From: an uncultured Gammaproteobacteria bacterium
GTDB lineage: Bacteria > Patescibacteriota > Microgenomatia > Levybacterales > GWA1-39-11
Length of the DNA: 64,000 nt
Reading direction: 5' to 3'
Assembly: GCA_964531275.1 (NCBI GenBank)
Contig: CAZHDZ010000002.1
Span: 58,180 to 122,179 of the forward strand
Shown here: positions 1-64,000 of the stretch, piece by piece
How positions within the stretch are numbered: position 1 is the stretch's first letter
How the letters are laid out: each line of letters opens with the position of its first letter
Position numbers and translations under genes: made by a program
The notes under the pieces: model-generated
Databases searched by the model: none
Told to the model about the DNA's origin: nothing
Seen by the model: the letters and a program-made list of their open reading frames with translations, nothing else

Positions 1-3000
1 AACACAAGATGTTACGTACACGCTTCCTCTAGATGACGGATCAAATAATTATGTTCTAACAACTGATGGTTCTGGGTTGTTGTCATGGCAGTCAGCATCT
101 GGCGTTGGTGCAGGTACCATAACAGCAGTCGGAAACGTTCTTTCAGGAACGGCATTTACTGGAAGCGATTCTCTTTCAAACAAAGGAAACACTCTCGTAT
201 TTGAAGGATCAACTTCAGTTGATGATGCGAATGACATTACGCTAACTGCAAGCAATCCTGTCTCATCCATAATATTTACGCTTCCAGATCTTGGTACAAA
301 CGGCACTTTTGCATTCCTTGAGGGTCTCCAGACTTTTACAGGGGCAAAGACCTTTAATGACATCACCATTGCCGATACAAACATCCCACTGTCAGGAGGA
401 AATACCACTCTGGACGTGACAGGTGGTGCAACTAGAACACTTACGTTGCTCAACTCAACAGGAGGTCAGGTAGCTGATTTTGATCTCTCAGACGGCTCGC
501 TATTAACTGCAGGTACATCAAGACTCACTAATGCAGGAGCTCTTCAAAATATAACCGGGTACAGCCAGTCATCCGGAAACTTCAGCCAGAGTGGCTCTGG
601 TAGTTTCTCAACAGGAACCGGGGCAGTATCTCTTAATGGCGCGACGACTACATCAACAACATTGGTAGTAGGGACCACATTAACAACCGGTGGAAGTGCA
701 AGCGTTTCTGGGAATCTAACTCTTGAAGGTGCTGGTCGATCGATTCAAACAACTGAGAACAACACATTAACACTTGGTGGCGCAACAACCGGAAATATTG
801 ACCTTAACGAAAATACCTATATTCTAGGAAGCAACACATTTAGTGTTGGTACAGGTCTTACTTCGCTTGGAGGAGCAATTAATGTAACCGGCGTTGCTAC
901 GTTTGATAACAACATTACCCAAACGGGTTCATCAACATTCTCAACAGGAACCGGTAATGTTACTTTGAACGGCAATACTACTGTTTCTACTGGTGTTTCT
1001 CTCACAGCAAACGGCCCGGTTGCTCTCGATCCTGATGGTGGTAATGACATTGTTCTTACAACTGCATTCGGAAGTGGTTCATACCTGCAAATAATCGGTC
1101 TTGATACTCAAACAGGTACTCAGCTTTGTATAGATGGTAGTAACCAAGTTGTTAAATGTAGCGCGGGGTCTACAACTTTGCAAGGGGCATATGATGGCGG
1201 CAATACAATAACAACCGCAAATAGCCGTGATATTGCAATTAATCTTGCCGGAAACGAGAATCTAACAGCTACAACATCTGCCGGTTCTAATGGTTATACA
1301 TCTTTTGCTTTGGCAAACGGATCAAATCCAAATCCACCATCCCAATTAGTGCTTATAGATAATCAGGATACAAATGAAGCCCTTCCAGCAGGACTAAGAA
1401 TAAAATCAGCAGGCGGAGGAATAACAACTGCAATTGATCTCTCTGATTCAGATATAGTAAATGCCCTTTCATTGGGTGCAAATGACGTTACTGCAACAAG
1501 CTTTGCAATAACCGGAAGCAATGGAAATATTTCAACAAATGGCACACTAACTGCTCTTGGAGATATTAATGCCAACTCGGGGGTTGTCGCAACAACCCAA
1601 ACCACTGCTTCTCTATTTAACTCAACTGTTACAAATCTTTCAGTTGGCAATGCCGCAACTACGCTTTCATTGGGAGCAGGAACAGGGACAACTACTGTAA
1701 ATAATGCCCTTAATGTAACTGGTCTTTCAACCTTCAATGCGGGGGCAACAATTCCATCAGGTCAGACACTGACGGCAAATGGACCTGTTGTTATCAATCC
1801 AAACCTTGGAAATGATATAACGCTTACAACTGATTATGTTGCTGGATCTGATCTGTATGTACCTGGTTTGGAGACGCCTGGAACTGCCGGAACTGCACTT
1901 TGTATTGAGACAGGCACTGACAGAGTTACAAAATGTTCTGCGTCAACATTTACACTCCAAGGAGCATATGACGGAGGAAATACAATCCTGACAACCGGTG
2001 GACGTGATATAGAATTTGATCTTGCCTCAGATGATAACTTTGCAATTACTACCGTTGCAGGATCGGTAAGCTACTCGGCTTTTGCTCTTGCAGATGGTTC
2101 AAATAGTGCGCCAGCTGGGCAACTAATATTAGTTGAAAATCAAGATCTTAATGAAGTTCTTGCCTCCGGCATAAAAGTTCAGTCTGCTGCAGGTGCAATC
2201 ACAAATGCACTTGACCTTTCAGATGCAGAAATAGTTAATGCGATATCCTTTGGCTTGAACAATATTGATGGTACTAACTTTGATGTCACCGGATCTAATG
2301 GGAATGTTACAACCGCAGGAGACATAGCGATAAATGGTGGAAATCTTACTACCACCCAAGCTGCATTTAATATCTTTAACACAGGTGTTGCTACATTAAA
2401 TATTGGCGGTGATGCAACAGCAATTTCTCTTGGAGATGGAACAAGTGTCACAACAATTAATGACGACCTTGTTGTATCAGGCGGAGTTCTTGATGCACTT
2501 TCTGCTCTTGCTCGAGTTGATTCATTGCAAGTTGGTGGAGGCTACGGTTCGACAGGTACAACAATCACAAATGCAGGAAATATCTCAACAAATGGAACTC
2601 TTACTGTTGATGGTATTTCAACACTAACTGGCTCTATCACAACTGCAGGGGATATTGCTGTAAATGGTGGAAATGTTACAACAACAGCAGGTACTGCTTA
2701 CCTATTTAATAGCGGTGCTACAACATTAAATATCGGTGGTGCTGCAACAACCCTTTCTCTTGGAGCATCAACAGGCACAACAACCGTTAACAACAACCTA
2801 ACGGTATCAGGTCTTATCTTGGCAAACGGCGGTATAACTATTCCAGCAGGTGAAGAACTGGCCGCAAGCGGAAGCGCTTCATTTGCACCAGACTTTACAA
2901 ATGACATAACATTCAATACTGATTCTGACTCCACAATCATCCTAAATGGAATTGGAACCGGAAGTGGAAACAGTCTCTGTCGAGAAGCTGGCACGAATAA

Positions 3001-6000
3001 TTTAGTTGAGTGTTCTGCCTCATCAATCACTTTGCAATCTGCATACAATGGCGGAAATACTATCTCAACTTCAGGTGGTCGAGATATTGCATTCACATTA
3101 AGTAACACTAACTTCAGCGCAACCGCTGCTGCTGGAACCAACTCATTCTCGCAATTTGCACTTGCTAACGGATCAAACGCAAATCCTGCAGGACAGGTTG
3201 TGTTAGTTGAAAATCTTGATACCGACCAGGCCATCGCAAGTGGCATTAGAATCCAGGCAGCCTCTGGAGGAATTACAAATGCACTCGATCTTTCAGATCC
3301 AGAGATTGTAAATGCTTTGTCTCTTGGAGCAAATGATATTACTGCAACTAACTTCTCAATTACAGGATCAACAGGTGCCTTTGCAACAAGCGATTCTATT
3401 ACTGCTTCAGGAGATATCAATGCCAACAGTGGAACAATTGCTTCTAATCAAGCAGCTGGGTTCTTATTTAATGCAGGTGTCTCTAATCTTTCCATAGGCG
3501 AGGATGCATCAACAATATCTCTTGGAGACGCGACAGGTACGATAACAATAAATAACCAGACACTCGCTCTTCCAAATGCAACTTCAATTACAGCAGCAGG
3601 TGCAGGACTTACCATTGGTTCTGTAACCGTGGGTGGTGGTTATGGAACGACTGGCACAACACTTTCAGGAAATGGGGACATTCAGACAAATGGTGCGCTA
3701 ACAGTTGATGGTATCTCTCAACTGTCTGGTAATGTTACGACCAACGGAGATTTGGCAGTTAATGGTGGCAACATAACCTCAACTCAAACGACCGCGAATC
3801 TATTTAACGCAACAGTAACAACCTTAAATATCGGAAGTGCAGCAACAACTGTTAGTTTGGGCGCAAACACCGGTACGACAACCGTAAATAATAATCTAGC
3901 TGTTTCGGATGCATTAACAGTTGGCCAACTTGCTACATTTAACGGTGGCGCTACTATTTCAAATGGAGAACGATTCTTGGCTTCTGGGTCAGCTGAATTT
4001 AATCCGAGTGGTTCAAATGACGTTTCAATTGCCGTTAGCTATAGTGCTGGTTCATACCTCCACATAACAGGTCTTGATACTCAGACCGGTACGACTCTTT
4101 GTATTGATGGATCAAGCAATGTTGTAAGATGCTCAGCTGCTTCAATCACATTGCAGTCTGCATATGATGGTGGAAATACAATTTCAACAACCGGTGGACG
4201 AAATATTGCGTACGTTCTCGCGAATGATGATGACTTTACGGTTACTACACCAGCAGGATCAACTGGTCAAAGCATCTTCTCACTCGCTAACGGCGGAGCA
4301 ACAAGTCCTTCAGAGCTTATCCTTGTATCAAACAATGATGTAGATACAACAATTGCCAACGGAATAACTATAAATTCTGCAGGAGGAGTTATTACTGACG
4401 CTCTTGATCTATCGGACTCTGAAATTGTAAACGCATTAAATCTTGGAGCAAATGATATTACCTCTTCCAACTTTACACTCACCGGTAGCAACGGAAATAT
4501 TTCAACAAATGGAACAATAACTGCTACTGGAGACATAACGACAACCGGCAATCTAGCTGTTAATGGTGGAAATATTACAACTACATCGACTGGCACTGCT
4601 GAAGTATTTAACTCAAATGCTACTGCTCTCAATATTGGTGGCGCTGCCGGCACAATCTCTATCGGTAATGGAACAAGTGTCACAACGGTTAATGATGATC
4701 TCGTTGTCTCTGGGGGCGCCCTTGATGCTCTCTCTGCTCTTGCCCGAGTTGACGGGTTACAAGTTGGTGGAGGATACGGTTCGACAGGTACAACTATTAC
4801 AAATGCTGGAAATATCTCAACCAATGGAACTCTTACTGTTGATGGTATTTCAACACTAACTGGATCTATCACAACTGCAGGGGATATTGCAGTAAATGGC
4901 GGAAATGTTACAACAACAGCTGGTACTGCTTACCTATTTAATAGTGGTGCTACAACATTAAATATTGGAGGGGCTGCAACTGCTATTACACTTGGAGCAA
5001 CCACAGGTACAACAACGGTAAGAAATAATTTGTCAGTATTAGGAAGTGCAAATGTCACCGGGTTCTCAACATTCAACGACAGAACGACTATTACTAACGG
5101 TCAGCAATTTAACGCATCAGGATCTGCTAACTTTAGTCCAAATATTGACAACGATGTTGTGATCAACACTGACGCTGATTCCTTCCTAACGCTTAATGGC
5201 CTTACCACTCCTGGTATTGCAGGGGACGCACTTTGTGTAGATGCATCAAATAACGTAACAAAGTGTTCTACAAATTCTGTTACTTTGCAATCTGCATACA
5301 ACGGCGGAAATACTATCTCAACCAGCGGTGGAAGAGATATTGCTTTTACTCTTAACAATACTAACTTCAGTGCAACTGCAGCAGCAGGAACCAACTCATT
5401 CAGTCAATTTGCATTGGCAAATGGATCTAATGCAAATCCTGCAGGACAAGTTGTGTTAGTTGAAAATCTTGATACAGACGAAGCAATCGCAAGTGGTATT
5501 AGAATCCAGGCTGCCTCTGGAGGAATTACAAATGCACTTGATCTTTCAGATCCTGAGATCGTAAATGCATTATCTCTTGGGGCGAATAACGTAGTTGCAA
5601 CCAATTTCTCAATAGCAGGATCAACTGGATCTATCACAACTGCAGGGGATATTGCTGTAAATGGTGGAAATGTTACAACAACAAATACAACAGCTGCATT
5701 ATTTAATACAAACGCTACAACTCTTTCTATCGGTGGTGCCGCAACGACCTTAACTCTTGGTAATGCTGCCGGCACAACTGCAGTTGCCGGAGGGCTTACT
5801 GTTGGTGGTGGATATGGATCAACCGGTGTAACGTTGTCCTCCGCAGGGGTAATTCAAGCGAACGGAGCCTTAACTGTTGACGGTATCTCAACTTTAACAG
5901 GATCTGTTACAACCGCCGGAGACATTGCGGTTAACGGCGGAAATGTTACGACAACAGCTGGTACTGCTTACTTGTTTGATACTAATGCTACAACATTAAA

Positions 6001-9000
6001 TATCGGTGGTGCTGCAACTGCTATTACACTTGGAGCAACCACAGGCACAACAACGGTTAGAAATAATTTGTCAGTATTAGGAAGTGCAAATGTAACCGGA
6101 TTTGCAACATTTAACGACAGAACAACCGTTACTAACGGCCAACAATTTAACGCGTCAGGATCTGCTAACTTTAGTCCAAATATTGACAACGATGTTGTTA
6201 TTAATACTGACGCTGATTCCTTCCTAACTCTTAATGGTTTGACTACTCCCGGTACTGCCGGATCTACCCTTTGTGTAGATGCATCAAATAATGTAACAAA
6301 ATGCTCTGCCTCATCAATTACGTTGCAATCTGCATACAATGGCGGAAATACTATCTCAACTTCAGGTGGTCGAGATATTGCTTTTACTCTCAACAATACT
6401 AACTTCAGTGCAACGGCAGCAGCAGGAACTAATTCATTCAGTCAATTTGCGCTTGCTAACGGATCAAATGCAAATCCTGCAGGACAAGTTGTGTTAGTTG
6501 AAAATCTTGATACAGACGAAGCAATCGCAAGTGGCATACGAATTCAGGCGGCCTCTGGAGGAATTACAAATGCACTTGATCTTTCAGATCCAGAGATTGT
6601 AAATGCATTGTCTCTGGGTGCCAACAATATAACTGCAACTAACTTTAGTATTACCGGATCAAACGGAGACGTTACAACTAATGGTTCAGTTACAGCTGCT
6701 GGTGATATAAATGCTAACTCAGGAGTAATTGCTACAACTCAAACAACAGGGACTATATTTAATGTCGGTGTAACTAACCTCTCAATTGGAAATGATGCAA
6801 CTACTCTCTCATTGGGAGATTCAACGGGGACAACAACAATCAACAACAACCTGACAGTAAGCGGTACTGCTCTTGATGCCCTTTCTGCCCTTGCCCGTGT
6901 CAGCTCTCTACAAGTTGGTGGTGGATACGCAGGTGGTACGGGATCAACGCTTGCAACGAATGGAGACGTAAGCTTGAATGGAATCCTAACAGTCGATGGC
7001 ACATCAACATTAACTGGTGATGTAACAGCAGCAGGGGACGTCGCCGTGAACGGTGGAGATATTACAACGACAGCAACAACATTTAATTTGTTAAATGCAA
7101 CTGTTACCACCCTTAATATTGGTGGAGCCACAACTGCTTACACAGTTGGAGGAACAGCTGCAACAGGAAACATACAGGGAACAACAATTAATCTTCCACA
7201 GGCAACGGTCCTTTCTGCAACGAGTGCGACCGCAGGATTTAGCGTTGTAAATGTTGGTGGCGGATATGCAGGCGGCACAGGATCAACTCTTGCAACCAAT
7301 GGGGATGCAAGCATTAACGGAATTCTTACTGTTGATGGTGCGTCAACTCTTACAGGAAACGTAACGGCTACCGGAGACCTTGCGGTTAACGGAGGGGATC
7401 TCACAACAACTGCTTCATCATTTAACTTACTAACAAGCCCTACCACCGTTAACTTTGCAACTGATGCAACTACTCTTTCAATTGGGGACGGCACCGGCAC
7501 GACCACTGTTAACAATGCTCTAACAATTACAGGTGCAACAACAGCGAATGGCAATTTCACGGCAAACGCAATATCAACATTCAATCTAACCGGAGGAAAT
7601 GATTTGACTATCAGTACAAATAACGGCTCCAACTCTAACTTAATTATTACTGACCTAGCAACTACAACAGGCACAACTCTTTGTATTACCGGAGGAAATG
7701 TTGTTGTGAAATGTGCAGGTGCTGCAGCCGGACTACAAGCATCATATGATGCCGGGAATACGATTTTGACAACCGGCTCAAGAGACATCGAATTTGAATT
7801 GGATCAGAATGATAATTTCACAGTCACTACAATTGCGGGGACAACTGGACATAGTATTTTTGCTCTGCAGGATGGTACTAATACTTCTCCAGCAACACAA
7901 TTAATCTTAGTTGAGAATCAAGATACCGATGAAGCTATAGCAAGCGGTATAACTGTTACCTCGGCAGGTGGAGCAATTACTTCTGGCATTGATCTTTCAG
8001 ATACAGATATTGTTGACGCTATCGCAATCGGAGCAAACAACATTAATGGCTCCATCTTTGATGTAGATGGTGCAACTGGAAATATAACTGCAGGAGACAT
8101 TGCTGTAAATGGTGCTGACATTACAACAACATCAACCGGTACTGCAAATGTATTCAACACTAATGCTACAACCCTAAATCTTGGAGGAGTTACGACAACC
8201 TACACTCTTGGAGGAACAGCAGCAACAGGAAATATTCAGGGAACAACTGTTAATTTCCCACAGGCAACTGTTCTTTCAGCAACAGGTGCAACAGCGAATA
8301 TCAATATTCTTAACGTCGGTGGCGGATACGGAACAACTGGCGCAACAATTGCAACTAACGGAAATATCTCAACAAACGGAACCCTAACTGTTGACGGAAT
8401 TTCTACTCTAACTGGAAATGTAACAGCAACTGGGGATGTAGCAATCAACGGCGGCGACCTAACTACAACTGCCGGAACATTCAACTTGCTTGCTTCTCCA
8501 ACAGTTCTTAATATCGGTGCTGCTGCAACAACATTGGAGTTGGGTGCGGGAACTGGAACAACCACAGTTAATAACAATCTCCAAGTCGACGGTACAACCA
8601 CATCAACCGGTCTTATTACGGCAAATGCCGGGGCTACTGTCAGCAATGGTCAAACGTTCCAGGCATTGGGCGTATCAACGTTCAATCCAGATTCCACAAA
8701 TGACGTGACATTTGTTACAGATGGAGCTGGTGGGTCAGATGTAATATTCCAGAATTTAGCTGTACAACCAGGAGACAATCTTTGTCTTGAAGACGGTTCT
8801 GATCGAATTGTCATCTGTGCAAGTTCTGCTATTTCATTACAGTCGGCTTATGATGGAGGGAACACAATTACAACAACTCCTGGTCTTGATATCGCATTCA
8901 CATTAGATGACTCCAATTTCTCAGCAACTGTAGCAGCTGGTACTACAGCTTTCAGCCAATTTGCTCTACAAGACGGATCAAATGCAAATCCTGCAGGTCA

Positions 9001-12000
9001 AATTGTTTTGGTTGAGAATCTTGATACTGATCAAGCAATCGCAAATGGTATCAGAATTCAAAGTGCCGCAGGTGGTATTACAAATGCACTTGACCTTTCA
9101 GATCCTGAGATTGTAAATGCACTCTCATTAGGGGCAAATAATATAACTGCAACCAACTTCTCAGTAACAGGAAGCAACGGAAATCTATCAACTAATGGCA
9201 CAATAACTGCTGCAGGTAATATCAATGCAAATAGCGGAACCATTAATACTACCCAGACAACAGGTAACATATTCAATAGCGTTGCAACGCTTAACGCAGG
9301 AACTTCGGCAACAACTTATACAATTGGTGGGACAACGGCAACAGGAAATCTCAGAGGCACAACAATCAACTTCCCTAACGCAACGGTTATAGACGGAAGC
9401 CTTGCAACTGCAGGCTTTGATGTTGTAAATGTTGGTGGCGGATACGCAGGTGGCACAGGATCAACTCTTGCAACAAATGGCGATGTAAGTCTAAATGGAG
9501 CACTAACTGTTGATGGTATCTCAACTCTAACAGGAAATGTAACAGCAACTGGGGATGTAGCAATCAACGGTGGAGACCTCACTTCAACAGCTACAACCTT
9601 CAATTTGTTAGCCAGCCCTACTACTATTAACTTTGGAGCTGGAGCAACAACCGGAATAAATATAGGTAATGCTGCCGGACTCGTCACATTGGCGAATGAT
9701 GTAACTATCAATGGGGACGCACTTGACGCTCTTTCGGCTCTTGCTCGTGTTGACTCATTGCAAGTCGGTGGTGGATATGGAACAACTGGCGTAACAATTA
9801 CAAATGCGGGTACCATCCAAGCAAATGGTAATCTAACCGTTGATGGTACATCTCAATTAACTGGAAATGTAACAGCAACAGGGGATGTTGCTGTCAATGG
9901 AGGAGATCTCACAACTACTGCTTCTTCATTCAATTTGCTTGCATCTCCAACAACTCTAACTATTGGAGCTGCTGCAAGCACTCTTACATTAGGTGTAAAT
10001 AGTGGAACTGCAACCATCAATAACACTACTCTTTCACTTCCAAACGCAAGCACAATAAATGCAACAGGAGCAACAGCAAATCTAAGTGTTGTAAATGTTG
10101 GTGGTGGATACTCTGGAGGATCTGGCTCGACCCTTTACACTAATGGTGACGCAAGCATTAACGGGATCCTAACTGTTGATGGTGCATCAACACTAACTGG
10201 TGACGTAACAGCAACAGGAGACTTGGCTGTCAATGGCGGAGATCTTACAACAACTGCCGGAACATTTAATCTACTTGCTTCTCCAACAGTTCTTAATATC
10301 GGAGCTGGAGCAACGACTCTTAATTTAGGAGCAACTACAGGAACAACAACGGTTAGGAATAATTTGAAAGTAAGCCTTGTTGATAACTCACCAGATGCGC
10401 TAGATATTGAACAGAATGGCGACAATTACATAAATGTCGACACAACAGATGGAAGTGAAGCAATTGCATTCGGATCAACGGCAGTTGCGCCTACATATAC
10501 ATTCTTAGGATCCGGTCTTACCACAATGGGTGGAAATCTTAACGTTAACGGTGGAACTCTTGCTTCCTCTCAAGCTACAGTTAATCTATTCAATGCAGCC
10601 CCTACGACAACTGTGAATGCATTTGGAAATGCTTCCGCAATTACAATTGGCGCAAATAACAGCGGAACACTAACTGTTCGAAACGATGTAGTAACTTTTG
10701 CCTCAGCAGATACTTTTAATGCAACGAGTGCTACAGCAAATATCAACATTCTCAATGTTGGTGGAGGATACGGAACAACTGGTGCAACAATTGCAACAAC
10801 CGGAGACATATCAACTAATGGAACACTTACTGTTGATGGCATTTCAACTTTGACAGGAGATGTAACGGCAACTGGGGATGTAGCAATTAATGGAGGAGAT
10901 CTCACAACAACTGCTTCATCATTTAACTTGCTCGCAAGCCCAACTACTATTAATTTTGGAGCTGCCGCAAGCACTCTTAACATCGGAGCTATTACAGGTA
11001 CAACAACTATCAGGAATTGGTTGACCGTTAACGGAGCTTCTACATTCAACGGAAATGTAATTGTTGCTGATAATAGGAGCTTTGATGCATCAGGTGCTGC
11101 AACCTTTACTCCATCAGGAAGCAACGACATCACATTTGCTGTAGATGATGCGAGTGGATCGTTCATAAATATTACTGGACTTGATACAACAGCTGGCACT
11201 ACTCTTTGTCTTGATGGATCAAATAATTTAGTTCTTTGTGCAGGCGCAACTCTTTCTCTTCAAAATGCATATGCAGGTGGAAATACAATATCAACAACTG
11301 GAGATGATATAGAGTTCATATTAAATGGATCAGATAATTTCACTGTTACAACTACAGCTGGTGCAACGGGTGGAAGTGTCTTTGCACTTGCGGATGGATC
11401 CAACGCAACTCCACCTACTCAATTAGTTCTTGTAGAAAATCAAGATACAAATGAAACGTTGACCTCCGGTATAGCAGTAAGTTCTGCCGGAGGTGCTATA
11501 ACTAGTGGTATTGATTTGACAGATACAGATATTGTTGACGCTATCGCAATCGGAGCAAACAACATTAATGGCTCCATCTTTGATGTAGATGGTGCAACTG
11601 GAAATATAACTGCAGGAGACATTGCTGTAAATGGTGCTGACATTACAACAACATCAACCGGTACTGCAAATGTATTCAACACTAATGCTACAACCCTAAA
11701 TCTTGGAGGAGTTACGACAACCTACACTCTTGGAGGAACAGCAGCAACAGGAAATATTCAGGGAACAACTGTTAATTTCCCACAGGCAACTGTTCTTTCA
11801 GCAACAGGTGCAACAGCGAATATCAATATTCTTAACGTCGGTGGCGGATACGGAACAACTGGCGCAACAATTGCAACTAACGGAAATATCTCAACAAACG
11901 GAACCCTAACTGTTGACGGAATTTCTACTCTAACTGGAAATGTAACAGCAACAGGAGACCTGGCTGTCAATGGTGGAGACCTGACAACAACTGCCGCCTC

Positions 12001-15000
12001 ATTTGCTCTTCTTGATACAACTGCAACGCAAATCGACTTTGCAGGAGCAGCTGCGCTTTTGACAATAGGAGCAGGTACCGGCACTACAACGCTAGATAAT
12101 AATTTGACAGTTAATTTAGTTGATGCAAATGCAGATGCTTTGGATATTCAGGAAGGAACAAGAAATTACATTAATGTAAATACTTCTAATGGTTCAGAAA
12201 ATATTTCATTCGGAAATGCTACAACCAATCCTTCCTACTCTTTCCTAGGATCAGGTACCACTACCTTTACTGGCCCAGCAACAGCAAATGGCGCTTTGAA
12301 TGCAAATGGTGTTTCAACATTTAACCCTACAACTAGTGGAGACGTTAACTTTGTGATGGACGAAGCAGCTGGTTCATACATTAACATAGTTGGGTTGGAT
12401 ACTGTGAGCGGAGACCCTCTTTGTCTTGATGGATCAGAGAACTTAGTTCTTTGCGCCGGAGCTTCTCTTTCTTTGCAAAATGCATATAACGGTGGAAATA
12501 CTATCTCAACAACTGGTAGCAGTATTGCCTTTACCCTTAATTCGGCAGACAATTTCTCAGTCACAACTGCAGCAGGCGCAACCGGGTATAGTGTATTCGC
12601 TCTTGCCGACGGATCTAATGCAACACCACCTACACAGCTTGTATTAGTTGAGAACCAAGATACAAATCAAGCAATTACAAACGGAATTAGAGTTATCTCC
12701 TCCGGAGGCGCTATAACAAACGGTATTGACCTTTCTGATACAGACATCGTGAATGCTCTTAATTTAGGGGCAAATGATATTACTGCTTCAAGCTTCTCAA
12801 TAACTGGATCCTCAGGAAATATTACAACTGCAGGAGATTTGGCTGTAAATGGTGCTGATATTACAACTACATCAACTGGTACAGCATATGTATTTGACAC
12901 TAATGCTACAGCACTAAATATTGGTGGAGCCGCTGGTGCGATTTCAATTGGTAATTCTACAAGCACAACTACAGTTAATGATGACTTAACAGTAACCGGA
13001 AATGCATTTGACGCACTTGCAGCTCTTGCTCGTGTTGACTCATTGCAAGTCGGTGGTGGATATGGAACTTCCGGCGTAACAATTACAAATGCAGGTACCA
13101 TCCAGGCAAACGGTAATCTAACTGTTGATGGTACATCTCAATTAACTGGAAATGTAACAGCAACTGGGGATGTTGCTGTCAATGGAGGAGATCTCACAAC
13201 TACTGCTTCTTCATTCAATTTGCTTGCATCTCCAACAACTCTAACTATTGGAGCTGCTGCAAGCACTCTTACATTAGGTGTAAATAGTGGAACTGCAACC
13301 ATCAATAACACTACTCTTTCACTTCCAAACGCAAGCACAATAAATGCAACAGGAGCAACAGCAAATCTAAGTGTTGTAAATGTTGGTGGTGGATACTCTG
13401 GAGGTAGCGGTTCAACTCTTGCAACAAATGGCGATGTAAGTCTAAACGGAGCTCTAACAGTTGATGGCATCTCAACATTAACAGGAGATGTTAGTGCAAT
13501 CGGAGATATTGATATAGACGGTGGAGATATTACAACGACCCAGACATCATTTAATTTACTCAACGCGAATGCAACAACTGTAAATTTTGCCGGCGATGCA
13601 ACAACTCTAAATATTGGTGATGGTGCTGGAGTTACAACATTAAATAACAATCTAAGGGCTAACTTGAGATCAAACACAGCAGATGCACTAGATATACAGC
13701 AAGGTTCTGATAACTACATTAACATCAGCACTCTAACCTCAACTGAGAATATTTCTTTTGGTAATGCAGTTATAAATCCTACCTACTCATTCCTAGGAAC
13801 GGGAGCTACAACATTTAATGGTGACGTTAATATTAATTCCGGCACAATACAGTCAAATCAAGGAACTATAAATGTATTCAACACCACTTCAACAGGAGTT
13901 AATGCTTTTGGAGCTGCAACTACACTGACATTAGGGGCAACCAGTGGTACAGCAACTGTAAGAAATTCAACGCTTTCATTGCCAAATGCTCGAGTTGGAA
14001 TTGGCACTGCCAGCCCATTAACTTCACTTCATGTCGTAAGACCATTAACACTTCCTGTAAATGGAAAAGCAGCTGTTATTGTTGATCAGTTGGAAAATCA
14101 GGATATCTTTACAGCATCTGCATCGGGAACGACAAGATTTACCGTAAGTAATGCTGGAAATGTAGTGGCTAGCGGCGACCTGGCCGTTAACGGAACTGGT
14201 ACTGCTGATATCACATCAACAAATACGCAGGCTTCCTTATTTAATACAACCGTTACCAATCTTTCTATCGGGGGTGCGGCAACCACAGTTTCCCTTGGTG
14301 TAGGTGGTGGAACAACAACAGTTAATAGCGCTCTTACCTCAACAGGGCTCATCACAGCTAATGCAGGAGCAACAATTGCATCAGGCCAGACTCTTCTTGC
14401 TCAGGGTGTTTCAACCTTTACACCTAACTTAACAAATGATGTAACAATCAATACTGACTCTGATTCATCGCTCATAATAACTGGGCTTACAGACGTAACA
14501 GGTTCAATATTGTGCGTATCTTCAAATGTTGTTGGTACGTGCGATGCGACATCGCAAAGCCTACAAGCTGCATATGACAACGGAAATACTATTGATACTA
14601 ATGACTCAAGCGACATTGCATTTACGCTTATGAACACTGCAGCTGATTCTAACTTTACAGTGACAACAGAACAGGGAGGTTCTGGCTATACACACCTTGC
14701 ATTAGAAGATGGAACAAATAATGTTGCACCTCCAGCACAATTGCTACGAATTGAAAATCAAGATACTGATGACATACTGGCTGCTGGCATAAAAGTTGAG
14801 TCAGAAGCAGGATTAATTGCCACCGGTATTGACCTTTCAGACACTGAAATAAATGACGCTATCAGTATTGGCGCTAATGACATTGAAGGAACTAATTTCG
14901 ACGTCGACGGTTCAAACGGAAATATAGTAACAGCAGGAACACTTGCTGTTAATGGGGGAACAATTTCCACAACTCAAACAGCAGGGACAATATTTAGTAC

Positions 15001-18000
15001 GCCAACAAATGTTTCGCTTGGTGCAGCTGCGACAACATTTACGTTAGGTGCAAATAATGCCGGCACATTCAATGTAAGAAATGATACGGTTACTTTCTCA
15101 GCAGCTGATACATTTAATGCAACAAGTGCTACAGCAAATGTTAATGTTCTAACTACGGGCGGTGGCTACGGATCAACTGGTACAACAATCGGTGCAACGG
15201 GAGATATCCAAACAAAAGGCGCTCTTACAGTTGACGGTATTTCAACCCTAACGGGAAATGTAACAGCAACTGGGGATGTTGCAGTTAATGGTGGAGACCT
15301 TACAACAACTGCATCTACATTTAACTTGCTTGCTTCACCAACTACGGTTAATCTCGGAGCGGGAACAACAACAGCTCTTAATCTTGGTAATGCTTCTGGT
15401 ACAACAAATGTGCTAGGTAATCTGACAATCGCTTCAGGCAAGACATTACTTGCTCAAGGTGCTTCTACATTTACACCATCAGGAACAAATGACGTAACTA
15501 TCAATACCAATCCAGGTGGCACAGCTTACTTTATTATTAACAACCTAGCAGGCGTTACAGGATCTGCACTTTGTACCGAAACATCTACAAATATTGTTGG
15601 GACATGTAATGCTTCATCACAGAGCCTGCAGGCTGCCTATGACAATGGAAATACAATCGCAACAACGAATTCTCGTGATATAGCATTCACTCTCACAAAC
15701 GACACAACTGACTCAAAGTTTTCGGTTACTACAGCTACAGGCTCGACTGCTGGGGTTGAATTCCTAAGAGCAGATGGTGCAGGTACTGCTGACCCAACGC
15801 AGCAAGTTCTTATTCAGAATCTTGACTCAAATCGAGCTCTTCCGGTTGGCCTTAAGGTTGCTGGTGTAACCGGCGGGGACGTTACTGTTGCAGTTGATCT
15901 TTCTGATTCAAATATTGTCTCTGCCCTTTCTCTTGGAGCAAATGACATAATTGCAACAAACTTCGGAATTACAGGATCAAATGGAAATATAACAACAAGT
16001 GGAGCTGTTGCTATCAATAGCGGTAATCTTACTACTACAAATACATCAGCAAATGTATTCGATACAAATGCAACAGGAGTAAATGCTTTTGGTGCTGCAA
16101 CCACCTTAAATATCGGAGCAGGTTCAGGCACAGCAACAATAAACAACGCAACTATTTCTTTCCCAACGGCATCTGCAATCAATGCAGCCGGAGCTGCTCT
16201 TGCTGTAGATTCAATCGCAGTTGGAGGAGGATACGGCGGAAGCGGTATAGATCTGACTGCTGCAGGAGATATTTCAGCCGACGGTGCTCTAACTATTGAC
16301 GGCACCTCCCAGTTGACCGGAAGTGTAACGACTGGTGGAGACTTGGCAGTAAATGGTGCAGGTACGGCTGATATAACAACGACAAATACCGGAACAGCTA
16401 CCTTATTTAATACAACTGCAACAACGGTAAATATTGCTGGTGGTGCGACAAGTGCTGTAAATGTAGGAAATGCATCCGGCACAGTTAATATAAATGGCAA
16501 CCTGGTGATGGGTTCTAGCAGAAGCATCACGTCAACTGGTCCTGTAAGCTTTACTCCAAACAGTACAAACTCAGTAACTATAACTGGGGACACGGATTCC
16601 TTCCTTACTCTTGTTGGAGTACAACCAGCAAGCGGTTCAACTCCAATACTTTGTTTGGACGGCTCTAGTCACGTAGTAACCTGTGACAACACAGCTATAC
16701 TTTCGCTTCAATCCGCATATGGGTATGGTAATACAATTGATACGACTTCGGCACGGGACATCGAATTCAATCTAACTACGGCAGGAACTGATTCAAGTTT
16801 TGCTATCACAACAGAGGCTGGTGCTACAGGATTTACCAATATCTCACTAGAAGACGGGACAAATACCGCTCCTCCAGCACAATTAGTGCTTATAAATAAT
16901 GAAGACTCAAATGAGGCTTTGCCTGCTGGACTTGTTATCAGCTCCACAGGCGGAGGAGCTGTTACGACTGCACTTGATGTATCTGATCCAGCGATTTTGA
17001 CTGCAATTTCGCTAGGTGGAAACGATATTACAGGTTCAGTATTTGATGTTGACGGAGCAACCGGAGATACAACAGTTGGAGACATTGCTGTTAATGGAAA
17101 CGACATAACAACAACCCAAGTAGCTGCTGCAAATATCTTTAATACAAATGCCAATGCGATAAATCTTGGAGGCGTTGCAGCAACGTATACAATTGGAGCA
17201 ACTACAGCTACAGGTAATCTTCGAGGAACAACTATAAACTTCCCTAACGCAACATCAATTGTTGCAAATGGTGCAACAGCTAACATATCAGCTCTTGAAG
17301 TTGGCGGAGGATATTCAGGTGCATCAGGAGTAAGTCTTTCAACAACCGGAGACATTCAGGCCAATGGAGCCCTTACTATTGATGGGATCTCAACTTTGAC
17401 AGGTAATGTAACAGCAACAGGAGACGTTGCAATCAATGGTGGAGATCTTACAACTACTGCAACTACGTTTAATTTGCTTGCAAGTCCAGCAACGGTTAAC
17501 TTTGCTGCAGGCGCTTCTACAGCAGTAAATGTTGGACATGCTTCAGGTACAACAAATATCCTGGGTAACTTGTCTATTGCATCAACTAAATCATTCACAT
17601 CCCAAGGAGCTGCAACATTTACACCAACCGGAACAACTGACGTCACGATAAATACCGATTCTGATTCTTCGTTGATTTTGGTTGGAATGAATGATGTAAC
17701 AGGTGCTGCAATTTGTATTGAAAATTCAACAAATGTTATAGGAACTTGCGATGCTGCATCTCAAAGTCTTCAAACAGCATATGATAATGGCAATACTATC
17801 CTGACAACCGATGCACGAAATCTGGATTTCACATTGGATGCAACCTCAACAGATCCTAATTTCTTAATAAAAACAGCAGCAGGCGGACAAGGAAATACTC
17901 AATTTTCACTTGAGGATGGCTCAAATGCTACTTCCCCAACAGAGCTGGTCTTAATTAGAAACAATGACAGTAATGAGGCGCTGACTTCAGGACTTAGAAT

Positions 18001-21000
18001 GACTTCTGCAGGAGGAGCTATTACAACGGCTCTTGATGTGAGTGCATCTCAAATTGGTACAGCATTAAGCTTCGGTGGTAACGACATCTCTGGGACGGCA
18101 TTCTCTGTAACGGGTAGCAATGGAAATATAACCTCCTCAGGGGATATTGCTATTAATGGTAATGACATAACGACAACAACAGCTGCAGGTGCAAATATTT
18201 TCAATACGAATGCAACATCTGTAAATATTGGAGGCGCAGCAACGGCTTACTCAATCGGTGGATCAAGTGCAACAGGACATCTAAGAGGAACATCTGTAAT
18301 ATTTGATGACGCGACGACAATCGATGCAACACTAGCAACGATAAATGGTTCAATCCTTACTTCCGGAGGCGGCTACACAAATACCGGAGTAACATTGGCT
18401 GCAAATGGAGATGTAAGTGCTGACGGAATTCTTACGGTCGGAGGAGCTGCCTCAATTACAGGAGCTGTTACATTAACAAATGATATCGCTGTTAACGGTG
18501 GAGACCTCACCTCAACAGCCACAACCTTCAATCTACTTGCTTCTCCAACAACTATTAATTTTGGTGCAGGTGCTTCGACTGCAATAAATATAGGAAATAC
18601 AGCAGGCACAACAACAGTTAATAGTAATCTAACAGTTGCTTCTGGTAAGACATTGCTTGCTCAGGGTGTATCAACATTTACCCCTAGCAGCACAAATGAT
18701 GTAACAATCAATACGGATGCTGACTCATCATTTATTGTTACTAGCTTGACAGATGTTACTGGTGATAACGTTTGTGTAGATGGCACTGGAGTTATTGGAA
18801 CCTGTGACTCTGCTTCTTCAAGCTTGCAAGCTGCTTACGATGCTGGTAACAATATTACGACCACAAGTTCTCGTGACATAGAATTTGACCTTTCAACGAC
18901 CGGAACTGATTCAAGTTTTGTAGTGTCTACCCTCGCTGGCGCAACAGGCTCAACGCTCTTTAATCTTGAGGATGGATCAAATGCAACACCACCTCAACAG
19001 TTGGTTCTTATTAATAATGCAGATACAAATGAGCCATTAGCTGCCGGACTTAAGATAACAGCTGCTGCTGGAGGAATTACAACAGGTATTGATGTCAGTG
19101 ACCCAGACGTTGTGATAGGAATAAGTCTTGGTGCGTCAAATATTGATGGAACGAGCTTTGATGTGACTGGGTCTTCCGGAAATATTACATCCTCTGGTGA
19201 CCTTGCACTTCACGGTGGTGATATAACTACAACAAATACTACAGCTACAGTATTTGATACAGCAGCAACAACTGTAAATGCATTCGGTGTCGCTTCAACT
19301 TTAATACTTGGTGCTAACAATAGTGGAACCGCAACTATTAGAAATCAAACTATTAGCTTCCCATCTGCAACTGCTGTTAATGCAACAAGTGCAACCGGCA
19401 ACTTCAGCGCTCTAACAACAGGTGGTGGATATGCTTCTACTGGTACTTCAATCTCAGCAGCTGGTGTAATCCAAACAAAGGGTGCGCTAACAGTCGACGG
19501 TATATCGACGTTGACTGGTGCAGTAACTGCTGAAGCTGGGATAACCATTGATGGTGCAACTCAATCAAATCTAATTGCTGCAAAATCAACTGCCAACCTA
19601 TTTAATACAACGGCAACTACAATTAACTTTGGTGCAGCTGCAACGACAGGTATAAATATTGGAGCTTCAGGTGGAACTATTGCTATCGCAGGTCCAGTAA
19701 CAATAGCAAACGGTCAAACTCTTACCGCGAATGGAGCAGCTACTATTGGAGACGGTGGTGACGCGATTGCTCTTTCCGGAACTACAGTTTCATTAACTGC
19801 AAATGGAGCAGGAAATGATATAACTGCAAATCTGGTTGACGCTAATACAGACGCTCTGGACATTCAACAAGGGACAGATAACTACATTAATATAAATACA
19901 ACTAACGGTTCTGAAAATATCTCATTTGGAAATACCGGGACTAATCCATCATTCTCATTCCTTGGATCTGGTACAACTACCATGGGTGGTAACTTAGCGG
20001 TAAATGGTGGTACCATTTCTACAACGCAAACATCAGGGACAATTTTTGCTTCCCCAACTACCCTCTCTATCGGTACCGCTGCAACTACATTCTCGTTAGG
20101 TGCAGGAAGCGGCACTACTACTATCAATAATGGCCTAACGGTAAGTGGTGCTACGACAAATATCGCATCAACAGCAATCAATCTTACGGGCAATAGCACA
20201 GTTCTTGACATGACAGGGACCGGAACTCTTGGAATCAATACAACAACTGATCGTGCAGTAACTTTTGGAGCAGGAGCATTTACTGTTGAGTCCAACTCTA
20301 TAAATCTTTCAGGAACCGCTCCTGCAATTGCTGCAACGACTAATGCCACAAACTTGACAATAAATGCAGGGACAACTGGCTTGGTGCAGATCGGTGGTAC
20401 ATCAACAGGGAATTTAGAGCTTGGAGGAGGATCGGGATCTACCGGATGTACGCTTACAAATAATACAGGAGACTTCGCTTGTTCTGGAGGTATTACTACA
20501 ACAGACACAACTGGTACGGTTAATTTCGGCTTCTGGACAAAAGACTTTAATACAGGGATCATCTCCCCAGTAACTGGTACTGATGTTCTTGCTATTACTT
20601 CCTCATCAACGACAAATGGAGCGCTATCACTGACAACTTCAGCTCTTCAATCTTCCGGAGTTGCTGGATTCAATAATGCAGTCACAATCACAGGAACTGC
20701 AGGTTCATCTACTTACTATGGACAAAGATTGACACTTACTAATAGCGGCACAACTAACGCAAATACTGCATATGGACAGCACATCTCATTTGTTGGAGCA
20801 GGAAGTTTGGCAAATACCATGACTGGTCTTTATGTTGATGTAACAACAGCAAATGCCAGTGATACAACATATGCTGCAGCATTTATGAACGGAAATGTTG
20901 GTATTGGGGATGCTTCGCCAACTGCCCCTCTTACTGTTGGCTCAGGAGACTTATTCCAAGTAGCAGCAACTGGAAATGTAACGTTTAATTACACTACACC

Positions 21001-24000
21001 AACTGTTACTTTTGGAAATGGTGGAACACTCGCCTTTAGAGACGGAACAAGTGACATTCTAAGACTCCAAGACTGGAATACATCTCAGACATTCCTAAGA
21101 GTTGGCGCACACGGAACAACAAATGGTGCGATCTTCTTTGGCTCATCTGGAGCTGGAACAATGGAGCCTTCAATCTCAGCATCTGCATCCGGTAACCTAT
21201 GGGTACAAGCACCAGGCGGAACAACAATTGTAGGAAGTGGAATTGGAGATATTACCATTAATCCTGGAACGGGAACAAATCAGGTTTACGTAAATCTAAA
21301 TACAGGAGGATCTGGTACAGGAGACTTTAATGTTAGGACAAATGGAACAAGCTTCCTAACGTTATCCGAGGTTGGTGCGTCAACCTTCACACAACCTATC
21401 AACCAAAAAGTAACGGTAAGTGCGCCAGGAACAACCCTTGGTTCAACAACTGGTGTTACAGGCGGAGTATTTGACATAAATGCTGATACGTCTACTGCAA
21501 ATACTGTAGGCATGACCATTGACTTTACAAGCAATGACGGAGGAGCTTCAGGAAGTGATCTTTATGCGCAAAGAATAAATTTAATTCAAAATGATGCTGA
21601 CTCAAATCTTTTTGGATTACATATAGGCCTTGCTGCAACAAGTGCAACTATCGGGGATAGTAAATTGGTAGACTGTCTGCTATGCCTTCAAAATCTAGAA
21701 AATCAGTCAGGCGCTATAGAATCGGCTATAAGAATAAGAGGAACAGCAGCTGCTGGTGCTATAACAAACGGGCTTAATATGAGTGGCGCAACTGATATTA
21801 CAAATGACATTGTTCTTCAAAATGGCGAAGTGATTGATAACAATACGAACGGAACCGTTGCTGTAACAGCTACCTCAACAACATTCTCGGGTGATATAAC
21901 CGTCACAGGTAACGACATAACATTTGGAAATGCCGAAACAATCTCCAACGGGACAAATGGAAGGATTACTGTTGGAGGAGCAGATCTGGCTCTTTCATCA
22001 ACCACTGGTGACATCATTTTTGGAAATGGTGAAACAATAGATAACGACACAAATGGCGTTGTTAACATCAACGGAAGAGTCCAATTTGATGCAACATCTG
22101 ATGACAACGAAAGACTTTGCCATACTGGTGCTGATGGTGCGTCTCTAACCAATATACTTCTCGAAGACTGTACGGTTAGCGGAGAAGACTTTGCAGAGTG
22201 GGCTATAGTTGGAACTCCTACAGCGGAGCCTGGAGATCTTGTATATGTTGTAGGTAATTTACCAAGTGACCCTACCCTGACACTAAAAGATTTGACTACC
22301 ACTCAATATCAAAGCAGTGTTTCTGGAATAATAAGCACAAATCCATTTATAGATATCCTTGGAGACGAACAATACAAGGGCAAGCCAAATGCAAAACCAA
22401 TTGCACTTGCAGGAAGAGTGCCAGTAAAGGTATCAACTGAGAATGGAAATATTAAGGTCGGAGATGCCCTTGTTGCCTCATCAATTCCTGGAGTTGCAAT
22501 GAAGGCTACGCAAAAGGGTATGATAATTGGATTTGCTGAAGAAGATTATGATGGGACCACGAGGGTTAGTGCTCAAGTCCTAAAGCAAGAAGAGGTCTTT
22601 AACTCAGACCTAGATGACAGGACTGAATATCACTCAAACCCTGCTGCTTGGGACTCTTCTGTAGGAAAGATCATGACATCAATAAATTCGTTCTTCTACG
22701 ACCCAAATTATGCGACCGCATACACTGGAAATGAAGATTGGAACCACACGGGTGACTTTACCGTGAGCCAGACATTATTTGCGTACGATGTAGCATTTGG
22801 AATAGGTGGTGAGCTAACAGTAGATGGAGCAGGAAGTCTCTCTACGACAGGCTCAATCACGTCAAGCGCTTTGACATCGCAGACAGCAAATTTTGGAGAT
22901 GCAGCACAATTTGCAATTGACGAGAATGGGAATGCGACCACTTCGGGAAGTTTGACTTTTGATGCTGCAGTACTAAGCTCCGAAACAAACAATTTTGTAA
23001 GCAGGTTAACTCTGGATACAAACGAGAATAATGATCCTACTAAATTTGTCTTTAAAAATGCTGCCGGTCTTGAGCTCTTGGGACTAGATAGCAATGGAAA
23101 TGCAACAATTGCAGGAACCTTGACGACTATGGTTGGCAACTATGATATTGCCGAAGATTATCCAACCCGTGACAACACAATTGAAGCCGGAGATATCGTG
23201 TCAGCAGATAGAGTCCTTGACGGATTTGTCTCAAAGTCAAATACTGCATACGACAAGACAGTTATCGGTATCTATTCTGAGAAGCCAGGATTTAGACTCT
23301 CTCAAGCAGGTGGCACGATAAATGGAGAAAGAGCTATTCCAATTGCCCTTGCCGGTAGAGTTCCTGTTAAGGTTAACAATGAAAATGGACCTATAAAGAA
23401 AGGTGATGCCCTCACTACTTCTTCAACCCCAGGATACGCAATGAAGGCTGTAAAAGCAGGTCAGATAATTGGTAAAGCATTAGAGGACTTCAACGGAACA
23501 ACAGGCAAGGTTCTTACCTTCGTTAACGTGAGCTTTGCTGATCCTCAAAATATACTTGAGAGAATTGCTTTGGATTCTGACAACAATATTGCAATCTCGA
23601 AGGTCAGCTCTGATGCTGTCAAGCTTCCTGCTAACCTAACAATTGCAGGAAAAGAAATAAATGGAACACTAACCGACGCACTTCTTGCAGTAGGAAATGA
23701 GATAACAAATGTAAAGACTGGTATTTCAAGTCTTGAAACTGCTGTTCTTGGTCTTGATACAAAGGCAAACGCCCTTGAGGAAAAGGTTTTGACGCTTGAA
23801 GAGCAACAGGCATCAACTGCAGCAGAACTCGCAAGAACAATCGATGGTACAAATGAGCTTGATTCTAGAGTAAGCTCAACCAGCGCAAGTCTTTCGGATC
23901 TAAATAGTAGACTTGATGCATTACTTTCTCAAATTGCATCAGGTTCAACATCTGCTTCAGGATCTGCAATTGGAACAGGCTCTGCTAGCTACAATGAATT

Positions 24001-24781
24001 GGTTGCAGGATTGACTGAAGCAAATGACTTGATTTCTTCAGGGTCTGCTATTCCTTCTTCAGTTAATGTCACATCAAGTGCACAGCTTGGAGATGAGATC
24101 GAGGCTTACAATCTTACAGTTAAGGATTCATTTACATCGCTTGGTCTTTCATATCTTGGAGGAACATCTATTTCTGGAGACGTTACTGTTGCTGGAACAT
24201 CATATCTATCAGACACAAGCATTGTCGGCGTTGTGACAATTGATGACATAACTCTTACAGAAAGCTCAATTAATGTTAAAGGTGTTGCCGATGAGAATGG
24301 CGTTATCTCTGGCGGAACTCTATTTATCCAGAATTCACCACTTGCAGGAAGCATTGATCTCTTCAATGGAGGTGTAACAATTCAAAAAGATGGAACAATT
24401 TCAGCGAGAGGAAATGTTAAGGTTGAAGGTGACCTAAATGTTGAAGGTGCAATTACAACTACAGCAATTGCTGGAGAGAATATCAAGGCACATGACGCTT
24501 TGTATGTAGCCTCAGACGGAATTGTTAAGAAAGCTGACAGTAGTTTTGCAGACCGTACAAATGTAATTGGAGTAGCTGCAAAAGACGCCAAGAAAGGGGC
24601 CAAAGTTACAGTAATAATTGGTGGAAAGGCAAAGGGCTATCAAGGACTCGATGCAGGAGTGAAATACTACCTCACAACCAGTGGACAAATGACCCCGACT
24701 CTTCCTTTAAGCCAGGAGAATGCAGTCACTATTGGAGTTGCTTTCTCAGAGACTGAGTTGGTGATACAGACGGGAAGATGA
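1..24781 (+). CDS. Giant repetitive cell-surface protein (fibrillar adhesin / beta-helix-like), 5'-partial. The frame is open from nt 2 (TQDVTYTLPLDDGSNNYVL... precedes the first Met at 77), so the product is longer than 8,234 aa.
   Basis: One uninterrupted 24.7-kb ORF ending in TGA at 24779-24781. Extreme T/G/N/S/A composition. ~330-370-aa super-repeats alternate a two-Cys module (LC[IV]DGSNxVVKCS...LQSAYDGGNTI...ALANGSNANPAGQVVLVENLDTDEAIASGIRIQ...DLSDPEIVNALSLGAN) with a Gly/Thr beta-strand module (GGGYGSTGTTITNAG...TVDGISTLTG...AVNGG...). The last ~1,500 aa are non-repetitive and carry a duplicated ~60-aa module (IALAGRVPVKV...GDAL...PG.AMKA..G.IIG) plus a coiled-coil stretch. Confidence 0.9.
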   Translation, partial: TQDVTYTLPLDDGSNNYVLTTDGSGLLSWQSASGVGAGTITAVGNVLSGTAFTGSDSLSNKGNTLVFEGSTSVDDANDITLTASNPVSSIIFTLPDLGTNGTFAFLEGLQTFTGAKTFNDITIADTNIPLSGGNTTLDVTGGATRTLTLLNSTGGQVADFDLSDGSLLTAGTSRLTNAGALQNITGYSQSSGNFSQSGSGSFSTGTGAVSLNGATTTSTTLVVGTTLTTGGSASVSGNLTLEGAGRSIQTTENNTLTLGGATTGNIDLNENTYILGSNTFSVGTGLTSLGGAINVTGVATFDNNITQTGSSTFSTGTGNVTLNGNTTVSTGVSLTANGPVALDPDGGNDIVLTTAFGSGSYLQIIGLDTQTGTQLCIDGSNQVVKCSAGSTTLQGAYDGGNTITTANSRDIAINLAGNENLTATTSAGSNGYTSFALANGSNPNPPSQLVLIDNQDTNEALPAGLRIKSAGGGITTAIDLSDSDIVNALSLGANDVTATSFAITGSNGNISTNGTLTALGDINANSGVVATTQTTASLFNSTVTNLSVGNAATTLSLGAGTGTTTVNNALNVTGLSTFNAGATIPSGQTLTANGPVVINPNLGNDITLTTDYVAGSDLYVPGLETPGTAGTALCIETGTDRVTKCSASTFTLQGAYDGGNTILTTGGRDIEFDLASDDNFAITTVAGSVSYSAFALADGSNSAPAGQLILVENQDLNEVLASGIKVQSAAGAITNALDLSDAEIVNAISFGLNNIDGTNFDVTGSNGNVTTAGDIAINGGNLTTTQAAFNIFNTGVATLNIGGDATAISLGDGTSVTTINDDLVVSGGVLDALSALARVDSLQVGGGYGSTGTTITNAGNISTNGTLTVDGISTLTGSITTAGDIAVNGGNVTTTAGTAYLFNSGATTLNIGGAATTLSLGASTGTTTVNNNLTVSGLILANGGITIPAGEELAASGSASFAPDFTNDITFNTDSDSTIILNGIGTGSGNSLCREAGTNNLVECSASSITLQSAYNGGNTISTSGGRDIAFTLSNTNFSATAAAGTNSFSQFALANGSNANPAGQVVLVENLDTDQAIASGIRIQAASGGITNALDLSDPEIVNALSLGANDITATNFSITGSTGAFATSDSITASGDINANSGTIASNQAAGFLFNAGVSNLSIGEDASTISLGDATGTITINNQTLALPNATSITAAGAGLTIGSVTVGGGYGTTGTTLSGNGDIQTNGALTVDGISQLSGNVTTNGDLAVNGGNITSTQTTANLFNATVTTLNIGSAATTVSLGANTGTTTVNNNLAVSDALTVGQLATFNGGATISNGERFLASGSAEFNPSGSNDVSIAVSYSAGSYLHITGLDTQTGTTLCIDGSSNVVRCSAASITLQSAYDGGNTISTTGGRNIAYVLANDDDFTVTTPAGSTGQSIFSLANGGATSPSELILVSNNDVDTTIANGITINSAGGVITDALDLSDSEIVNALNLGANDITSSNFTLTGSNGNISTNGTITATGDITTTGNLAVNGGNITTTSTGTAEVFNSNATALNIGGAAGTISIGNGTSVTTVNDDLVVSGGALDALSALARVDGLQVGGGYGSTGTTITNAGNISTNGTLTVDGISTLTGSITTAGDIAVNGGNVTTTAGTAYLFNSGATTLNIGGAATAITLGATTGTTTVRNNLSVLGSANVTGFSTFNDRTTITNGQQFNASGSANFSPNIDNDVVINTDADSFLTLNGLTTPGIAGDALCVDASNNVTKCSTNSVTLQSAYNGGNTISTSGGRDIAFTLNNTNFSATAAAGTNSFSQFALANGSNANPAGQVVLVENLDTDEAIASGIRIQAASGGITNALDLSDPEIVNALSLGANNVVATNFSIAGSTGSITTAGDIAVNGGNVTTTNTTAALFNTNATTLSIGGAATTLTLGNAAGTTAVAGGLTVGGGYGSTGVTLSSAGVIQANGALTVDGISTLTGSVTTAGDIAVNGGNVTTTAGTAYLFDTNATTLNIGGAATAITLGATTGTTTVRNNLSVLGSANVTGFATFNDRTTVTNGQQFNASGSANFSPNIDNDVVINTDADSFLTLNGLTTPGTAGSTLCVDASNNVTKCSASSITLQSAYNGGNTISTSGGRDIAFTLNNTNFSATAAAGTNSFSQFALANGSNANPAGQVVLVENLDTDEAIASGIRIQAASGGITNALDLSDPEIVNALSLGANNITATNFSITGSNGDVTTNGSVTAAGDINANSGVIATTQTTGTIFNVGVTNLSIGNDATTLSLGDSTGTTTINNNLTVSGTALDALSALARVSSLQVGGGYAGGTGSTLATNGDVSLNGILTVDGTSTLTGDVTAAGDVAVNGGDITTTATTFNLLNATVTTLNIGGATTAYTVGGTAATGNIQGTTINLPQATVLSATSATAGFSVVNVGGGYAGGTGSTLATNGDASINGILTVDGASTLTGNVTATGDLAVNGGDLTTTASSFNLLTSPTTVNFATDATTLSIGDGTGTTTVNNALTITGATTANGNFTANAISTFNLTGGNDLTISTNNGSNSNLIITDLATTTGTTLCITGGNVVVKCAGAAAGLQASYDAGNTILTTGSRDIEFELDQNDNFTVTTIAGTTGHSIFALQDGTNTSPATQLILVENQDTDEAIASGITVTSAGGAITSGIDLSDTDIVDAIAIGANNINGSIFDVDGATGNITAGDIAVNGADITTTSTGTANVFNTNATTLNLGGVTTTYTLGGTAATGNIQGTTVNFPQATVLSATGATANINILNVGGGYGTTGATIATNGNISTNGTLTVDGISTLTGNVTATGDVAINGGDLTTTAGTFNLLASPTVLNIGAAATTLELGAGTGTTTVNNNLQVDGTTTSTGLITANAGATVSNGQTFQALGVSTFNPDSTNDVTFVTDGAGGSDVIFQNLAVQPGDNLCLEDGSDRIVICASSAISLQSAYDGGNTITTTPGLDIAFTLDDSNFSATVAAGTTAFSQFALQDGSNANPAGQIVLVENLDTDQAIANGIRIQSAAGGITNALDLSDPEIVNALSLGANNITATNFSVTGSNGNLSTNGTITAAGNINANSGTINTTQTTGNIFNSVATLNAGTSATTYTIGGTTATGNLRGTTINFPNATVIDGSLATAGFDVVNVGGGYAGGTGSTLATNGDVSLNGALTVDGISTLTGNVTATGDVAINGGDLTSTATTFNLLASPTTINFGAGATTGINIGNAAGLVTLANDVTINGDALDALSALARVDSLQVGGGYGTTGVTITNAGTIQANGNLTVDGTSQLTGNVTATGDVAVNGGDLTTTASSFNLLASPTTLTIGAAASTLTLGVNSGTATINNTTLSLPNASTINATGATANLSVVNVGGGYSGGSGSTLYTNGDASINGILTVDGASTLTGDVTATGDLAVNGGDLTTTAGTFNLLASPTVLNIGAGATTLNLGATTGTTTVRNNLKVSLVDNSPDALDIEQNGDNYINVDTTDGSEAIAFGSTAVAPTYTFLGSGLTTMGGNLNVNGGTLASSQATVNLFNAAPTTTVNAFGNASAITIGANNSGTLTVRNDVVTFASADTFNATSATANINILNVGGGYGTTGATIATTGDISTNGTLTVDGISTLTGDVTATGDVAINGGDLTTTASSFNLLASPTTINFGAAASTLNIGAITGTTTIRNWLTVNGASTFNGNVIVADNRSFDASGAATFTPSGSNDITFAVDDASGSFINITGLDTTAGTTLCLDGSNNLVLCAGATLSLQNAYAGGNTISTTGDDIEFILNGSDNFTVTTTAGATGGSVFALADGSNATPPTQLVLVENQDTNETLTSGIAVSSAGGAITSGIDLTDTDIVDAIAIGANNINGSIFDVDGATGNITAGDIAVNGADITTTSTGTANVFNTNATTLNLGGVTTTYTLGGTAATGNIQGTTVNFPQATVLSATGATANINILNVGGGYGTTGATIATNGNISTNGTLTVDGISTLTGNVTATGDLAVNGGDLTTTAASFALLDTTATQIDFAGAAALLTIGAGTGTTTLDNNLTVNLVDANADALDIQEGTRNYINVNTSNGSENISFGNATTNPSYSFLGSGTTTFTGPATANGALNANGVSTFNPTTSGDVNFVMDEAAGSYINIVGLDTVSGDPLCLDGSENLVLCAGASLSLQNAYNGGNTISTTGSSIAFTLNSADNFSVTTAAGATGYSVFALADGSNATPPTQLVLVENQDTNQAITNGIRVISSGGAITNGIDLSDTDIVNALNLGANDITASSFSITGSSGNITTAGDLAVNGADITTTSTGTAYVFDTNATALNIGGAAGAISIGNSTSTTTVNDDLTVTGNAFDALAALARVDSLQVGGGYGTSGVTITNAGTIQANGNLTVDGTSQLTGNVTATGDVAVNGGDLTTTASSFNLLASPTTLTIGAAASTLTLGVNSGTATINNTTLSLPNASTINATGATANLSVVNVGGGYSGGSGSTLATNGDVSLNGALTVDGISTLTGDVSAIGDIDIDGGDITTTQTSFNLLNANATTVNFAGDATTLNIGDGAGVTTLNNNLRANLRSNTADALDIQQGSDNYINISTLTSTENISFGNAVINPTYSFLGTGATTFNGDVNINSGTIQSNQGTINVFNTTSTGVNAFGAATTLTLGATSGTATVRNSTLSLPNARVGIGTASPLTSLHVVRPLTLPVNGKAAVIVDQLENQDIFTASASGTTRFTVSNAGNVVASGDLAVNGTGTADITSTNTQASLFNTTVTNLSIGGAATTVSLGVGGGTTTVNSALTSTGLITANAGATIASGQTLLAQGVSTFTPNLTNDVTINTDSDSSLIITGLTDVTGSILCVSSNVVGTCDATSQSLQAAYDNGNTIDTNDSSDIAFTLMNTAADSNFTVTTEQGGSGYTHLALEDGTNNVAPPAQLLRIENQDTDDILAAGIKVESEAGLIATGIDLSDTEINDAISIGANDIEGTNFDVDGSNGNIVTAGTLAVNGGTISTTQTAGTIFSTPTNVSLGAAATTFTLGANNAGTFNVRNDTVTFSAADTFNATSATANVNVLTTGGGYGSTGTTIGATGDIQTKGALTVDGISTLTGNVTATGDVAVNGGDLTTTASTFNLLASPTTVNLGAGTTTALNLGNASGTTNVLGNLTIASGKTLLAQGASTFTPSGTNDVTINTNPGGTAYFIINNLAGVTGSALCTETSTNIVGTCNASSQSLQAAYDNGNTIATTNSRDIAFTLTNDTTDSKFSVTTATGSTAGVEFLRADGAGTADPTQQVLIQNLDSNRALPVGLKVAGVTGGDVTVAVDLSDSNIVSALSLGANDIIATNFGITGSNGNITTSGAVAINSGNLTTTNTSANVFDTNATGVNAFGAATTLNIGAGSGTATINNATISFPTASAINAAGAALAVDSIAVGGGYGGSGIDLTAAGDISADGALTIDGTSQLTGSVTTGGDLAVNGAGTADITTTNTGTATLFNTTATTVNIAGGATSAVNVGNASGTVNINGNLVMGSSRSITSTGPVSFTPNSTNSVTITGDTDSFLTLVGVQPASGSTPILCLDGSSHVVTCDNTAILSLQSAYGYGNTIDTTSARDIEFNLTTAGTDSSFAITTEAGATGFTNISLEDGTNTAPPAQLVLINNEDSNEALPAGLVISSTGGGAVTTALDVSDPAILTAISLGGNDITGSVFDVDGATGDTTVGDIAVNGNDITTTQVAAANIFNTNANAINLGGVAATYTIGATTATGNLRGTTINFPNATSIVANGATANISALEVGGGYSGASGVSLSTTGDIQANGALTIDGISTLTGNVTATGDVAINGGDLTTTATTFNLLASPATVNFAAGASTAVNVGHASGTTNILGNLSIASTKSFTSQGAATFTPTGTTDVTINTDSDSSLILVGMNDVTGAAICIENSTNVIGTCDAASQSLQTAYDNGNTILTTDARNLDFTLDATSTDPNFLIKTAAGGQGNTQFSLEDGSNATSPTELVLIRNNDSNEALTSGLRMTSAGGAITTALDVSASQIGTALSFGGNDISGTAFSVTGSNGNITSSGDIAINGNDITTTTAAGANIFNTNATSVNIGGAATAYSIGGSSATGHLRGTSVIFDDATTIDATLATINGSILTSGGGYTNTGVTLAANGDVSADGILTVGGAASITGAVTLTNDIAVNGGDLTSTATTFNLLASPTTINFGAGASTAINIGNTAGTTTVNSNLTVASGKTLLAQGVSTFTPSSTNDVTINTDADSSFIVTSLTDVTGDNVCVDGTGVIGTCDSASSSLQAAYDAGNNITTTSSRDIEFDLSTTGTDSSFVVSTLAGATGSTLFNLEDGSNATPPQQLVLINNADTNEPLAAGLKITAAAGGITTGIDVSDPDVVIGISLGASNIDGTSFDVTGSSGNITSSGDLALHGGDITTTNTTATVFDTAATTVNAFGVASTLILGANNSGTATIRNQTISFPSATAVNATSATGNFSALTTGGGYASTGTSISAAGVIQTKGALTVDGISTLTGAVTAEAGITIDGATQSNLIAAKSTANLFNTTATTINFGAAATTGINIGASGGTIAIAGPVTIANGQTLTANGAATIGDGGDAIALSGTTVSLTANGAGNDITANLVDANTDALDIQQGTDNYININTTNGSENISFGNTGTNPSFSFLGSGTTTMGGNLAVNGGTISTTQTSGTIFASPTTLSIGTAATTFSLGAGSGTTTINNGLTVSGATTNIASTAINLTGNSTVLDMTGTGTLGINTTTDRAVTFGAGAFTVESNSINLSGTAPAIAATTNATNLTINAGTTGLVQIGGTSTGNLELGGGSGSTGCTLTNNTGDFACSGGITTTDTTGTVNFGFWTKDFNTGIISPVTGTDVLAITSSSTTNGALSLTTSALQSSGVAGFNNAVTITGTAGSSTYYGQRLTLTNSGTTNANTAYGQHISFVGAGSLANTMTGLYVDVTTANASDTTYAAAFMNGNVGIGDASPTAPLTVGSGDLFQVAATGNVTFNYTTPTVTFGNGGTLAFRDGTSDILRLQDWNTSQTFLRVGAHGTTNGAIFFGSSGAGTMEPSISASASGNLWVQAPGGTTIVGSGIGDITINPGTGTNQVYVNLNTGGSGTGDFNVRTNGTSFLTLSEVGASTFTQPINQKVTVSAPGTTLGSTTGVTGGVFDINADTSTANTVGMTIDFTSNDGGASGSDLYAQRINLIQNDADSNLFGLHIGLAATSATIGDSKLVDCLLCLQNLENQSGAIESAIRIRGTAAAGAITNGLNMSGATDITNDIVLQNGEVIDNNTNGTVAVTATSTTFSGDITVTGNDITFGNAETISNGTNGRITVGGADLALSSTTGDIIFGNGETIDNDTNGVVNINGRVQFDATSDDNERLCHTGADGASLTNILLEDCTVSGEDFAEWAIVGTPTAEPGDLVYVVGNLPSDPTLTLKDLTTTQYQSSVSGIISTNPFIDILGDEQYKGKPNAKPIALAGRVPVKVSTENGNIKVGDALVASSIPGVAMKATQKGMIIGFAEEDYDGTTRVSAQVLKQEEVFNSDLDDRTEYHSNPAAWDSSVGKIMTSINSFFYDPNYATAYTGNEDWNHTGDFTVSQTLFAYDVAFGIGGELTVDGAGSLSTTGSITSSALTSQTANFGDAAQFAIDENGNATTSGSLTFDAAVLSSETNNFVSRLTLDTNENNDPTKFVFKNAAGLELLGLDSNGNATIAGTLTTMVGNYDIAEDYPTRDNTIEAGDIVSADRVLDGFVSKSNTAYDKTVIGIYSEKPGFRLSQAGGTINGERAIPIALAGRVPVKVNNENGPIKKGDALTTSSTPGYAMKAVKAGQIIGKALEDFNGTTGKVLTFVNVSFADPQNILERIALDSDNNIAISKVSSDAVKLPANLTIAGKEINGTLTDALLAVGNEITNVKTGISSLETAVLGLDTKANALEEKVLTLEEQQASTAAELARTIDGTNELDSRVSSTSASLSDLNSRLDALLSQIASGSTSASGSAIGTGSASYNELVAGLTEANDLISSGSAIPSSVNVTSSAQLGDEIEAYNLTVKDSFTSLGLSYLGGTSISGDVTVAGTSYLSDTSIVGVVTIDDITLTESSINVKGVADENGVISGGTLFIQNSPLAGSIDLFNGGVTIQKDGTISARGNVKVEGDLNVEGAITTTAIAGENIKAHDALYVASDGIVKKADSSFADRTNVIGVAAKDAKKGAKVTVIIGGKAKGYQGLDAGVKYYLTTSGQMTPTLPLSQENAVTIGVAFSETELVIQTGR

Positions 24782-24977
24782 CGCTTCGATTAATTGATTA
24801 AAGGATTAACTGATCAAGTGAAATACTTTTATCTTTGTTTTGCTTCGGGGTTTATATAGTTCAGCTAATCGCTAGCATTAATCAGTTTATCAAGACTTGA
24901 GGTTCAATCGATTAATCATTCAGTCAGCAATTCGAAATTAATCATTAATCAATTAATCTTGAGGATAATCAAAGCAG

Positions 24978-25970
24978 TTATTGTTTGATCTTTCGAGAGT
25001 CCACTTCTTCATAAACCAATTTAGAAATTTCTCCAATTGTTTTGACAAGTTCATCCATCTTTTCCCCTCTTGTCATAATACATATCAAATAAGGATTTTG
25101 AGGATAATAGATAATCCCGCAATCGTGGAATTGTCTTTCGTTTACGTCTAGTAATTCCCTTTCGCCAAACTTATGAGCAACTTTAACATTCTGGGGTATA
25201 CCACTTGGCAGCCCATCTTTATATTTTGTTTGCGCTAAAAGGTTTAGGGCCTTTTCAGAATTTTCAAAAGAAAGATAGCTCCCGTTATAGAGCTGTCTGA
25301 ATAGGGATGAGTATGTTCTCACGGTGAATGTGCTTTCAGTCGGATCCTCCGGGTTAATTAGACCTAGCTCCTGCATAGTTTTTACATAAACGTTAACATT
25401 TGGGTATAGTCTTAATAGGAACTTGTCAAGGAGTCCATAAGCGAGATTATCAGAATAAATTATCATGCGAGAAAGCAGTTCGTCCACCGGGTAAAGTTTA
25501 TTAATTTCTATTTCTTCTTCCGGTTTTATTTGAGGTATTGTTGTATTCCTTACTTCAATGAACTTTGTCTTTTTTGCTAATAGGGCTGGATCAGATTCTG
25601 ACAAGTTAAGATATGTTATTAGCATTGGAAGCTTTAGAAGGCTTGCTGGTGCGAAGTCGACATCTTCATCAATTCCAAAGGTTGGTCCTTGAACGAGATC
25701 TCGAAAGTAAACGGATACATGGCTAACTTTTCCTTCTTTCTGTTTTTTTAGAATGTATTCTTGAAGTCGAAACGTAAATTGTGTATAGAGATTTTTGCTA
25801 ATTATTAGTTTCGTTTTGCAGTCGAGTTGCTCATTCAGATACTCATATGTATTAGGGCAATCAGAGTCTGCTGATGAACTATCAACTTTATTGATGCCTC
25901 TGAATTGGTACCCAATTAGTAGTCCTGCAAGTAAAACAAGAATTCCTAGAACTATTACTTTTACATTCAT
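24978..25970 (-). CDS. Membrane-anchored beta-lactamase-like / PBP-like serine hydrolase.
   Basis: 330 aa with an N-terminal TM anchor (MNVKVIVLGILVLLAGLLIG). Carries an SxxK motif (ASLLK), an SDN motif (IYSDN) and a degenerate K[T/S]G-like HKFG motif, matching the class-A beta-lactamase / DD-peptidase fold. Confidence 0.5.
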   Translation of the reverse strand: MNVKVIVLGILVLLAGLLIGYQFRGINKVDSSSADSDCPNTYEYLNEQLDCKTKLIISKNLYTQFTFRLQEYILKKQKEGKVSHVSVYFRDLVQGPTFGIDEDVDFAPASLLKLPMLITYLNLSESDPALLAKKTKFIEVRNTTIPQIKPEEEIEINKLYPVDELLSRMIIYSDNLAYGLLDKFLLRLYPNVNVYVKTMQELGLINPEDPTESTFTVRTYSSLFRQLYNGSYLSFENSEKALNLLAQTKYKDGLPSGIPQNVKVAHKFGERELLDVNERQFHDCGIIYYPQNPYLICIMTRGEKMDELVKTIGEISKLVYEEVDSRKIKQ

Positions 25971-26175
25971 GCCTATATTTCAATTTTACGTCTAGTATGT
26001 AAGAACGCAATATGCCAGTTGCGTTCCTTACATCAAACCAGTCTAAGCGAGATAGCTACCTTACAGTTCTGCTGAGATACGTATTACGAGTATAAAGAAA
26101 TTGTTGGTCAAGATTTTCGACACTTGCTGTTTTTGCTCTTGTTTTTCCCAAATGAGATTTTGTAGTCGTAAAGCG

Positions 26176-28797
26176 TTAGTTGAGGGTTATTATAAGCCGT
26201 GGTGTTGCTCCACTTTCTTTTGTTCCAAATTCTACTCTACCGTTTTGGCCCTCGTCGGTCTTTTTGAGTACCCACCCGTAATTATTTGTCCCGTTCATAA
26301 ATGATTGTATGTCACTTGTGACGTCAATTTCTACTTCTCCACTCTGGTTATTAGTTATTGTTGTGGATGACGTTGGGTTAGCAACAAATGGCCATGAAGG
26401 GCTGTTGGTCATATTCCAAGATGGACTACAGTTATCGCTTTGATTGGCTATATTTGTATCGACAGCACAACTCCAAGTTGTGCCGGATCCTGTCCCTCTG
26501 TAATTGCCATTTCCATTTCCTTCTGTCCATGTCGATGTCAATCTATGAAGGTCTACTGTCCTTCCACTATTTCCCCAATTATTGCCGTTGTCAGAAATTG
26601 TGAAGTATAGCTTTGCGGAATAAGTTGTTGAGGTGCCAATGGCATCTGCAATTTCAGATTGACTGAATTGTACAAGGCCACGATTCTTGCCGGATGATTG
26701 AAGTCTCATCATTGTAGCGGCTCCTTCATTTTCATTCTGACTACCCTGCTTAATATAGGAATCCGAGATTGGGTAGAGCGTGACTGGCTCTGTCTGCCCC
26801 ACATTTACAGTTACTGTTGCAGAACTGTTACCTGTTGCATTCTGATCGTCAGTTATTTTTATGGTAACTTCATATACACCCGGAGTGTTATATTGATGTG
26901 TTAATTCGAAATTAAAACCATCAATAGCTAAAGGCTCATCTCCATTCCCCTCTCCATAGTCAACGGTTCCTGTCCATGAGGTCGAATCAGAGTCAGTGAA
27001 AGAACCAGATTCTGAATAAGTCTGCTCTTCTTCGATTGTTGAGCCAGTAAGTGCTTGTATTACCGGAGCTTCATTTGTTGCGCCCACAACAATGGTGGCC
27101 GTAGCTTCACCGGTTTGATTTTTGTTGTCTTTTACTTTTACTGTAACTGTATAAATACCTGGATTATCGTATTGGTGATTTAGGCTAAAGCTATATGCGT
27201 TTAGAAGAAGTGGTTCTTCTCCTCCTCCATCTCCATAATTAACTGTAGCTACCCAAGGGTAAGCCGTTTCGTCTTCAAAGTAACCATCTTCAGAATATGA
27301 AAATCCTGGATCAATATGCGAACCATTGAGGGGAAAAATTTCTGGAGCTACATTTGGTGGGGGTGTTATGTAAGTGCTCTCGGGAAAGTTAAAATTTACA
27401 GGTTGGGTTTGGGCAACAATATCATTAAGAACATTCCTGTATATTACTCTTACGAGTTGATTAGTCTCAGTAGCAATTTCTTCGCTGAAGGCTTTACAGT
27501 TATTGAGATCATTTAAGGAATTAACTCTAGTGCTGTAAAAAAATGTGTCTTCAGATTCAACACTACACTCAAGGCCGCTACTTGGGAAAGTAAGGAGTGG
27601 TAGTGTTTTAAACGTGACATTGTTGCAAGGTGCATGAAATTGATAATTATTAACTTCAGGGCAATCAGCGGCACCTCCTGTTTCTGGATCATTGTAGGCA
27701 ATATTTTCAAGAGATAACTGAATAGGATTCTCCACATGTACATAGACGGTTGCTTGGCTCCCTTCCAAATTTCGATAATTCGTAGAGTTTTCATTGTCCG
27801 TTATTGCGACTTGCACAGAAAAAGCTCCGGTATCGCCAAAAGAATCGTACGTGTGACTTAACTGGATAGCGTTACCAACAATTTCGATTGGTTCAAAACC
27901 AGCTCCTTCACCATAATCAACTCTTGCCGTCCAGCTAGAAGAATCAGGATCTGAGAAGTTTACCGTTTGTTCATAAGTATCACCTTCAAAGATTGAATCA
28001 CCAAGAAAAGCGTTTACAATGGGTCTTTCGCTCAAACTAAAATTATCACTTCTGCCAATAATTGTTTTGCCAGTGCTATCCGAATTGTATTTTGCTATAA
28101 AAATATAGTAGTTACCAGCTGGAATATTTGGATTTTCCCCAAACTGACAACGATTAATATTTGGAATGTTCGTATTGCTTGTATTGTGCATTCCCCCTTT
28201 TGCAACTAATTGATTGGTTGAAGAGCTATAAATGTCACAGGTGTAACCATTCGAATTTACTAAAATTGGCAGGCTTTCGGTAAGCTGAACATCCAAAAAT
28301 CCGTCATATGTAAATTCAAAACTATCAATGTCAATATTTGGACTAATTGAGGTCGGTAACTCATAATTTACACTAATTGTAGGAGCAGTAAAAGAATGGT
28401 CTTGGTTGTCTGCTGCAGTGAGGTTGGCTTTGTAATATCCGGAAATGTTTGCTAGGGAAGTTGCATTGTAGTCGCAATTTAAGTTAAAGTTTCTGGTTTG
28501 ATCACCTTTTGGAGGCGCATATGTGCATATGCCATCACTAAGTTGAGCTGTTTGTTGATTGTTGGACGGGGCAAAGCCATATGTACTGCTCCCACTAAGG
28601 ATAATTGCATTCACTGGAATCGGGGGATTAGGGCTTTCGCATGTAAATCCGAACTCGTGTTCAGTTTCTGTAAAATTGTGTACTTGATCAGGACTGCAAG
28701 AAAGATTAACTGTTGTTGCAAATTGAGGTGATGCAATTGTTAGAAATAATAAGGCAAAAAAGGAAAAGCTTATTGCTTTTGATAAATTTAAACTCAC
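26176..28797 (-). CDS. Secreted multidomain protein with three PKD-like domains and a C-terminal carbohydrate-binding-like (DNRLRE-like) domain.
   Basis: 873 aa with a signal peptide (MSLNLSKAISFSFFALLFLTIASPQF). Three repeats fit the PKD pattern (VDYGEG.G.EP....F.L.H.Y...G.Y.V.V...D). The C-terminus has LHRLTS.WTEG and a W/G-rich beta region. Confidence 0.6.
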   Translation of the reverse strand: MSLNLSKAISFSFFALLFLTIASPQFATTVNLSCSPDQVHNFTETEHEFGFTCESPNPPIPVNAIILSGSSTYGFAPSNNQQTAQLSDGICTYAPPKGDQTRNFNLNCDYNATSLANISGYYKANLTAADNQDHSFTAPTISVNYELPTSISPNIDIDSFEFTYDGFLDVQLTESLPILVNSNGYTCDIYSSSTNQLVAKGGMHNTSNTNIPNINRCQFGENPNIPAGNYYIFIAKYNSDSTGKTIIGRSDNFSLSERPIVNAFLGDSIFEGDTYEQTVNFSDPDSSSWTARVDYGEGAGFEPIEIVGNAIQLSHTYDSFGDTGAFSVQVAITDNENSTNYRNLEGSQATVYVHVENPIQLSLENIAYNDPETGGAADCPEVNNYQFHAPCNNVTFKTLPLLTFPSSGLECSVESEDTFFYSTRVNSLNDLNNCKAFSEEIATETNQLVRVIYRNVLNDIVAQTQPVNFNFPESTYITPPPNVAPEIFPLNGSHIDPGFSYSEDGYFEDETAYPWVATVNYGDGGGEEPLLLNAYSFSLNHQYDNPGIYTVTVKVKDNKNQTGEATATIVVGATNEAPVIQALTGSTIEEEQTYSESGSFTDSDSTSWTGTVDYGEGNGDEPLAIDGFNFELTHQYNTPGVYEVTIKITDDQNATGNSSATVTVNVGQTEPVTLYPISDSYIKQGSQNENEGAATMMRLQSSGKNRGLVQFSQSEIADAIGTSTTYSAKLYFTISDNGNNWGNSGRTVDLHRLTSTWTEGNGNGNYRGTGSGTTWSCAVDTNIANQSDNCSPSWNMTNSPSWPFVANPTSSTTITNNQSGEVEIDVTSDIQSFMNGTNNYGWVLKKTDEGQNGRVEFGTKESGATPRLIITLN

Positions 28798-28902
28798 TAC
28801 CTAAAACTTATCATATGTCTATTTTTTGTCAATGTATCATTATTTTTCTATTAATTCTTGCACTATATATAGGTATGCTATACTGAATGTAACCTCAAAT
28901 TT

Positions 28903-31900
28903 ATGAATGTTAAGGTAGTCTTGGCTGGCATATTCTCTCTTGTCTTAGTTATTGGTTTTGGTGTTTATTTTTTGCAAAGTACTCCGTCGGTTTCAACAAT
29001 GCCTCGAGTAGCAAGTTTGATTTCACCATCGGAAGTAAAGCGAGAGATAGTTCAGTATCCCATTAACCCCAACATAACTATTGAGGTTGAAGCGCAAAAG
29101 ATTCCCGAGTTTGCGCTAGATATTTCAGACCCTAAGTATGAAAGAATTCTTGATGCATCAAGCGAGGAGCTCAATAAGCTTGCGAGCGTCAACGTATCGC
29201 ATGATGTGCGTACTGCAAACTTAGATACAAAATTAGCTGTAAATAAAGAAAAGAAAGAGCTTTTAGTGTCTGCCAAGGATATTCCAAATTTTAAGCCTGG
29301 CCTTTATACAATAAGTATGACTCTTCGTACCCTTGAGGGTGAGGTAAATCTTGAGCAAGATTTTGCATGGGGAGTTCTTGCCGTCAATACTAAAAAATCG
29401 GTTTATGCTCCTGGTGAAAAGGTGAATATTGGTATTGGTGTTCTGGATGATGGTGGTAATACCCAATGCAGAACTGGCTTTAATCATCTCTCCTCTCTCA
29501 GAATGACAGTTACTGCTCCTGGTGGTAAGGTTGCTGAGTACAATATCGAAGACAATTCAATTAAGGATAGCGGAAAATGTGCTGCTACCTCAGTTACCAA
29601 TGAGGCTGACTTTCAGGCTGAATACTTTAGTACAAATGAGCCAGGCGTTTATCAAATTTTTGTTGAATCCACGGTTAAGGGTAAAATAAGAAGTATTAAA
29701 GATTATTTTAAGGTCGATCCAAATGTTAAATTTGACGTTGAAAGAACAAGTTTTCCAACCCGTATCTATCCTTTTGCTCCTTATCCTGCAACTTTTAAAA
29801 TAACCTCAAAAGAGGATTATGAGGGTAAAGTTACAGATATTATGCCAGCTTTTTTTGACATTAAAAATGTCGGTGACAATGGAACAGTTACAGTTGTTGG
29901 TGATTATAAAGTGATAACCTGGCAAGTATCGCTTAAAAAAGGACAATCTCAAGAATTTACTTATCTTATTAAATTCCCACCTGTTTCTCCTGAATTCTAT
30001 TTGATAGGGCCAATAAAAGTTGGCAATTTTACAGAAGCTAGACAATGGCAAATAGCCTCAGATGCTATCAATTCCACATCTGGAGTTCTTGCTTATGAGG
30101 ATAATTCAGGTAGTACGACATGGTATAGATTATGGACAGGAACAGTGTGGAGTCCACTTGCCGGGTCAGCAGCTATCTCGGTGGACACAACTGGAGACAC
30201 CCCTGATGATAGTAGATGGTTTCGAATGGTTAGTAGTCCAAAGACCGGAGAAAAGCTTCTTGCCGCTTATGATAATTGCGGTGCACCAATAAGTACTGAA
30301 TGTATTTGGATGTATCGCTGGACAGGTACTGCTTGGGTTGAAGACTTCACAGTGAACGCAAATACACCTGATACTAATACTAATCTCATGGATGTAACCT
30401 ACGAAGAGCTGTCAGGGGAAGCTCTTTTTGTGTTTGGTGATAGTACTACGCAGCTTAAATACAGGCATAGATCAGGTGGCTCTTGGACGGCCACTTTGAA
30501 TGCAGGTACTGCTTTGGATTCGAGAAAAAAGTGGGTGAGAGCAAAATCTCAGTTTAATACGGACGCAATCCTTGTGGGATATCTAAATGACAATGAGCGT
30601 ACTGGAGCGTTGATATGGGATGGATCGACCAATACTTTTGGTGATCAATTTGAAGATGATGATTCTCCCGCTCAATCAGAAACAGCAACGAGCGATGAAT
30701 CGGCTTTTGATATAGCCTGGGAGACACAAAGTGGTACCCCAATGATGTTTTGGGGGAATACATCTCAGCAATTAATGTACCGTGAATTTACAGGTGGCTC
30801 TTGGTCGGGTGAGACCGCTATTTACACTACTGACGCTGATGCTGCAAATGATTTGGATTGGGTTACAGCAGCTGCAGACCCCACGTCCTCCAGCAACTAC
30901 ATTGCCCTTGCCATGCAGGAGGATTTGGATGATGATGGAACGGATGAGACTATAGATTGTGAATTTGGAATGTGGACGGGATCTGGCGTTGAGTCTCTAG
31001 GAGGTCTTGTAACATGTAGAAGTGATAACGATGGGAGACTTAACAATGTGGCATTTGAGAATACAGGTGGAAGAGCCGTATTTGTCTATGTAACAAGCGC
31101 TGATGGCAATAGTCTTACCTACAGAACATGGACAACGGGCGACGCCAGTCCAGGAACAAGCACCGCTATAACGGGTAACGTGGGGGATGATGGAGTTGAA
31201 CTTATAGAGTCTGTTCAGCTTCACACTGATCTTAATACAACCAGCATGATTGCTCTTGTTTCGGATTCCGACGCAGAATTGAGCGGGACGGATCTATATT
31301 CTTGGACATGGGATGGTTCTTCGTGGGCTTATAATTCCACTTCTTTACATGCTGCAATACAAAATGCAGGTGAAAATGCTGAAGCTTATGGGTTTGGATT
31401 TGATCGTAATCTTGAACAACAGGTTGCATACAGGTGGTTTGCAAATAGTGGCACAGTAGCTGTAGCCTCTGCTATTGGGTCTCAAGATACTCCGGCGCTT
31501 CTAACTTCTGCCAATCAACAATTTAGACTCCGGCTTCTAATTGCTACTACGGACACTCTTGGTACGAGCTTTAGGGACTATAAGTTGCAGTATGTTGATC
31601 CTGGTACAGGAACCTGCGCTTCCCCTACCGGGGGAACTCCATCAACCTGGACTGACGTACCGACAAGTGGAGGTTCTACGGTTTCATTCCATAACAACGC
31701 AACTCCTTCAGATGGAGACAATTTGACCGCAAACGGTTCACTTGATCCGACCTATCCTGGTACAACAAATGTTGCACAGGATTACGAGGAGGCAAACAAC
31801 TTCACTAATAGCGTGGCCTCCATAACTGCCGATACCCAGGTGGGCCTTTGGGATTTTTCACTGGTAGACAATACCTCCTTTGATCGTACTGCTCAGACTT

Positions 31901-32040
31901 ACTGTTTCCGTGTTGCGCGCACAAGCAATGTTGCGTTGCGGATTGGAATATATCCTCAGATTTCAACAGCTGCAGTTGATGATGTTCTTATTCAAGGGGG
32001 AACACAAATAAATCAAGGTACTTCGATAAACAACCCTTAG
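28903..32040 (+). CDS. Large membrane-anchored or secreted exoprotein with W-rich ~55-aa repeats (beta-propeller-like); function unknown.
   Basis: 1,045 aa. N-terminal signal anchor MNVKVVLAGIFSLVLVIGFGVYFL resembles that of the 24978 gene. Repeats include WYRLWTGTVWSPL, WMYRWTGTAWVEDF, KYRHRSGGSWTATL and MYREFTGGSWSGETAIY. An upstream promoter-like TTGCAC-17-TATACT sits at 28858-28886. Confidence 0.6.
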   Translation: MNVKVVLAGIFSLVLVIGFGVYFLQSTPSVSTMPRVASLISPSEVKREIVQYPINPNITIEVEAQKIPEFALDISDPKYERILDASSEELNKLASVNVSHDVRTANLDTKLAVNKEKKELLVSAKDIPNFKPGLYTISMTLRTLEGEVNLEQDFAWGVLAVNTKKSVYAPGEKVNIGIGVLDDGGNTQCRTGFNHLSSLRMTVTAPGGKVAEYNIEDNSIKDSGKCAATSVTNEADFQAEYFSTNEPGVYQIFVESTVKGKIRSIKDYFKVDPNVKFDVERTSFPTRIYPFAPYPATFKITSKEDYEGKVTDIMPAFFDIKNVGDNGTVTVVGDYKVITWQVSLKKGQSQEFTYLIKFPPVSPEFYLIGPIKVGNFTEARQWQIASDAINSTSGVLAYEDNSGSTTWYRLWTGTVWSPLAGSAAISVDTTGDTPDDSRWFRMVSSPKTGEKLLAAYDNCGAPISTECIWMYRWTGTAWVEDFTVNANTPDTNTNLMDVTYEELSGEALFVFGDSTTQLKYRHRSGGSWTATLNAGTALDSRKKWVRAKSQFNTDAILVGYLNDNERTGALIWDGSTNTFGDQFEDDDSPAQSETATSDESAFDIAWETQSGTPMMFWGNTSQQLMYREFTGGSWSGETAIYTTDADAANDLDWVTAAADPTSSSNYIALAMQEDLDDDGTDETIDCEFGMWTGSGVESLGGLVTCRSDNDGRLNNVAFENTGGRAVFVYVTSADGNSLTYRTWTTGDASPGTSTAITGNVGDDGVELIESVQLHTDLNTTSMIALVSDSDAELSGTDLYSWTWDGSSWAYNSTSLHAAIQNAGENAEAYGFGFDRNLEQQVAYRWFANSGTVAVASAIGSQDTPALLTSANQQFRLRLLIATTDTLGTSFRDYKLQYVDPGTGTCASPTGGTPSTWTDVPTSGGSTVSFHNNATPSDGDNLTANGSLDPTYPGTTNVAQDYEEANNFTNSVASITADTQVGLWDFSLVDNTSFDRTAQTYCFRVARTSNVALRIGIYPQISTAAVDDVLIQGGTQINQGTSINNP

Positions 32041-32525
32041 TTCTCCCAGTTATTCTTGCTCTCTACCCTCTTGGTTAAATAGTATGGTTTTTCTTTTTAC
32101 CGCCTCCTCCATTCTTGTTGTAAGGGGCATTTACTCAAGTAATTCCGCCGTCAGGTTTGTAATACGAGAATGTTTTCGGTTGTAACCATAGCTTGTTTAT
32201 CATTGAAGTTTCTCGCTTATGTCCCACTTAAGGTTCATCCTTAATGAACTTAAACTAGATTAACCTAAGGATCGACCTTTGATAGCCTCAGTTAAGCTCT
32301 GTCCTTCGTCAGTCTCAGCGAATGTTTAAGCTTAAAGTAATCACAATAGAAAATAAGTCAAAGCCGGGGATTTAGTGAAATAAATAGACCTTAATGTTTA
32401 GAACAAGGAGTATCTTTGTTGAGAAGGTATTAAGCTAAATATGAAGTGAAAGTATTTCTATCAAGTTTAATTAAAAAACTAAACTACAATTAATCATGAA
32501 TCAGTTGATCAATTTATCAGAAGTC

Positions 32526-34811
32526 TTATTCTGTTGCAGCTTGAGTAGGCGTTGGAGAAAGGTTAGGAAGATTTGTATTTGGATTTCTTCTAACAGCTGC
32601 TGGTGTTGATACTTCAGGAGCATCATCAAGACCGTCTACGTTTACTCCGTCAGGTAGATTTGATTGTCCAGAAGGAATTGTTGCGCCGCTCTTTGCTGCA
32701 TCTGGGTTCTTTGCAATTGTGTCATTGATCTCTTTGACTAATGCTGTTGCGATCTTGAAGTCTTGAGAGTCTTTGTTCTTTGAGAGTAAGTTTGCAGCTT
32801 GTTCAGCAACTAGCTTTGCATTATTTAGGTCTCCTTTGTCGCGAAGTGCGATTGCAAGGTTGAAGTATGCATTTGCATTGTCTGGTTTTAGGTTTGCAGC
32901 GTCAGTGAAGAATCGGATAGCTAGATCATAGTTCTTAGCTTGATAGTAGATTCCTCCAACGCTAATTCTAAGTGCAGGATTCAATGGATCTCTCTGAATT
33001 GCTCTTCCGTATGCATCTAGTGAGAATGTAAGCGCGTTTTGTGCAACTCCAGTGATGTTTCTGTATATAGATGCTAATACTTCCCAATTTCTCGCTGAAA
33101 GAGGTGATAGTGCTACAGCTACTCTTCCTTCGTTTATAGACTGTGAAAGAAGTGTCTGGATTGTTCTTCTATCCTGATCAGTCAAAGAACCTTGTGGATT
33201 TGCTTCAGTTGGGCCCTTTTGAGTTGCGATTGCATTTGCAAGAGCAAAGTTAGTTTGTGCCATGTCAATTCTGTAAAGGTCGATGTATGGGTTGAGTGAT
33301 TCTGCTTTCTGCAAATTAGTGTAGGTTGCATTTCCGCTCTTGTTAGCCTGCAATAATGCTTGTCTGTGGTAGAAATCAGCCATTATTGTGTTGTATGCGT
33401 TGTAAAGAACAGGTGCAGCACCAACTAGGAAGACTACGAATACAATTACAGGAAGTAGGTCAAATTGTTTATCATCTGCAGTTGAAGCTTTTAGGCCCAT
33501 TGAAAGGTTCATAACTTTGTCACGAATTTGTTTCTGAGATGCCATAAGGGCTGCAAATACGATTATCATTCCGACAACCGATACTAAGGTTGTTGCGTGT
33601 AGAGCTAGTAAGAGTACTGCTACTAGTGATCCAACAGCAAGAGAAGGAGTTATTATGTGAGTTCCGTCAGAATCTGTTGCTGGAAGAGAAAGAACTTTTC
33701 TTGTGTTATTAAGTACTACTAGACATATTATTGTTAGAGAAAGCAGTCCGAGTAGTCCAAGGGTGCCCCAAACTTGTAGGAATTCATTGTAAGCTGAGTC
33801 AAAAGTGAAATTCCAGTAGTTAAGTACATTGAACTCTAATGGCTTGTAGCTTGTGAAGTTGAACAGGTATGTTGATGGACCAGTACCTAGCAATGGAGCA
33901 TCTCTGAAAGCAGATGCACTAACTTTCCATGAGATAGCAAAAGGAAGTTGGATTTCTCGTGGGAATTTAGATTGCATGTCGTGAATACCGTTGCCTGGGA
34001 AAGGAAGGTATGCAAGAACTAGAATTACAACAGCTACAGCAGCTGGTGCTAAGAATAACGGTAATGCCTTTCGGAATTTAGCAACCTTGTGAGGCTTTGC
34101 GACCAAGAAACAAAGTGCGAATACTACTGCAAGCGCAATGTATGTGGGAACAGATCCTATAAGAGCTATAGTTGCAGCGAACAAAATAGATAGAGTTAAG
34201 GCTGCGGGGGTAGGTAGGAATTTATTTACGCTAATAGTTGAGAGTAATGGCAATGGTAAGAGCATTAATAGAAATGCAACTGTTGAGAAGGATGAGCCTG
34301 TTGTAGTGAAATTAACCGCTTGTGCGAAATTGAATGGAAGGAATAGCCCAAAGAATGAAAGTACACTTACTAAAGCAACTGCTGCTGCACTTCCATAGAC
34401 TACATATAATAAAGTCTTGAGTCGTACTACTGATTTGAGGTTGGATACGGTTACAAAATATAGCAATATATAGGTTACCCAAGATACTGCTGAGCCATGA
34501 ACACGAGGAAAATTGCCGTAAATAGCCTGATATTTTGAAATACTGAAGAATGCAGACACAACAATTATTCCCAATAGAAGCAAGAGAGGAATATCTAATG
34601 GAGTTCTTGTTATTTGTACCTTACCTTTTAATATCCAAGAGAAAATCCAAAGTCCTAGAAGCACAACTGTCGAAACAACTAAGAAAGCCAGTTTTGGCAT
34701 TTCGTAGAATTCAGTTGTTTGGTTAACAAAGAATAAAGGAGTTAATCCTCCTACAACCAGGAGAAGAAAAGCAATAGCATTGTCGATGACTGATGATATC
34801 TGATTTCGCAT
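32526..34811 (-). CDS. Polytopic membrane protein with an O-antigen-ligase-like (Wzy_C-type) core and C-terminal TPR repeats.
   Basis: 761 aa with ~12 predicted TM helices in the first ~430 aa. The C-terminal soluble region holds TPR-like repeats (AYFNLAIALRDKGDLNNAKLVAEQA; YYQAKNYDLAIRFFTDAANLKPDNANAYFNLA). Confidence 0.5.
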   Translation of the reverse strand: MRNQISSVIDNAIAFLLLVVGGLTPLFFVNQTTEFYEMPKLAFLVVSTVVLLGLWIFSWILKGKVQITRTPLDIPLLLLLGIIVVSAFFSISKYQAIYGNFPRVHGSAVSWVTYILLYFVTVSNLKSVVRLKTLLYVVYGSAAAVALVSVLSFFGLFLPFNFAQAVNFTTTGSSFSTVAFLLMLLPLPLLSTISVNKFLPTPAALTLSILFAATIALIGSVPTYIALAVVFALCFLVAKPHKVAKFRKALPLFLAPAAVAVVILVLAYLPFPGNGIHDMQSKFPREIQLPFAISWKVSASAFRDAPLLGTGPSTYLFNFTSYKPLEFNVLNYWNFTFDSAYNEFLQVWGTLGLLGLLSLTIICLVVLNNTRKVLSLPATDSDGTHIITPSLAVGSLVAVLLLALHATTLVSVVGMIIVFAALMASQKQIRDKVMNLSMGLKASTADDKQFDLLPVIVFVVFLVGAAPVLYNAYNTIMADFYHRQALLQANKSGNATYTNLQKAESLNPYIDLYRIDMAQTNFALANAIATQKGPTEANPQGSLTDQDRRTIQTLLSQSINEGRVAVALSPLSARNWEVLASIYRNITGVAQNALTFSLDAYGRAIQRDPLNPALRISVGGIYYQAKNYDLAIRFFTDAANLKPDNANAYFNLAIALRDKGDLNNAKLVAEQAANLLSKNKDSQDFKIATALVKEINDTIAKNPDAAKSGATIPSGQSNLPDGVNVDGLDDAPEVSTPAAVRRNPNTNLPNLSPTPTQAATE

Positions 34812-34931
34812 AGCGATAATTTATATAATCACAATTTAAAAAACGCGTCAAGTAGCAAAATTGGACTATGTCTATAGCATTTTCGGTGATACCCTCCTTT
34901 TGGAAAGTACCCCTTTTTTAGGGAGTTTTTT

Positions 34932-36875
34932 CTAACCTAATGAAGCCTTAAATTGGGTGGTAAGTATGTACTCTATATCTTTTCTAGCTGGTTCTATGTC
35001 GCTAGTTGTGAGACTTTTTGCTCTACTCATATAGGTAATCCTGAATGTTTTTTTTGTTTTGTATACATCAAGAAGCGATACGGCATACACCAATTCGCTT
35101 GACTCCTTTAATGCTTTTTCAATTTTTGCAAAAGGATAATGTGCTGGGATCTCTACTCTAACATCTTCAATAAGTGGTGGGAATTTTGCCGGCTCTTTAT
35201 ATTTTTTCTTTGAATTTGCATGCGCAAGTAGTTCTTGCATGTCAATTTCGATCGTTATGTCCTCTTCCGCTTCTATTGACCCTATACTTTTCCCAGAGAT
35301 CATGATACTTGCTCCCTCTATCCCCTCTTTTTTCTTTTCAAAAGAGATATTAGATATACCAAGAACTTTCGCAACAGATTCCACTATTCCCTTTCCATCA
35401 AAAAAAGTAGCATCTGGTTTTCTTATGACAACTGCCAGATGAAGAATCTCGTCTGGTAAGCCTTTTGGTTTTTTTACATATATATTGGCTAATTCAAAAA
35501 GTTGAATGTCGGTAGATTTATTTTGGTTTGCTATTTCTACAACACTTGGTATAAGAGAATTTCTCAGATATGTCTTATCTTCAGTTAGTGGATTTTTAAG
35601 CTTGAGAGCGTTTTCAATTGGACCATCAAACAATTCTTCAGTTACCAATGAGTAGGTATAGACTTCGTTGTAACCCCAAAATCGGAATGCCTCTTTTACT
35701 TTTTGTATCCAATAAAATTCGTTTTGATCTTGATGGTAATTCGTTTGTTCTGTGAGGGCTGGTAACGAATTAGGGATTTTATGATACCCATATACACGGG
35801 CTACCTCTTCGATTATATCTTCAGGGATATCAATATCATTTACTCTTGATGTGAAGATTTCGACTGAGAATTCATCACCTTCTACTGCAACAGTAAAGCC
35901 TAAGCTTGTTAGTATGTCGACAATTGTTTTTTGAGGAATATCAATACCTATTACAGAGTCAATTTTTTCCTTAGTTACTTTAATAGTTTTTGATTTTATT
36001 TTATTTGGATAAATATCAATGATTGGAGAAAGTAATTTCGCATTTGCGTATTTCTTCAGAAGTTCAATGCCCGTAACAAGAGTTGGAAGCATAATGTCTG
36101 GGTTAATTCCTTTTTCATTTAACACTGCGGCCTCAGTGCGTATTCCTAAATTCATAGAAGTCTTTCGAAGTAGATTGTGATTATTATTATCAAGGAATAG
36201 AACTATTCTTTTTGTATCCTCGACTACTACACTATTTGCAGTACCCATAATTCCAAGTAAGTCCACAATATTTCCAGTGCCGTCGTCTGCGACAATGTCA
36301 TTTCCTGGGAGGGTGTATTCCTTGCCGTCAAGAGTTGTTATCTTTTCGCCCTTTTTCGATTTCCTTATGTTGAGTGTGTGATTGGGAAGACGGTCATAGT
36401 CAAAAACATGTGATGGGTGTCCAATTTCGCGCATAATATAATTTGTTACATCCACCGCATTATTAATGGAACGGATGCCAGTCTTAGTAAGTCGATCAGA
36501 AATATGCTCAGGGGAAGCATGAAGATCAATTTCTAGCACTACAGCCATTATTCGGTTTACAAGCTCCGGGTCACCCGAAATTGTCAGAAGATTACTTTTG
36601 CCGGTGGGGGTATTGTAGGCAATTTTTTGAGGCTTGAATTTTGCGGTATATCCCTGCTGGGGAAGAACTGCAGATGCTTCTCGAGCGATCCCAATAATGC
36701 TCATAAGATCTGGTCTATTTGTTGTTACTTCTATGTCATACACATAGTCATCCCCAATCTTTTCAATGCGTTCTATTGAGACACTTGTAAGACTCATAGC
36801 ATCGGCAAATTGTTGAGGAGTTGCATTTGTTTCTAGATAGTCAGAAAGCCAACTGTTTGGTATTAAAATATTCAT
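34932..36875 (-). CDS. pheT: Phenylalanine--tRNA ligase beta subunit (short form, 647 aa).
   Basis: B3/4 and B5 region motifs, FDYDRL, and position directly downstream of pheS. Shorter than the canonical ~800 aa. Confidence 0.85.
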   Translation of the reverse strand: MNILIPNSWLSDYLETNATPQQFADAMSLTSVSIERIEKIGDDYVYDIEVTTNRPDLMSIIGIAREASAVLPQQGYTAKFKPQKIAYNTPTGKSNLLTISGDPELVNRIMAVVLEIDLHASPEHISDRLTKTGIRSINNAVDVTNYIMREIGHPSHVFDYDRLPNHTLNIRKSKKGEKITTLDGKEYTLPGNDIVADDGTGNIVDLLGIMGTANSVVVEDTKRIVLFLDNNNHNLLRKTSMNLGIRTEAAVLNEKGINPDIMLPTLVTGIELLKKYANAKLLSPIIDIYPNKIKSKTIKVTKEKIDSVIGIDIPQKTIVDILTSLGFTVAVEGDEFSVEIFTSRVNDIDIPEDIIEEVARVYGYHKIPNSLPALTEQTNYHQDQNEFYWIQKVKEAFRFWGYNEVYTYSLVTEELFDGPIENALKLKNPLTEDKTYLRNSLIPSVVEIANQNKSTDIQLFELANIYVKKPKGLPDEILHLAVVIRKPDATFFDGKGIVESVAKVLGISNISFEKKKEGIEGASIMISGKSIGSIEAEEDITIEIDMQELLAHANSKKKYKEPAKFPPLIEDVRVEIPAHYPFAKIEKALKESSELVYAVSLLDVYKTKKTFRITYMSRAKSLTTSDIEPARKDIEYILTTQFKASLG

Positions 36876-36970
36876 ATATTTATTTTTTAGGGTTTAGATC
36901 TTAGAGTTTAGGGTTTAGTTTTATTAGAATTTAACTAAACGCTATACGCTATTTTACTATACGCTTTTCT

Positions 36971-38017
36971 CTAGAATTGTTTTAGGAAATCCAAGTCATT
37001 TGAATAAAGTATTCTTAAATCATCCAATTTGAGTCCTTCTTTCATCATAAGAACTCTTTCAACGCCCCACCCAAAAGCAAATCCAGTATATTTTTTAGGG
37101 TCGATATTGCCTGCCTTTAGTACATTTGGATGCACCATGCCGCTGCCTCCCATTTCGAGCCATCCGGCCTTACAAAGTTTGCAGCCTTTTCCAAGACAAA
37201 CACCGCAAGTAACATCAATTTCAAATGATGGTTCTGTGAACTGAAAGTGATAGGGGCGTATCCTAAAAGTTCTTTCTTCGCCAAAAAAGCTTTTGACAAA
37301 ATATTCTAATACTCCTTTGAGATGAGAAATATTTATTCCCTCTCCCACTACGAGTCCCTCGAATTGATGGAACATCTGAGTGTGGGATACATCGGACTGT
37401 CTCCTATAGCATTTTGCAATGTTAAGCATTTTTATAGGAAGTTTGCCCTTAAGCATCTCCCGTACTTGTCCTGATGACGTATGTGGGGTTAGAAGTACCG
37501 GTCCTAATTTTGGATCTGCTTCTTGTTCTACAAAGAATGTTTCCCAGTCGTCCCGTGCTGGATGATTTTCCGGAAAATTTAGAGCGCCGAATGCATACCA
37601 GTCAAATTCGACTTCTGGATAGCGCACGCGGGCAAATCCAATCTTTTCAAATATCGCTGTTATCTCTTCGATTGCTTGAGTTACTAGATGAAGAGATCCA
37701 ACAGGAGGCATTATTCCTGGCATAGTAATATCAAGCTCCTCTCCCCTACTCTTTGTAAGCGTTGCTTTTTTTGCTTCTTTTTTTAGGTCAGTTCTTTTGT
37801 CATTGATTTGTTCTTCTAAAGAATCTTTTATTTCATTGGCTAATTTACCTATCTCCGCTCTTTTTTCAATATCGACTTTTGGAAGATCTTTTAAAGCCAA
37901 TGTAAGTTTTCCCTTTTTACCTAAATAATCTACATAGATTCTTTCTATCTCATCTCCTTCTGCAGAAAGAATTTGAGACATGGCCTCATTTTTTATATGT
38001 AGTAGGTTTTCTTCCAT
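36971..38017 (-). CDS. pheS: Phenylalanine--tRNA ligase alpha subunit.
   Basis: Class II aaRS motifs (TPHTSSGQVR; CYRRQSDVSHTQMFHQFEGL; GGSGMVHPNVL), followed by pheT. Confidence 0.9.
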   Translation of the reverse strand: MEENLLHIKNEAMSQILSAEGDEIERIYVDYLGKKGKLTLALKDLPKVDIEKRAEIGKLANEIKDSLEEQINDKRTDLKKEAKKATLTKSRGEELDITMPGIMPPVGSLHLVTQAIEEITAIFEKIGFARVRYPEVEFDWYAFGALNFPENHPARDDWETFFVEQEADPKLGPVLLTPHTSSGQVREMLKGKLPIKMLNIAKCYRRQSDVSHTQMFHQFEGLVVGEGINISHLKGVLEYFVKSFFGEERTFRIRPYHFQFTEPSFEIDVTCGVCLGKGCKLCKAGWLEMGGSGMVHPNVLKAGNIDPKKYTGFAFGWGVERVLMMKEGLKLDDLRILYSNDLDFLKQF

Positions 38018-38018
38018 A

Positions 38019-38423
38019 TTATTTTAAGCAGGATTCTATCATTTCTCTTGTGTCATCTAGTGTTGAAAGTTTTTCCCATTCTGATCTTCGAAACCATTTG
38101 GCATCATTTGTCTCTTCATCGCAAGATATATCAATTGTACCAGATATAAGCTCGACCTTGAAGCCATAGAGAGTATATTGTTTGCCTCCATAAGGATGCA
38201 CTATTATAGAAGCCTCTTTCGATACCACTTCCACCGTGTATCCAGTTTCTTCCAAAAACTCTCTGACACAAGCATCAGGTGGGGTTTCGTCTTTGTTAAT
38301 TTCACCGCCAGGCAATTGCCATTTGAGATGAACGTTTGGAGATTCTGGTGAAAATCTTTGGGTTAACAGTATTTTGCCATGTGTATCTTGTAATACGCCG
38401 ATGGCTACTGGAATATTTTTCAT
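38019..38423 (-). CDS. NUDIX hydrolase.
   Basis: Nudix box LPGGEINKDETPPDACVREFLEETGY. 134 aa. Confidence 0.85.
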   Translation of the reverse strand: MKNIPVAIGVLQDTHGKILLTQRFSPESPNVHLKWQLPGGEINKDETPPDACVREFLEETGYTVEVVSKEASIIVHPYGGKQYTLYGFKVELISGTIDISCDEETNDAKWFRRSEWEKLSTLDDTREMIESCLK

Positions 38424-38433
38424 ATTTTTAATA

Positions 38434-38457
38434 CAAAAAAAGCCTCCTGGGGAGGCT
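38434..38457 (-). terminator. Intrinsic terminator after rplT (GCCUCC-CCAG-GAGGC + U7).
   Basis: Minus-strand reading AAAGCCTCCCCAGGAGGCTTTTTTTG. It lies between the rplT stop and the NUDIX gene start. Confidence 0.6.
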
Positions 38458-38482
38458 TTGGAAAAAGATGTTTGGCACTTTA

Positions 38483-38836
38483 TTACTTTGTACCAAATGC
38501 CTCTTTCACGATCATTCTAAAAGCTTCACGATTTTCACTAACAAGACCTGAAAGAATCTTTCTATCGATTTCTATATTTTTTAGCTTGAGTGCATTGATG
38601 AATCGGCTGTATGAATAACCCTCTTCTTTAACCGCTTCACCGATTCTTACAATCCAAAGTCTTCGAAAATCTCTCTTCTTTCTCTTTCGACCATGGTATG
38701 CGTACTGATCTGCATGCAAAACAGCCTCGGTTGCTGTTTTGATCAGTCTTGATCGTGTGCCTCGGTAACCCTTGGCTAGATCAAATATTTTATTGTGTTT
38801 TCTGTGGGTAACTACCCCTCTTTTTACTCTACTCAT
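38483..38836 (-). CDS. rplT: 50S ribosomal protein L20.
   Basis: MSRVKRGVVTHRKHNKIFDLAKGYRG...RLWIVRI is a canonical L20 sequence. Confidence 0.95.
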   Translation of the reverse strand: MSRVKRGVVTHRKHNKIFDLAKGYRGTRSRLIKTATEAVLHADQYAYHGRKRKKRDFRRLWIVRIGEAVKEEGYSYSRFINALKLKNIEIDRKILSGLVSENREAFRMIVKEAFGTK

Positions 38837-38910
38837 AGTTTATTCGTGAGCAAGCTTCGCTTACTCTACTCATATGTTTTTACCCCTGCTTTAGCTGGGG
38901 CAAGCTTCGC

Positions 38911-39108
38911 TTATGCTTCTCCTAATAAATGTCTAATTTTCTTAGCAAATGCTCCGTGTAGTTGCTTTACCTCTTTTTGTGCTCTTAATGTACTTTTTGA
39001 TTTATGAGATCTTAAATGGCTTCTCATTTGTGATCCACGAAGAACTTTTCCGGTTTTTGTAACCTTGAATCTTCTTTTAACAGATCTTTTTATTTTAAGT
39101 TTGTACAT
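38911..39108 (-). CDS. rpmI: 50S ribosomal protein L35.
   Basis: MYKLKIKRSVKRRFKVTKTGKVLRGSQMRSHL... is the L35 signature. Confidence 0.9.
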   Translation of the reverse strand: MYKLKIKRSVKRRFKVTKTGKVLRGSQMRSHLRSHKSKSTLRAQKEVKQLHGAFAKKIRHLLGEA

Positions 39109-39119
39109 ATACTTATTTA

Positions 39120-39653
39120 TTATTTACTTTTGGTGACAAACATTACCATTTGTCTTCCTTCCATTTTTATATCTCGTTCTACTTTTGCTAATTCACCTAA
39201 TTTTTCAAGTACCATGTCCAACTTTTGGCGTCCTATCTCTTGATGGCCCATTTGTCGTCCTGTGAACCTGACTGAGAATTTAACCTTGTTGCCTTCAGTT
39301 AAAAATTCAGTAGCTTTTTTTAGCTTAATGTCTAAATCGTGCTCTCCGATAAAAGGTCCGAATCTGATTTGCTTTGTTTCAGATCCTTTTACTCCTTTTT
39401 TCTCTTCCTGCTTCTTTTTCTTTAGCTGATAAAGAAATTTAGAGTAATCTATAAGTTTTGCGACAGGTGGCTTAGCCAAAGGCGCTACTTCTACAAGATC
39501 GACTCCTAGTTCTTCAGCCTTTGCCAAAGCTTCCCTGATTGACAGAATGCCAATCATTTCGCCTTGATCATCAAGAACTCTCACTTCGGAAGCCCGAATT
39601 TGGTAATTCTTTCTGTAAAAGACTTTTGGTTTGAATTTATTGTTTGGTCTCAA
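39120..39653 (-). CDS. infC: Translation initiation factor IF-3.
   Basis: RPNNKF...YQIRASEVRVLDDQGEMIGILSIREALAKAEELGVDLVEV. The start is non-ATG (TTG at 39653; IF3 genes typically use rare starts). It overlaps the thrS 3' end by 17 nt. Confidence 0.85.
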   Translation of the reverse strand: MRPNNKFKPKVFYRKNYQIRASEVRVLDDQGEMIGILSIREALAKAEELGVDLVEVAPLAKPPVAKLIDYSKFLYQLKKKKQEEKKGVKGSETKQIRFGPFIGEHDLDIKLKKATEFLTEGNKVKFSVRFTGRQMGHQEIGRQKLDMVLEKLGELAKVERDIKMEGRQMVMFVTKSK

Positions 39654-40884
39654 TTTCGTTTTGAATTTGTTTGATAAATTCTTTTATCTCGAGTTGTCCG
39701 AGATCCTTTCCTCCTCTAACTCTTACAGAAATAAATTTAGATCCGTCTTTCGACTTTTCTTCTTCCTGACCGCCTATTATACACATGTAGGGTACTTTTT
39801 GTAAAGTAGCCTCACGAATCTTGTTACCAAGTGTGTTATTTGCGTTGTCTAATTCAACTCTTATTCCCAACGATTTTAGCTCGTCATATACACTTTTTGC
39901 GTAGTCTCCGAATTTATCAGATACGGGCAAAATAGACACTTGCACTGGCGCAAGCCATACTGGAAAAGCTCCTGCGTAATGCTCTATTAAAAAAGCCATT
40001 ACACGCTCAATTGCGCCTATGGAGGATCTATGAATGACAACCGGTCTTTCTTCTTCTCCTTGCTCATTTATGTATGTTAAATTGAAGCGTTGTGGCATCA
40101 CAAAATCGTATTGAACAGTAAATGCAGTATCTTCTTTACCATTGGTATTTTTCATTTGGACGTCTATTTTCGGTCCATAAAAAGCAGCTTCATTCTCTGC
40201 CTCAACAAATTTTGCCTTACGATTTATCAGCACTTCTCTTAATGTGCTCTCTGCTTCATCCCATGAGGAGTCATCTTTAAAGTACTTCTTTTCGTCCTTT
40301 CTGTCCCCCAAAGAGAGTCTGTAATGGTAATTTTCGCCCATTTTTAGCCCAAAGGTATCAGCTATAAATTCAATGAGTGAAAGAACTGAGTCAATTTCGC
40401 TTTTTGCGTCAGCTTTGGCGGTTATTATGTGTGCATCAGCTAGGCAAAATGAGCGCACTCTTTGAAGACCCATTAATTCTCCTGACTGCTCAAAACGGTA
40501 AAGCTTTGCAAGCTCTGCATATCTGACTGGTAATTCTCTGTAGCTATGTGGTCTTGAAAGGTACAATTCGAAGTGATGCGGGCATGTCATGGGTCTGAGC
40601 ATGAACTGCTCATCTTCAATTTCAATTGGAGCGTACATCGAGTCTTTGTAGTAAGGGTAATGCCCTGATTTTTCATAGAGCTCTATTTTTGCTATGTCAG
40701 GAGTGTAGACATGCAAATAATCTCGTCTAATTTCTTCATCTACAATAAATCGCTCTAATTCTCGTCTGATAACTGAGCCCTTAGGTGTAAAAAGAGGAAG
40801 CCCCTTTCCTACTGTGTCTGAAAATGTAAATAATTCCAACTCTTTTCCGAGGCGTTTGTGGTCATTGGGTGCTAATTCATCCAT
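39637..40884 (-). CDS. thrS: Threonine--tRNA ligase, truncated form: catalytic core plus anticodon-binding domain only (415 aa).
   Basis: MLRPMTCPHHFELY and a class II core. The N-terminal TGS and editing domains (~220 aa in canonical ThrRS) are absent. Directly upstream is only a 73-aa membrane ORF. Confidence 0.85.
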   Translation of the reverse strand: MDELAPNDHKRLGKELELFTFSDTVGKGLPLFTPKGSVIRRELERFIVDEEIRRDYLHVYTPDIAKIELYEKSGHYPYYKDSMYAPIEIEDEQFMLRPMTCPHHFELYLSRPHSYRELPVRYAELAKLYRFEQSGELMGLQRVRSFCLADAHIITAKADAKSEIDSVLSLIEFIADTFGLKMGENYHYRLSLGDRKDEKKYFKDDSSWDEAESTLREVLINRKAKFVEAENEAAFYGPKIDVQMKNTNGKEDTAFTVQYDFVMPQRFNLTYINEQGEEERPVVIHRSSIGAIERVMAFLIEHYAGAFPVWLAPVQVSILPVSDKFGDYAKSVYDELKSLGIRVELDNANNTLGNKIREATLQKVPYMCIIGGQEEEKSKDGSKFISVRVRGGKDLGQLEIKEFIKQIQNEIETKQ

Positions 40885-40907
40885 TCAATTATTATACTTA
40901 AATGAAG

Positions 40908-41129
40908 CTAGAAAGGAAAGAAGGATCTATTTCTTGCCATATGCTTGGTTACTTGGACCATGAAATCGCCTACTACAGCCACAAAATCAACTTTTGAGAG
41001 GAAGAAAAATACAATAATTGCAATAATTGTGGTACCAATCCATACGCCAAATGACCACATGACACCTCCTAGGAGGTTATCAATAAGCATTCTTTTACGA
41101 GTTCTATACACTCCTTCGCTCTTTGCCAT
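40908..41129 (-). CDS. Small hypothetical membrane protein (73 aa).
   Basis: One or two predicted TM helices (LLGGVMWSFGVWIGTTIIAIIVFFFL). It fills the gap between the HD gene and thrS. Confidence 0.35.
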   Translation of the reverse strand: MAKSEGVYRTRKRMLIDNLLGGVMWSFGVWIGTTIIAIIVFFFLSKVDFVAVVGDFMVQVTKHMARNRSFFPF

Positions 41130-41137
41130 ATGAATTA

Positions 41138-41716
41138 TTATGTCTCAAAACCAAGATGAACTGCAATAGATTGCATTGCAATAAGTACTATTCCTATATA
41201 TTCTCGTTGGGTTAGGCCAAGTTTTGTCTCGCATGCTGCTATAACCGTACGGTCAACCTCTTTTGCAAATGACTTTTCCTGCATTTTTGTAATCACCATG
41301 TCAATTGCAACCATGCTCAGCTTCTTATCTTTTTGTGCAAGTCCACAAGCAACAATAAAACCGGTTAGCTCGTCGCAAGATAATAGGGCCCAGTCTAGGG
41401 CGGATTTTGGAGTAGCCCCTGTAACTTTGTAGTTGTGAGCCTTTATCGCGTACATCACCTCAGGAGGAATGGTTTTGCCCAATTTTTCCTCCAAATATAG
41501 AGTGTGTCGTAAAGGTTTATTGCGGGTTAATTCATAATCTGCGTCATGAAGGAGTCCAGCGATTGCCCAAAGCTCTTCATTTGCATAGGATTTCGTCCTT
41601 ACATTGTAGGCTCTACATATGGCTCTCATTGCAGCTTCAACGGCATAGTGATGACGTATGAGATTCTGTGTCTTGACATACACTTGAAGGGTTTGGATAG
41701 CTTCCTGACGAGTCAT
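41138..41716 (-). CDS. HD-domain phosphohydrolase (YqeK-like size and motifs).
   Basis: 192 aa with H..H...LLHDADYE..., the HD metal-binding signature. Confidence 0.6.
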   Translation of the reverse strand: MTRQEAIQTLQVYVKTQNLIRHHYAVEAAMRAICRAYNVRTKSYANEELWAIAGLLHDADYELTRNKPLRHTLYLEEKLGKTIPPEVMYAIKAHNYKVTGATPKSALDWALLSCDELTGFIVACGLAQKDKKLSMVAIDMVITKMQEKSFAKEVDRTVIAACETKLGLTQREYIGIVLIAMQSIAVHLGFET

Positions 41717-41762
41717 AAGATAAGTATATATTTATTGGTGGTTGGTGGCTAGTGAATGGTGA

Positions 41763-42125
41763 CTAGTGGTTTGTGATAAGTGGGTCGCCACTTGATACAT
41801 GAAAATGCAGATGTTTTGAATCCTGATATTTGCCTAAATTTGTTAAGATTCTAGCCTCTCCATATTCTTGTTCAACTTTTTTTGCAATCATTTCAACAAT
41901 TTTTAACAATTCCGTAATTATTTCATCATCTCCCTTATTCCTATTCGTAAATGATGGTATATGTTTTTTGGGAATTACTACAATATGAACTGGCCAAGTT
42001 GGGCGGGTATGATGAAAGGATAAAAAAGAATCGTCTTCATACTCAATCTTAAATGACTTGGTATCTTTGAGGGCAATATCACAATAAAAGTCGGCGCCGG
42101 TATATGGGGAATCTTGTGTGTTCAT
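41763..42125 (-). CDS. HIT-family (histidine triad) nucleotide hydrolase.
   Basis: HLHFHV histidine-triad motif near the C-terminus. 120 aa. Confidence 0.8.
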   Translation of the reverse strand: MNTQDSPYTGADFYCDIALKDTKSFKIEYEDDSFLSFHHTRPTWPVHIVVIPKKHIPSFTNRNKGDDEIITELLKIVEMIAKKVEQEYGEARILTNLGKYQDSKHLHFHVSSGDPLITNH

Positions 42126-42130
42126 AATCT

Positions 42131-42300
42131 ATTGTGGACCCAAGAGGACTCGTTCTGCAACGCAGTGCGAAGCACAATCTGACCTAAAGTATCACGCTCA
42201 ACATGTGATTATTGTGGACGATACAGAATTCGAATCTGTGACCTTTACAATGTCAATGTAACGCTCTACGATTTGCAAAGCAAATTGAGTGCTCCAGCTG
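42131..42300 (-). repeat. Two degenerate partial copies of the tRNA-Val 3' region directly downstream of the intact gene.
   Basis: 42212-42300 retains the D-stem 3' side, an identical anticodon arm (TTACATTGACATTGTAA), and a T-arm and acceptor 3' side (ACAGATTCGAATTCTGT, ATCGTCCA) with compensatory changes, but has no matching acceptor 5' strand. 42135-42152 is an exact 18-nt copy of the T-arm/acceptor 3' end (CGAGTCCTCTTGGGTCCA). All three copies are followed by CAAxA. Confidence 0.6.
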
Positions 42301-42309
42301 AGCTTTTTG

Positions 42310-42384
42310 TGGACCCAAGAGGACTCGAACCTCTGACCTTTACAATGTCAATGTAACGCTCTAACCAAACTGAGCTATGAGTCC
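42310..42384 (-). tRNA. tRNA-Val (anticodon GAC).
   Basis: Minus-strand GGACTCATAGCTCAGTTTGGTTAGAGCGTTACATTGACATTGTAAAGGTCAGAGGTTCGAGTCCTCTTGGGTCCA folds as a cloverleaf with anticodon loop TTGACAT. CCA is not encoded. Confidence 0.8.
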
Positions 42385-42492
42385 GTATATTCGACTCAGA
42401 AACTAAGTTTCGTGGGTCCATACGAGAATCTAATTTTAACAAATAATTGAGGCTAAGACAATCAAATGGATCATCTTACTTCTCTGAAACAA

Positions 42493-43569
42493 TTAGGCTA
42501 GTAAAAATTTCTCACAGAAAACTGCTGCTTCTACCATTTCGGAGATTTTGGCATATTCTCTTTTTGTGTGAGCATTGTAATCTCCGGTTCCGACAACAAT
42601 AGCTTCAATTCCATTAGTATGAAATATATTTACGTCAGTTCCTCCCCCACTGTCTGAGATATTTGGGGTAATACCCATTTCGACAAAAGAGCTTTTCGCT
42701 CTTTCAATAACAGTATGAGTTTCTGAAAAGCGATATGGGTCAAATTCTCTTACAATCTCCAGATCTACTTTGGCTTCTGGGTATTCCTTCATGACACTAT
42801 CAAATACATCCTGGAAATGTCTTGCATGAAGTGCTAGTTTCTCTCGATCTCTACTTCTAATTTCGGCCTTGAAATGTGCTGATTCCGGTACCGCATTTCT
42901 CGCGCTCCCCCCTTCAATAAGCCCAACATTTGCGGTTGTTTCATGGTCAATTCGCCCTAGCTGTAACTGGCTAATAATTTTGGATGCAATTTGAATTGCT
43001 GAAATGCCCTTTTCAGGTTCTGCACCTGCATGCGCGCTTCTACCTGTAATGGTTGCGTCCACTCTGTTGTATCCTGGAGCTGAGATTGTGACGTTCGTTA
43101 CTCTTTCTTCACCGTCAAATGTAAGGCCTTGTCTCGAAGTAACCATGGAATAGTCAAGATTCTTTGCTCCTAGAAGTCCAATTTCTTCAGATCGGGTAAA
43201 TACTACCTCAAGTGAGACTTCTTTTTTTTCTTCTTTTAGAGACTCGATGGCTTCAAGGATTGCAGCCACTCCTGCTTTTGGGTCTGCACCCAATACTGTT
43301 GTGCCGTCAGTATTAATAATATCTCCATTTATTACTGGTTTTATGTTATTGCCCGGCTCAACAGTGTCGATGTGAGCATTCAGCATGAAGGGTGCACCCT
43401 TTCCTTGAAACTTTGCCACAATATTGCCAAAGGAATCGGTGTCGGTTTTGCCTCCCAGGCTTTCTAGTTTTTCAATTAAAAATTTAGCCATTGCATCCTC
43501 ATTGCCTGAAGTGCTGTCTATTGAGACCATTTCCAAAAAATTCTTTATCAGTCTTTCTTTCGTTATCAT
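42493..43569 (-). CDS. M20-family metallopeptidase (ArgE/DapE/PepT-like).
   Basis: NAHIDTVEPG, SEEIGLLGAKN, and a dimerisation-domain insertion. 358 aa. Confidence 0.7.
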   Translation of the reverse strand: MITKERLIKNFLEMVSIDSTSGNEDAMAKFLIEKLESLGGKTDTDSFGNIVAKFQGKGAPFMLNAHIDTVEPGNNIKPVINGDIINTDGTTVLGADPKAGVAAILEAIESLKEEKKEVSLEVVFTRSEEIGLLGAKNLDYSMVTSRQGLTFDGEERVTNVTISAPGYNRVDATITGRSAHAGAEPEKGISAIQIASKIISQLQLGRIDHETTANVGLIEGGSARNAVPESAHFKAEIRSRDREKLALHARHFQDVFDSVMKEYPEAKVDLEIVREFDPYRFSETHTVIERAKSSFVEMGITPNISDSGGGTDVNIFHTNGIEAIVVGTGDYNAHTKREYAKISEMVEAAVFCEKFLLA

Positions 43570-43577
43570 AAAATGTA

Positions 43578-44588
43578 TTATAGCGAATTTTGAATTATTG
43601 TACTAAGCTCGCCTTCAAAATGTCCTCCTCCAATATCTTTTCGTATAAGGTTAGTTGCGTGGAGTATTTCCGTAAAAGCAGCGCCATGTGGCACGTGAGA
43701 GTGTGCAAGCATACCGTCGGTTAATAAAACGCCGTCTACTAACAGAGGTTCACTATTGTGCGGATAGTAGTGCGGTGTTCTTAAGTTTTTTGACATAAGA
43801 GTAATAGCATTGCTTTCGGCAAGTGTAATAAGCGCGCCATGCCCTCTAAGATTGTTCCTTTCTTGTTCCATAAGGTTTATAAAGGTGTCTTCGCTTTGAG
43901 GAAGAACAAAAAGCGGATTGTTTTTGGGTTTAAAAAGTCCTGCTTCCGTTTCTCCGTATGTAAGACCGTATGCATCATAGTGTGCAAGTAGATAGGACGC
44001 TGCTCCATTTCGCGGATCTCCTGATCTGGCATGCTTACTGGACATATTAAGAAGGGTATTCATGCCTTCTGGGCTTATGCCTTGAGAAGCTTTATCTCCT
44101 TCACTTAGAATACGAAGCGCAGCATCAATACTGTCGTACTCGATTTCAGGTTTTGGAACGGATGGATGAAATCGGTCAAGATATCCATGCGCTACTCTTC
44201 CCAAGAATTGTGCGTTAGTCATGCCCTCTTGCACAGCTACTTCAAGCTCCTCACGAGACCTAGGGTCAATATTTGCAGCTGTATTTATGTGAATTGGGGC
44301 CATGGTTACCCATGACTCAGGTGGTTGATATCCTTTTTCTCTTATACCCTCAATAAGTTGGGCTGTTTCTGCTATGCCAGCTAGCCATCTCATTGGTACC
44401 TGACCATTTACAGAGTGGAGAGTATATATTGTTCTTTCTCCAAGACTATTTGCTTTGAGTGCCTCCCGCCATTTCTGGGCACTATCCCAGTCATACGCCA
44501 TAGTTGGCATATTTGCGTCATTAGGTTTTTCACCCAAGTAGTACTGTTCTAGGTCTAATCTGTATGTTGATAAGTGTTCCATAACCAC
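43578..44588 (-). CDS. Hypothetical protein (336 aa), co-operonic with the M20 peptidase.
   Basis: The ORF starts with GTG at 44588 right after a U7 tract; an in-frame ATG follows 2 codons later. No recognisable motifs. Confidence 0.6.
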   Translation of the reverse strand: MVMEHLSTYRLDLEQYYLGEKPNDANMPTMAYDWDSAQKWREALKANSLGERTIYTLHSVNGQVPMRWLAGIAETAQLIEGIREKGYQPPESWVTMAPIHINTAANIDPRSREELEVAVQEGMTNAQFLGRVAHGYLDRFHPSVPKPEIEYDSIDAALRILSEGDKASQGISPEGMNTLLNMSSKHARSGDPRNGAASYLLAHYDAYGLTYGETEAGLFKPKNNPLFVLPQSEDTFINLMEQERNNLRGHGALITLAESNAITLMSKNLRTPHYYPHNSEPLLVDGVLLTDGMLAHSHVPHGAAFTEILHATNLIRKDIGGGHFEGELSTIIQNSL

Positions 44589-44740
44589 AAAAAAACCCCC
44601 GCTTAGGTCCCGAAATCTGGGACGCGGAGGTTAAAGTTGACCAGCTCAAATCAACCCCCGCTAGGCGAAGGTGTAAGTAAAGTAGAATTGAGCTGTTTTT
44701 AACATTAGATCCATTATACAAAAGCGGATTGATAAATCAA
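44589..44740 (-). promoter_or_regulatory. Promoter (TTGATT-16-TATAAT) plus a ~130-nt structured leader with a terminator/antiterminator-like arrangement directly 5' of the 336-aa gene.
   Basis: Minus strand: -35 at 44735-44740, -10 TATAAT at 44713-44718. The leader holds GCGGGGGUU (decoy), then CCUCCGC-[GUCCC AGAUUUC GGGAC]-CUAA-GCGGGGG-U7, then GUG. Decoy and 5' arm are complementary. Confidence 0.5.
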
Positions 44741-45852
44741 CCTACTTTTTGGAAAATTAGTTCTTTGGATTTTTGGAGTATCTTTACTTTGTCCATATTA
44801 AGTTCTACGCCAAGACCATTTTTGCTAACAGGTACTCTTTGGCCTGCGACGTAAGGAGACATTCCGGTTGTATAATTCTGAACTTTAAGATCTGCGTCTA
44901 AATCCGAAAGAATTATATTAGGAGTAGAAACAGCAAAGTGAACGCCTGCCGCAATGCCAATTGGTCCTTCTAGCATGCATCCCACCATTACTTTCATATC
45001 TGCCTTCTCAGCCATTTCCGCAATGACTTTGGAGGGCCAGATCCCTCCTGCCTTTTGAAGCTTAATATTAATTCCATGCGCAGCCTTTTTCTTTGTTACC
45101 ACTTTTGCATCTTCTATGGTTGCGGCAGATTCATCCGCAAAAACCAGCATGCCCTCAACATTGTCTTTAACAAATTTCAACTTTGTAAGTTGACCTTTGG
45201 GACATGGTTCCTCAACCAAAATTACATTCCCAAGAATCTTATTAATACTATTTAAATCTTTAACCGCTTTTTTAGGGTCGGTAAATCCTTGATTAGCGTC
45301 AACTATATACTTCATTCTTGCTGGTGAGGCATTTTTTATTGCCCGTACTCTTTCAATATCCCCTTCTCCTTTAAGCTTTATTTTAAGAATCTTTAATTTC
45401 GGAAACTCATCAAAAATTTGACGAGTCGCTTGTGCTGTTTGGCTGAGTGTGTCATGAAGAAGAACCGTAACAGAATTGTCCACTAGGGAAGCCTTTGGTG
45501 CATACAGGGCATAGACCGGAATTTTGCGAATCTTTGCAATTAGATCATGATATGCAAAGTCGATTGCTGCTCGTAATGTTAAAGAGGTAATTTTGGTATC
45601 CAAAAAAGCATGAAGTTGTGCCAGTGAATCTGTCTCTGGATTAAGTGGTATCGTTCTTACTTTTGATACATCCTCAACTACATCATCCTGGGAGTCTCCA
45701 GTTATTGGTTTAAATGGGGCTGCTTCGCCTACTCCAGTAAACCCTTTGTGTGAAAGAGTAATAACGACTGTCTCTCGATAGTAGAAAGTGTGGAATGATA
45801 CGGAGAAAGGCTCCGGTAGTTTTGTGTTAAGAATTGATGCGCTTAGTTTCAT
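44737..45852 (-). CDS. Mandelate racemase / muconate-lactonizing enzyme family (enolase superfamily); likely dipeptide epimerase or OSBS-like.
   Basis: KxK (KIKLKG), metal ligands D (VDANQGF), E (LVEEP) and D (FADES), and the second catalytic K (KLQKAG). 371 aa. Confidence 0.75.
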   Translation of the reverse strand: MKLSASILNTKLPEPFSVSFHTFYYRETVVITLSHKGFTGVGEAAPFKPITGDSQDDVVEDVSKVRTIPLNPETDSLAQLHAFLDTKITSLTLRAAIDFAYHDLIAKIRKIPVYALYAPKASLVDNSVTVLLHDTLSQTAQATRQIFDEFPKLKILKIKLKGEGDIERVRAIKNASPARMKYIVDANQGFTDPKKAVKDLNSINKILGNVILVEEPCPKGQLTKLKFVKDNVEGMLVFADESAATIEDAKVVTKKKAAHGINIKLQKAGGIWPSKVIAEMAEKADMKVMVGCMLEGPIGIAAGVHFAVSTPNIILSDLDADLKVQNYTTGMSPYVAGQRVPVSKNGLGVELNMDKVKILQKSKELIFQKVG

Positions 45853-45855
45853 GCG

Positions 45856-47436
45856 TTATTGTAATTGCAATTCTACTAAATTCGGTCGAGCATTGTCGTA
45901 AATAAATTGTGGCGTTACTTCTGCAAATGTCTCATCTTTTCTTCCAGAAAAAACCGTAGCATATATGCCCGGAAGGCCAATAAGACTTGCCTCCTTAACT
46001 GTAGTATCCCGAATTTGATCAAGTCTTTTCTGATTAATTGCTCCTCCTGCAATTATCTCGATTGCTCCTGCAGGTCTGACCGCTCTATCTGCGTTATTTC
46101 TGCTGACAATAGGAATCATGCCGGCGCTATAATTCTCAGTGCGTTGGGCTCTGACCATTTGCGCCCATTTACTATTTCCTGCTTCATCTAGTGCCTGAGA
46201 AAGGCCATCCTTCATCCTTGTTAAATAGTCTGTTTGCATGAATCCCCCATAGCAAACAAGGCCTCTAGCTAAGGCAAGTTCTGTAAATGTTACAAAGAGA
46301 TTTGGATAAATATCCTCGTTGTTAAGAGCTTGTGCAATTGCCTCGGGCTCGAATGGTAGAACAGAATCTTTTCCTGCCAGAACGAGCCCTCCACTCCTTT
46401 CTTCTAGGTGAAGACTCTCTACTTCCAGATTTGTTCTCTTGCCCCAGAAAAATTCAGTACCTTGTCTTGCATTTTGGCTATTCCAACAGCCGGGTACGCC
46501 ATCAAGACTACGATACGTTGCATCTCTTAACTCAGGATTAAAGAGGGTATTAAAGATAAGAGAATCCGGATTTTCCAGATCCTGTTTGAGTAGATCTGTT
46601 GCTACTTTTTCGATTTGCAAAAAGGACATCTCAGGCATATGTTCTGCAACATCCGGTGTAAAGAGACGCTTCCACAAATCACTATTAATAAGACTTGCTT
46701 GGTCAGAGAAGCTGTCTTGTCCTAGTACGTCATATCTCATATAAACATCATTAAGAATCTCTCTAATTACTGTCATCTCCTGCTTGCTTATTACGCCTTG
46801 TCCGAAAAGTCCCGTGAGTTTTCCATCAGTTTGTTGAATCATTTCGCTCGTCATTGGTGGCAATGCAGCAACGGGTGCGTCTCCGTATTTTCGTACGGGG
46901 AGAATATTAATTTTTACCGGGACACTTTTCATTTCACCAGTGCCAGTGTCTTGGTGTCTTTCTCGTGCAAGTTGAATTCCTAAAGGATATGTTAAATTGT
47001 TTGCAGGGAGGGCACCTCCTGCAAGTGCCACAAGAACCCCCTCAGGTTTTTTCCCAAATTGTGCCAGTACGCTTGATTGTGCTGTTATGGGGAAAAAATC
47101 ACCACCCATGTGATAAGGAGAATTAACTACGGGAGTCTCTGCTAACTGACCTGCTGCTTTAATAGCCATTTCCGTCCCGTACAGACGGCGCGTCTCATCA
47201 ACTACTGCCTCAACTGCTTCTTCTAGAGGGTGAATAGTTGGAGTACTATCACCTTCACTAAATGTTGAGGCATATTCGCCTAGCCCTTTGCCTCCTTGTT
47301 CAGACAGAACACTTGTAAGCACGGGTCTTTCTGCCTTTACGGCGTCGTACATAGCCTCTATTTTTGCTTCTTGCGGTGTAAATCTTAAATTATCCATAGT
47401 AGCGCAAATTATATGCAACATCTGCCCTTCGCGCAA
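45856..47436 (-). CDS. Hypothetical protein (526 aa).
   Basis: Long ORF tightly packed, with a 3-nt gap to the MR/MLE gene. No motif I can name. Confidence 0.6.
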   Translation of the reverse strand: MREGQMLHIICATMDNLRFTPQEAKIEAMYDAVKAERPVLTSVLSEQGGKGLGEYASTFSEGDSTPTIHPLEEAVEAVVDETRRLYGTEMAIKAAGQLAETPVVNSPYHMGGDFFPITAQSSVLAQFGKKPEGVLVALAGGALPANNLTYPLGIQLARERHQDTGTGEMKSVPVKINILPVRKYGDAPVAALPPMTSEMIQQTDGKLTGLFGQGVISKQEMTVIREILNDVYMRYDVLGQDSFSDQASLINSDLWKRLFTPDVAEHMPEMSFLQIEKVATDLLKQDLENPDSLIFNTLFNPELRDATYRSLDGVPGCWNSQNARQGTEFFWGKRTNLEVESLHLEERSGGLVLAGKDSVLPFEPEAIAQALNNEDIYPNLFVTFTELALARGLVCYGGFMQTDYLTRMKDGLSQALDEAGNSKWAQMVRAQRTENYSAGMIPIVSRNNADRAVRPAGAIEIIAGGAINQKRLDQIRDTTVKEASLIGLPGIYATVFSGRKDETFAEVTPQFIYDNARPNLVELQLQ

Positions 47437-49077
47437 TTAATTTAGTCTTGCATTGTGAAGTGCAGTTATGTCAAAAAGTACTCCTCTTAAGTTTTCCCTT
47501 TGTAGTGCTGATTCCTGGCCAGTTGCTTGCTGAAGTACGACTTCTGTCTGGGCTAACATTTCTATGGCATCTTTAAGGTCAGTTCCCTGCGGAACATCAT
47601 ACTCGGTAGCGTAATACACGGGTTTATGTCCGATGTCTGTTATGAGAGATATTCCAATTTGTTCCTGAGGATCTATTAATCTTTGTTCTTCCCAGGCCTC
47701 AACATCATCAGCTACTTGCTGTAAATTTATTCTTTCATCTTGATCTTCACTTTTTGCTATCTTATTTTTTACAAAGTCAACAAGGCCATCTGAATTAGCT
47801 TCACGTCTCAGGAAGTCTCTCACTGCACAAAAATGCCTTTCAGACCTTCCACCAATAGTTATATTTACATCAACTGCTTCGCCCTCGCTCCCAAAATACC
47901 CATCAGAAGGAATTGCTAATTGATCTCGAAAAACCAGGGGGTGTATTGCTGCATATTCGGCTGCATTTTCTGCGCCATTGTCACCACCGTGATTATTGCC
48001 TAATTCCTGAAGCGTAGCGATGGTGTCCATAACTGCAGGATCAGTGCTGCTTTTCAAAAGATGGGCTAGATATTCACGAGCAACTCTAGTTCCCAATTGG
48101 TGTTCATCCCAAGGAACATCTTCCCTGTATTCAACTGCACTACTAATGTCAGGATAGGTACCGTCGATGAATCCTTTCATTGCTTCCATATTCTGTGCAG
48201 TTCTTCCCGGAATTTTTTCAGGATCCATTCGTTGGCTTACAGTATTTATTGCAATTGCAGCTTGATGTGCGAAAAAGAATTCTGCTGTTGGAAGTTGTTG
48301 TAGGATTCCTGCTTTCCTTCTAACCTCTTCCTGTTCATCTCCTGTAAGAACTGCTTCAACACCTATACTGTCAATTTCCTGAGCAATTGAAGCTCTTTGA
48401 CCTTGGGAAAGGAAATCAATATTCAAATACTCTTTCACAGTATCAATACCCTTTTTGTTTGCCGCTTGCCTCATTTTTGTGGATTCTCTTTTGGAATAAA
48501 TTTGTGATAGTCCGTCAAGAATTCGCATAGCTGGAATGCCATACGCCGGAAGTCTTGCGGGTGTAAAGTCATCATCGGAACCACCAAACCCAGTTCGTAT
48601 TGCAACCCTGGTATCAGGGTTTTTAGCCATCATAATGGCAGCTTCTACAACATGAAGAGATTGATTCTGTTGAACCATTGATATGTAGTTGTCTGATCCA
48701 ACTATAACTTTTGTAATTGAAGGAGCAAGTTCTGATATATTGGTAAAAGTATTTCGTGCTTCATCGCTAACAAATTCACCAGTATCAGTAAATAATTCTG
48801 CGCACTGTCTTCTAACAACTTCTGCGCTTTGTGCTATGAATGATCGGCGATATTTCTTCTCAAGTGGCGAAAATGGTGCATTTCCATCAACAAAAACTTT
48901 GATTCGATTGTCTGCATTATCTTCGAAAGGCTTAATAAGTTTTACTTGAAGCGCTTCAAGTTGCTTGTTGGCAACGCCAAAGCTTGCCTCTGCAGGCTGA
49001 ATGCTTGAAAATTCAAATTGTTGTGTTGGTATTTCAGCTGTCATATTTTTCCATTGGTTTGTCTTCTCAAACCACAA
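47437..49077 (-). CDS. Hypothetical protein (546 aa).
   Basis: The long ORF abuts the 526-aa gene (stop and start adjacent). The TTG start at 49077 sits 5 nt after a GGGAGG inside the upstream hairpin; an alternative ATG lies at 49044. Confidence 0.6.
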   Translation of the reverse strand: MWFEKTNQWKNMTAEIPTQQFEFSSIQPAEASFGVANKQLEALQVKLIKPFEDNADNRIKVFVDGNAPFSPLEKKYRRSFIAQSAEVVRRQCAELFTDTGEFVSDEARNTFTNISELAPSITKVIVGSDNYISMVQQNQSLHVVEAAIMMAKNPDTRVAIRTGFGGSDDDFTPARLPAYGIPAMRILDGLSQIYSKRESTKMRQAANKKGIDTVKEYLNIDFLSQGQRASIAQEIDSIGVEAVLTGDEQEEVRRKAGILQQLPTAEFFFAHQAAIAINTVSQRMDPEKIPGRTAQNMEAMKGFIDGTYPDISSAVEYREDVPWDEHQLGTRVAREYLAHLLKSSTDPAVMDTIATLQELGNNHGGDNGAENAAEYAAIHPLVFRDQLAIPSDGYFGSEGEAVDVNITIGGRSERHFCAVRDFLRREANSDGLVDFVKNKIAKSEDQDERINLQQVADDVEAWEEQRLIDPQEQIGISLITDIGHKPVYYATEYDVPQGTDLKDAIEMLAQTEVVLQQATGQESALQRENLRGVLFDITALHNARLN

Positions 49078-49212
49078 AAAAACCTCCCTTTTGGGGAGGT
49101 CGTTAATACACGAAAAACCTCCCCTAGCGCTGGCTAAGAAGGAGGTCTAGTAAGATTACTGAATTTCGTGTCATGTTATGTACCATTATATCAATTCATT
49201 TGTCTTTGACAA
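49074..49212 (-). promoter_or_regulatory. Promoter (TTGTCA-16-TATAAT) plus a leader with two tandem CCUCC/GGAGG hairpins and a U7 tract 5' of the 546-aa gene.
   Basis: Minus strand: -35 at 49207-49212, -10 at 49185-49190. The leader reads GACCUCCUUCUUAGCCAGCGCUAGGGGAGGUUUUU ... GACCUCCCCAAAAGGGAGGUUUUUUUGUGG. The first hairpin's 5' arm (GACCUCCUU) mimics the 16S 3' end. Confidence 0.5.
49076..49099 (-). terminator. Intrinsic-terminator-like hairpin CCUCCC-CAAA-AGGGAGG + U7. It could terminate the 49221 gene and also sequesters the SD of the 546-aa gene.
   Basis: Minus strand CCTCCCCAAAAGGGAGGTTTTTTTGTGG. Confidence 0.55.
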
Positions 49213-49220
49213 GAGCTTTT

Positions 49221-49625
49221 TTATTCATTTTCCGCACCTTCTCCTGCCTCAGATTCCCCAAATTCGCTACCTTCGATCTCGAAAGATGCACCGTTTTCTA
49301 TTCCTGCTCCTTCTACTTCATTGGTGCCTATTGCTGCTAATTCCATAGTCACTTCTGCAACGCCCACAGAAAATTCATGACCATGAGACATATCAATTCC
49401 AAACCCGCCTATTTCCATTGGAACAATAGATATATCGAAAAGACTATTTGAAGCACTTACTTCCTGGGTGGCAAACCCTCCCGCTAATTCGACATTAAAG
49501 TCATCAACAGCCGGATTGAGCTCTATCTCTCGCGGTTCAAATTTCCTTTTTCGCTCCAAAGAACGTTCTATCCCGGACATCACTGTACGTACTTGATCTA
49601 ATTGTTGTTGTATATCCATTTCCAT
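49221..49625 (-). CDS. Hypothetical acidic protein (134 aa).
   Basis: Monocistronic: the leader hairpin/U7 element is upstream (49643-49666) and a promoter for the next gene is immediately downstream. The C-terminal third is Glu/Gly-rich. Confidence 0.5.
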   Translation of the reverse strand: MEMDIQQQLDQVRTVMSGIERSLERKRKFEPREIELNPAVDDFNVELAGGFATQEVSASNSLFDISIVPMEIGGFGIDMSHGHEFSVGVAEVTMELAAIGTNEVEGAGIENGASFEIEGSEFGESEAGEGAENE

Positions 49626-49642
49626 AGTTTGTTAAAAGGCAC

Positions 49643-49700
49643 AAAAAAACCTCCCAAAGTGGGAGGTCAAATTATTATTTTCTCCCACGAAAAGCTACGC
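49643..49700 (-). promoter_or_regulatory. CCUCCCA-CUU-UGGGAGG + U7 hairpin with an upstream decoy (CGUGGGAG), followed by a 14-codon uORF (GUG start) overlapping the start of the acidic-protein gene.
   Basis: Minus strand UUUUCGUGGGAGAAAAUAAUAAUUUGACCUCCCACUUUGGGAGGUUUUUUUGUGCCUUUUAACAAACUAUGGAAAUGG. The decoy GUGGGAG is exactly complementary to the 5' arm CUCCCAC. Confidence 0.45.
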
Positions 49701-49755
49701 CTTGATAAGGTGAAGTCTTCGTGTGTAAGAAAATTGCATGTCCATACGTAATATA

Positions 49756-50151
49756 TTACACTTTTGAGGCTGCAATGTCAATTTCTGCGGTTGCTGCTAT
49801 TTCAACCAAGGCGTTTAGCGGAAGTGACACAACGCCAACTGTGTATCGAGCTGGTTTCGAATCGCCGAGATATTTTGCATACACTTCGTTAAATTTTGCG
49901 TAATTGCTCAAGTCTGATAAAAAACATTGTGTTTGGACAACATCAGAAAGAGAAGATCCCGCCTCCTCAAGAACCGCTTTAAGGTTTGAAATTACTTGCT
50001 CTGTCTGACCTTCAATATCAGCTGCCTCTATCGTGCCACTAATCGGATTTATTCCAATTTGCCCCGAGCAAAAGACAAATCCACCGCTTACGATTGCTTG
50101 CGAATAGGGCCCTACAACTGTCGGTGCCTTAGAGGTAAAGACTGTTTTCAT
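49756..50151 (-). CDS. ridA: RidA (YjgF/TdcF) family reactive-enamine/imine deaminase.
   Basis: 131 aa. The full-length sequence is characteristic of the YjgF fold. It sits immediately downstream of threonine dehydratase (1-nt junction). Confidence 0.85.
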   Translation of the reverse strand: MKTVFTSKAPTVVGPYSQAIVSGGFVFCSGQIGINPISGTIEAADIEGQTEQVISNLKAVLEEAGSSLSDVVQTQCFLSDLSNYAKFNEVYAKYLGDSKPARYTVGVVSLPLNALVEIAATAEIDIAASKV

Positions 50152-51399
50152 TTATATGATGTAATTATACAAAAGATCGCTGTGCTTAATCGGCGTATAG
50201 GAAATACCTATGCTGTCTAGCCTTTTGATTAAAGGCTCGTAGTCATTTTTTGAAGCAAGCTCTATTCCGACCAGTGCAGGGCCGGTCTCTCGGGAAGTTT
50301 TTTTGACATATTCAAATCTGACTATGTCATCCGTAGGTCCAAGAGCTTTGTCTACAAATGCTCGCAGTTGTCCTGGCTTTTGGGCAAATTTAAGAAGAAA
50401 ATAGTGCTTTCTTCCTTGATGTATCAAGCTTCTTTCCATAATCTCCGGGTATCTTAGGATGTCATTATTTCCTCCGCTTAGTACGCAAACAACAGTTTTG
50501 CCTTTTAACTTTTTTTTGAGGCTATATAGGGCTGCGATTGAGAGTGCTCCCGCAGGCTCAGCTACGATCCCCTCATTTTGATAAAGGTCAATCATGGTTG
50601 TACATATTTGCCCCTCAGAAATAAGTACTACTTCTTTCACAAGCCTTTTAATTATTGAAAAGGATATATCCCCGGGCTTTTTAACAGCAGCACCATCTAC
50701 AAATGTATCTATGTGATCAAGCTCTACTACCTCACCCTTTTTAAGGGACTCATACATGCTGGGGGCACCTTCCGGTTCTGCGCCAATGAATACAGTATGA
50801 GGTGAGACATGGGAAAAATATGAACTAACTCCAGACAAGAATCCCCCTCCACCAATTGGAGCAATGAAATAATCGATACTGCTTCCCAATTCTTCATAAA
50901 TTTCTTTTCCTACAGTTCCTTGGCCAGCAATTACATCAATGTCATTGAAAGGATGAACAAAAATAGCGTTTTTCTTTTCGCACACCTCTATGGCTTTTTT
51001 GTAAGCTTCGTCATACGTATTGCCAAACAACTCAATAGTTATATGTGAGTTGCCAAACTCTCTGACTCTTTTTATTTTTTGTAACGGGGTCGTTGTGGGC
51101 ATAAAAATTGTTGTTGAAATTCCTAGTTCTTTTGCAGCAAATGCAACTCCTTGTGCATGATTGCCTGCGCTTGCTGCGACTACTCCTTGCTGTCTCTCCT
51201 TTGGGGTTAGCATGGACATTTTGTTGTAGGCACCTCGTATTTTGTATGATCTAACGATCTGCTGGTCTTCTCTCTTAATATAAACTTGAGCCTCAAATTC
51301 TTGAGATAGACGCTCTGAAAGCATAAGCTCGGTGCGTTTTACGGTACCGCTTAGTCTTTTGGCTGCTTCGTTAATATGATTAAGAGTTATTACGTTCAT
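50152..51399 (-). CDS. ilvA: Threonine dehydratase (PLP-dependent; catalytic domain plus C-terminal regulatory ACT-like domain).
   Basis: PLP-lysine motif VRSYKIRGAYNKM, ASAGNHAQGVA, and a G-rich PLP loop GGGGF. 415 aa. Confidence 0.85.
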   Translation of the reverse strand: MNVITLNHINEAAKRLSGTVKRTELMLSERLSQEFEAQVYIKREDQQIVRSYKIRGAYNKMSMLTPKERQQGVVAASAGNHAQGVAFAAKELGISTTIFMPTTTPLQKIKRVREFGNSHITIELFGNTYDEAYKKAIEVCEKKNAIFVHPFNDIDVIAGQGTVGKEIYEELGSSIDYFIAPIGGGGFLSGVSSYFSHVSPHTVFIGAEPEGAPSMYESLKKGEVVELDHIDTFVDGAAVKKPGDISFSIIKRLVKEVVLISEGQICTTMIDLYQNEGIVAEPAGALSIAALYSLKKKLKGKTVVCVLSGGNNDILRYPEIMERSLIHQGRKHYFLLKFAQKPGQLRAFVDKALGPTDDIVRFEYVKKTSRETGPALVGIELASKNDYEPLIKRLDSIGISYTPIKHSDLLYNYII

Positions 51400-51586
51400 T
51401 CCATAAGCAAAGCTTGTGTCTTTTCAAGCCAATCCCTGTCTTTCAAAGCCATAAAAAAACCTCCCATTTTTGGGAGGTCGTGCGTCTTAAAAGATCAACA
51501 CCCTCCCTAGGAAGGAATAATAATGTCGATAATTTGAAGACTTCGGTGCATAAAAGTAATGTACTACTGCTAGGGAAAAAAGTCAA
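51400..51586 (-). promoter_or_regulatory. ilvA leader: candidate promoter (TTGACT-17-TACATT), three-segment GGGAGGG / CCUCCCA / GGGAGG-U7 switch, and an 18-codon uORF whose stop overlaps the ilvA AUG (AUGA).
   Basis: Minus strand CCUUCCUAGGGAGGGUG...CGACCUCCCAAAAAUGGGAGGUUUUUUUAUGGCUUUGAAAGAC...CUUAUGGAAUGAACG. The hairpin's 3' arm GGGAGG is the SD of the uORF at 7-nt spacing. Confidence 0.45.
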
Positions 51587-51626
51587 TTGGGATTGACATA
51601 TTGGGCTAATTTGATATGATTTATTC

Positions 51627-51752
51627 AACGTGAAAAATTGTACATACATGAGAACTTCCCATTTCGGCACTCGATGCTGAGGGAATTTCTGTGTTTGTTC
51701 AATTTTCAAAACGAGCTCAAGAACTTCCCGCCAGCAAGGGAAGTTTTTTTTT
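51627..51752 (+). ncRNA. Candidate small RNA (~125 nt) with a consensus sigma70 promoter and a Rho-independent terminator.
   Basis: -35 TTGACA at 51593-51598, 16-nt spacer, -10 TATGAT at 51615-51620. The terminator is CUUCCC-GCCAGCAA-GGGAAG + U9 at 51724-51752. The body has two related hairpins sharing the 5' arm GAACUUCCC. No ORF of plausible composition. Confidence 0.45.
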
Positions 51753-51949
51753 GGGCTTTTTTTGGCTCTTTCACTTATCAAAGCGTTCGAAAATGCATTT
51801 TCGCACGCTACCATGTATTCGTCTTGGGAAGCTTTGTTTCCCGTAAGCCATAACGACCAACATTCATACAGGAGAGGTGTCCTTTGGCAGTCCCGAGCAT
51901 GTCGCTTGCAGAACTTTCGGCTGTTGCCGACTCCAACGGGGTGATTTGG

Positions 51950-52345
51950 TCATCCCACGTCAACTGCTCTAAGCCCTGGTTGGGCTACGGAGTGAACCTG
52001 ATTCTAGGCGAGAAAAACGCGGCAGAGGTCGACTTTTCTTTCTGTAAGGAAGTCTGGCAAAAACCCCCGCAGGGGTGGACTGTCCTTCTTCGCGTTGAGC
52101 GAGACGCATGCGAGGCGCACATGATGCGCCTGAAGCCAACCGGGGAGAACGAAACGTTCTTCTTCATGAGGGCCAGGGTTAACCTGAGCTCAAGCCCGAC
52201 ATGGATGAGTCTGGCTGGGACTGGGCTTGTCCGGACCAGGACTTACCGCGCAGGTATGCGTCGGAACAAGAACCGCGTGTCGGTTGGTCGCGTAAAACGT
52301 GAGTCGGTTACAGAGGAGGTATAAGTGAACAAACGTGGGTTGAGT
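51950..52345 (-). ncRNA. rnpB: RNase P RNA (bacterial type-A-like).
   Basis: Minus strand contains GGUAAGUCCUGG (P4 5' strand; cf. GGAAAGUCCGGG). CCAGGGCUUAGAGCAGUUGACGUGGG forms the P4 3' strand and 3' end (cf. CCCGGCUUAUCGGUCAGUUUCACC). UCAGGUUAACCCUGG matches CCAGGUAACGCCUGG, GGCGCAUCAUGUGCGCC is P12-like, and ACAGUCCACCCCUGCGGGGG is present. P1 is CCCACGU/ACGUGGG. ~900 bp lacks any credible ORF. Confidence 0.6.
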
Positions 52346-52413
52346 AAAAGTTGGCAAGTTCTACTTGCTGGCCGCTTGCAGTTTTTGCAAGCACTCGACC
52401 CCATTTCTTAGAT

Positions 52414-53091
52414 TTAGCCGCTTTGAGTTGCTACTGCACGGTCAATATTCTGAGTGAAGCTGGTTCCACCCTTTTTAGCCATAGCTTGATATCCTTTTTC
52501 GGCTTTTCGTCCTTTGAATAATTTGGCGTATGTCACGCCATCTTGCACCTTATCTCTCATCTTTATAACTAACTTCAAAAATCCCTCATAGAAGGTAAGG
52601 TGATAAACTCCAGGTTTGTCTGGAACATCGTCAATAACTACGTCTTTGAATACATTTTCAAGTTCATCTGATGAATCTTTAAGATTTCTAAGTTCTGCAA
52701 GAATTTGTTCTAATTGTTGTTTTATACCAAGAGATGCTTCGTCTGATTTTCGTCCTTCAGTTGCACCCTTGAATTCAGCGAAATACTGCATATGCTCTGC
52801 AGTAACTTCTACTTTTTGATGAGATTCGCTACCGTCATGAGATTCTTCTTTTTTATGTCCACCAACTGAGTGTGCCTCACCGTGCTTGAGTTCAATTCCG
52901 AAAACTTGGTTGATAACGACATTGAATTCAGTCTTTGCTTCACCTGCAACAACTTTTTGTGCAGTTTTAATTGCTTCCGTGTCTACAATCTTGGGTTTTT
53001 TTGCAGATTCAAAGAACTTCTTAAAAATAGAAGTTGCGTCGTGAATCCTTTCCTCTCCAGTGTATTTGGGTGTTCCCCCTTGTTTTTTCAT
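52414..53091 (-). CDS. Hypothetical Lys/Glu-rich protein (225 aa).
   Basis: Clean ORF. A tandem-repeat promoter region lies upstream. Confidence 0.5.
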   Translation of the reverse strand: MKKQGGTPKYTGEERIHDATSIFKKFFESAKKPKIVDTEAIKTAQKVVAGEAKTEFNVVINQVFGIELKHGEAHSVGGHKKEESHDGSESHQKVEVTAEHMQYFAEFKGATEGRKSDEASLGIKQQLEQILAELRNLKDSSDELENVFKDVVIDDVPDKPGVYHLTFYEGFLKLVIKMRDKVQDGVTYAKLFKGRKAEKGYQAMAKKGGTSFTQNIDRAVATQSG

Positions 53092-53181
53092 TGCCGTTTC
53101 TGCCTAAATCGACACCGATATTATACCACCTAAGTTCAAATTTATCAATTCAAATCATGAAATGCAAGTAACAGAATAGTA

Positions 53182-53275
53182 AGAAATTATATCTATTCTG
53201 TTGACGCAAGCTTCGCTTACGTTAAGAAATTATATCTATTCTGTTGACGCAAGCTTCGCTTACGTTAAGAAATTC
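53182..53275. repeat. 43-bp tandem direct repeat (2.2 copies).
   Basis: Unit AGAAATTATATCTATTCTGTTGACGCAAGCTTCGCTTACGTTA recurs at 53182 and 53225 with a partial third copy. Each unit carries a TATAAT on the minus strand and the 14-nt motif GCAAGCTTCGCTTA. Confidence 0.85.
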
Positions 53276-53333
53276 TTAAAATAATAAGGGTTTTTCATCG
53301 TCTACACTCAACTGACGAGAAAAACAGGTTGAA

Positions 53334-54221
53334 TTAAAGTGTGCTGAGGAAGGTGACGGTCTTTTGCTGACGGATAATTGATGCTACTAAATAAGGGTTT
53401 TTCATAATTTCTTCTCTTTCGGTAGGATTTTCAATAGAAGCCAGTGCCTTTTCAATATCTTCTTTATCTACAGTTATTTTCTCTTCATCTGCTATTTTTC
53501 TTAATAAAAATTCTAATTTGAGATCGTTTTCTGCCTTTAGCTTGTATTCATCTCTTAATTTTTCAGCATCAATATTTTTAGATGAAAGATATTGTTCTAG
53601 GGTTAATCCGAGCTTTTTGAGTTCATCTAGCATTTGTGAGAGAAGGCGTGATGTCTCGCTTTCAACAAGCACATCAGGGATAGTGATTTTTGCGGCTTTT
53701 AGTGCTGCCTCCAATATTCCATCAAGGTCTACCTTGCTTTCCTCTTTACCAGGTACAAGGATTTTTGATTTTGCTGTTACTTTTGCTATTTCTTCTTTGT
53801 ATTTGCCCAGTTCAACCATTGGTTCTTCGCAGGTTTGAGCTGTAAATTGAATATCAGTACCTTCAGTAAAAATTTCAATATGAATTTGAGGGCTAATTAT
53901 TGGAGTTAGTTTGTGTTTTGTAATAGCCTCATTGTAGGCAACTCCTACGACTTTCTTAAGAACCTCTTCTTTTACAAGTTCTGGATTGAGTCTTGCCTTT
54001 GCGACATTTTTTGGAGCCTGTCCTGGTCTAAATCCTGCGATCTTAACGCTTTTAATCAGTTCATTTTCAATTGCATCCTGTGCTTTTTGAGCTTGAGTCC
54101 ATGGCACAACAATAGTTAGTTCAAGAGTGCCGTCATCCTTTCGGATCAACCCCTCTTTTCTAGGAGAGTGATCGTGCGCCTGATTTTCGCTTTGTGTAGC
54201 AGGTTTGTCTGATTTAGCCAT
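53334..54221 (-). CDS. tig: Trigger factor, short form: ribosome-binding N-domain plus C-domain, no PPIase domain.
   Basis: Signature GFRPGQAPKNV in the N-domain. It is 295 aa, whereas canonical trigger factor is ~430 aa. Confidence 0.7.
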   Translation of the reverse strand: MAKSDKPATQSENQAHDHSPRKEGLIRKDDGTLELTIVVPWTQAQKAQDAIENELIKSVKIAGFRPGQAPKNVAKARLNPELVKEEVLKKVVGVAYNEAITKHKLTPIISPQIHIEIFTEGTDIQFTAQTCEEPMVELGKYKEEIAKVTAKSKILVPGKEESKVDLDGILEAALKAAKITIPDVLVESETSRLLSQMLDELKKLGLTLEQYLSSKNIDAEKLRDEYKLKAENDLKLEFLLRKIADEEKITVDKEDIEKALASIENPTEREEIMKNPYLVASIIRQQKTVTFLSTL

Positions 54222-54270
54222 GAAGGGAATTCTACCAAATACAGTCCTTAATGTCTAGATCTGAGGCTAA

Positions 54271-55212
54271 TTACTCCTGCCACAGCTGTAGTAGTCCAAA
54301 AAAAATGAAGAGTGCGATAAGAATAAAACCTTCTTTTCGTGACAACTCTTTTTTACTTCGTGCAAAAAAGAAAAATATCAAAAGTCCTACAACAAGCATT
54401 GCAAATGCGGGCAGAAAGTGCTCTGTAACAACTGCTGTTTTGCTGTAGATAATACCGAAAAGACCAAATAATAACGTATTTGCGGCCGCGCTTCCCACAT
54501 AATCTCCAAAAGCTACATCCTTTTTTCCTGAAATAACAGCCTTTATTGCAAGTGACAACTCAGGAAGATTTGTGCCAAAAGAAAGCAGAATAAGACTAAT
54601 AAAAAAGGGTGAAATGGTAAAAAAGTCAGCAAAGTACAGCGCACCCTCAACTATATAGTGGCTTGCAACAAACACTAGCCCCACACCGAAAAGGACATTA
54701 AATATGTCTTTCAATGAATACGAATTTGAATTGAGAAATGCTTGATTGGCTGTATCCAGAACGCCCTTCTCTCGTTGTATTAGGAAAACAAGAGCAATGT
54801 ATAAAGCTATAAGTACTATTGACTCAAAGACACTAACAGTGCCGTCAAGAACAAAAAAAGCAGGCGTTAACATTACAAAAAAAGAGAAAAAAAGGTTTTT
54901 TTGACTAATGCTTTTATGAAATTTGAGGCCATTTCCAAATATAGCAAGAAGGGGTATTACAAATAAGAAGAGTACAGGAACACCACCGATTAAATTCCCC
55001 ATATAAATTGTAGGTTTGCCTTCGCTAATTGCAGTCATTCCTACAGCAAATTCAGGTGTTGAGGTAAGAATTCCAAGTACCAAAAAAGAAAAAGCAAAGG
55101 AGGAGATTTTGAGCTTCTTGGAAAAATGATCTGCTGACGCAACAATTTTCCCAGCGCCATACCAAATCATGACAAAAGAGCCTAAGAAGACGAGAAGCTG
55201 GAGAATGGGCAT
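54271..55212 (-). CDS. CaCA-family cation/Ca2+ antiporter (YrbG-like).
   Basis: Two alpha-repeats, the second carrying GTNLPELSLAI. 10 TM helices. 313 aa. Confidence 0.75.
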   Translation of the reverse strand: MPILQLLVFLGSFVMIWYGAGKIVASADHFSKKLKISSFAFSFLVLGILTSTPEFAVGMTAISEGKPTIYMGNLIGGVPVLFLFVIPLLAIFGNGLKFHKSISQKNLFFSFFVMLTPAFFVLDGTVSVFESIVLIALYIALVFLIQREKGVLDTANQAFLNSNSYSLKDIFNVLFGVGLVFVASHYIVEGALYFADFFTISPFFISLILLSFGTNLPELSLAIKAVISGKKDVAFGDYVGSAAANTLLFGLFGIIYSKTAVVTEHFLPAFAMLVVGLLIFFFFARSKKELSRKEGFILIALFIFFGLLQLWQE

Positions 55213-55262
55213 GCAATTAGTATAGTTGAAACTAAAACTTTAAGACAAGAAGGGAGGGGCTG

Positions 55263-55368
55263 GTGCCCGAGAGAGTGGTTCGACAGGCTCACCATTTGAA
55301 AAGAGTTCTTAATAAGTGCCCGAGAGAGTGGTTCGACAGGCTCACCATTTGAAAAGAGTTCTTAATAA
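55263..55368. repeat. 53-bp tandem repeat (2 copies), each starting with the last 12-13 nt of tRNA-Leu(TAG).
   Basis: GTGCCCGAGAGAGTGGTTCGACAGGCTCACCATTTGAAAAGAGTTCTTAATAA occurs twice (55263, 55316) and abuts the tRNA 3' end at 55369-55371. Confidence 0.85.
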
Positions 55369-55370
55369 GT

Positions 55371-55453
55371 GCCCGAGAGAGGACTTGAACCTCCACACCA
55401 TTACTGGTACTAGTTCCTAAAACTAGCGTGTATACCATTTCACCACTCGGGCG
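55371..55453 (-). tRNA. tRNA-Leu (anticodon TAG).
   Basis: Anticodon loop TTTAGGA and a long variable arm. Acceptor pairs GCCCGAG/CTCGGGC. Confidence 0.8.
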
Positions 55454-55574
55454 TATCATAGTTGCCGAGTGTAGTGATCACTCGGGCAAAAAACTCAGCC
55501 ATATGGCCGTAAGGGATATTATAACTTAAAAAACGGAGAATTTTAATCACCAACCACTAGCCACCAACCACCAA

Positions 55575-56159
55575 TTAAATAGTTAGCTCCAGGCTGTGCA
55601 TTCCAAGACGTGCATATTCAGCCTCAATTTTATTCATAAAGAATCTAATTCTAGGAGCCCATGTAGGGCTTTCAGAATAAATTGGCGCTATAGACTCAAC
55701 GGTAGTTGCACCACGTGATGCGTACTTTGTTTTAAGGGCACCGAGAACAGTAGTAATACCATCCTCTACAGATTCAAAGTAAATATGACCCCCGCCCCAC
55801 CCATAGGAGTTATGTGATCCAGGCATTTGATGAAGCCCAAAAGATGACTCAAGTCCAGCAATAGCAGGAAGAAGTCTCCAGTCCATTTCATTCTTATCCG
55901 CTTCCTCAATATAGTAAGCAGCATATGGAGCCAAGGGTGAATTATACCGTTCTAATACATTTTGCAGGGCTACTACCCTCATGTCTTTAGACTGAATAGC
56001 CAAGACCTGTGTATTAGGTACAGTTGTTGCTGCAGATACAGTTGCAGCGTTAACCGCAAATATAGCTGTCATTATGAACAGTGTTATGATTTTTTTCATA
56101 TTTGGGAAAACCTTTGGGGGTTGTCCTAAATATGAGTCTTGGTGAAGATCCAAGACCAA
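55575..56159 (-). CDS. Secreted SLT-like (lytic-transglycosylase-like) protein.
   Basis: Signal peptide. Motif LLPAIAGLESSFG resembles the AIAxQESxF catalytic-Glu motif of family-1 lytic transglycosylases. It is a paralog of the next gene. Confidence 0.4.
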   Translation of the reverse strand: MVLDLHQDSYLGQPPKVFPNMKKIITLFIMTAIFAVNAATVSAATTVPNTQVLAIQSKDMRVVALQNVLERYNSPLAPYAAYYIEEADKNEMDWRLLPAIAGLESSFGLHQMPGSHNSYGWGGGHIYFESVEDGITTVLGALKTKYASRGATTVESIAPIYSESPTWAPRIRFFMNKIEAEYARLGMHSLELTI

Positions 56160-56282
56160 AGAGGATTACCAAAAAAAAATCCTAAAGTAGTTTTGGGCTA
56201 CCTTAGGATCTAAAGTGTATTATAGACTATTACTATGAGTCTGTCAAGGGGTAAACTATAGGTTACTTATTGCAGTTTGAGG

Positions 56283-56990
56283 CTAAATTTCGTCTTTGAG
56301 GCGAGTCATTATCATATTTACGGTATTTTCCCACTTCCCAGTGTCTGATGGAGTGTATTTTCTTACAATTTGGGAAGGGGTCTCATAACCCTTTGCGACG
56401 TATTTTTTTGCCAAGGTCTCTGTGATAACTCTAATTGCATGATCATAATCATTAAATCTCGTTACCTTGCCTCCATAAATGCCAAATCCCCAACAGTTAT
56501 TTGAGCCTGAAATAACTTTCTTGCATAGTGTACTTTCTTGCATCGCAATCGCTGGAAGCAATCTGTAGTCGATATTGTGTGAATCAGCCTCCTCTATGAT
56601 TGTCTTGGCATGCCCTTCTAAGGGTGAATTATATTCTGCAAAAAATTCGTCTAAGGCCTCTTCTCTTCCATCTTCTGAAGTAATCTCCACAGTGCTTACA
56701 GCACCTGCTACTGGAACAGCCTGAAATTTCGGCTTATGTTGTTGTCTTGAGATATACCCATTACCCTCGTATTTCACTGAAAGAGAGAAAAGCATGAGTA
56801 TTACGATAAAAAGGGGAATTGCTGAAAGATAGGAAAAAATGAAAAAAGCCTTTTTATATTTGAATTTTGGCGGATTTTGAGGCTCTTGAGGTGAAGGCAA
56901 TTGAGATACTGAAGAATCCTGAACTTCCATAACGTAAATTATCATGTGAAAATATTTAAAGCAAGAATATAAAGTCACTCGTAGTGACAC
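56283..56990 (-). CDS. Membrane-anchored SLT-like protein, paralog of 55575..56159.
   Basis: LLPAIAMQESTLC. Shared NSPL...IIEEAD...D.RLLPAIA block. The real start is probably internal (MEVQDSS...). Confidence 0.4.
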   Translation of the reverse strand: MSLRVTLYSCFKYFHMIIYVMEVQDSSVSQLPSPQEPQNPPKFKYKKAFFIFSYLSAIPLFIVILMLFSLSVKYEGNGYISRQQHKPKFQAVPVAGAVSTVEITSEDGREEALDEFFAEYNSPLEGHAKTIIEEADSHNIDYRLLPAIAMQESTLCKKVISGSNNCWGFGIYGGKVTRFNDYDHAIRVITETLAKKYVAKGYETPSQIVRKYTPSDTGKWENTVNMIMTRLKDEI

Positions 56991-57050
56991 AAACTGATAT
57001 ATAATAATTTTGATTTGCCCGGATGATCGCTACATCCGGGATGAAAGTTG

Positions 57051-57136
57051 GCCCGGATGGTGAAATGGTATACACGCAGTGTTCAGAACGCTGTAAGGCA
57101 AGCCTTGTGGAGGTTCGAGTCCTCTTCCGGGCACCA
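57051..57136 (+). tRNA. tRNA-Leu (anticodon CAG), CCA encoded.
   Basis: Anticodon loop TTCAGAA and a long variable arm. An upstream hairpin at 57017-57040 repeats the tRNA 5' nine nt GCCCGGATG. Confidence 0.8.
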
Positions 57137-57241
57137 AGCTTTGCTTGGTGTAACCTCAGCTTAGCTGAGGCACACTATATAGGCATTCCTTTGCTCGCAA
57201 AAAAGATGGTTTGAGTCCGAGTTTCTCCCTGCCCCAGATGT

Positions 57242-58702
57242 ATGCAGTTCACTTCTTTTAACTTTCTTATTTTCTTCTTAGCCAATGCGTTGATTTTTCA
57301 CCTGTTACCAAAGCAAAAACTGAGAATTGCACTCTTACTTGCCTCAAGTACACTCTTCTATGCCTTCTACAAAGTTGAATATGTTCTCATTATCTTTCTT
57401 ATAGTATTGATCGATTTTTATGGCGGAAAATTTATTAATCAAGCAAAAAAGGCAAAGCATAGGAAGGCGCTTCTTATAGTAGCTATTTCTCTTAATTTGT
57501 TACTTCTTTGTTACTTTAAATACTTTAATTTTTTGCTAGGAACCGTTATGGACTTGTCCCATGTCATTAATGCAGGAGTTAAATTTGACCTCATTTCTTT
57601 ACTTTTACCTCTAGGAATTTCATTTCATACATTTCAAGGACTTAGCTATCTTGTTGAGGTCTATAAAAAAAGATACAAACCCGAGCGCAATATCATGATC
57701 TTTTCCCTATATATACTCTTTTTTCCCCAGCTTGCAGCAGGACCCATAGAGCGTCCGCAGGCACTCATACCTCAATTTAAAATGAAACAAAAATTTAACA
57801 AAGATGAAGCTGCAAGTGGTCTAAGACTTATCTTGTGGGGAGTATTTAAAAAGCTCTTAATAGCAGACAGGATTGCAGTGTTTATAAATCCAATTTTCGC
57901 AAATCCTGCTTCATTTAATGGATTTACCCTTCTTTTAGTTGTTTTTCTCTTCGGTTATCAAATATATTGTGATTTTTCAGGTTATACAGATATGGCACGA
58001 GGAGTTGCACGCTTATTCGGGATAAAGCTTGTAAGAAATTTTAACTACCCATACGCGAGCGCTTCTCCTGCGGAATTTTGGAATAGATGGCATATGTCAC
58101 TCTATTCGTGGTTCCGTGACTACATTTACATTCCCCTTGGTGGGAGCAGAGTCTCCACTATAAAGCGTTACCGTAACATATTGGTTGTTTTTGCACTGAG
58201 TGGATTGTGGCATGGAGCTTCATGGCATTTTGCTATATGGGGGTTATTGAACGGTCTGTATGTGGCCTGCTCTGCTCTTATCAGTAATAAATTAGGGAAG
58301 TTAGAATTTCCAGGGAGAAAATTTCTCTGCATAGCTCTTACCTTTGTATTAATTCAGCTCACATGGGTTTTCTTTAGAGCTTCATCTTTAGGTCAAGCAT
58401 TTAGTATTCTAGAAAGTATATTTTCATCCCTATTAAATTTAGCAGCTTACCCTTCCCAAATTAATCAGGCTCTTGTTAACGTATTCTCAAAAGAAGCAAC
58501 TTTTGGACAAGCAGGAATATTGTTATTTTTAATTGTATTTCTTGAAACGGTGCAATATTTTGCAAGAAATACGCCCATAATTAGTAAATTCCCAAAATAT
58601 CCAATTATTGTTCGGTGGGCAACGTATTATTTATTACTGCTTCTCATAATGTCTCTTGGTGTTGATATTCCTAACGTTAATTTTATTTACTTTACATTTT
58701 AA
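57242..58702 (+). CDS. MBOAT-family membrane-bound O-acyltransferase (AlgI/DltB-like).
   Basis: FWNRWHMSLYSWFRDYIYIPLGG is the conserved MBOAT His motif. 486 aa with ~10 TM helices. Confidence 0.8.
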   Translation: MQFTSFNFLIFFLANALIFHLLPKQKLRIALLLASSTLFYAFYKVEYVLIIFLIVLIDFYGGKFINQAKKAKHRKALLIVAISLNLLLLCYFKYFNFLLGTVMDLSHVINAGVKFDLISLLLPLGISFHTFQGLSYLVEVYKKRYKPERNIMIFSLYILFFPQLAAGPIERPQALIPQFKMKQKFNKDEAASGLRLILWGVFKKLLIADRIAVFINPIFANPASFNGFTLLLVVFLFGYQIYCDFSGYTDMARGVARLFGIKLVRNFNYPYASASPAEFWNRWHMSLYSWFRDYIYIPLGGSRVSTIKRYRNILVVFALSGLWHGASWHFAIWGLLNGLYVACSALISNKLGKLEFPGRKFLCIALTFVLIQLTWVFFRASSLGQAFSILESIFSSLLNLAAYPSQINQALVNVFSKEATFGQAGILLFLIVFLETVQYFARNTPIISKFPKYPIIVRWATYYLLLLLIMSLGVDIPNVNFIYFTF

Positions 58703-59602
58703 ATGGGTTTTATATACAGATTTATTACTTTTTTTGCGATTTTTGGACTTCTTGTGTATCTGATAGTGGGAATTCTGGAATTTTCTGTCGATCTTTATAG
58801 AAATTCCGATATAAGCGTGTTGCATGAGATACGAGAAAATAGAAGTTACGATACGCTTCTTATGGGCACATCTCATGCACGGATGCTTGGGATAAGTGGT
58901 CACAAAAAGGATGTTCAGGATATATTAGGAAAAAAAATTCTTTTGCTTGCCAATAATGGTAGCGGAATTTTGCCTCAAAAATTATACTTGGAGATTTTTT
59001 ATGAGGATTACAATAAAGCTGACACAATTGTCTATTTTATTGATCCCTGGGTCTTTTACAGTAAAGATTGGAATGAAAACAACTACTACATTACAGATGA
59101 GGTTTTTCGATTCGACTATTTAACTAAGATTATCGCGAATAAATTTAGTGGTTCTGTTGTCAAAGAATACTTGCGAAAAAAGCTTTCATATAAGCTTTTT
59201 ATATATCCGATACCAAGATCGATAGTTCATTTAGATTCAATAAATGACAAAGATTATTCAGGTCTTAAAGAATTTCAAAAAGAGAGGGTGAAGCTATGGT
59301 ACCCCCAAGGTACGGACAAACAAAATTTTGAGCGCTATTCTCATGAGCTCGAAAAGATTATTATTCTGGCAAAAAAGAATAATACTAAGGTTGTTTTTAT
59401 TCTTCCCCCTTCTCTCCTTTCGGAATTGCCTGGTCAGAAGGAAGTAACTAGCTATATGAATACGCTTACTAAAAAATACGGTGTATCTTTCCATGATTAT
59501 TCGAAAACTGTTACGGATAGATCTATGTATCTGAATGCAGACCACTTGAATAAGAAAGGGGCGCTTTATTTTACAAAAGAATACTTGCTTAAAATTCTTT
59601 GA
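58703..59602 (+). CDS. MBOAT partner protein (DltD/AlgJ/AlgX-like periplasmic acyl-transfer protein; single N-terminal TM).
   Basis: Start abuts the MBOAT stop (TAAATG). 299 aa. This is the positional analogue of DltD/AlgJ. Confidence 0.45.
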   Translation: MGFIYRFITFFAIFGLLVYLIVGILEFSVDLYRNSDISVLHEIRENRSYDTLLMGTSHARMLGISGHKKDVQDILGKKILLLANNGSGILPQKLYLEIFYEDYNKADTIVYFIDPWVFYSKDWNENNYYITDEVFRFDYLTKIIANKFSGSVVKEYLRKKLSYKLFIYPIPRSIVHLDSINDKDYSGLKEFQKERVKLWYPQGTDKQNFERYSHELEKIIILAKKNNTKVVFILPPSLLSELPGQKEVTSYMNTLTKKYGVSFHDYSKTVTDRSMYLNADHLNKKGALYFTKEYLLKIL

Positions 59603-59663
59603 GTTGTGCTCGCAATTGGTATATATTTAGAATAGATTGTATTAGGAAGGGAGGTGAGAATTT

Positions 59664-60071
59664 ATGATGGGTGTAAATATGTTAGCCGTTCTTGTTTGTG
59701 CGGTTATTAGCATGGTTATTGGTTCTGTTTGGTATGGGCCTCTTTTTGGGAAAAAATGGATGAAGCTCGTTTCTTTTACAAAAGAAGAAATGGAGAAAAA
59801 CAAAAAGGAAATGCCAAAAACATACAGCATGATGTTTGTAGGTTCAATTGTGACTTCGTTCGTGCTTGCTGTAGTTATTGGTATGGCGCCAGAACCTTCT
59901 GCAGCCGCAGGGGTAACCGGTGCTTTTTGGCTCTGGCTAGGATTTATAGTTGCTCCAAAACTTTCTGAAGTGCTTTTTGAAAAGAAGGCTTGGATGCTCT
60001 TCTATATCGAGTGTGGGTATTATCTCGCATTTTTAGCCGTAGCTGGAGTTATTTTAGGTTCTTGGAGGTAG
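59664..60071 (+). CDS. DUF1761-like small membrane protein.
   Basis: WYGPLFGKKWM motif. 4 TM helices. Confidence 0.5.
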   Translation: MMGVNMLAVLVCAVISMVIGSVWYGPLFGKKWMKLVSFTKEEMEKNKKEMPKTYSMMFVGSIVTSFVLAVVIGMAPEPSAAAGVTGAFWLWLGFIVAPKLSEVLFEKKAWMLFYIECGYYLAFLAVAGVILGSWR

Positions 60072-60128
60072 ATACTTAAGATCGTTGCTAAGGATGTGCT
60101 TTTTTAGTACAATAAAGCTCGATCTTTT

Positions 60129-60211
60129 GGGCTTGTGGTGAAATGGTATACACGCAGCCTTGAGGTGGCTGTGCCAGTAATGGTGTGGAGGTTCAAGTCC
60201 TCTCAAGCCCA
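60129..60211 (+). tRNA. tRNA-Leu (anticodon GAG).
   Basis: Anticodon loop TTGAGGT and a long variable arm. Confidence 0.8.
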
Positions 60212-60237
60212 CCGCTTAGTTCAAACCGAAAGTACCA

Positions 60238-60313
60238 GGGTCCTTAGCTCAGCTGGTAGAGCGCTTCATTTACACTGAAGATGTCAGGGGTTCGAGCCCT
60301 CTAGGGCCCACCA
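60238..60313 (+). tRNA. tRNA-Val (anticodon TAC), CCA encoded.
   Basis: GGGTCCTTAGCTCAGCTGGTAGAGCGCTTCATTTACACTGAAG... with anticodon loop TTTACAC. Confidence 0.8.
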
Positions 60314-60377
60314 AGCTTAGCTTGGTGTTAGGTCAGCTTAGCTGACCCACCATCAGGCAAAGTAGTTTGACCAGTAT

Positions 60378-60450
60378 GCCAAGATTGCCAAGTTGGTCAA
60401 GGCGCGTGTCTGAAGAACACGTTATCCGGGTTCGATTCCTGGTCTTGGCA
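60378..60450 (+). tRNA. tRNA-Phe (anticodon GAA).
   Basis: Anticodon loop CTGAAGA; T-arm CCGGG-TTCGATT-CCTGG; acceptor GCCAAGA/TCTTGGC. Confidence 0.75.
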
Positions 60451-60673
60451 CAAAAAAAGTGCATTTTTTTGCACAAAATTGAAATTTAAATAGTTAGCCA
60501 CGCCTTGCGATGGTTAACAAAAGGTGTATACAGAACACCTGCGGCGGTGGCGAAAGTCATATTGAAAATTAAAGAAAAGTGCGACGGTGAGCGGAAGGTG
60601 TTATAAAATGCACCTGCGGCGGTGAGAACCTTGCTTTTAGCAAGGACCTCGCCACCACAAAATTGAAAATTTT

Positions 60674-60745
60674 GCGGCGGTAGTTCAGTGGTAGAACGCT
60701 TCCTTGCCAAGGAAGAGGTCGCCAGTTCAAGTCTGGTTCGCCGCT
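60674..60745 (+). tRNA. tRNA-Gly (anticodon GCC).
   Basis: GCGGCGGTAGTTCAGTGGTAGAACGCTTCCTTGCCAAGGAAG... with discriminator U. Confidence 0.8.
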
Positions 60746-60885
60746 CATCACACTTTCTCTGGCATACCGCTCGCCCTGTCCGCTCAGCGGACTGCTACGC
60801 AGCACACCGAAGGTCTCGCCGCTTATAAGCCTCTTTCCTCTTGTTTTTGACTGTCATTTTTCATATCCTAGACTTTACTACTCCT

Positions 60886-61332
60886 ATGAGGATCTCAAGC
60901 CCAGCCTTTACCGACAATGGTAAAATGCCCTTAAAATACACGTGTGATGGAGCTGATGTAAATCCTCCCTTAGCATTTGAAGATGTCCCTGAAGAAGCGC
61001 AAAGCCTTACCCTTCTTGTCGAAGACCCTGATTCTGTGGGAAAAACATGGTTACATTGGGCAGTATTCAATATAAATCCCGCTACTAAATACGTGAATGA
61101 GGATTCAGTGCCTGGCCATGGAAGTGAAGGAGTTACTGATTTTGGAAACGCTTCGTATGGAGGTCCCTGTCCGGCAAATGGAATTCACAGGTATAATTTC
61201 AAGCTTTTTGCTTTAGCTGACCGTCTTGACATAACAGAAGACGCTACGCTTGATGAAATCTATGATCTTATGGACGGAAATATAATTGAAAAAGCTGAAA
61301 TAACAGGGTTGTATTCTCGAGAAGAAGCTTAG
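60886..61332 (+). CDS. YbhB/YbcL-family PEBP (Raf-kinase-inhibitor-like) protein.
   Basis: GIHRYNFKLFAL (the HRY motif). The ORF is open from 60841, but the likely start is MRISSP at 60886. Confidence 0.75.
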   Translation: MRISSPAFTDNGKMPLKYTCDGADVNPPLAFEDVPEEAQSLTLLVEDPDSVGKTWLHWAVFNINPATKYVNEDSVPGHGSEGVTDFGNASYGGPCPANGIHRYNFKLFALADRLDITEDATLDEIYDLMDGNIIEKAEITGLYSREEA

Positions 61333-61706
61333 TGTAGATCTGTTCTTTCGTCGTGTATTTTGTCATGCCATCCCTCCATTAATTTAATCTCATCTCCCTG
61401 CGTTTTGATGATCGCATCTGAAAGTGTTTTTATTTCAGTCATTTCCGCATTCTCTTTGGCCATTTTTGCCATTTCAATTGCTCCGGCATGGTGCATGATC
61501 ATTTCGTGTAAAAATTCATTGTCAAATTCCTTGCCCTTTTTATTTTTAAGAGCTGTCGTCATGCCATCCATTACCATTTCGTTATGTGTTGGTTCTGCAT
61601 GCGACGCCTTTACTCTTCCACTCCAGTAGGATCCTGCTGCAAACCATGTAAGTATTGCGCCAGCAGCAAACGCGGCGATTATAAAGAAAATGTAATTACG
61701 CTTCAT
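61329..61706 (-). CDS. DUF305-family protein (metal-resistance associated), N-terminal TM.
   Basis: MIMHHAGAIEMAKMA motif. It overlaps the upstream ATPase gene by 4 nt. Confidence 0.6.
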   Translation of the reverse strand: MKRNYIFFIIAAFAAGAILTWFAAGSYWSGRVKASHAEPTHNEMVMDGMTTALKNKKGKEFDNEFLHEMIMHHAGAIEMAKMAKENAEMTEIKTLSDAIIKTQGDEIKLMEGWHDKIHDERTDLH

Positions 61707-64000
61707 AGGTTAACGCTTTCCGGAAAATACTTCCTTCTTATCAGCTTGTAAATTTCTGTCACTGCAACAAAAATAACAATACCTGAAAGAAGCTTAAGCC
61801 AGTCTATCACACCAAGTGATACTTGTTCAAATACTCCGCTTAAGAAAGGCAAATACATCCCGAAAAGAAGCAAGCTGAATGAGGTGGCAACACCCAGAAT
61901 TAAGCTTTTGTTGTTAAAGATGTCTTTCCTAAAAAGAGAAGTTGCGGTTGACCGGGCATTGAACGCCTGAGTCAGTTGCGCAATTACAAGCATCGCAAAT
62001 GCCATTGTTCTGGCTTTTTCAATTGCTGCGCCGCTTGCCATTTCAAAAAGAAACACAAACAGCATAAGTGCAGCCATTAATGCACCATGAAAGACTATGA
62101 AGATTATATCTGCGCGTCTAAATATCCCTTTTTTAGTATCACGTGGAGGCTTTTCCATAGTATTCTTTTCTAGTTCATCAAAACCCAGAGCAAGAGCAGG
62201 TGGTGTATCCGTAACTAAATTGAGCCATAGAATCTGCACAGGAGTAAATGGCAAGGGAATACCCGCAAGTGTTGCAATAAGAATGGAAATAACATTACTG
62301 ATATTGCAAGAGAGCAAATATCTGACAAATTTGCGTATGTTAGCAAATATCCTCCTACCCTCCTCGACGGCACTGACAATAGTTGCAAAATTATCATCAG
62401 CAAGAACAATATCTGCTGCTTGACGGGTAACATCTGTACCTTCTTTGCCCATTGCAACTCCTACGTTTGAATGTTTTATAGCTGCTGCATCATTAACCCC
62501 ATCTCCGGTCATAGCAACGACATATTTCATTCTACGAAGTGCATTAATAAGCATTAATTTATTCTCAGGACTTACACGCGCAAAAACCTTAGGAAAAGGA
62601 TGCAGATTCGTTATCTGTTGCTCGTCTAATTTGTCCAATTCATCCCCAGTCATTACTTCATCTTTCTGTGGGTCAAAAAATCCAAGACCTGCTGCGATAT
62701 TTGCAGCCGTTGCTGGATGATCACCTGTTATCATCATGACCTGAATTCCTGCTCTCCTACACTCCTCTACTGCTTTTTTTGCCTCAGGTCTAGCAGGGTC
62801 AAGAACGCCAACAAGGCCCAAAAAAATCATTTCCTGTTCTATTGTTTCAGGTTCCACATCGGCAGGAAGAGAGGTAAGATCTTTATAGGATATCGCAAGC
62901 ACGCGAAGCCCCCTACTTGCCATATCGGTATTTATTTGTTTGAATTTATTTCTCTTCTCCGAAGACATGCTTACGACTTTTCCGTCTTCTCGTATATACG
63001 TACACACATCTAATACTTCCTCAGGTGCTCCTTTTGTTAGAACCACAGTCTTTTCCTCGGGGTTTTTGTGTATGACGCTCATTCTTTTGCGGTCACTATC
63101 AAATGGCAGCCCCTCAATAAATGGCCATTTTGTTTCAAGAACTTCACGCTTCACATCCAGTTTGTGGGCAAGAACCTGCAAAGCAATTTCTGTGGGGTCA
63201 CCTACTGCATCCCAAACCCCATCTTCGTCTTTCTGAAGAACAGCGTCATTGCAAAGAGCAAGTACGGTAAGGGTCATTAGTAAATCGGATGACAATTCTT
63301 TAACTGGTTGATCATCGGCATAGATTTCTCCATCAGGTGTCATGCCGCTTCCAGAGACTGTATGAAGCTTCTCTCCTACCCATAAGTCGGTTGCAACCAT
63401 TTTTCCCTCTGTTAATGTGCCTGTTTTGTCAGAACAGATTACATTTACAGCCCCCAACGTCTCAACGGCTGGAAGACTTCTAACAATTGCATTCCTCTTT
63501 GCCATATGCTGGACTCCGATTGCCATAGTAACGGTAACAACTGCAACAAGGCCCTCAGGAATGACCGCAACTGCAAGACTAATAACCGTGAAAAGAAGGT
63601 CGTGTAGATCTCGCCCCTGAAGGAGTCCAATGACGAAAATAAGAGAGCTTACTGATAAGGCTGCTATGACTAAATATTTGCCTAAGGAATTCAAGTTCTT
63701 TTGCAATGGCGTTGGTTTTTCATATGGGATTGCAAGTGTTGCAGCAATTCGTCCTATTTGAGTTGTTGCACCTACTTCAACTACTATCCCTTGCCCATTT
63801 CCAGCGGCTATAACAGTTCCCATAAAAGCCATATTAAGTTGGTCGCCTACCGATACCTTGTTCTCTATGATGTCTTCAGCATCTTTTTGGGATGGTGTAG
63901 ATTCTCCTGTCAAAACAGATTCATTTATTTCAAGACCAACAGACGTGAGCAGTCGAAGATCTGCCGGAATAATATCTCCTTCTTCAAGAATAACTATATC
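61703..64000 (-). CDS. P-type cation-transporting ATPase, P2-type (PEGL motif), 5'-partial: it continues beyond the window edge.
   Basis: TGES (VLTGES spans the first predicted codon), CSDKTGTLT, MITGDH, GDGVNDAAA, and IPEGL in TM4 (not CPC). The frame is open to nt 64000. Confidence 0.85.
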   Translation of the reverse strand, partial: DIVILEEGDIIPADLRLLTSVGLEINESVLTGESTPSQKDAEDIIENKVSVGDQLNMAFMGTVIAAGNGQGIVVEVGATTQIGRIAATLAIPYEKPTPLQKNLNSLGKYLVIAALSVSSLIFVIGLLQGRDLHDLLFTVISLAVAVIPEGLVAVVTVTMAIGVQHMAKRNAIVRSLPAVETLGAVNVICSDKTGTLTEGKMVATDLWVGEKLHTVSGSGMTPDGEIYADDQPVKELSSDLLMTLTVLALCNDAVLQKDEDGVWDAVGDPTEIALQVLAHKLDVKREVLETKWPFIEGLPFDSDRKRMSVIHKNPEEKTVVLTKGAPEEVLDVCTYIREDGKVVSMSSEKRNKFKQINTDMASRGLRVLAISYKDLTSLPADVEPETIEQEMIFLGLVGVLDPARPEAKKAVEECRRAGIQVMMITGDHPATAANIAAGLGFFDPQKDEVMTGDELDKLDEQQITNLHPFPKVFARVSPENKLMLINALRRMKYVVAMTGDGVNDAAAIKHSNVGVAMGKEGTDVTRQAADIVLADDNFATIVSAVEEGRRIFANIRKFVRYLLSCNISNVISILIATLAGIPLPFTPVQILWLNLVTDTPPALALGFDELEKNTMEKPPRDTKKGIFRRADIIFIVFHGALMAALMLFVFLFEMASGAAIEKARTMAFAMLVIAQLTQAFNARSTATSLFRKDIFNNKSLILGVATSFSLLLFGMYLPFLSGVFEQVSLGVIDWLKLLSGIVIFVAVTEIYKLIRRKYFPESVNL

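Follow-up and report, generated by a model that had tools for sequence, protein, structure and literature searches.

The window is the whole stretch of DNA analysed, 64,000 nucleotides from an uncultivated Levybacteria-like (CPR) bacterium. Within it, positions 51593–51752 lie between the leader of ilvA, transcribed divergently, and an orphan gene of the plus strand, and the overall layout is most likely that of a promoter, a 16-codon mini-gene, a stop-or-go terminator switch and then the orphan gene. The features assigned or predicted at the locus are given below, with the numbers 1 to 4 denoting the pairing segments of the leader RNA.

51551–51454 and units at 49745 and 49174, minus strand: sibling attenuators, the first being the ilvA leader
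51454–51586, minus strand: divergent ilvA leader, with promoter TTGACT-17-TACATT, near-leaderless uORF MHRSLQIIDIIIPS and terminator
51582–51597, no strand assigned: inverted repeat GTCAATtgggATTGAC (GTCAAT-tggg-ATTGAC), the -35 hexamers of two divergent promoters
51593–51620, plus strand: sigma-70-type promoter (TTGACA 51593–51598, 16-nt spacer, TATGAT 51615–51620, extended -10 TG 51612–51613)
51630–51680, plus strand: near-leaderless short ORF of 16 codons, GTG to TGA, MKNCTYMRTSHFGTRC, starting 9 nt past the -10 box, with no Shine-Dalgarno sequence
51634–51706, plus strand: hairpin 1 (1:2 pairing, anti-antiterminator), 73 nt and about 29 bp, composed of a 5' arm with core AGAACUUCCC (51651–51660), an apical stem (51664–51680) and a 3' arm GGGAAUUUCUGUG (from 51681)
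51681–51729, plus strand: alternative antiterminator (2:3 pairing), in which the 3' arm of hairpin 1 (51681–51694) pairs with the 5' arm of the terminator (51719–51729)
51719–51752, plus strand: intrinsic terminator (3:4 pairing), AAGAACUUCCC-gccagcaa-GGGAAGUUUUU in a U9 run, stem 51719–51748
51753–51883, plus strand: remainder of the 5' UTR, with a small conserved hairpin (51826–51842), the conserved motif AACGACC and, at 51871–51879, the Shine-Dalgarno sequence GGAGAGGTG
51884–52324, plus strand: regulated gene with a TTG start, encoding an orphan 146-aa protein (predicted beta-sandwich, basic C-terminal helix)
52337–52409, plus strand: two hairpins forming a Y, with a U-rich tail, at the orphan gene's 3' end

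We regard 51884–52324 as a real protein-coding gene because it has homologues (141–150 aa, 27–39% identity), a codon-position GC content in the order GC3>GC1>GC2, a Shine-Dalgarno sequence and an AlphaFold2 model of its product (mean pLDDT 78.6). The gene evolves fast, has a foreign-looking codon usage and, at a genomic GC content of 41%, reaches a GC3 of 0.67. Pfam, PADLOC and PHROGs yielded nothing for its product, and no fold matched either, the best structure hits of the model, a generic beta-sandwich, being carbohydrate-binding modules at E of about 0.01 and a TM of at most 0.4; the last 30 residues contain 9–13 K+R. A phage origin of this GC-rich gene was considered and rejected, with no match in PHROGs or in the BFVD viral structure library. 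The alignment of the protein was too divergent for the viral locus scan made with it, and a relaxed terminator pattern recovered from viral contigs generic terminators alone, scoring at most 25 bits with R1, the covariance model of the leader. An earlier note on this DNA had placed the RNA next to rnpB. No Rfam match to RNase P or to any other family was obtained over 51760–52400, even at E≤10; the segment instead codes, on the plus strand, for the protein with homologues described above. Of the two strands of the GC-rich segment, the plus strand gives the better fold.

The orphan family amounts to five clusters among about 15 billion proteins, and members of the 90% identity cluster added two substitutions only. 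All members found (the window, L002, L009, L010/L012/L029/L030, L027/L028 and L011) carry the same leader directly upstream and co-oriented, scoring 120–135 bits with R1, so that leader and gene occur together in 5/5 lineages, and where the gene is missing the leader is missing too. On the far side of the leader the neighbours differ, being ilvA or unrelated small genes. Relatives with a 75% identical ilvA have neither orphan gene nor leader; in these a DUF5660 gene abuts the ilvA leader, and the ilvA-side TTGAC is the only one retained. The module is thus accessory, present or absent among close relatives. A strict pattern of the terminator matched one genome contig, identical to L010, and gave no match in the metagenome contig collection, which is incomplete, as the JGI contig L027 carries an exact match.

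The promoter that had been proposed, TTGACA and TATGAT separated by 16 nt, was confirmed with a score of 11/12 and is the top plus-strand site between 50000 and 53500 in our promoter scan; a promoter of 10–11/12 occurs at the equivalent position in 5/5 loci. Between the divergent neighbour and the gene start, no other promoter is conserved in all five loci. Comparison of these loci revealed no conserved promoter in 51753–51883, no independent promoter for the orphan gene was found in the window, L002 or L011, and L009 and L010 have between leader and gene weak, non-homologous sites of 9/12 only. Upstream, the palindrome is present at 51582–51597 and, as had been noticed, overlaps the -35 and also supplies that of the divergent ilvA-leader promoter; it is two back-to-back -35 boxes, one serving the minus-strand promoter of the ilvA leader and the other the plus-strand promoter of the studied leader. 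Its suggested role as a shared operator was dismissed because the spacing varies: the gap from GTCAA to TTGAC is 6, 7, 8, 20 or 56 nt across the five loci, and only the TTGAC cores are conserved between the divergent promoters. Neither the palindrome nor the A-tract proposed to precede the promoter is conserved as such.

The 128-nt leader RNA is predicted to fold with -43.7 kcal/mol (z = -4.8; 0/200 shuffles fold as well), and a 134-nt version of the window copy reaches z = -6.4. Across the five leaders z ranges from -4.7 to -5.7, again with 0/200 shuffles as good. The structural elements read earlier from the letters were borne out, namely the nested UCGGCA/UGCUGA stem, the CUUCCC/GGGAAG terminator with its U9 run (stem 51719–51748) and the 5' arm shared by two hairpins, AGAACTTCCC, which occurs at 51651–51660 and 51720–51729. 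The covariation analysis with homologous regions that had been proposed found the structure conserved. Pairing is found in 92% of the pair cells of the five-sequence alignment, versus 42–57% with the partners slid, and nine pairs show changes on both sides (equalled in 2/500 shuffles; the covariation score was equalled in 0/500), although these statistics, from five independent sequences and an alignment that had been fitted to the model, are weak. In the central part of hairpin 1, register slippage between lineages blurs covariation by position, and we therefore judged by counts of pairs, by slide controls and by energies. The stem of hairpin 1 is simple and almost fully paired, and its apical and internal loops differ among the copies in sequence (CUCGA, AAG, GAAGA, GCAA), as loops and bulges do in size.

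Downstream, the terminator has 100% of its cells paired, a single compensatory change turning C-G into U-A in L009, and its energy is -12 to -14.8 kcal/mol across the five lineages; in 5/5 loci it lies between promoter and gene on the same strand, the gene of the window starting at 51884. The linker between the hairpins, which on inspection of the alignment rows is partly conserved, is the sole unpaired stretch. The mutually exclusive pairings, 2:3 antiterminator and 1:2 anti-antiterminator, are likewise present in 5/5 loci. With segment 1 blocked, the antiterminator hairpin of the window reaches -14.6 kcal/mol; over the five lineages its energy ranges from -14.6 to -18.8, equalling or exceeding the terminator in stability in all of them. 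The 2:3 duplex itself (-10.1 to -15.9 kcal/mol) is better than 96.6–100% of its shuffled versions, and 92.7% of the antiterminator cells are paired, with one pair changed on both sides. This pair, columns 66:98, goes from C-G to U-A, and inspection of the rows showed that the segment-1 partner is altered too. It should be noted that, for the full-length RNA at equilibrium, the terminator state is the minimum-energy fold in several copies even when segment 1 is part-masked, and the switch must therefore be kinetic.

The earlier note saw no plausible ORF overlapping the RNA. A GTG-started frame of 16 codons nevertheless occupies 51630–51680, and its position, length and stop site are kept in 5/5 leaders. 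The homologues in the other four read MKNCSNIKMHFLTGVRR, MRNYTNKIYFLIGRRG, MRNYTTIRHFLLGRKT and MKNYTIVRHLLIGRKV; an RTG start stands 7–9 nt past the -10 box in 5/5 loci, most copies beginning with GUG and not AUG, and the frames run for 16–17 codons to a UGA or UAG stop directly 5' of segment 2. Hence the short ORF spans the 5' arm of hairpin 1 and ends just ahead of the 3' arm, and a 3-nt insertion in L002 preserves the frame. An open 16-codon frame arises by chance with P of about 0.33–0.41 per sequence, the +2 frame is likewise open in 3/5 leaders, and the window copy of the peptide shows poor conservation. If the short ORF is translated, as its conserved features suggest, initiation would be leaderless, since a Shine-Dalgarno sequence is missing. 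The five peptides have no conserved codon run for any amino acid. Because none of them has a single-amino-acid run, the classical amino-acid-sensing logic fails, and amino-acid sensing by the short ORF was dismissed.

A scan of the 64-kb window for a promoter, a near-leaderless ORF of 9–24 codons and a terminator returned four units only, all within 49077–51750. The three siblings resemble the leader at 51593–51752 in promoter type, in a -10-to-start distance of 6–10 nt, in an ORF of 14–16 codons and in the order of hairpin then terminator, and they clearly look ribosome-dependent. Codon runs for single amino acids are present in the sibling leaders of ilvA and of a 546-aa gene; the ilvA unit has the Ile run IIDIII and another sibling unit the Leu run LLDLLL, both conserved in relatives. 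Unlike these two, the studied leader has no such run. The sibling terminators, moreover, are of the form CCUCCC/GGGAGG, with a 3' arm doubling as the Shine-Dalgarno sequence of the gene right after the U-run, whereas that of the studied leader is CUUCCC/GGGAAG and lies 130 nt from its gene. Model R1 scored weakly against sibling-type leaders, with E = 0.0067 at unit 49174 of the window and 7e-5 to 3e-3 for the counterparts in L002, L003 and L011, and against ilvA leaders gave E = 0.5–2.5 only.

Positions 51593–51752 are most likely the promoter and 5' leader of the orphan gene, and we consider it probable that they constitute a cis-acting transcription attenuator, since two conserved features, the terminator/antiterminator alternative and the short ORF, mark such an element. 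That a cis-acting terminator/antiterminator leader governs 51884–52324 we hold with good confidence; that it depends on the ribosome is about an even call, favoured by the three siblings found within the same 2.7 kb, which share the layout and one of which has its Ile run before ilvA. Transcription would start some 7–8 nt past TATGAT, and the RNA would begin nearly at the GUG start codon. By default, segment 1 (AGAACUUCCC with its flanks) would pair with segment 2 (GGGAAUUUCUGUG) into the long hairpin 1, leaving segment 3 (AAGAACUUCCC) free for segment 4 (GGGAAGUUUUU), so that transcription would terminate in the U9 run and release an RNA of ~125 nt. If segment 1 were occupied, segment 2 would pair with segment 3, no terminator would form and the polymerase would read through into the orphan gene. 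The likeliest occupant would be a ribosome on the conserved near-leaderless 16-codon ORF: stalled at about codons 8–12, it would cover segment 1 and free segment 2 (gene on), whereas a ribosome at the stop codon would sit directly on segment 2 (gene off), and an untranslated short ORF would likewise leave the gene off. The best reading is thus a putative ribosome-dependent transcription attenuator, with a peptide that has no conserved single-amino-acid run to name the signal. It is conceivable, though we would not favour it, that the leader senses general ribosome stalling (translation stress, an antibiotic or peptide-specific arrest) and not one amino acid, and turns on an orphan beta-sandwich protein serving that stress; as part of the same doubtful extension, the leader and its three siblings would show that a CPR lineage controls a whole block of small genes singly, through near-leaderless short ORFs.

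The same terminator switch could also be worked by a protein. An RNA-binding protein, for instance the orphan gene product acting on its own leader, would stabilise or melt hairpin 1, and the short ORF would be incidental. The long, conserved and covarying hairpin is plausible as a protein site, the C-terminal helix of the orphan protein is strongly basic (9–13 K+R in the last 30 residues), the poor conservation of the peptide and the likelihood of an open frame by chance fit as well, and protein-mediated leaders of the same logic, such as the L10 leader, are known (PMC4538822). However, the apical and internal loops are not sequence-conserved, whereas the short ORF keeps its start codon, its stop site and, across an indel, its frame, and the three siblings of the same genome look clearly ribosome-dependent; we therefore consider this explanation unlikely. 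Metabolite sensing, with hairpin 1 as the aptamer and a ligand choosing terminator or antiterminator, would match the expression platform, which is of riboswitch type, but it appears the most improbable of the explanations weighed here. No riboswitch family of Rfam matched, and because the loops and bulges of a simple, near fully paired stem vary among the five copies, there is no conserved ligand pocket. More broadly, the Rfam scan, which included 6S, SRP, tmRNA, riboswitches and leaders, gave no family at its gathering score (the best was Phe_leader, 20.5 bits versus 55), and no tmRNA, tRNA, 6S or SRP was found at the locus, in line with the earlier failure to match the RNA to 6S, SRP or tmRNA.

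Whether the RNA has a function of its own is a separate matter. The earlier note took the locus for an unannotated small RNA of ~125 nt, possibly novel and trans-acting or dual-function. A discrete terminated transcript is reasonable, judging from the sequence, since promoter and terminator are strong; the default fold favours termination, such an RNA should accumulate, and action in trans is known for attenuator-derived RNAs such as rnTrpL (PMC6614838). An independent small RNA that pairs with other mRNAs, its adjacency to the gene being secondary, nonetheless seems quite unlikely to us: the leader never occurs without the orphan gene, is always co-oriented with it and is absent from relatives lacking the gene; it supplies the only conserved promoter of that gene; the conserved 2:3 alternative would be purposeless in a pure small RNA; the single unpaired stretch is just partly conserved; and the window holds no second copy or obvious pairing partner. 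Of the two suggestions, a free-standing trans-acting RNA thus gives way to the tie with the gene, and a dual-function RNA, also carrying a small ORF, is nearer the truth; the terminated leader RNA may have a secondary role in trans. Another function would be that of an RNA antitoxin, followed by its terminator and a toxin gene, in a type III toxin-antitoxin system. Here the order of promoter, short non-coding RNA, terminator and small basic ORF, the accessory nature of the module and the fast-evolving, foreign-looking ORF would agree, yet the leader has no tandem repeats (the 10-nt arm alone is duplicated), Pfam and PADLOC gave no ToxN-related match and PHROGs none of ToxN/CptN/TenpN type, the fold is a generic beta-sandwich with carbohydrate-binding module hits (E about 0.01, TM ≤0.4), and no phage copies were found. 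With neither repeats nor a toxin-like protein, we dismissed this reading as very improbable.

The ribosome-dependent reading assigns the leader to an already known type, the leader-peptide attenuator, and reveals no new regulatory principle. Term-seq has revealed antibiotic-responsive leader-peptide attenuators upstream of resistance genes; they resemble the studied leader in a short ORF without an amino-acid run and in a terminator/antiterminator choice made by ribosome stalling, but the studied leader has no short ORF led by a Shine-Dalgarno sequence, and the comparison is a lead only. With attenuators of the trp/his/ilv/leu type the leader shares a promoter-proximal short ORF, alternatives in which 1:2 and 3:4 terminate and 2:3 reads through, a stop codon adjoining segment 2 and an intrinsic terminator ahead of the regulated gene. 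It differs from amino-acid attenuators in having no codon run, an orphan and not a biosynthetic gene, mostly GUG starts and an unusually long hairpin 1, which reaches about 29 bp and has an additional apical stem. Past its terminator the UTR continues for about 130 nt and contains a Shine-Dalgarno sequence of its own. A leaderless attenuator is known for ilvBNC of Corynebacterium glutamicum, where, as here, the first hairpin takes in the 5' end of the leaderless message (PMC11857589). Leaderless sensory short ORFs are also known in mycobacteria, in the 'Cys ribulon' (bioRxiv 10.1101/834739), with unannotated AUG or GUG short ORFs at the transcript 5' end, several units per genome and a translation state of the short ORF that governs downstream genes through alternative RNA pairing (bioRxiv 10.1101/834739). 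The mycobacterial units, however, act on translation, by freeing a sequestered ribosome-binding site, and have poly-Cys tracts, whereas the studied leader has no codon tract and, because an intrinsic terminator is present, would act on transcription. In rnTrpL of Sinorhizobium meliloti premature termination yields a small RNA of ~100–125 nt carrying a small ORF, as proposed here, but its trans function has been demonstrated, while nothing points to targets of the present leader (PMC6614838).

Gene regulation has hardly been studied in CPR/Patescibacteria, since the organisms are uncultured, and our full-text literature search found no paper describing leader-peptide attenuators for them. The sequence by itself points to a compact set of four near-leaderless short-ORF attenuators in 2.7 kb, two apparently reading Ile and Leu and one placed on an orphan gene. 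Two annotation errors are likely corrected, a coding gene having been taken for rnpB and a leader for a small RNA. If the attenuator reading is right, R1 could be used to annotate such leaders, leaderless initiation in a CPR lineage, GUG included, would gain indirect support, and an orphan protein family without an assigned function would acquire a regulatory handle. The structure at 52337–52409, with 24 pairs of which 8 are compensatory, is likely the terminator of the module.

The element at 51593-51752 on the plus strand is best read as the promoter and attenuator leader of the orphan gene directly 3' of it, rather than as a free-standing small RNA beside rnpB. The earlier note, which had proposed the latter, described the sequence largely correctly: the promoter, inverted repeat, two-copy 10-mer and terminator with its U9 run are all present, and it is the interpretation that needs replacing, by an attenuator leader with no rnpB next to it. 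The features concerned are as follows.

51582-51597: inverted repeat GTCAATtgggATTGAC
51593-51598 and 51615-51620, plus strand: leader promoter, TTGACA, 16-nt spacer and TATGAT with TG before it, score 11/12
51651 and 51720: the two copies of the repeated 10-mer AGAACTTCCC
51719-51729 and 51738-51748: terminator arms, then the U9 run
51826-51848, plus strand: 5' UTR hairpin GGGAAGC-UUUG-UUUCCC and conserved AACGACC motif, 3' of the terminator and 5' of the Shine-Dalgarno sequence
52337-52409, plus strand: two hairpins in a Y shape with a U-rich tail, separating the orphan gene from the convergent DUF5660 gene

The Rfam scan suggested by the earlier note was run and gave no family at gathering score for the leader. 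Over the whole window it returned tRNAs only, and at 51300-52500 (E ≤ 10) nothing, RNase P included, except sub-threshold Phe_leader-like matches to this leader and the divergent ilvA leader; ARAGORN found no tmRNA in the window. We rejected rnpB as the identity of the GC-rich block 51800-52350, which has no Rfam match and holds the plus-strand ORF 51884-52324. The ORF is a genuine protein-coding gene: it has the Shine-Dalgarno sequence GGAGAGGTG upstream, and GC at its three codon positions is 0.55, 0.48 and 0.67 (GC3 in the neighbouring genes, approximately 0.3). HMMER, run in full on 1.84 billion cluster representatives, gave three relatives of 142-150 aa (31-39% identity), and a fifth member was found in L002, a contig from a relative (27% identical, E = 2e-7). 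A profile search for further members added none, leaving a family of only five clusters among approximately 15 billion proteins:

window, 51884-52324, plus strand
L002, 312-758, minus strand
L009, 1043-1495
L010, 666-1094
L011, 3001-3444

The gene is fast-evolving and GC3-rich in AT-rich genomes: across the family, GC3 is 0.56-0.67 (neighbouring genes, 0.28-0.37) and identity falls to 27-39%. Candidate causes of the high GC3 are repeated transfer, mRNA-structure selection and deliberate rare-codon use. The AlphaFold2 model of the protein (mean pLDDT 78.6) is a confident beta-sandwich whose C-terminal helix is basic, and no informative match was obtained in Pfam, PADLOC, PHROGs or Foldseek (PDB, BFVD).

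For comparison we used contigs encoding ilvA homologues and orphan-family members. The host is a Levybacteria-like CPR bacterium; its closest named ilvA matches are from Levybacteria, and DUF5660 and DUF5665 genes lie in the neighbourhood. L002, with an ilvA 88% identical, has the same layout as the window and a strongly conserved leader, while its ORF has diverged to 27%. In five contigs with ilvA 75% identical, approximately 130 nt separate the DUF5660 gene from ilvA, and the entire module of leader, ORF and 3' structure, approximately 840 nt in all, is missing. In L009, L010, L011 and their close variants L027-L030, the orphan gene converges on DUF5660 with the same leader upstream, and the divergent neighbour is not ilvA. 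Because the leader lies upstream of every family member and the module is missing from the relatives with 75% identical ilvA, leader and orphan gene form one unit. The five leaders score 120-135 bits with model R1, a covariance model derived from them, and everything else in the 113 kb searched scores ≤30 bits. Close relatives (compared with L003-L008) differ in whether they carry the module (51400-52413), whose position is invariably the DUF5660 gene's 3' end; a non-systematic reading by eye noticed no target-site duplication at its junctions, and either insertion or loss could account for the pattern. The terminator pattern had zero matches in metagenome_contigs and yet matches L027 (JGI 3300005324) exactly at 5778-5902; that collection therefore lacks some JGI samples, and zero matches there are weak evidence of absence.

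The leader promoter is the top plus-strand site within 50000-53500, scores 10-11/12 at all five loci and, in the spacer that separates the ORF from its divergent neighbour, is the only promoter conserved in all of them. No other candidates were found in this spacer in the window, L002 or L011, and the spacers of L009 and L010 hold only weak, unrelated 9/12 sites. The inverted repeat, for whose proposed role as a shared operator there is no support, consists of the -35 hexamers of two divergent promoters. Only its TTGAC cores are conserved, the gap between them being 6, 7, 8, 20 or 56 nt at the five loci, and module-less relatives retain just the ilvA-side -35 box. The 56-nt gap, in L010, is due to two tandem copies of CACACACTGGGAGTGTGGGA at 355-400 between the divergent promoters. 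The A-tract forms the minus-strand promoter's spacer and lacks conservation in L002.

With a start at 51627, the RNA forms a 73-nt hairpin and the terminator, at -43.7 kcal/mol (z = -4.8, equalled by 0/200 shuffles), and z-scores for the five leaders, -4.7 to -5.7, lie well beyond those of shuffled controls. In a model-guided alignment, standard pairs fill 92% of pair cells, against 42-57% with partners slid by 1-3 columns; both-sided changes occur in nine pairs (a value reached by 2/500 shuffles), and the covariation score was matched by 0/500, figures that rest on five sequences and a fitted alignment and are thus supportive rather than decisive. The terminator (segments 3:4) is 100% paired in the five leaders, with one C-G to U-A swap. 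Segment 2, the 3' arm of hairpin 1 (1:2), is complementary to segment 3, the terminator 5' arm, in every lineage; the 2:3 duplex has -10.1 to -15.9 kcal/mol and beats 96.6-100% of versions with segment 2 shuffled. While segment 4 is still to be transcribed and segment 1 is blocked, the lowest-energy fold in all five lineages is the 2:3 hairpin (-14.6 to -18.8 kcal/mol; terminator, -12 to -14.8). In fixed alignment columns, 92.7% of 2:3 cells are paired (33-78% when slid). One 2:3 pair alternates between C-G and U-A and, as read from the alignment rows, its segment-1 partner changes in step, as would be expected of two competing helices with one common strand. The two related hairpins sharing a 5' arm, noticed earlier, are therefore better explained by segments 1 and 3 mimicking each other because both compete for segment 2.

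The leader had also been said to overlap no plausible ORF. However, all five leaders have an RTG codon 7-9 nt past the -10 box (ATG in L009, GTG in the other four), so that the transcript would be leaderless or nearly so. This codon opens a frame of 16 codons, or 17 in L002, which has a frame-keeping 3-nt insertion. This short ORF spans segment 1 and the apical stem and ends at a UGA or UAG immediately 5' of segment 2, a layout that resembles classical leader-peptide attenuator geometry. On reaching the stop codon, a ribosome would sit over segment 2 and let the terminator form; one stalled at about codons 8-12 would cover segment 1 only, favouring the antiterminator; with no ribosome, 1:2 and 3:4 would form and transcription would terminate. 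We grade the evidence for the short ORF as moderate: the chance of an open 16-codon frame is 0.33-0.41 per sequence, none of the five peptides has a run of one amino acid, and conservation is loose (M-[KR]-N-[YC]-[TS]..[RK]-[HY]-[FL]-L in L009-L011 and L002, from which the window copy departs).

The 64-kb window was scanned for a sigma-70-type promoter, a start codon 5-11 nt past the -10 box, an ORF of 9-24 codons and an intrinsic terminator. This yielded four units, all within 2.7 kb (49077-51750): the leader under study and three others.

51454-51586, minus strand: divergent ilvA leader, promoter TTGACT-17-TACATT, near-leaderless short ORF MHRSLQIIDIIIPS, terminator
49640-49755, minus strand: unit before a 134-aa gene, promoter, near-leaderless 16-codon ORF MDMQFSYTRRLHLIKA, terminator
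49077-49215, minus strand: unit before a 546-aa gene, promoter, near-leaderless 16-codon ORF MTRNSVILLDLLLSQR with a Leu run, terminator

The Ile run of the ilvA leader is kept in L002, L003 and L004, its terminator 3' arm GGGAGG resembles the Shine-Dalgarno sequence of the next start codon, and its Phe_leader match in Rfam is sub-threshold at 26 bits. The Leu run is likewise conserved in relatives, and leaders homologous to the 134-aa- and 546-aa-gene units occur in L002, L004, L011 and L027. The ilvA and 546-aa-gene leaders are very probably genuine amino-acid attenuators with near-leaderless starts, which makes the attenuator reading reasonable, by analogy, for the orphan-gene leader. Leaderless sensory short ORFs have been documented elsewhere (bioRxiv 10.1101/834739), as has a leaderless ilv attenuator, for which a three-hairpin model exists (PMC11857589). 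As a separate observation, an 18-codon ORF, MALKDRDWLEKTQALLME (51397-51453, minus strand), begins right after the ilvA-leader terminator, and its stop overlaps the annotated ilvA start (ATGA); relatives start ilvA itself at the MALKDRDWLEKTQALLME position, and the ORF may reflect translational coupling or a mis-set ilvA start.

The terminator/antiterminator switch might also be operated by a protein instead of a ribosome, a less probable alternative; the orphan gene product is basic, and the evidence for the short ORF is moderate. A purely trans-acting small RNA is unlikely, since the leader is strictly linked to the orphan gene and its alternative pairing is conserved, although the terminated leader could have a second role, potentially like that of the leader-derived RNA rnTrpL (PMC6614838). 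A riboswitch is also unlikely, since the loops and bulges are variable and Rfam has no matching family, and a type III toxin-antitoxin system fails on both repeats and toxin type.

As an attenuator, the leader would be an unannotated addition to a well-known kind of regulator, distinguished by its CPR host, apparent leaderless GUG start, lack of an amino-acid codon run and odd target gene from a tiny family. The 5' UTR hairpin and AACGACC are kept in the five loci with some covariation and could provide a second, translational, control point. The Y-shaped structure is also conserved, with compensatory changes in eight pairs and one long hairpin instead in L010. Elsewhere in the window, 42221-42285 (minus strand), adjoining a normal tRNA-Val, has a weak Rfam tRNA match of 31 bits (gathering score, 29) that is truncated to model positions 6-65; it has no ARAGORN call and may be a degenerate tRNA or pseudogene.

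Follow-up and report, generated by a model that had tools for sequence, protein, structure and literature searches.

The window, that is, the whole 64-kb stretch of DNA analyzed here, belongs to a CPR/Patescibacteria bacterium. On its minus strand, it carries a tRNA-Leu(UAG) gene identical to the tRNA of relative L004, flanked upstream by the gene for a conserved 174-aa protein and downstream by that for a Na+/Ca2+ exchanger family protein (Table 1). The tRNA gene is preceded by a promoter-like site and by a leader hairpin built on a copy of the tRNA's own 5′ end. A similar hairpin lies upstream of the tRNA-Leu(CAG) gene of the window and of Leu tRNA genes in L010, L011, and L078, and in a survey of 5′-end copies upstream of tRNAs, the leader hairpin matched the gene's own acceptor stem in all five Leu cases. 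The notion that an old tRNA 5′ half survives in the hairpin at 55464-55487 was weakened because such hairpins also precede Leu tRNAs elsewhere, including tRNA-Leu(CAG) of the window, which has no repeat units at its 3′ side. The −10 region of the promoter-like site of the exchanger gene is kept in relatives. As no terminator-like site was found between tRNA-Leu(UAG) and the exchanger gene, the repeat units described below are probably transcribed as the trailer of the tRNA.

Table 1. Features at the tRNA-Leu(UAG) locus of the window.
Feature	Position	Strand	Basis and remarks
Na+/Ca2+ exchanger family protein, 313 aa (downstream flank)	54271..55212	-	Pfam PF01699, E=4e-41; CPR homologues
Promoter-like site of the exchanger gene	55219..55248	-	TTGTCT-18-TATACT; outside the repeat
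Hot-spot interval	55232..55571		Homology to L001-L003 (about 82%) ends at 55231 and resumes at 55572 (BLASTN)
Unit 2, distal	55263..55315	-	53/53 identical to unit 1; core 55263-55275
Unit 1, tRNA-proximal	55316..55368	-	40-nt spacer TTATTAAGAACTCTTTTCAAATGGTGAGCCTGTCGAACCA + 13-nt core CTCTCTCGGGCAC; core 55316-55328
tRNA-Leu(UAG), functional	55370..55452	-	Rfam tRNA, 57.5 bits; ARAGORN 55369-55452
Leader hairpin	55464..55487	-	Copy of the tRNA's first 9 nt (GCCCGAGTG), loop ATCACTA, complement CACTCGG(C)
Promoter-like site of the tRNA gene	55518..55546	-	TTAAAA-17-TATAAT; 10/12 consensus matches, consensus match only
Conserved 174-aa protein (upstream flank)	55575..56099	-	ORF and start-codon choice; synteny

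A tandem array begins inside the 3′ end of tRNA-Leu(UAG) and runs on downstream (55263-55381; period 53, 2.2 copies, 100% matches, score 238; Tandem Repeats Finder, window). A repeat search showed its two full 53-nt copies (55263-55315 and 55316-55368) to be identical throughout. On the tRNA strand, the 13-mer CTCTCTCGGGCAC occurs in three exact copies (55263-75, 55316-28, and 55369-81; 0.03 expected), the third of which (55369-55381) is the 3′ end of tRNA-Leu(UAG) itself on the minus strand; this core takes in the C after the discriminator base. Thus, the two perfect 53-bp units with a copied tRNA-Leu 3′ end that had been described in an earlier note were confirmed (53/53 identity, three 13-nt cores), as was their make-up, in which a duplicate of the tRNA 3′ terminus is joined to DNA that has no relation to the tRNA. 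The description of each unit as beginning with the tRNA tail holds for the plus strand only; on the strand of the tRNA, each unit ends with its last 13 nt. As CAGCCCC directly follows unit 2, the last core happens to read ...GGGCA-CCA. The copy number of the repeat rests on one assembly. A contig of the Logan collection (run SRR12762304; reached via a trigger-factor look-up) of 1.9 kb is 100% identical to window positions 53245-55147 and ends 116 nt before the repeat. The same genome contains a second perfect tandem duplication, of 43 bp (53180-53274; Tandem Repeats Finder).

The 40-nt spacer occurs twice in the 64-kb window (0 expected), and no further copy was found outside the two units in these 64 kb when up to three mismatches were allowed. 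Its confinement to both units speaks against a generic REP element, the alternative that the earlier note had raised, and a dispersed (REP/MITE-like) repeat was rejected, as no copies are present at unrelated sites of the window. The spacer is not kept in the closest relatives either (L001-L003; BLASTN against the window). The earlier suggestion that it might be the end of a mobile element or plasmid found no backing in IMG/VR (35-mer of the spacer; 0 matches), JGI metagenomes (22-nt spacer-core junction; 0 matches), PLSDB plasmids (blastn; chance matches of 21 nt only, E about 0.9), or GenBank phages (blastn; no match), searches that detect exact or near matches and would miss diverged relatives. 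The T-loop-like GGTTCGA previously noted within the spacer lies on the strand opposite to the tRNA. Against the reverse complement of the tRNA 3′ part, the spacer matches over 5 nt at most, a length that 42% of shuffled sequences also reach, so the T-loop likeness of the spacer in the window is not beyond chance; an inverted piece of the T-arm reaches significance in the L010, L014, and L016 units, though not in the window spacer. The units did not fold more stably than their shuffled counterparts (z = +0.32 and +0.68), matched no Rfam family, and contained neither a terminator-like site nor a credible ORF within their 53 nt. A structured RNA or intrinsic terminator was rejected on the grounds of the missing fold, Rfam match, and terminator-like site, and a CRISPR array on the grounds that both "spacers" are identical and that none of the six neighboring ORFs tested contains a cas domain.

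Within the interval in which homology to the closest relatives breaks down (Table 1), the match to these relatives is limited to about 70 nt of the tRNA. Between the same two flanking genes (synteny identified the 174-aa gene as the other fixed border), relatives vary in their cargo ORFs, in the orientation of the tRNA, which is inverted in some, and in the 5′ and 3′ tRNA fragments present. Both the breakdown of homology and the variable cargo and tRNA pieces support the view of a recombination hot spot at this site in the lineage.

Extra tails of this kind are not confined to the window. Among 51 tRNA genes surveyed, the terminal 12 nt of a gene recur on its downstream side only for Leu genes (UAG, CAG, and GAG) and for tRNA-Val(GAC) of the window, at offsets of 53 and 106 nt (window), 54 and 108 nt (L016 and L018), 57 nt (L010), 54 nt (L014), and also 101 and 175 nt. 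One or two extra tails with a period of 53-57 nt are thus seen again in relatives, at other Leu tRNA genes; most Leu tRNA genes in the surveyed loci have no units. A two-unit array is present at Leu(CAG) in two independent assemblies (L016 and L018) and a single unit in a relative (L010), which indicates a real change in copy number. Random repair does not account for the recurrence of a 53-57-nt period at independent loci, which could reflect a constraint or a function.

When the repeat was traced into relatives, clean before-and-after pairs of tRNA-gene replacement came to light, all of them from loci of the relatives and none from the locus in the window. L083 differs from L085 and L086 (98.7-99% identical) in that the latter carry 116 nt in place of the two central anticodon nucleotides of tRNA-Ile(UAU). 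In this insert, a complete but different tRNA-Ile(UAU) stands between two matching inverted repeats, and a hairpin follows; comparison of L083 with L085 showed that the new tRNA cassette sits beside an unchanged GIY-YIG gene. In the second pair (L016 and L018; 96-98% identical), the resident tRNA is truncated by a 378-bp insertion carrying a 79-aa GIY-YIG ORF (PF01541, E=1e-17), a new tRNA-Leu(CAG), and a hairpin. GIY-YIG ORFs of 73-79 aa adjoin tRNA genes in L018, L014, and L081-L093; in five of six contexts, they lie just upstream (2-55 nt) of the tRNA gene, which can be of the Leu, Ile, Val, or Gly type. New tRNA genes with the same anticodon, bracketed by inverted repeats, are situated within the resident gene, in its anticodon or D loop; in the other mode of insertion, the new tRNA is placed at the 5′ end of the resident gene, together with the 79-aa GIY-YIG gene. 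The displaced pieces of the resident tRNA persist in relatives as 5′ and 3′ fragments, and displaced halves acquire small hairpin insertions and are duplicated. At nested loci, the leader and trailer of the new tRNA complement one another, with compensatory changes, and all five nested tRNAs ranked within the top 10 of 55 for leader-trailer duplex energy. Classical integrating elements were not seen beside freshly replaced tRNA genes in relatives. The agents found there instead are small predicted GIY-YIG nuclease genes and tRNA cassettes flanked by inverted repeats. The loss of exactly 2 nt at the L085 insertion, the single case that was mapped precisely, may be taken as an indirect hint at site-specific cleavage of the tRNA gene.

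A known counterpart of these arrangements is found in phages. SegB of phage T4 is a GIY-YIG endonuclease encoded in a tRNA cluster, which recognizes a T-loop motif and leaves 2-nt overhangs (PMC2330249); as a free-standing homing endonuclease of phages T4 and T6, it carries neighboring tRNA genes along (PMC2330249; PMC13096335) and drives the segmental, tandem amplification of the tRNA region (PMC13096335). Likewise, the CPR relatives have a GIY-YIG gene beside tRNA genes, with the GIY-YIG gene and the new tRNA being jointly polymorphic for presence and absence (L016 vs L018), and the insertion in L085 replaces exactly 2 nt. In contrast to SegB, the CPR proteins, which are predicted nucleases of 73-79 aa, comprise the catalytic domain only, without a DNA-binding part, and their genes reside in cellular genomes rather than in phages. 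None is present in the window, where no GIY-YIG ORF was detected in the 64 kb with either tblastn or a three-sequence HMM run against all six frames. In the literature, no description of tRNA-linked GIY-YIG genes or of nested tRNA genes in CPR bacteria was found. A second parallel is tRNA-dependent lysogeny of mycobacteriophages, in which the incoming element makes up for the resident tRNA gene that it destroys by supplying a tRNA of the same type (PMC10865867). The nested loci of the relatives, with an old 5′ half, a new tRNA, and an old 3′ half, conform to this scheme. However, lysogeny involves a tyrosine integrase and a whole prophage, whereas the inserts of the relatives measure about 115-380 bp and lack an integrase, and the tRNA in the window is intact, not split.

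Considering this context, we lean toward the view that the repeat, within the 3′ trailer of a functional tRNA-Leu(UAG) gene, is a scar with no function of its own, left by breakage or recombination and subsequent slippage. In a first step, the 3′ region of the tRNA gene would have been broken and then repaired or recombined, which would have placed 40 nt of unrelated filler and a second copy of the last 13 nt directly behind the gene. Such an A-B-A arrangement means that simple tandem duplication cannot account for the unit. In a second step, mispairing of the 13-nt direct repeats, during replication or through unequal recombination, would have copied the 53-nt unit once more; both the slippage step and its recency are deduced from a single property, the perfect identity of the two units. 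The sole effect of the units is probably a tRNA trailer longer by 106 nt. Going by the relatives, we suggest that the scar is linked to the small nuclease genes; because the window contains neither a nuclease nor an integrase gene, this connection to the wider turnover pattern is inferred.

The first alternative to be weighed is an att-site remnant: an element with a tyrosine or serine integrase would have entered the tRNA 3′ end via the 13-nt identity segment, later deletion would have spared 40 nt of its body, and the remaining attR-like unit would have been duplicated. Integrative elements do leave partial tRNA genes behind as attL/attR direct repeats, and foreign DNA adjoined by a short, exact duplicate of a tRNA 3′ terminus is the textbook hallmark of an integration event (PMC9897764); stacked partial tRNAs are also carried by the tycheposon islands of Prochlorococcus (bioRxiv 10.1101/2020.12.28.424599). 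The window shares with both the exact copy of the tRNA 3′ end next to unrelated DNA, here as a direct repeat in three copies of 13 nt identical to part of the tRNA gene, and the variable cargo in relatives, whose small cargo genes sit at exactly this site. In addition, the tRNA segment is inverted in some relatives, and in a distant Saccharibacteria genome (L008), a gene for a large serine recombinase adjoins tRNA-Leu(UAG). Nevertheless, this alternative is unlikely. Pfam did not reveal an integrase, recombinase, or other mobility gene in 16 ORFs of the window or in 10 cargo ORFs at the site in relatives (a bulk Pfam scan for integrases covered 102 ORFs and listed the 25 most frequent families, so that single matches are possibly hidden). 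There is no body of an element, the cores being just 40 nt apart, with the units directly in tandem, and the spacer matches no element end in the viral, plasmid, phage, and metagenome collections searched. Moreover, the fresh replacements in relatives occur without an integrase and, unlike the duplication of an att core, replace 2 nt within a tRNA loop.

Alternatively, the trailer could be functional, with the acceptor-strand copies and the leader hairpin serving the folding, processing, or stability of the pre-tRNA, or acting as decoys for an enzyme that recognizes the tRNA 3′ end. The recurrence of units with a period of 53-57 nt behind several Leu tRNA genes would fit this notion, as would the match between leader hairpin and own acceptor stem in the five Leu cases, the leader-trailer complementarity with compensatory changes at nested loci, and the absence of a terminator-like site between the tRNA and the units. 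Yet a function is distinctly improbable, given that the unit sequence is not kept even in the closest relatives, that most Leu tRNA genes do without units, and that no stable fold was detected. Leader-trailer complementarity is lacking at tRNA-Leu(UAG) of the window in particular (-1.1 kcal/mol, near the bottom of the 55 tRNAs), and the perfect identity of the copies points to recency and not to selective maintenance.

Still less credible is a local duplication of the last 53 nt of the tRNA (from the anticodon loop to the 3′ end), in which the inner 40 nt decayed while gene conversion kept the terminal 13 nt identical, and which was followed by a second duplication. The unit is indeed as long as the stretch between anticodon loop and 3′ end, displaced 3′ halves starting at the same point (GAACTAG...) exist in relatives, and a 34-nt stretch of the unit is 74% identical to the tRNA end; a gapped alignment sets TTATTAAGAACT against the anticodon loop/stem TT-TTAGGAACT and AATGGTG against the variable arm. 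However, similarity between unit and tRNA outside the 13-nt core is not significant (p about 0.07 without gaps; p about 0.16 for local alignment), and 40 nt would have to be saturated with changes beside 13 perfect ones, even though the units are identical to each other. Finally, that the array is an assembly artefact, the true genome having one unit, none, or a different number, is very unlikely: despite the metagenome-type assembly, in which perfect short tandem repeats are error-prone, and despite the failure to find a second assembly covering the repeat (exact-protein look-ups of both flanking genes gave no match), the whole array of 119 nt is within reach of single reads and large k-mers, two independently assembled relatives (L016 and L018) show analogous two-unit arrays, and the identical Logan contig has one end within the other perfect repeat (53245), which is to be expected when the reads contain such repeats.

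Taken by itself, the scar is small, ordinary, and of no evident function, and it resembles the tyrTV locus of E. coli. There, 178-bp tandem repeats are present in three copies at 178-nt spacing, the tRNA-proximal copy overlapping tyrV by 19 nt; in the window, too, the array lies directly behind the tRNA gene, and each unit contains the tRNA's terminal nucleotides. The two differ in the length of the unit (53 vs 178 nt) and in the identity of the copies (100% vs 95%), and the repeats of tyrTV carry the annotated tpr and rttR, whereas the units of the window hold no credible ORF or Rfam family. No sequence likeness between them is apparent; the comparison covered unit length and content. The worth of the repeat lies in marking a hot spot at which a genome-reduced CPR bacterium rearranges an essential tRNA gene. 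Tentatively, it may be among the products of a system, so far undescribed, that turns over tRNA genes in CPR bacteria, with the units as an eroded and amplified 3′ remnant; essential tRNA genes would then be homing targets, and the incoming copy would compensate for their destruction. If true, selfish cassettes of the SegB type ("nuclease plus tRNA") would extend from phages to cellular genomes, the many pseudo-tRNA pieces, a source of confusion in the tRNA annotation of these lineages, would be explained, and there would be a concrete mechanism for the fast turnover of tRNA acceptor stems.

The signature at tRNA-Leu(UAG) had also been equated with that at tRNA-Val(GAC) of the window. Downstream tRNA pieces are indeed present there too, but the Val locus is richer, containing a 5′-truncated second tRNA-Val and a 3′ fragment that has a conserved two-hairpin module in place of its T loop. 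A structured pattern of this module gave 0 matches in viral contigs and a 15-mer gave 58, all in unrelated contexts; the pattern of a tRNA with a split 5′ half had 0 matches in IMG/VR. The two-hairpin module is found in the T loop of Leu-derived as well as of Val-derived tRNA fragments.

Behind the tRNA-Leu(UAG) gene of the window lies a perfect tandem repeat (period 53, 2.2 copies, 100% matches, score 238). Read on the strand of the tRNA, the end of the gene (...GTCCTCTCTCGGGCAC) is followed by unit 1 (TTATTAAGAACTCTTTTCAAATGGTGAGCCTGTCGAACCA + CTCTCTCGGGCAC), an identical unit 2, and then CAGCCCC.... Each unit consists of a 40-nt spacer (B) and a 13-nt core (A) equal to the last 13 nt of the tRNA, so that the anatomy is A-B-A-B-A, with perfect identity of both 53-nt units. 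The two perfect 53-bp units described in an earlier note on this sequence were thus confirmed; they carry the tRNA tail, as was claimed there, and on the tRNA strand they end with it instead of beginning with it. The T-loop-like GGTTCGA of the same note lies on the strand opposite to the tRNA, and the longest exact match is 5 nt, a length equaled by 42% of shuffles, so that the resemblance does not exceed chance. The core occurs three times (0.03 expected). A repeat search aligned 34 nt of the unit to the tRNA with 74% identity; unit–tRNA similarity beyond the 13-nt core is not significant.

Signs of function are absent from the units, which fold no better than shuffled sequence (z = +0.32 and +0.68), match no Rfam family, and contain no terminator-like site. 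A CRISPR-like array was ruled out because the two spacers are identical. The 40-mer is confined to the two units within 64 kb, even with ≤3 mismatches allowed, which rules out a dispersed repeat, including the generic REP element considered in the earlier note. Searches for exact or near matches to the spacer in IMG/VR, JGI metagenomes, PLSDB plasmids, and GenBank phages did not find it, so that the idea of its being the end of a mobile element or plasmid gained no support.

Fifty-one tRNA genes in the compared loci (L numbers denote loci or contigs of relatives) were searched for copies of their own last 12 nt (≤1 mismatch, within 250 nt). Downstream copies occurred only at Leu genes and at the window's tRNA-Val(GAC): at offsets of 53 and 106 nt for the window's Leu(UAG), 54 and 108 nt for Leu(CAG) of L016 and L018, 57 nt for Leu(CAG) of L010, 54 nt for Leu(GAG) of L014, 101 nt for Leu(UAG) of L007, and 175 nt for Val(GAC). 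Upstream there were none, except for a case in L018 explained by two adjacent tRNA-Leu(CAG) genes. As two 54-nt units are present in both L016 (a genome bin) and L018 (a JGI contig), which are independent assemblies, and L010 has a single unit that shares their ends but not their middle, tRNA-tail arrays are real and variable in copy number. Their spacers are unrelated to the respective tRNAs; in those of L010, L014, and L016, part of the T arm recurs in inverted orientation at a significant level (p ~0.001-0.03), and in the window's unit such a copy is not significant.

The tRNA-Leu(UAG) gene resides between a 174-aa gene and a Na+/Ca2+ exchanger gene, the best homologues of the latter being in bacteria of the Candidate Phyla Radiation (CPR; Levy-, Gottesman-, Shapiro-, and Roizmanbacteria). 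This interval is a hot spot. Homology to the closest relatives (92% amino-acid identity for the exchanger, ~82% nucleotide identity) breaks exactly between the two flanking genes, ending at 55231 and restarting at 55572, and ~70 nt of tRNA are the only match in between. At the same place, L004 has a plain tRNA identical to that of the window and two unknown ORFs, L002 a 252-aa ORF, L005 a MazG-like ORF with the tRNA segment inverted, L010 and L079 other small ORFs, and L011, L016, and L078 almost nothing. None of ten cargo ORFs from relatives was a recombinase according to Pfam.

In five relatives (L002, L005, L011, L016, and L078), a nested arrangement was found, in which the 5′ half of an old tRNA-Leu(UAG), stopping in the anticodon loop (...GCTAGTTTTA), is followed by a hairpin, a complete new tRNA-Leu(UAG), ~13 nt, and the old 3′ half. 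The latter starts GAACTAG..., and its acceptor strand is complementary to the old 5′ half; the acceptor stem of the new tRNA differs from the old one and matches internally. An acceptor variant that is "old" in one genome can be the "new" one elsewhere. On either side of the new tRNA, the directly adjacent strands are complementary to each other, and they differ between loci by compensatory changes; by leader–trailer duplex energy all five nested tRNAs rank within the top 10 of 55 tRNAs. In displaced 3′ halves, the T-loop GGTTC is swapped for a conserved two-hairpin module (G(G/A)ATTG, a 4-bp/3-nt hairpin with GTGC..GCAC or GTAC..GTAC, a second hairpin, and GAAC), which was found in Leu(UAG) fragments of four genomes and in the window itself, behind tRNA-Val(GAC). 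Two further tRNA pieces follow that gene: a 5′-truncated second tRNA-Val with a D-loop hairpin insert (Rfam tRNA, 31 bits), its T arm matching tRNA-Val of L004, and a 3′ fragment in which the module (GATTGTGCTTCGCAC...GAAC) takes the place of the T loop and whose end is a copy of the last 12 nt of the current tRNA.

Small cassettes replace tRNA genes in relatives. L016 and L018 are 96-98% identical over 1.1 and 1.6 kb; L018 carries a 378-bp insertion in place of 19 nt (3 nt of flank and ~16 nt from the start of the resident tRNA-Leu(CAG)). The inserted DNA contains an ORF for a 79-aa protein with a GIY-YIG domain (PF01541, E=1e-17); 4 nt past this ORF lies a new tRNA-Leu(CAG), complete and with another acceptor stem, and a GC-rich hairpin comes next. 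Behind them are the old tRNA, now truncated, and the two 54-nt units, which are older. L083, 98.7-99% identical to L085/L086, has an intact tRNA-Ile(UAU). In L085 and L086, its two central anticodon nt have given way to a 116-nt stretch that comprises the leader CCGACAAAATTT, a different tRNA-Ile(UAU) in full, CAGAAAATTTTGTCG, which repeats the leader perfectly in inverted orientation, and a hairpin. In L091, a new tRNA-Val(CAC) with GC-rich inverted repeats on both sides splits the resident tRNA-Val(CAC) in the D loop. The nested complete tRNAs are bracketed by inverted repeats and interrupt the anticodon or D loop of a resident with the same anticodon. The 79-aa protein has widespread homologues among CPR bacteria (387 matches at E<=1e-8), and in five of six contexts the GIY-YIG ORF (domain only, 73-79 aa) is followed 2-55 nt downstream by a same-strand tRNA gene (Leu-CAG twice, Ile-UAU, Val-CAC, and Gly-GCC). 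GC-rich hairpins (CCTGCCCGC...GCGGGCGGG) split tRNA D-loop remnants just upstream of several of these ORFs.

The repeat of the window is real and most likely an inert, recent scar. On balance, it probably arose by breakage or recombination and was doubled by slippage: the 3′ region of the tRNA gene would have been broken and repaired, or recombined, leaving the first extra core plus filler, and slippage or unequal exchange between the 13-nt repeats may then have added the second unit. Simple tandem duplication would yield A-B-A-B instead of A-B-A, and a 13-nt repeat is most unlikely to arise by chance, both of which argue for this origin. The narrow 53-57-nt period across independent loci is not explained by it.

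As for the agent, a nuclease is favored over an integrase because it is the sole one seen beside fresh events, because the loss in L085 is of exactly 2 nt, as long as the overhangs that SegB and other GIY-YIG enzymes leave (PMC2330249), and because SegB targets the T-loop motif GGTTCRANTCC and drives tandem amplification of a tRNA segment (PMC13096335). The link of the window repeat to nuclease-driven turnover is circumstantial, since the window contains no GIY-YIG ORF and the locus has no before/after pair. That the nested replacement cassettes and tRNA-linked GIY-YIG genes of CPR bacteria gave rise to the repeat is a tentative, rather doubtful, proposition; they are the lead that the repeat opens. 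Partial tRNA genes of integrative elements (PMC9897764; tycheposon islands) were compared as another origin, and the window repeat showed neither the integrase nor the element of such remnants. In L008 (Saccharibacteria UBA5148), the gene for a large serine recombinase of 515 aa (Resolvase + Recombinase + Zn ribbon) runs on the strand opposite to a tRNA-Leu(UAG) gene and ends inside the latter's 3′ end, which points to an element integrated at this type of tRNA in a CPR lineage that is distant.

The repeat belongs with known tRNA-end-containing repeats and tRNA gene fragments. It is structurally similar to E. coli tyrTV, where, as checked directly, the tRNA-proximal one of three 178-bp tandem copies overlaps tyrV by 19 nt. 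The replacement events of the relatives resemble phage SegB and tRNA-dependent lysogeny, in which an incoming element ruins the host tRNA and brings a substitute (PMC10865867), but differ in their tiny cassettes, catalytic-domain-only nucleases, and cellular hosts. Homing-endonuclease insertions are known in CPR rRNA genes (PMC11270868); in the literature searched, no description of nested replacement tRNAs or tRNA-linked GIY-YIG genes in CPR bacteria was found.

Positions of features in the window and in the compared loci
Locus	Feature	Position	Strand
window	53-nt tandem repeat	55263-55381
window	tRNA-Leu(UAG) (ARAGORN + Rfam)	55369/55370-55452	minus
window	promoter-like TTGTCT-18-TATACT, 3′ of CAGCCCC..., before exchanger gene
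window	tRNA-Val(GAC)	42384-42309	minus
window	tRNA-Val(GAC) with both pieces	42134-42384	minus
window	truncated second tRNA-Val	42285-42221
window	3′ tRNA-Val fragment with module	~42201-42134
window	Leu leader hairpins	57017-57040; 55464-55487	plus; minus
window	two-hairpin trailers, Leu(CAG); Val(UAC)	57137-57173; 60314-60350	plus
window	tRNA-Gly(GCC) 5′-end copies	60541-60549; 60616-60662	plus
window	8,234-codon ORF	77-24781	plus
window	43-bp tandem repeat	53180-53274
window	low-complexity repeats	55548-55574; 41738-41776
L002	low-complexity repeat	~4740-4790
L005	low-complexity repeat	3285-3340
L015	low-complexity repeat	~1990-2020
L018	GIY-YIG ORF	1115-1351
L014	GIY-YIG ORF	3322-3570
L081	GIY-YIG ORF	844-1083
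L083	GIY-YIG ORF	2501-2737
L091	GIY-YIG ORF	2501-2740
L085	nested tRNA site	2773-2888
L091	nested tRNA site	2743-2945
L002	nested tRNA site	4841-5067
L078	nested tRNA site	2383-2640
L086, L005, L011, L016	nested tRNA sites
L008	serine recombinase gene	759-2303

In the leader hairpins upstream of Leu tRNAs, present in the window and in L010, L011, and L078, the first 9 nt of the tRNA concerned are copied and followed by a loop of 7-8 nt and the complementary strand. The loop reads ATCGCTA or ATCACTA in three cases and AGATCGC or AGATCGAG in two; the stem varies with each acceptor stem (GCCCGGATG, GCCCGAGTG, GCCCGAATG). The two-hairpin trailers are 81% alike, with compensatory changes in the second stem (CCTCAGC/GCTGAGG vs GGTCAGC/GCTGACC), and end ...GGCAC or ...CCCAC, resembling the tail of the preceding tRNA. 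A motif related to these trailers, (C/T)TCAGTGCAAGCAC, was observed behind Leu tRNAs in L006, L007, L014, and L016. The 5′ end of tRNA-Gly(GCC) (GCGGCGGTG) is present twice more upstream of the gene, and the second of these copies belongs to a "collapsed" tRNA-Gly made up of a 5′ acceptor strand, a hairpin, and a 3′-acceptor-like strand; in L014, the same collapsed form overlaps the stop codon of a GIY-YIG ORF.

A single ORF fills the window's first 24.7 kb. The 43-bp perfect repeat (2.2 copies), between the trigger-factor and DUF5660 genes, contains a promoter-like TTGCGT...TATAAT on the minus strand; this intergenic region is repetitive in relatives too, and an independent Logan contig, 100% identical to the window, stops inside the repeat (at 53245). 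Low-complexity short tandem repeats (CACCAAC x3.9, GTGGTTGGTGACTA x2.8, TAGCTTC runs, and others) occur just past the stop codons of genes bordering tRNA hot spots in window and relatives. The CPR loci L007, L009-L011, and L014-L016, from several GTDB bins, are titled "uncultured Gammaproteobacteria bacterium," which looks like a labeling artefact of submission.

Follow-up and report, generated by a model that had tools for sequence, protein, structure and literature searches.

A lineage-wide family of tRNA-terminus repeats whose 5′ members are predicted to form acceptor-mimicking leader hairpins

Several tRNA genes in the 64-kb stretch of DNA analyzed here (the window) are accompanied by short copies of their own ends. 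These copies belong to a lineage-wide family of tRNA-terminus repeats, the 5′ members of which are predicted to form leader hairpins that mimic an acceptor stem, and the finding is a variation on tRNA-linked repeats (TLRs) or tRNA gene remnants with hairpin-forming members on the 5′ side. The origin of the elements from tRNA genes is well supported. The explanation that we prefer, to which we give a rough probability of one half, is that they are decayed duplicates of tRNA and leader, a 5′-side counterpart of TLRs, kept as self-neutralizing hairpins.

The leader of tRNA-Gly(GCC), a functional gene with no encoded CCA (60674-60746, plus strand, 67.9 bits), is a 222-nt spacer (60452-60673, plus strand, as set by the tRNA coordinates) that separates it from tRNA-Phe (60378-60451). 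Two exact copies of ACCTGCGGCGGTG lie in this spacer, at 60537-60549 and 60612-60624; the sequence-only reading that prompted this work had reported the pair at 60538 and 60612, and both copies are indeed exact, but the first starts one position earlier than stated. This sequence is found nowhere else in the 64 kb, even with up to two mismatches, and TGCGGCGGT is common to the spacer copies and the junction at the start of tRNA-Gly (60673-60681). Both copies are part of a more extended tandem duplication (60506-60549 versus 60580-60624), whose ~75-nt units have diverged; TRF did not report it, and it was seen only as gapless repeat families. Degenerate copies of the tRNA-Gly 5′ end are also present on the plus strand at 60507-60515 (GCGATGGTT) and at 60581-60589 (GCGACGGTG), the latter opening the second ~75-nt unit. 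The copy of the 5′ end that we call copy A (GCGGCGGTG, 60541-60549, plus strand) is preceded by the hairpin AGGTGT-ATACAGA-ACACCT (60522-60540, plus strand, z = -2.1), and copy B by AGGTGT-TATAAAAT-GCACCT (60596-60615, plus strand, z = -2.8). The counterpart of copy A in the related loci L101 and L086 is an A-type hairpin, whose local closing arm has been lost in the window. The 60522-60540 hairpin is identical to the anticodon arm of tRNA-Phe (60406-60420) at 12 of 15 positions; we considered whether it is a relic of that arm, a resemblance that could be due to chance. A 16-nt direct repeat (CACAAAATTGAAAWTT, 94% identity, spacing of 184 nt) with one member at 60472-60487 (CACAAAATTGAAATTT, plus strand) and its mate at 60656-60671, directly 5′ of tRNA-Gly, brackets the inserted or duplicated block in the spacer.

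The spacer is predicted to be highly structured, with a minimum free energy of -74.8 kcal/mol (z = -5.6) that none of 200 shuffles equaled, and the element at 60612-60662 folded alone also gave z = -5.6. The long-range complementarity GGTGGCG/CGCCACC and the inner hairpin CCTTGC-TTTTA-GCAAGG (60629-60645) described in the sequence-only reading are both present. That reading had seen neither a riboswitch or T-box nor an ORF in the spacer: the former holds, as the spacer matches no Rfam family even at E ≤ 10, and the latter is nearly right, as two minus-strand ORFs (74 and 78 aa), which we take as spurious, overlap the spacer and continue through the tRNA on the opposite strand. The sole promoter-like site on the plus strand lies at 60085-60113, 5′ of tRNA-Leu(GAG), with none on that strand inside the spacer, which probably belongs to a polycistronic Leu(GAG)-Val-Phe-Gly precursor.

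Copy B (60616-60658, plus strand) is a collapsed tRNA-Gly pseudogene, or minihelix, by its fold, the similarity of its interior and the conservation of its helix. It consists of a 5′ arm, GCGGCGGTGAG (60616-60626), followed by AA, then the inner hairpin followed by AC, and a 3′ arm, CTCGCCACCAC (60648-60658). Its interior is collinear with parts of the D stem, the anticodon arm, and the T stem of tRNA-Gly (z = 3.9, p < 0.002), the interior of the Gly element of L094 likewise resembles that of tRNA-Gly (z = 2.7), and the copy in L085 extends through tRNA nucleotide 18. These alignments and the longer L085 copy show the elements to be collapsed copies of the tRNA-Gly gene; what is left in copy B is the 5′ acceptor strand with an arm complementary to it, together with vestiges of the D and anticodon arms. 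The cloverleaf model RF00005 finds no match within 60452-60673 at E ≤ 10, and only collinear fragments of tRNA-Gly are detectable there. In the window, copy B has lost one closing pair and the linker that is conserved elsewhere; no T-loop consensus or CCA is visible in the leader hairpins.

The leaders of tRNA-Leu(CAG) and tRNA-Leu(TAG) each carry an exact 9-nt copy of the tRNA 5′ end inside a hairpin ~35 nt upstream of the gene, and these hairpins are, in our preferred reading, minimal versions of the Gly-spacer repeats. The Leu(CAG) leader element (57017-57050, plus strand, hairpin z = -3.6) begins with the copy of nucleotides 1-9 (GCCCGGATG, 57017-57025), which is exact and placed in an upstream hairpin just as the sequence-only reading had it, and continues with the loop ATCGCTA (57026-57032), the complementary arm CATCCGGG (57033-57040), and the linker ATGAAAGTTG (57041-57050); the hairpin thus reads CCCGGATG-ATCGCTA-CATCCGGG. 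The element in the Leu(TAG) leader (55453-55487, minus strand, z = -4.8) is of the same design, with the copy GCCCGAGTG at 55479-55487 forming the first arm of a hairpin, GCCCGAGTG-ATCACTA-CACTCGG(C) (55464-55487, minus strand), which is followed by the linker AACTATGATAC. This second leucine copy is absent from the sequence-only reading. In each of the two hairpins the stem matches its own tRNA, and the loops are near-identical.

Copies of 3′ ends lie on the other side of the genes. The trailer of tRNA-Leu(TAG) (55263-55381, minus strand) contains 2.2 copies of a 53-nt unit at 100% identity (TRF score 238); every unit closes with the final 13 nt of the tRNA. A copy of the tRNA-Gly 3′ end (GGTCTCGCCGCTT versus GGTTCGCCGCTC) at 60812-60824 on the plus strand, 78 nt downstream of the gene, marks the limit of a trailer unit; in L101, L104, and L100, such units of ~78 nt form a tandem array, each bounded by the tRNA 3′ end. 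Other 3′ pieces are a CCCACCA copy 39 nt downstream of tRNA-Val(TAC), a 55-nt 3′ fragment at the Val(GAC) locus of the window, and a 19-nt copy at tRNA-Leu(GAG) of L083; a partial tRNA-like match is also found at 42221-42285 (minus strand). With the Leu(TAG) 5′ and 3′ copies, the Gly 3′ copy, and the downstream Val(TAC) copy taken into account, at least five of the seven tRNA loci of the window carry copies of their own termini, so that the earlier figure of four of seven was an underestimate.

We assessed the 5′ copies by a census in which tRNA genes were masked and the longest exact tRNA 5′ prefix recurring within 150 nt upstream was recorded. A repeat of the gene's own first 7 or more nucleotides was found for 13 of 80 tRNAs in the first census (window and related loci) and 13 of 85 in an enlarged one (26 loci: the window and 25 related metagenomic loci), compared with 0.35% of non-cognate tRNA/flank pairs and 0 of 15 tRNAs at loci of unrelated phyla. 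The contig scan with the MBOAT protein of the window (57242-58699), a widely transferred gene, gave no relatives because identities were 42% or less, and its loci form a small control set. At a threshold of 8 nt, 3 of 7 window tRNAs have such a copy as against 5 of 5968 non-cognate pairs, a difference with a binomial probability of ~2e-8 by our own arithmetic. The copies are 7-18 nt long and lie 25-130 nt from the gene, and every one of the 13 is followed by an arm complementary to nucleotides 1-7 that matches at 5-6 of the 7 positions and never at all 7. The census confirms that the 5′-end copies are real and cognate-specific and excludes chance; together with the exact copies, it bears out the proposal that these are genuine duplications of 5′ termini, systematic and mirroring those of 3′ ends.

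Scanning metagenomes with the tRNA-Gly 5′ half gave 16 related loci, and orthologs of two proteins, the flanking PEBP and one of 174 aa, led to more; a scan of viral contigs with the same 5′ half found nothing. The source of the window belongs to the Patescibacteria (candidate phyla radiation, CPR), and homologs of two of its proteins carry the names Patescibacteria group, Candidatus Levybacteria, or Candidatus Magasanikbacteria. The DUF1761 protein of the window has an exact counterpart encoded in run ERR3839022. The sequence-only reading had held that absence from the homologous loci of relatives would count against the duplications. For tRNA-Gly, the duplications withstand that test: leader elements are present in L083, L094, L101 (in which the PEBP is 90% identical), L106, and L086 and also in a second tRNA-Gly clade (L085/L088 and L093/L095). 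Independent assemblies from JGI, ENA, NCBI, and Logan contain homologous elements. For tRNA-Leu(CAG) the outcome is mixed: its hairpin is absent from the syntenic L094, L098, and L110/L111, though the promoter region is conserved in L094, L098, and L110, but elements of the same layout are found 5′ of tRNA-Leu(CAG) in L085 and L091, as well as 5′ of tRNA-Phe in L093. L110 contains a homolog of the Leu(TAG) hairpin, in which pairing is kept through three G·U pairs; L098 and L116 lack this hairpin. The Gly element itself is missing from L098 (a fully syntenic genome assembly), L090, L105, L082, L087, and L092, loci in which tRNA-Phe and tRNA-Gly are 1-30 nt apart, with Phe abutting Gly in the syntenic L098, L090, and L105. 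Given that several close relatives do without them, the 5′ leader elements are dispensable. Where Gly elements are present, their copy number and interior length differ between relatives.

A more constant part is the linker that joins hairpin and gene. The sequence TCACTACGTTC stands 5′ of both tRNA-Gly and tRNA-Leu(CAG), in different contigs, and the form TC(A/G)CTA(C/T)G(C/T)TC is found between helix and tRNA-Gly in L083, L094, and L101, so that an 11-nt linker is conserved between hairpin and +1 in the Gly and Leu(CAG) leaders. Across the 64 kb and ~0.2 Mb of relatives, exact matches to the linker and arm motifs are confined to tRNA 5′ ends, and within the window neither the loop/linker motif TCRCTAC (10 found versus 9.5 expected) nor the trailer palindrome AGCTTAGCT is enriched, a pattern that differs from that of a dispersed palindromic repeat of the REP or MITE type.

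The Gly element nearest the gene is built on an 11-bp helix (GCGGCGGTRAS / SYTNCCNCCGC) that is found in seven lineages and capped by a variable interior of 3 to ~80 nt; in L101 it takes the form of a clean 12-bp hairpin closed by a triloop, and these lengths correspond to the ~12 bp of an acceptor/T-type minihelix. Covariation was counted on an alignment of the seven lineages with column shuffles and slid versions of the helix as controls. Paired cells make up 85.7% of the helix compared with 74% in column shuffles, the paired fraction falls to 38-61% in the slid controls, and 5 of the 11 pairs show double (both-side) compensatory changes, a level of covariation reached by none of 500 shuffles. 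Position 5 is unpaired in all seven lineages, with C opposite A, U, or C, and position 8 is U·G in four of them. In L106, the acceptor of tRNA-Gly reads GCGGCCA and not GCGGCGG, and both arms of the leader helix are changed to match it at positions 6 and 7, with the position-5 mismatch retained beside these covarying positions. The tRNA-Gly leader helix is structurally conserved and covaries with its tRNA acceptor stem at two positions. The sense strand folds more stably than the antisense in 8 of 15 cases; because there is no bias between strands, selection at the RNA level is not demonstrated, and a palindrome that matters as DNA is possible.

To describe the folding of leader and tRNA together, we denote the copy of the 5′ acceptor strand X1 and the arm complementary to it X′. 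Thermodynamic folding predicts two states, one in which X1 and X′ form a hairpin beside a normal cloverleaf (state N) and one in which X′ pairs with the 5′ strand of the tRNA and X1 with its 3′ strand (state S). The predicted difference ΔΔG(S-N) is -1.4 kcal/mol for the window Gly locus, -1.9 for Leu(CAG), -2.0 for Leu(TAG), and -1.2 for L094, compared with +3.1 for L083 and +2.6 for L106, and state S is the predicted minimum for all three window loci. When X1 is deleted in silico from the seven constructs that were folded, X′ is predicted to capture the 5′ strand of the tRNA in five Gly-type constructs and in Leu(CAG), and the cloverleaf is still predicted for the Leu(TAG) leader. The predicted capture suggests that stray copies of an acceptor strand can interfere with folding of the precursor, and competition between such a copy and the true acceptor strand, within ~3 kcal/mol, is plausible.

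From these data, we propose that segments consisting of leader and tRNA would have been duplicated locally and then reduced by internal deletions, leaving X1, interior debris, and X′. The residues would be transcribed together with the real tRNA and lost once RNase P cleaves at the true +1, which we infer from the sole promoter-like site 5′ of the cluster and from the promoter that lies 5′ of the element in L094. A free X1 could pair with the 3′ acceptor strand of the tRNA and a free X′ with its 5′ strand, either of which would misfold the precursor, so that only copies whose X1 and X′ neutralize each other would persist. Selection would in this way keep the X1:X′ helix, extend it past the 7 acceptor pairs, and hold X′ imperfect, such that X′ prefers X1 over the real tRNA. 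Duplication has left what look like its signatures in the 16-nt bracketing repeat, the ~75-nt tandem duplication, the variable copy number, and the 3′ copies, all of which favor this origin. Three observations fit it less well. The linker common to tRNA-Gly and tRNA-Leu(CAG) is not predicted by simple self-duplication, the mismatch at position 5 is invariant, with any of three bases on the opposing side, as if under a specific constraint, and the tracking of the tRNA acceptor by the L106 arms is a poor fit to a decaying relic and suggests selection for mimicry. These leave room for a functional minihelix or switch.

Such a function is a possibility that we would back only tentatively. The leader hairpin would be a tRNA-like processing element, cut by RNase P on its 5′ side and by RNase Z or exonucleases on its 3′ side so that the long spacer is excised from the polycistronic precursor, or else a bistable fold that sets the share of precursor folding into a cleavable tRNA. 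The covarying helix with its invariant mismatch, the clean triloop hairpin of L101, the L106 arms, and the conserved 11-nt linker all speak for it, as do the two near-isoenergetic predicted folds. In relatives, moreover, the 11-12-bp helix is followed by U and CAC in the manner of the true tRNA-Gly 3′ flank, and in L094 a Gly-specific promoter (TTGTCA-17-TATACT) has the element in its leader. Binding by bacterial RNase P is known to be influenced by leader pairing (PMC9433436). Against this stand the patchy distribution, with the closest syntenic genomes lacking the element and their Phe-Gly spacers down to 1-30 nt, the window copy without its closing pair and linker, the missing T-loop and CCA, the highly variable copy number and interior, and the stability without strand bias. 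That last property would also suit footprints of DNA-level events aimed at tRNA genes, which we consider unlikely, whether through a small palindromic mobile module (inner hairpin (G/A)ACGCGAT...ATCGC-TAGC, arm, and linker) or through insertion of a new tRNA-gene cassette into a resident gene; either would leave an old 5′ fragment upstream and an old 3′ fragment downstream. Nested arrangements of this kind, with an old tRNA gene split around a new one, were found by blastn in L109, L094, L087, and window Val(GAC), the breakpoints recur after G18G19 of the D-loop, and inner-hairpin and linker motifs are common to Gly, Leu(CAG), Phe, and Val leaders on different contigs. However, no integrase or transposase was found in the 64-kb window (20 ORFs scanned for such domains), TCRCTAC is at its expected frequency and exact linkers are confined to tRNA 5′ ends, repeat lengths of 7 to 18 nt are unlike a fixed target-site duplication, and X′ matches each host tRNA, an arm that a mobile module would not carry. 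A further proposal, that these tRNA genes carry cis-encoded, co-evolving acceptor mimics that make the precursor bistable, strikes us as doubtful. If it were true, the upstream copy would vie with the true 5′ strand for the 3′ strand; this bistability would give the cell a point at which to regulate tRNA maturation, or else the minihelix, once released, would be a decoy for enzymes or toxins that read acceptor stems. The position-5 mismatch and the TCACTACGTTC linker would then be recognition features, and the nested tRNA-in-tRNA loci a so far undescribed route of tRNA-gene replacement.

Two other accounts carry far less weight. Partial tRNA copies beside tRNA genes are the classical signature of integration (PMC9897764), partial genes at the ends of integrated elements (attL/attR) being described by Reiter 1989 and Williams 2002 as cited there, and the fragment beside an intact copy of the same gene, such as the 55-nt 3′ fragment at the Val(GAC) locus of the window, resembles them. 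Att fragments are usually 3′ parts of 20-60 bp with a kb-scale, integrase-encoding element between; the copies here are 7-18-nt 5′ ends inside hairpins, 25-130 nt from the gene and not kilobases, which leaves no room for an element, and flank no kb-scale integrase element. Duplication through integration of a prophage or genomic island into tRNA genes is therefore largely refuted and, in our estimate, very improbable. We regard chance similarity, an assembly artifact, or a known cis-regulatory RNA (T-box or riboswitch) as refuted and give these the least credence of all. Short GC-rich motifs recur easily, and GCGGCGGTG with one mismatch is found 4 times window-wide versus 3 expected; yet all four matches lie within 140 nt of each other at the Gly locus, and the cognate-specific census rules chance out. 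The occurrence of homologous elements in independent assemblies speaks against an artifact. As for a regulatory leader, Rfam searches at gathering and permissive thresholds returned only tRNAs in the window and five relatives, with no T-box or riboswitch family, and the gene downstream is the tRNA itself.

Of the systems already described, the TLRs of Escherichia coli (Egan & Landy 1978; Rudd 1999, both as summarized in PMC8144298) come closest to decayed leader duplicates. TLRs are short, co-transcribed repeats of variable copy number in tRNA and rRNA operons that end in an exact copy of 18-19 bp of the 3′ end of the upstream tRNA, most of them with no known function. The Phe-Gly spacer likewise lies between two genes of a four-tRNA cluster, and the trailers resemble TLRs in spirit, with 53-nt units ending in 13 nt for Leu(TAG), ~78-nt units for Gly in L101 and L104, and 19 nt for Leu(GAG) in L083. 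The leader copies differ in that they lie upstream and repeat the 5′ end (7-18 nt; nucleotides 1-8/9 in the leaders) where TLRs lie downstream and repeat the last 18-19 bp, in that they are joined to a complementary arm to give a predicted acceptor-like hairpin that covaries, and in that they are found in Patescibacteria and not Enterobacteria. Archaeal split and intron-containing tRNA genes (Kanai and co-workers, as mentioned in PMC10714607) share with them gene pieces separated by intervening sequence and leaders that pair with parts of the tRNA, but they are archaeal, depend on a splicing endonuclease, and have pieces that make up the functional gene; here, the tRNA gene is intact and contiguous, and the pieces come in addition to it. 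Pseudogenes in tandem tRNA arrays also arise by duplication and decay of an adjacent gene and can retain detectable interior remnants; the present elements have collapsed to 25-100 nt, match no Rfam tRNA model at E = 10, and keep an acceptor-type helix by compensatory changes. Plant mitochondrial t-elements and the MALAT1 mascRNA are tRNA-like processing signals that retain a T-loop and are experimentally processed, and minihelices are substrates of RNase P. The leader hairpins would imitate the acceptor/T-stem stack within a longer transcript in a similar way, but they have neither T-loop nor CCA, and a genuine tRNA, with an RNase P site of its own, lies ~11 nt away. Within the literature we covered, which is incomplete, we found no report of 5′-end tRNA copies or acceptor-mimic leaders in Patescibacteria.

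TLRs have been known since 1978, most of them with no accepted origin or function, and this lineage provides a natural series of 5′- and 3′-side repeats at many stages of decay. For the annotation of CPR genomes, it means that tRNA fragments within tens of nucleotides of intact genes are not, here, signs of prophage integration. The series also makes two questions testable: whether stray copies of an acceptor strand disturb pre-tRNA folding such that they need to be neutralized, as we infer in our preferred reading of decayed, self-neutralizing duplicates, and whether tRNA-like hairpins may serve as processing signals in bacteria with reduced genomes.

Both ends of the tRNA-Leu(TAG) gene are copied beside it. 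The sequence-only reading had recognized duplications at its 3' end, and these are borne out: 2.2 tandem units of 53 nt, 100% identical, lie immediately 3' of the gene (55263-55381, minus strand), and every unit closes with the final 13 nt of the tRNA. An exact 9-nt match to the tRNA 5' end, which that reading did not list, is present 35 nt upstream, within a leader hairpin, GCCCGAGTG-ATCACTA-CACTCGG(C), on the same strand (55453-55487). The loop of this hairpin is almost the same as that of the tRNA-Leu(CAG) leader hairpin (ATCGCTA), and the stem of each hairpin fits its own tRNA. The trailer repeat is similar to the E. coli tRNA-linked repeat, and the perfect identity of its units suggests that it is recent in origin.

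Tandem units of ∼78 nt follow tRNA-Gly in the window (60747-60837) and in the related metagenomic loci L101 (190-400), L104 (1-170), and L100 (1-60), their borders marked by TGGTTCGCCGCTC or a variant, each a copy of the 3' terminus of that tRNA. Within every unit are two small hairpins with triloops, and the stems of these hairpins covary across units and strains. The number of units varies among close relatives, and a comparison of the units with Rfam gave no match. A separate module lies 3' of the CCA-encoding tRNAs (60307-60352 and 57129-57176), where the CCA is part of the 5' arm of a downstream hairpin, CACCAAGC-TTA-GCTTGGTG. Next comes another hairpin, which shares the AGCTTAGCT core, and then a copy of the discriminator and CCA (CCCACCA), 39 nt downstream of the first CCCACCA. 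The module is kept in relatives (L082 and L106).

Several observations concern the Leu-Val-Phe-Gly tRNA cluster and its surroundings. In L106 the entire cluster (239-700) is inverted with respect to the DUF1761 and PEBP genes that flank it; the PEBP there is 75% identical to that of the window, the Val-Phe spacer is identical, and the tRNA-Gly differs in its acceptor stem. Immediately 3' of tRNA-Phe, the hairpin GTGCA-TTTTTT-TGCAC (60459-60474) is predicted, when read on the minus strand, to be an intrinsic terminator (stem plus T7), with no minus-strand gene ending in its vicinity. Farther into the Phe-Gly spacer, the hairpin 5' of copy A, the copy of the tRNA-Gly 5' end at 60541-60549, matches the anticodon arm of tRNA-Phe at 12 of 15 positions (60524-60538 against 60406-60420), including the 7-nt loop with T at its second position. 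This likeness may mark the hairpin as a further tRNA relic or may be due to chance. Elsewhere, a single plus-strand open reading frame of 8234 aa (77-24781) takes up more than one-third of the window.

On different contigs, two unrelated tRNAs are immediately preceded by the same 11-nt linker, TCACTACGTTC (or TCGCTACGCTC, TCACTATGTTC), which stands before tRNA-Gly in L083, L094, and L101 and before tRNA-Leu(CAG) or its copies in L085/L088 and L091. Nowhere else in 0.2 Mb of sequence from relatives does the linker have an exact match. Nested tRNA-in-tRNA loci are also present (L109 752-973; L094 7372-7603; L087 1955-2186; the Val locus of L093; window 42214-42285), an intact tRNA gene lying between fragments of another allele, the 5' part upstream and the 3' part downstream. 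Gene and fragments belong to the same isoacceptor and have different acceptor stems, and leader/trailer inverted repeats of 6-9 bp are present on both sides of the resident gene. For Leu(TAG), two alleles substitute for one another across lineages.
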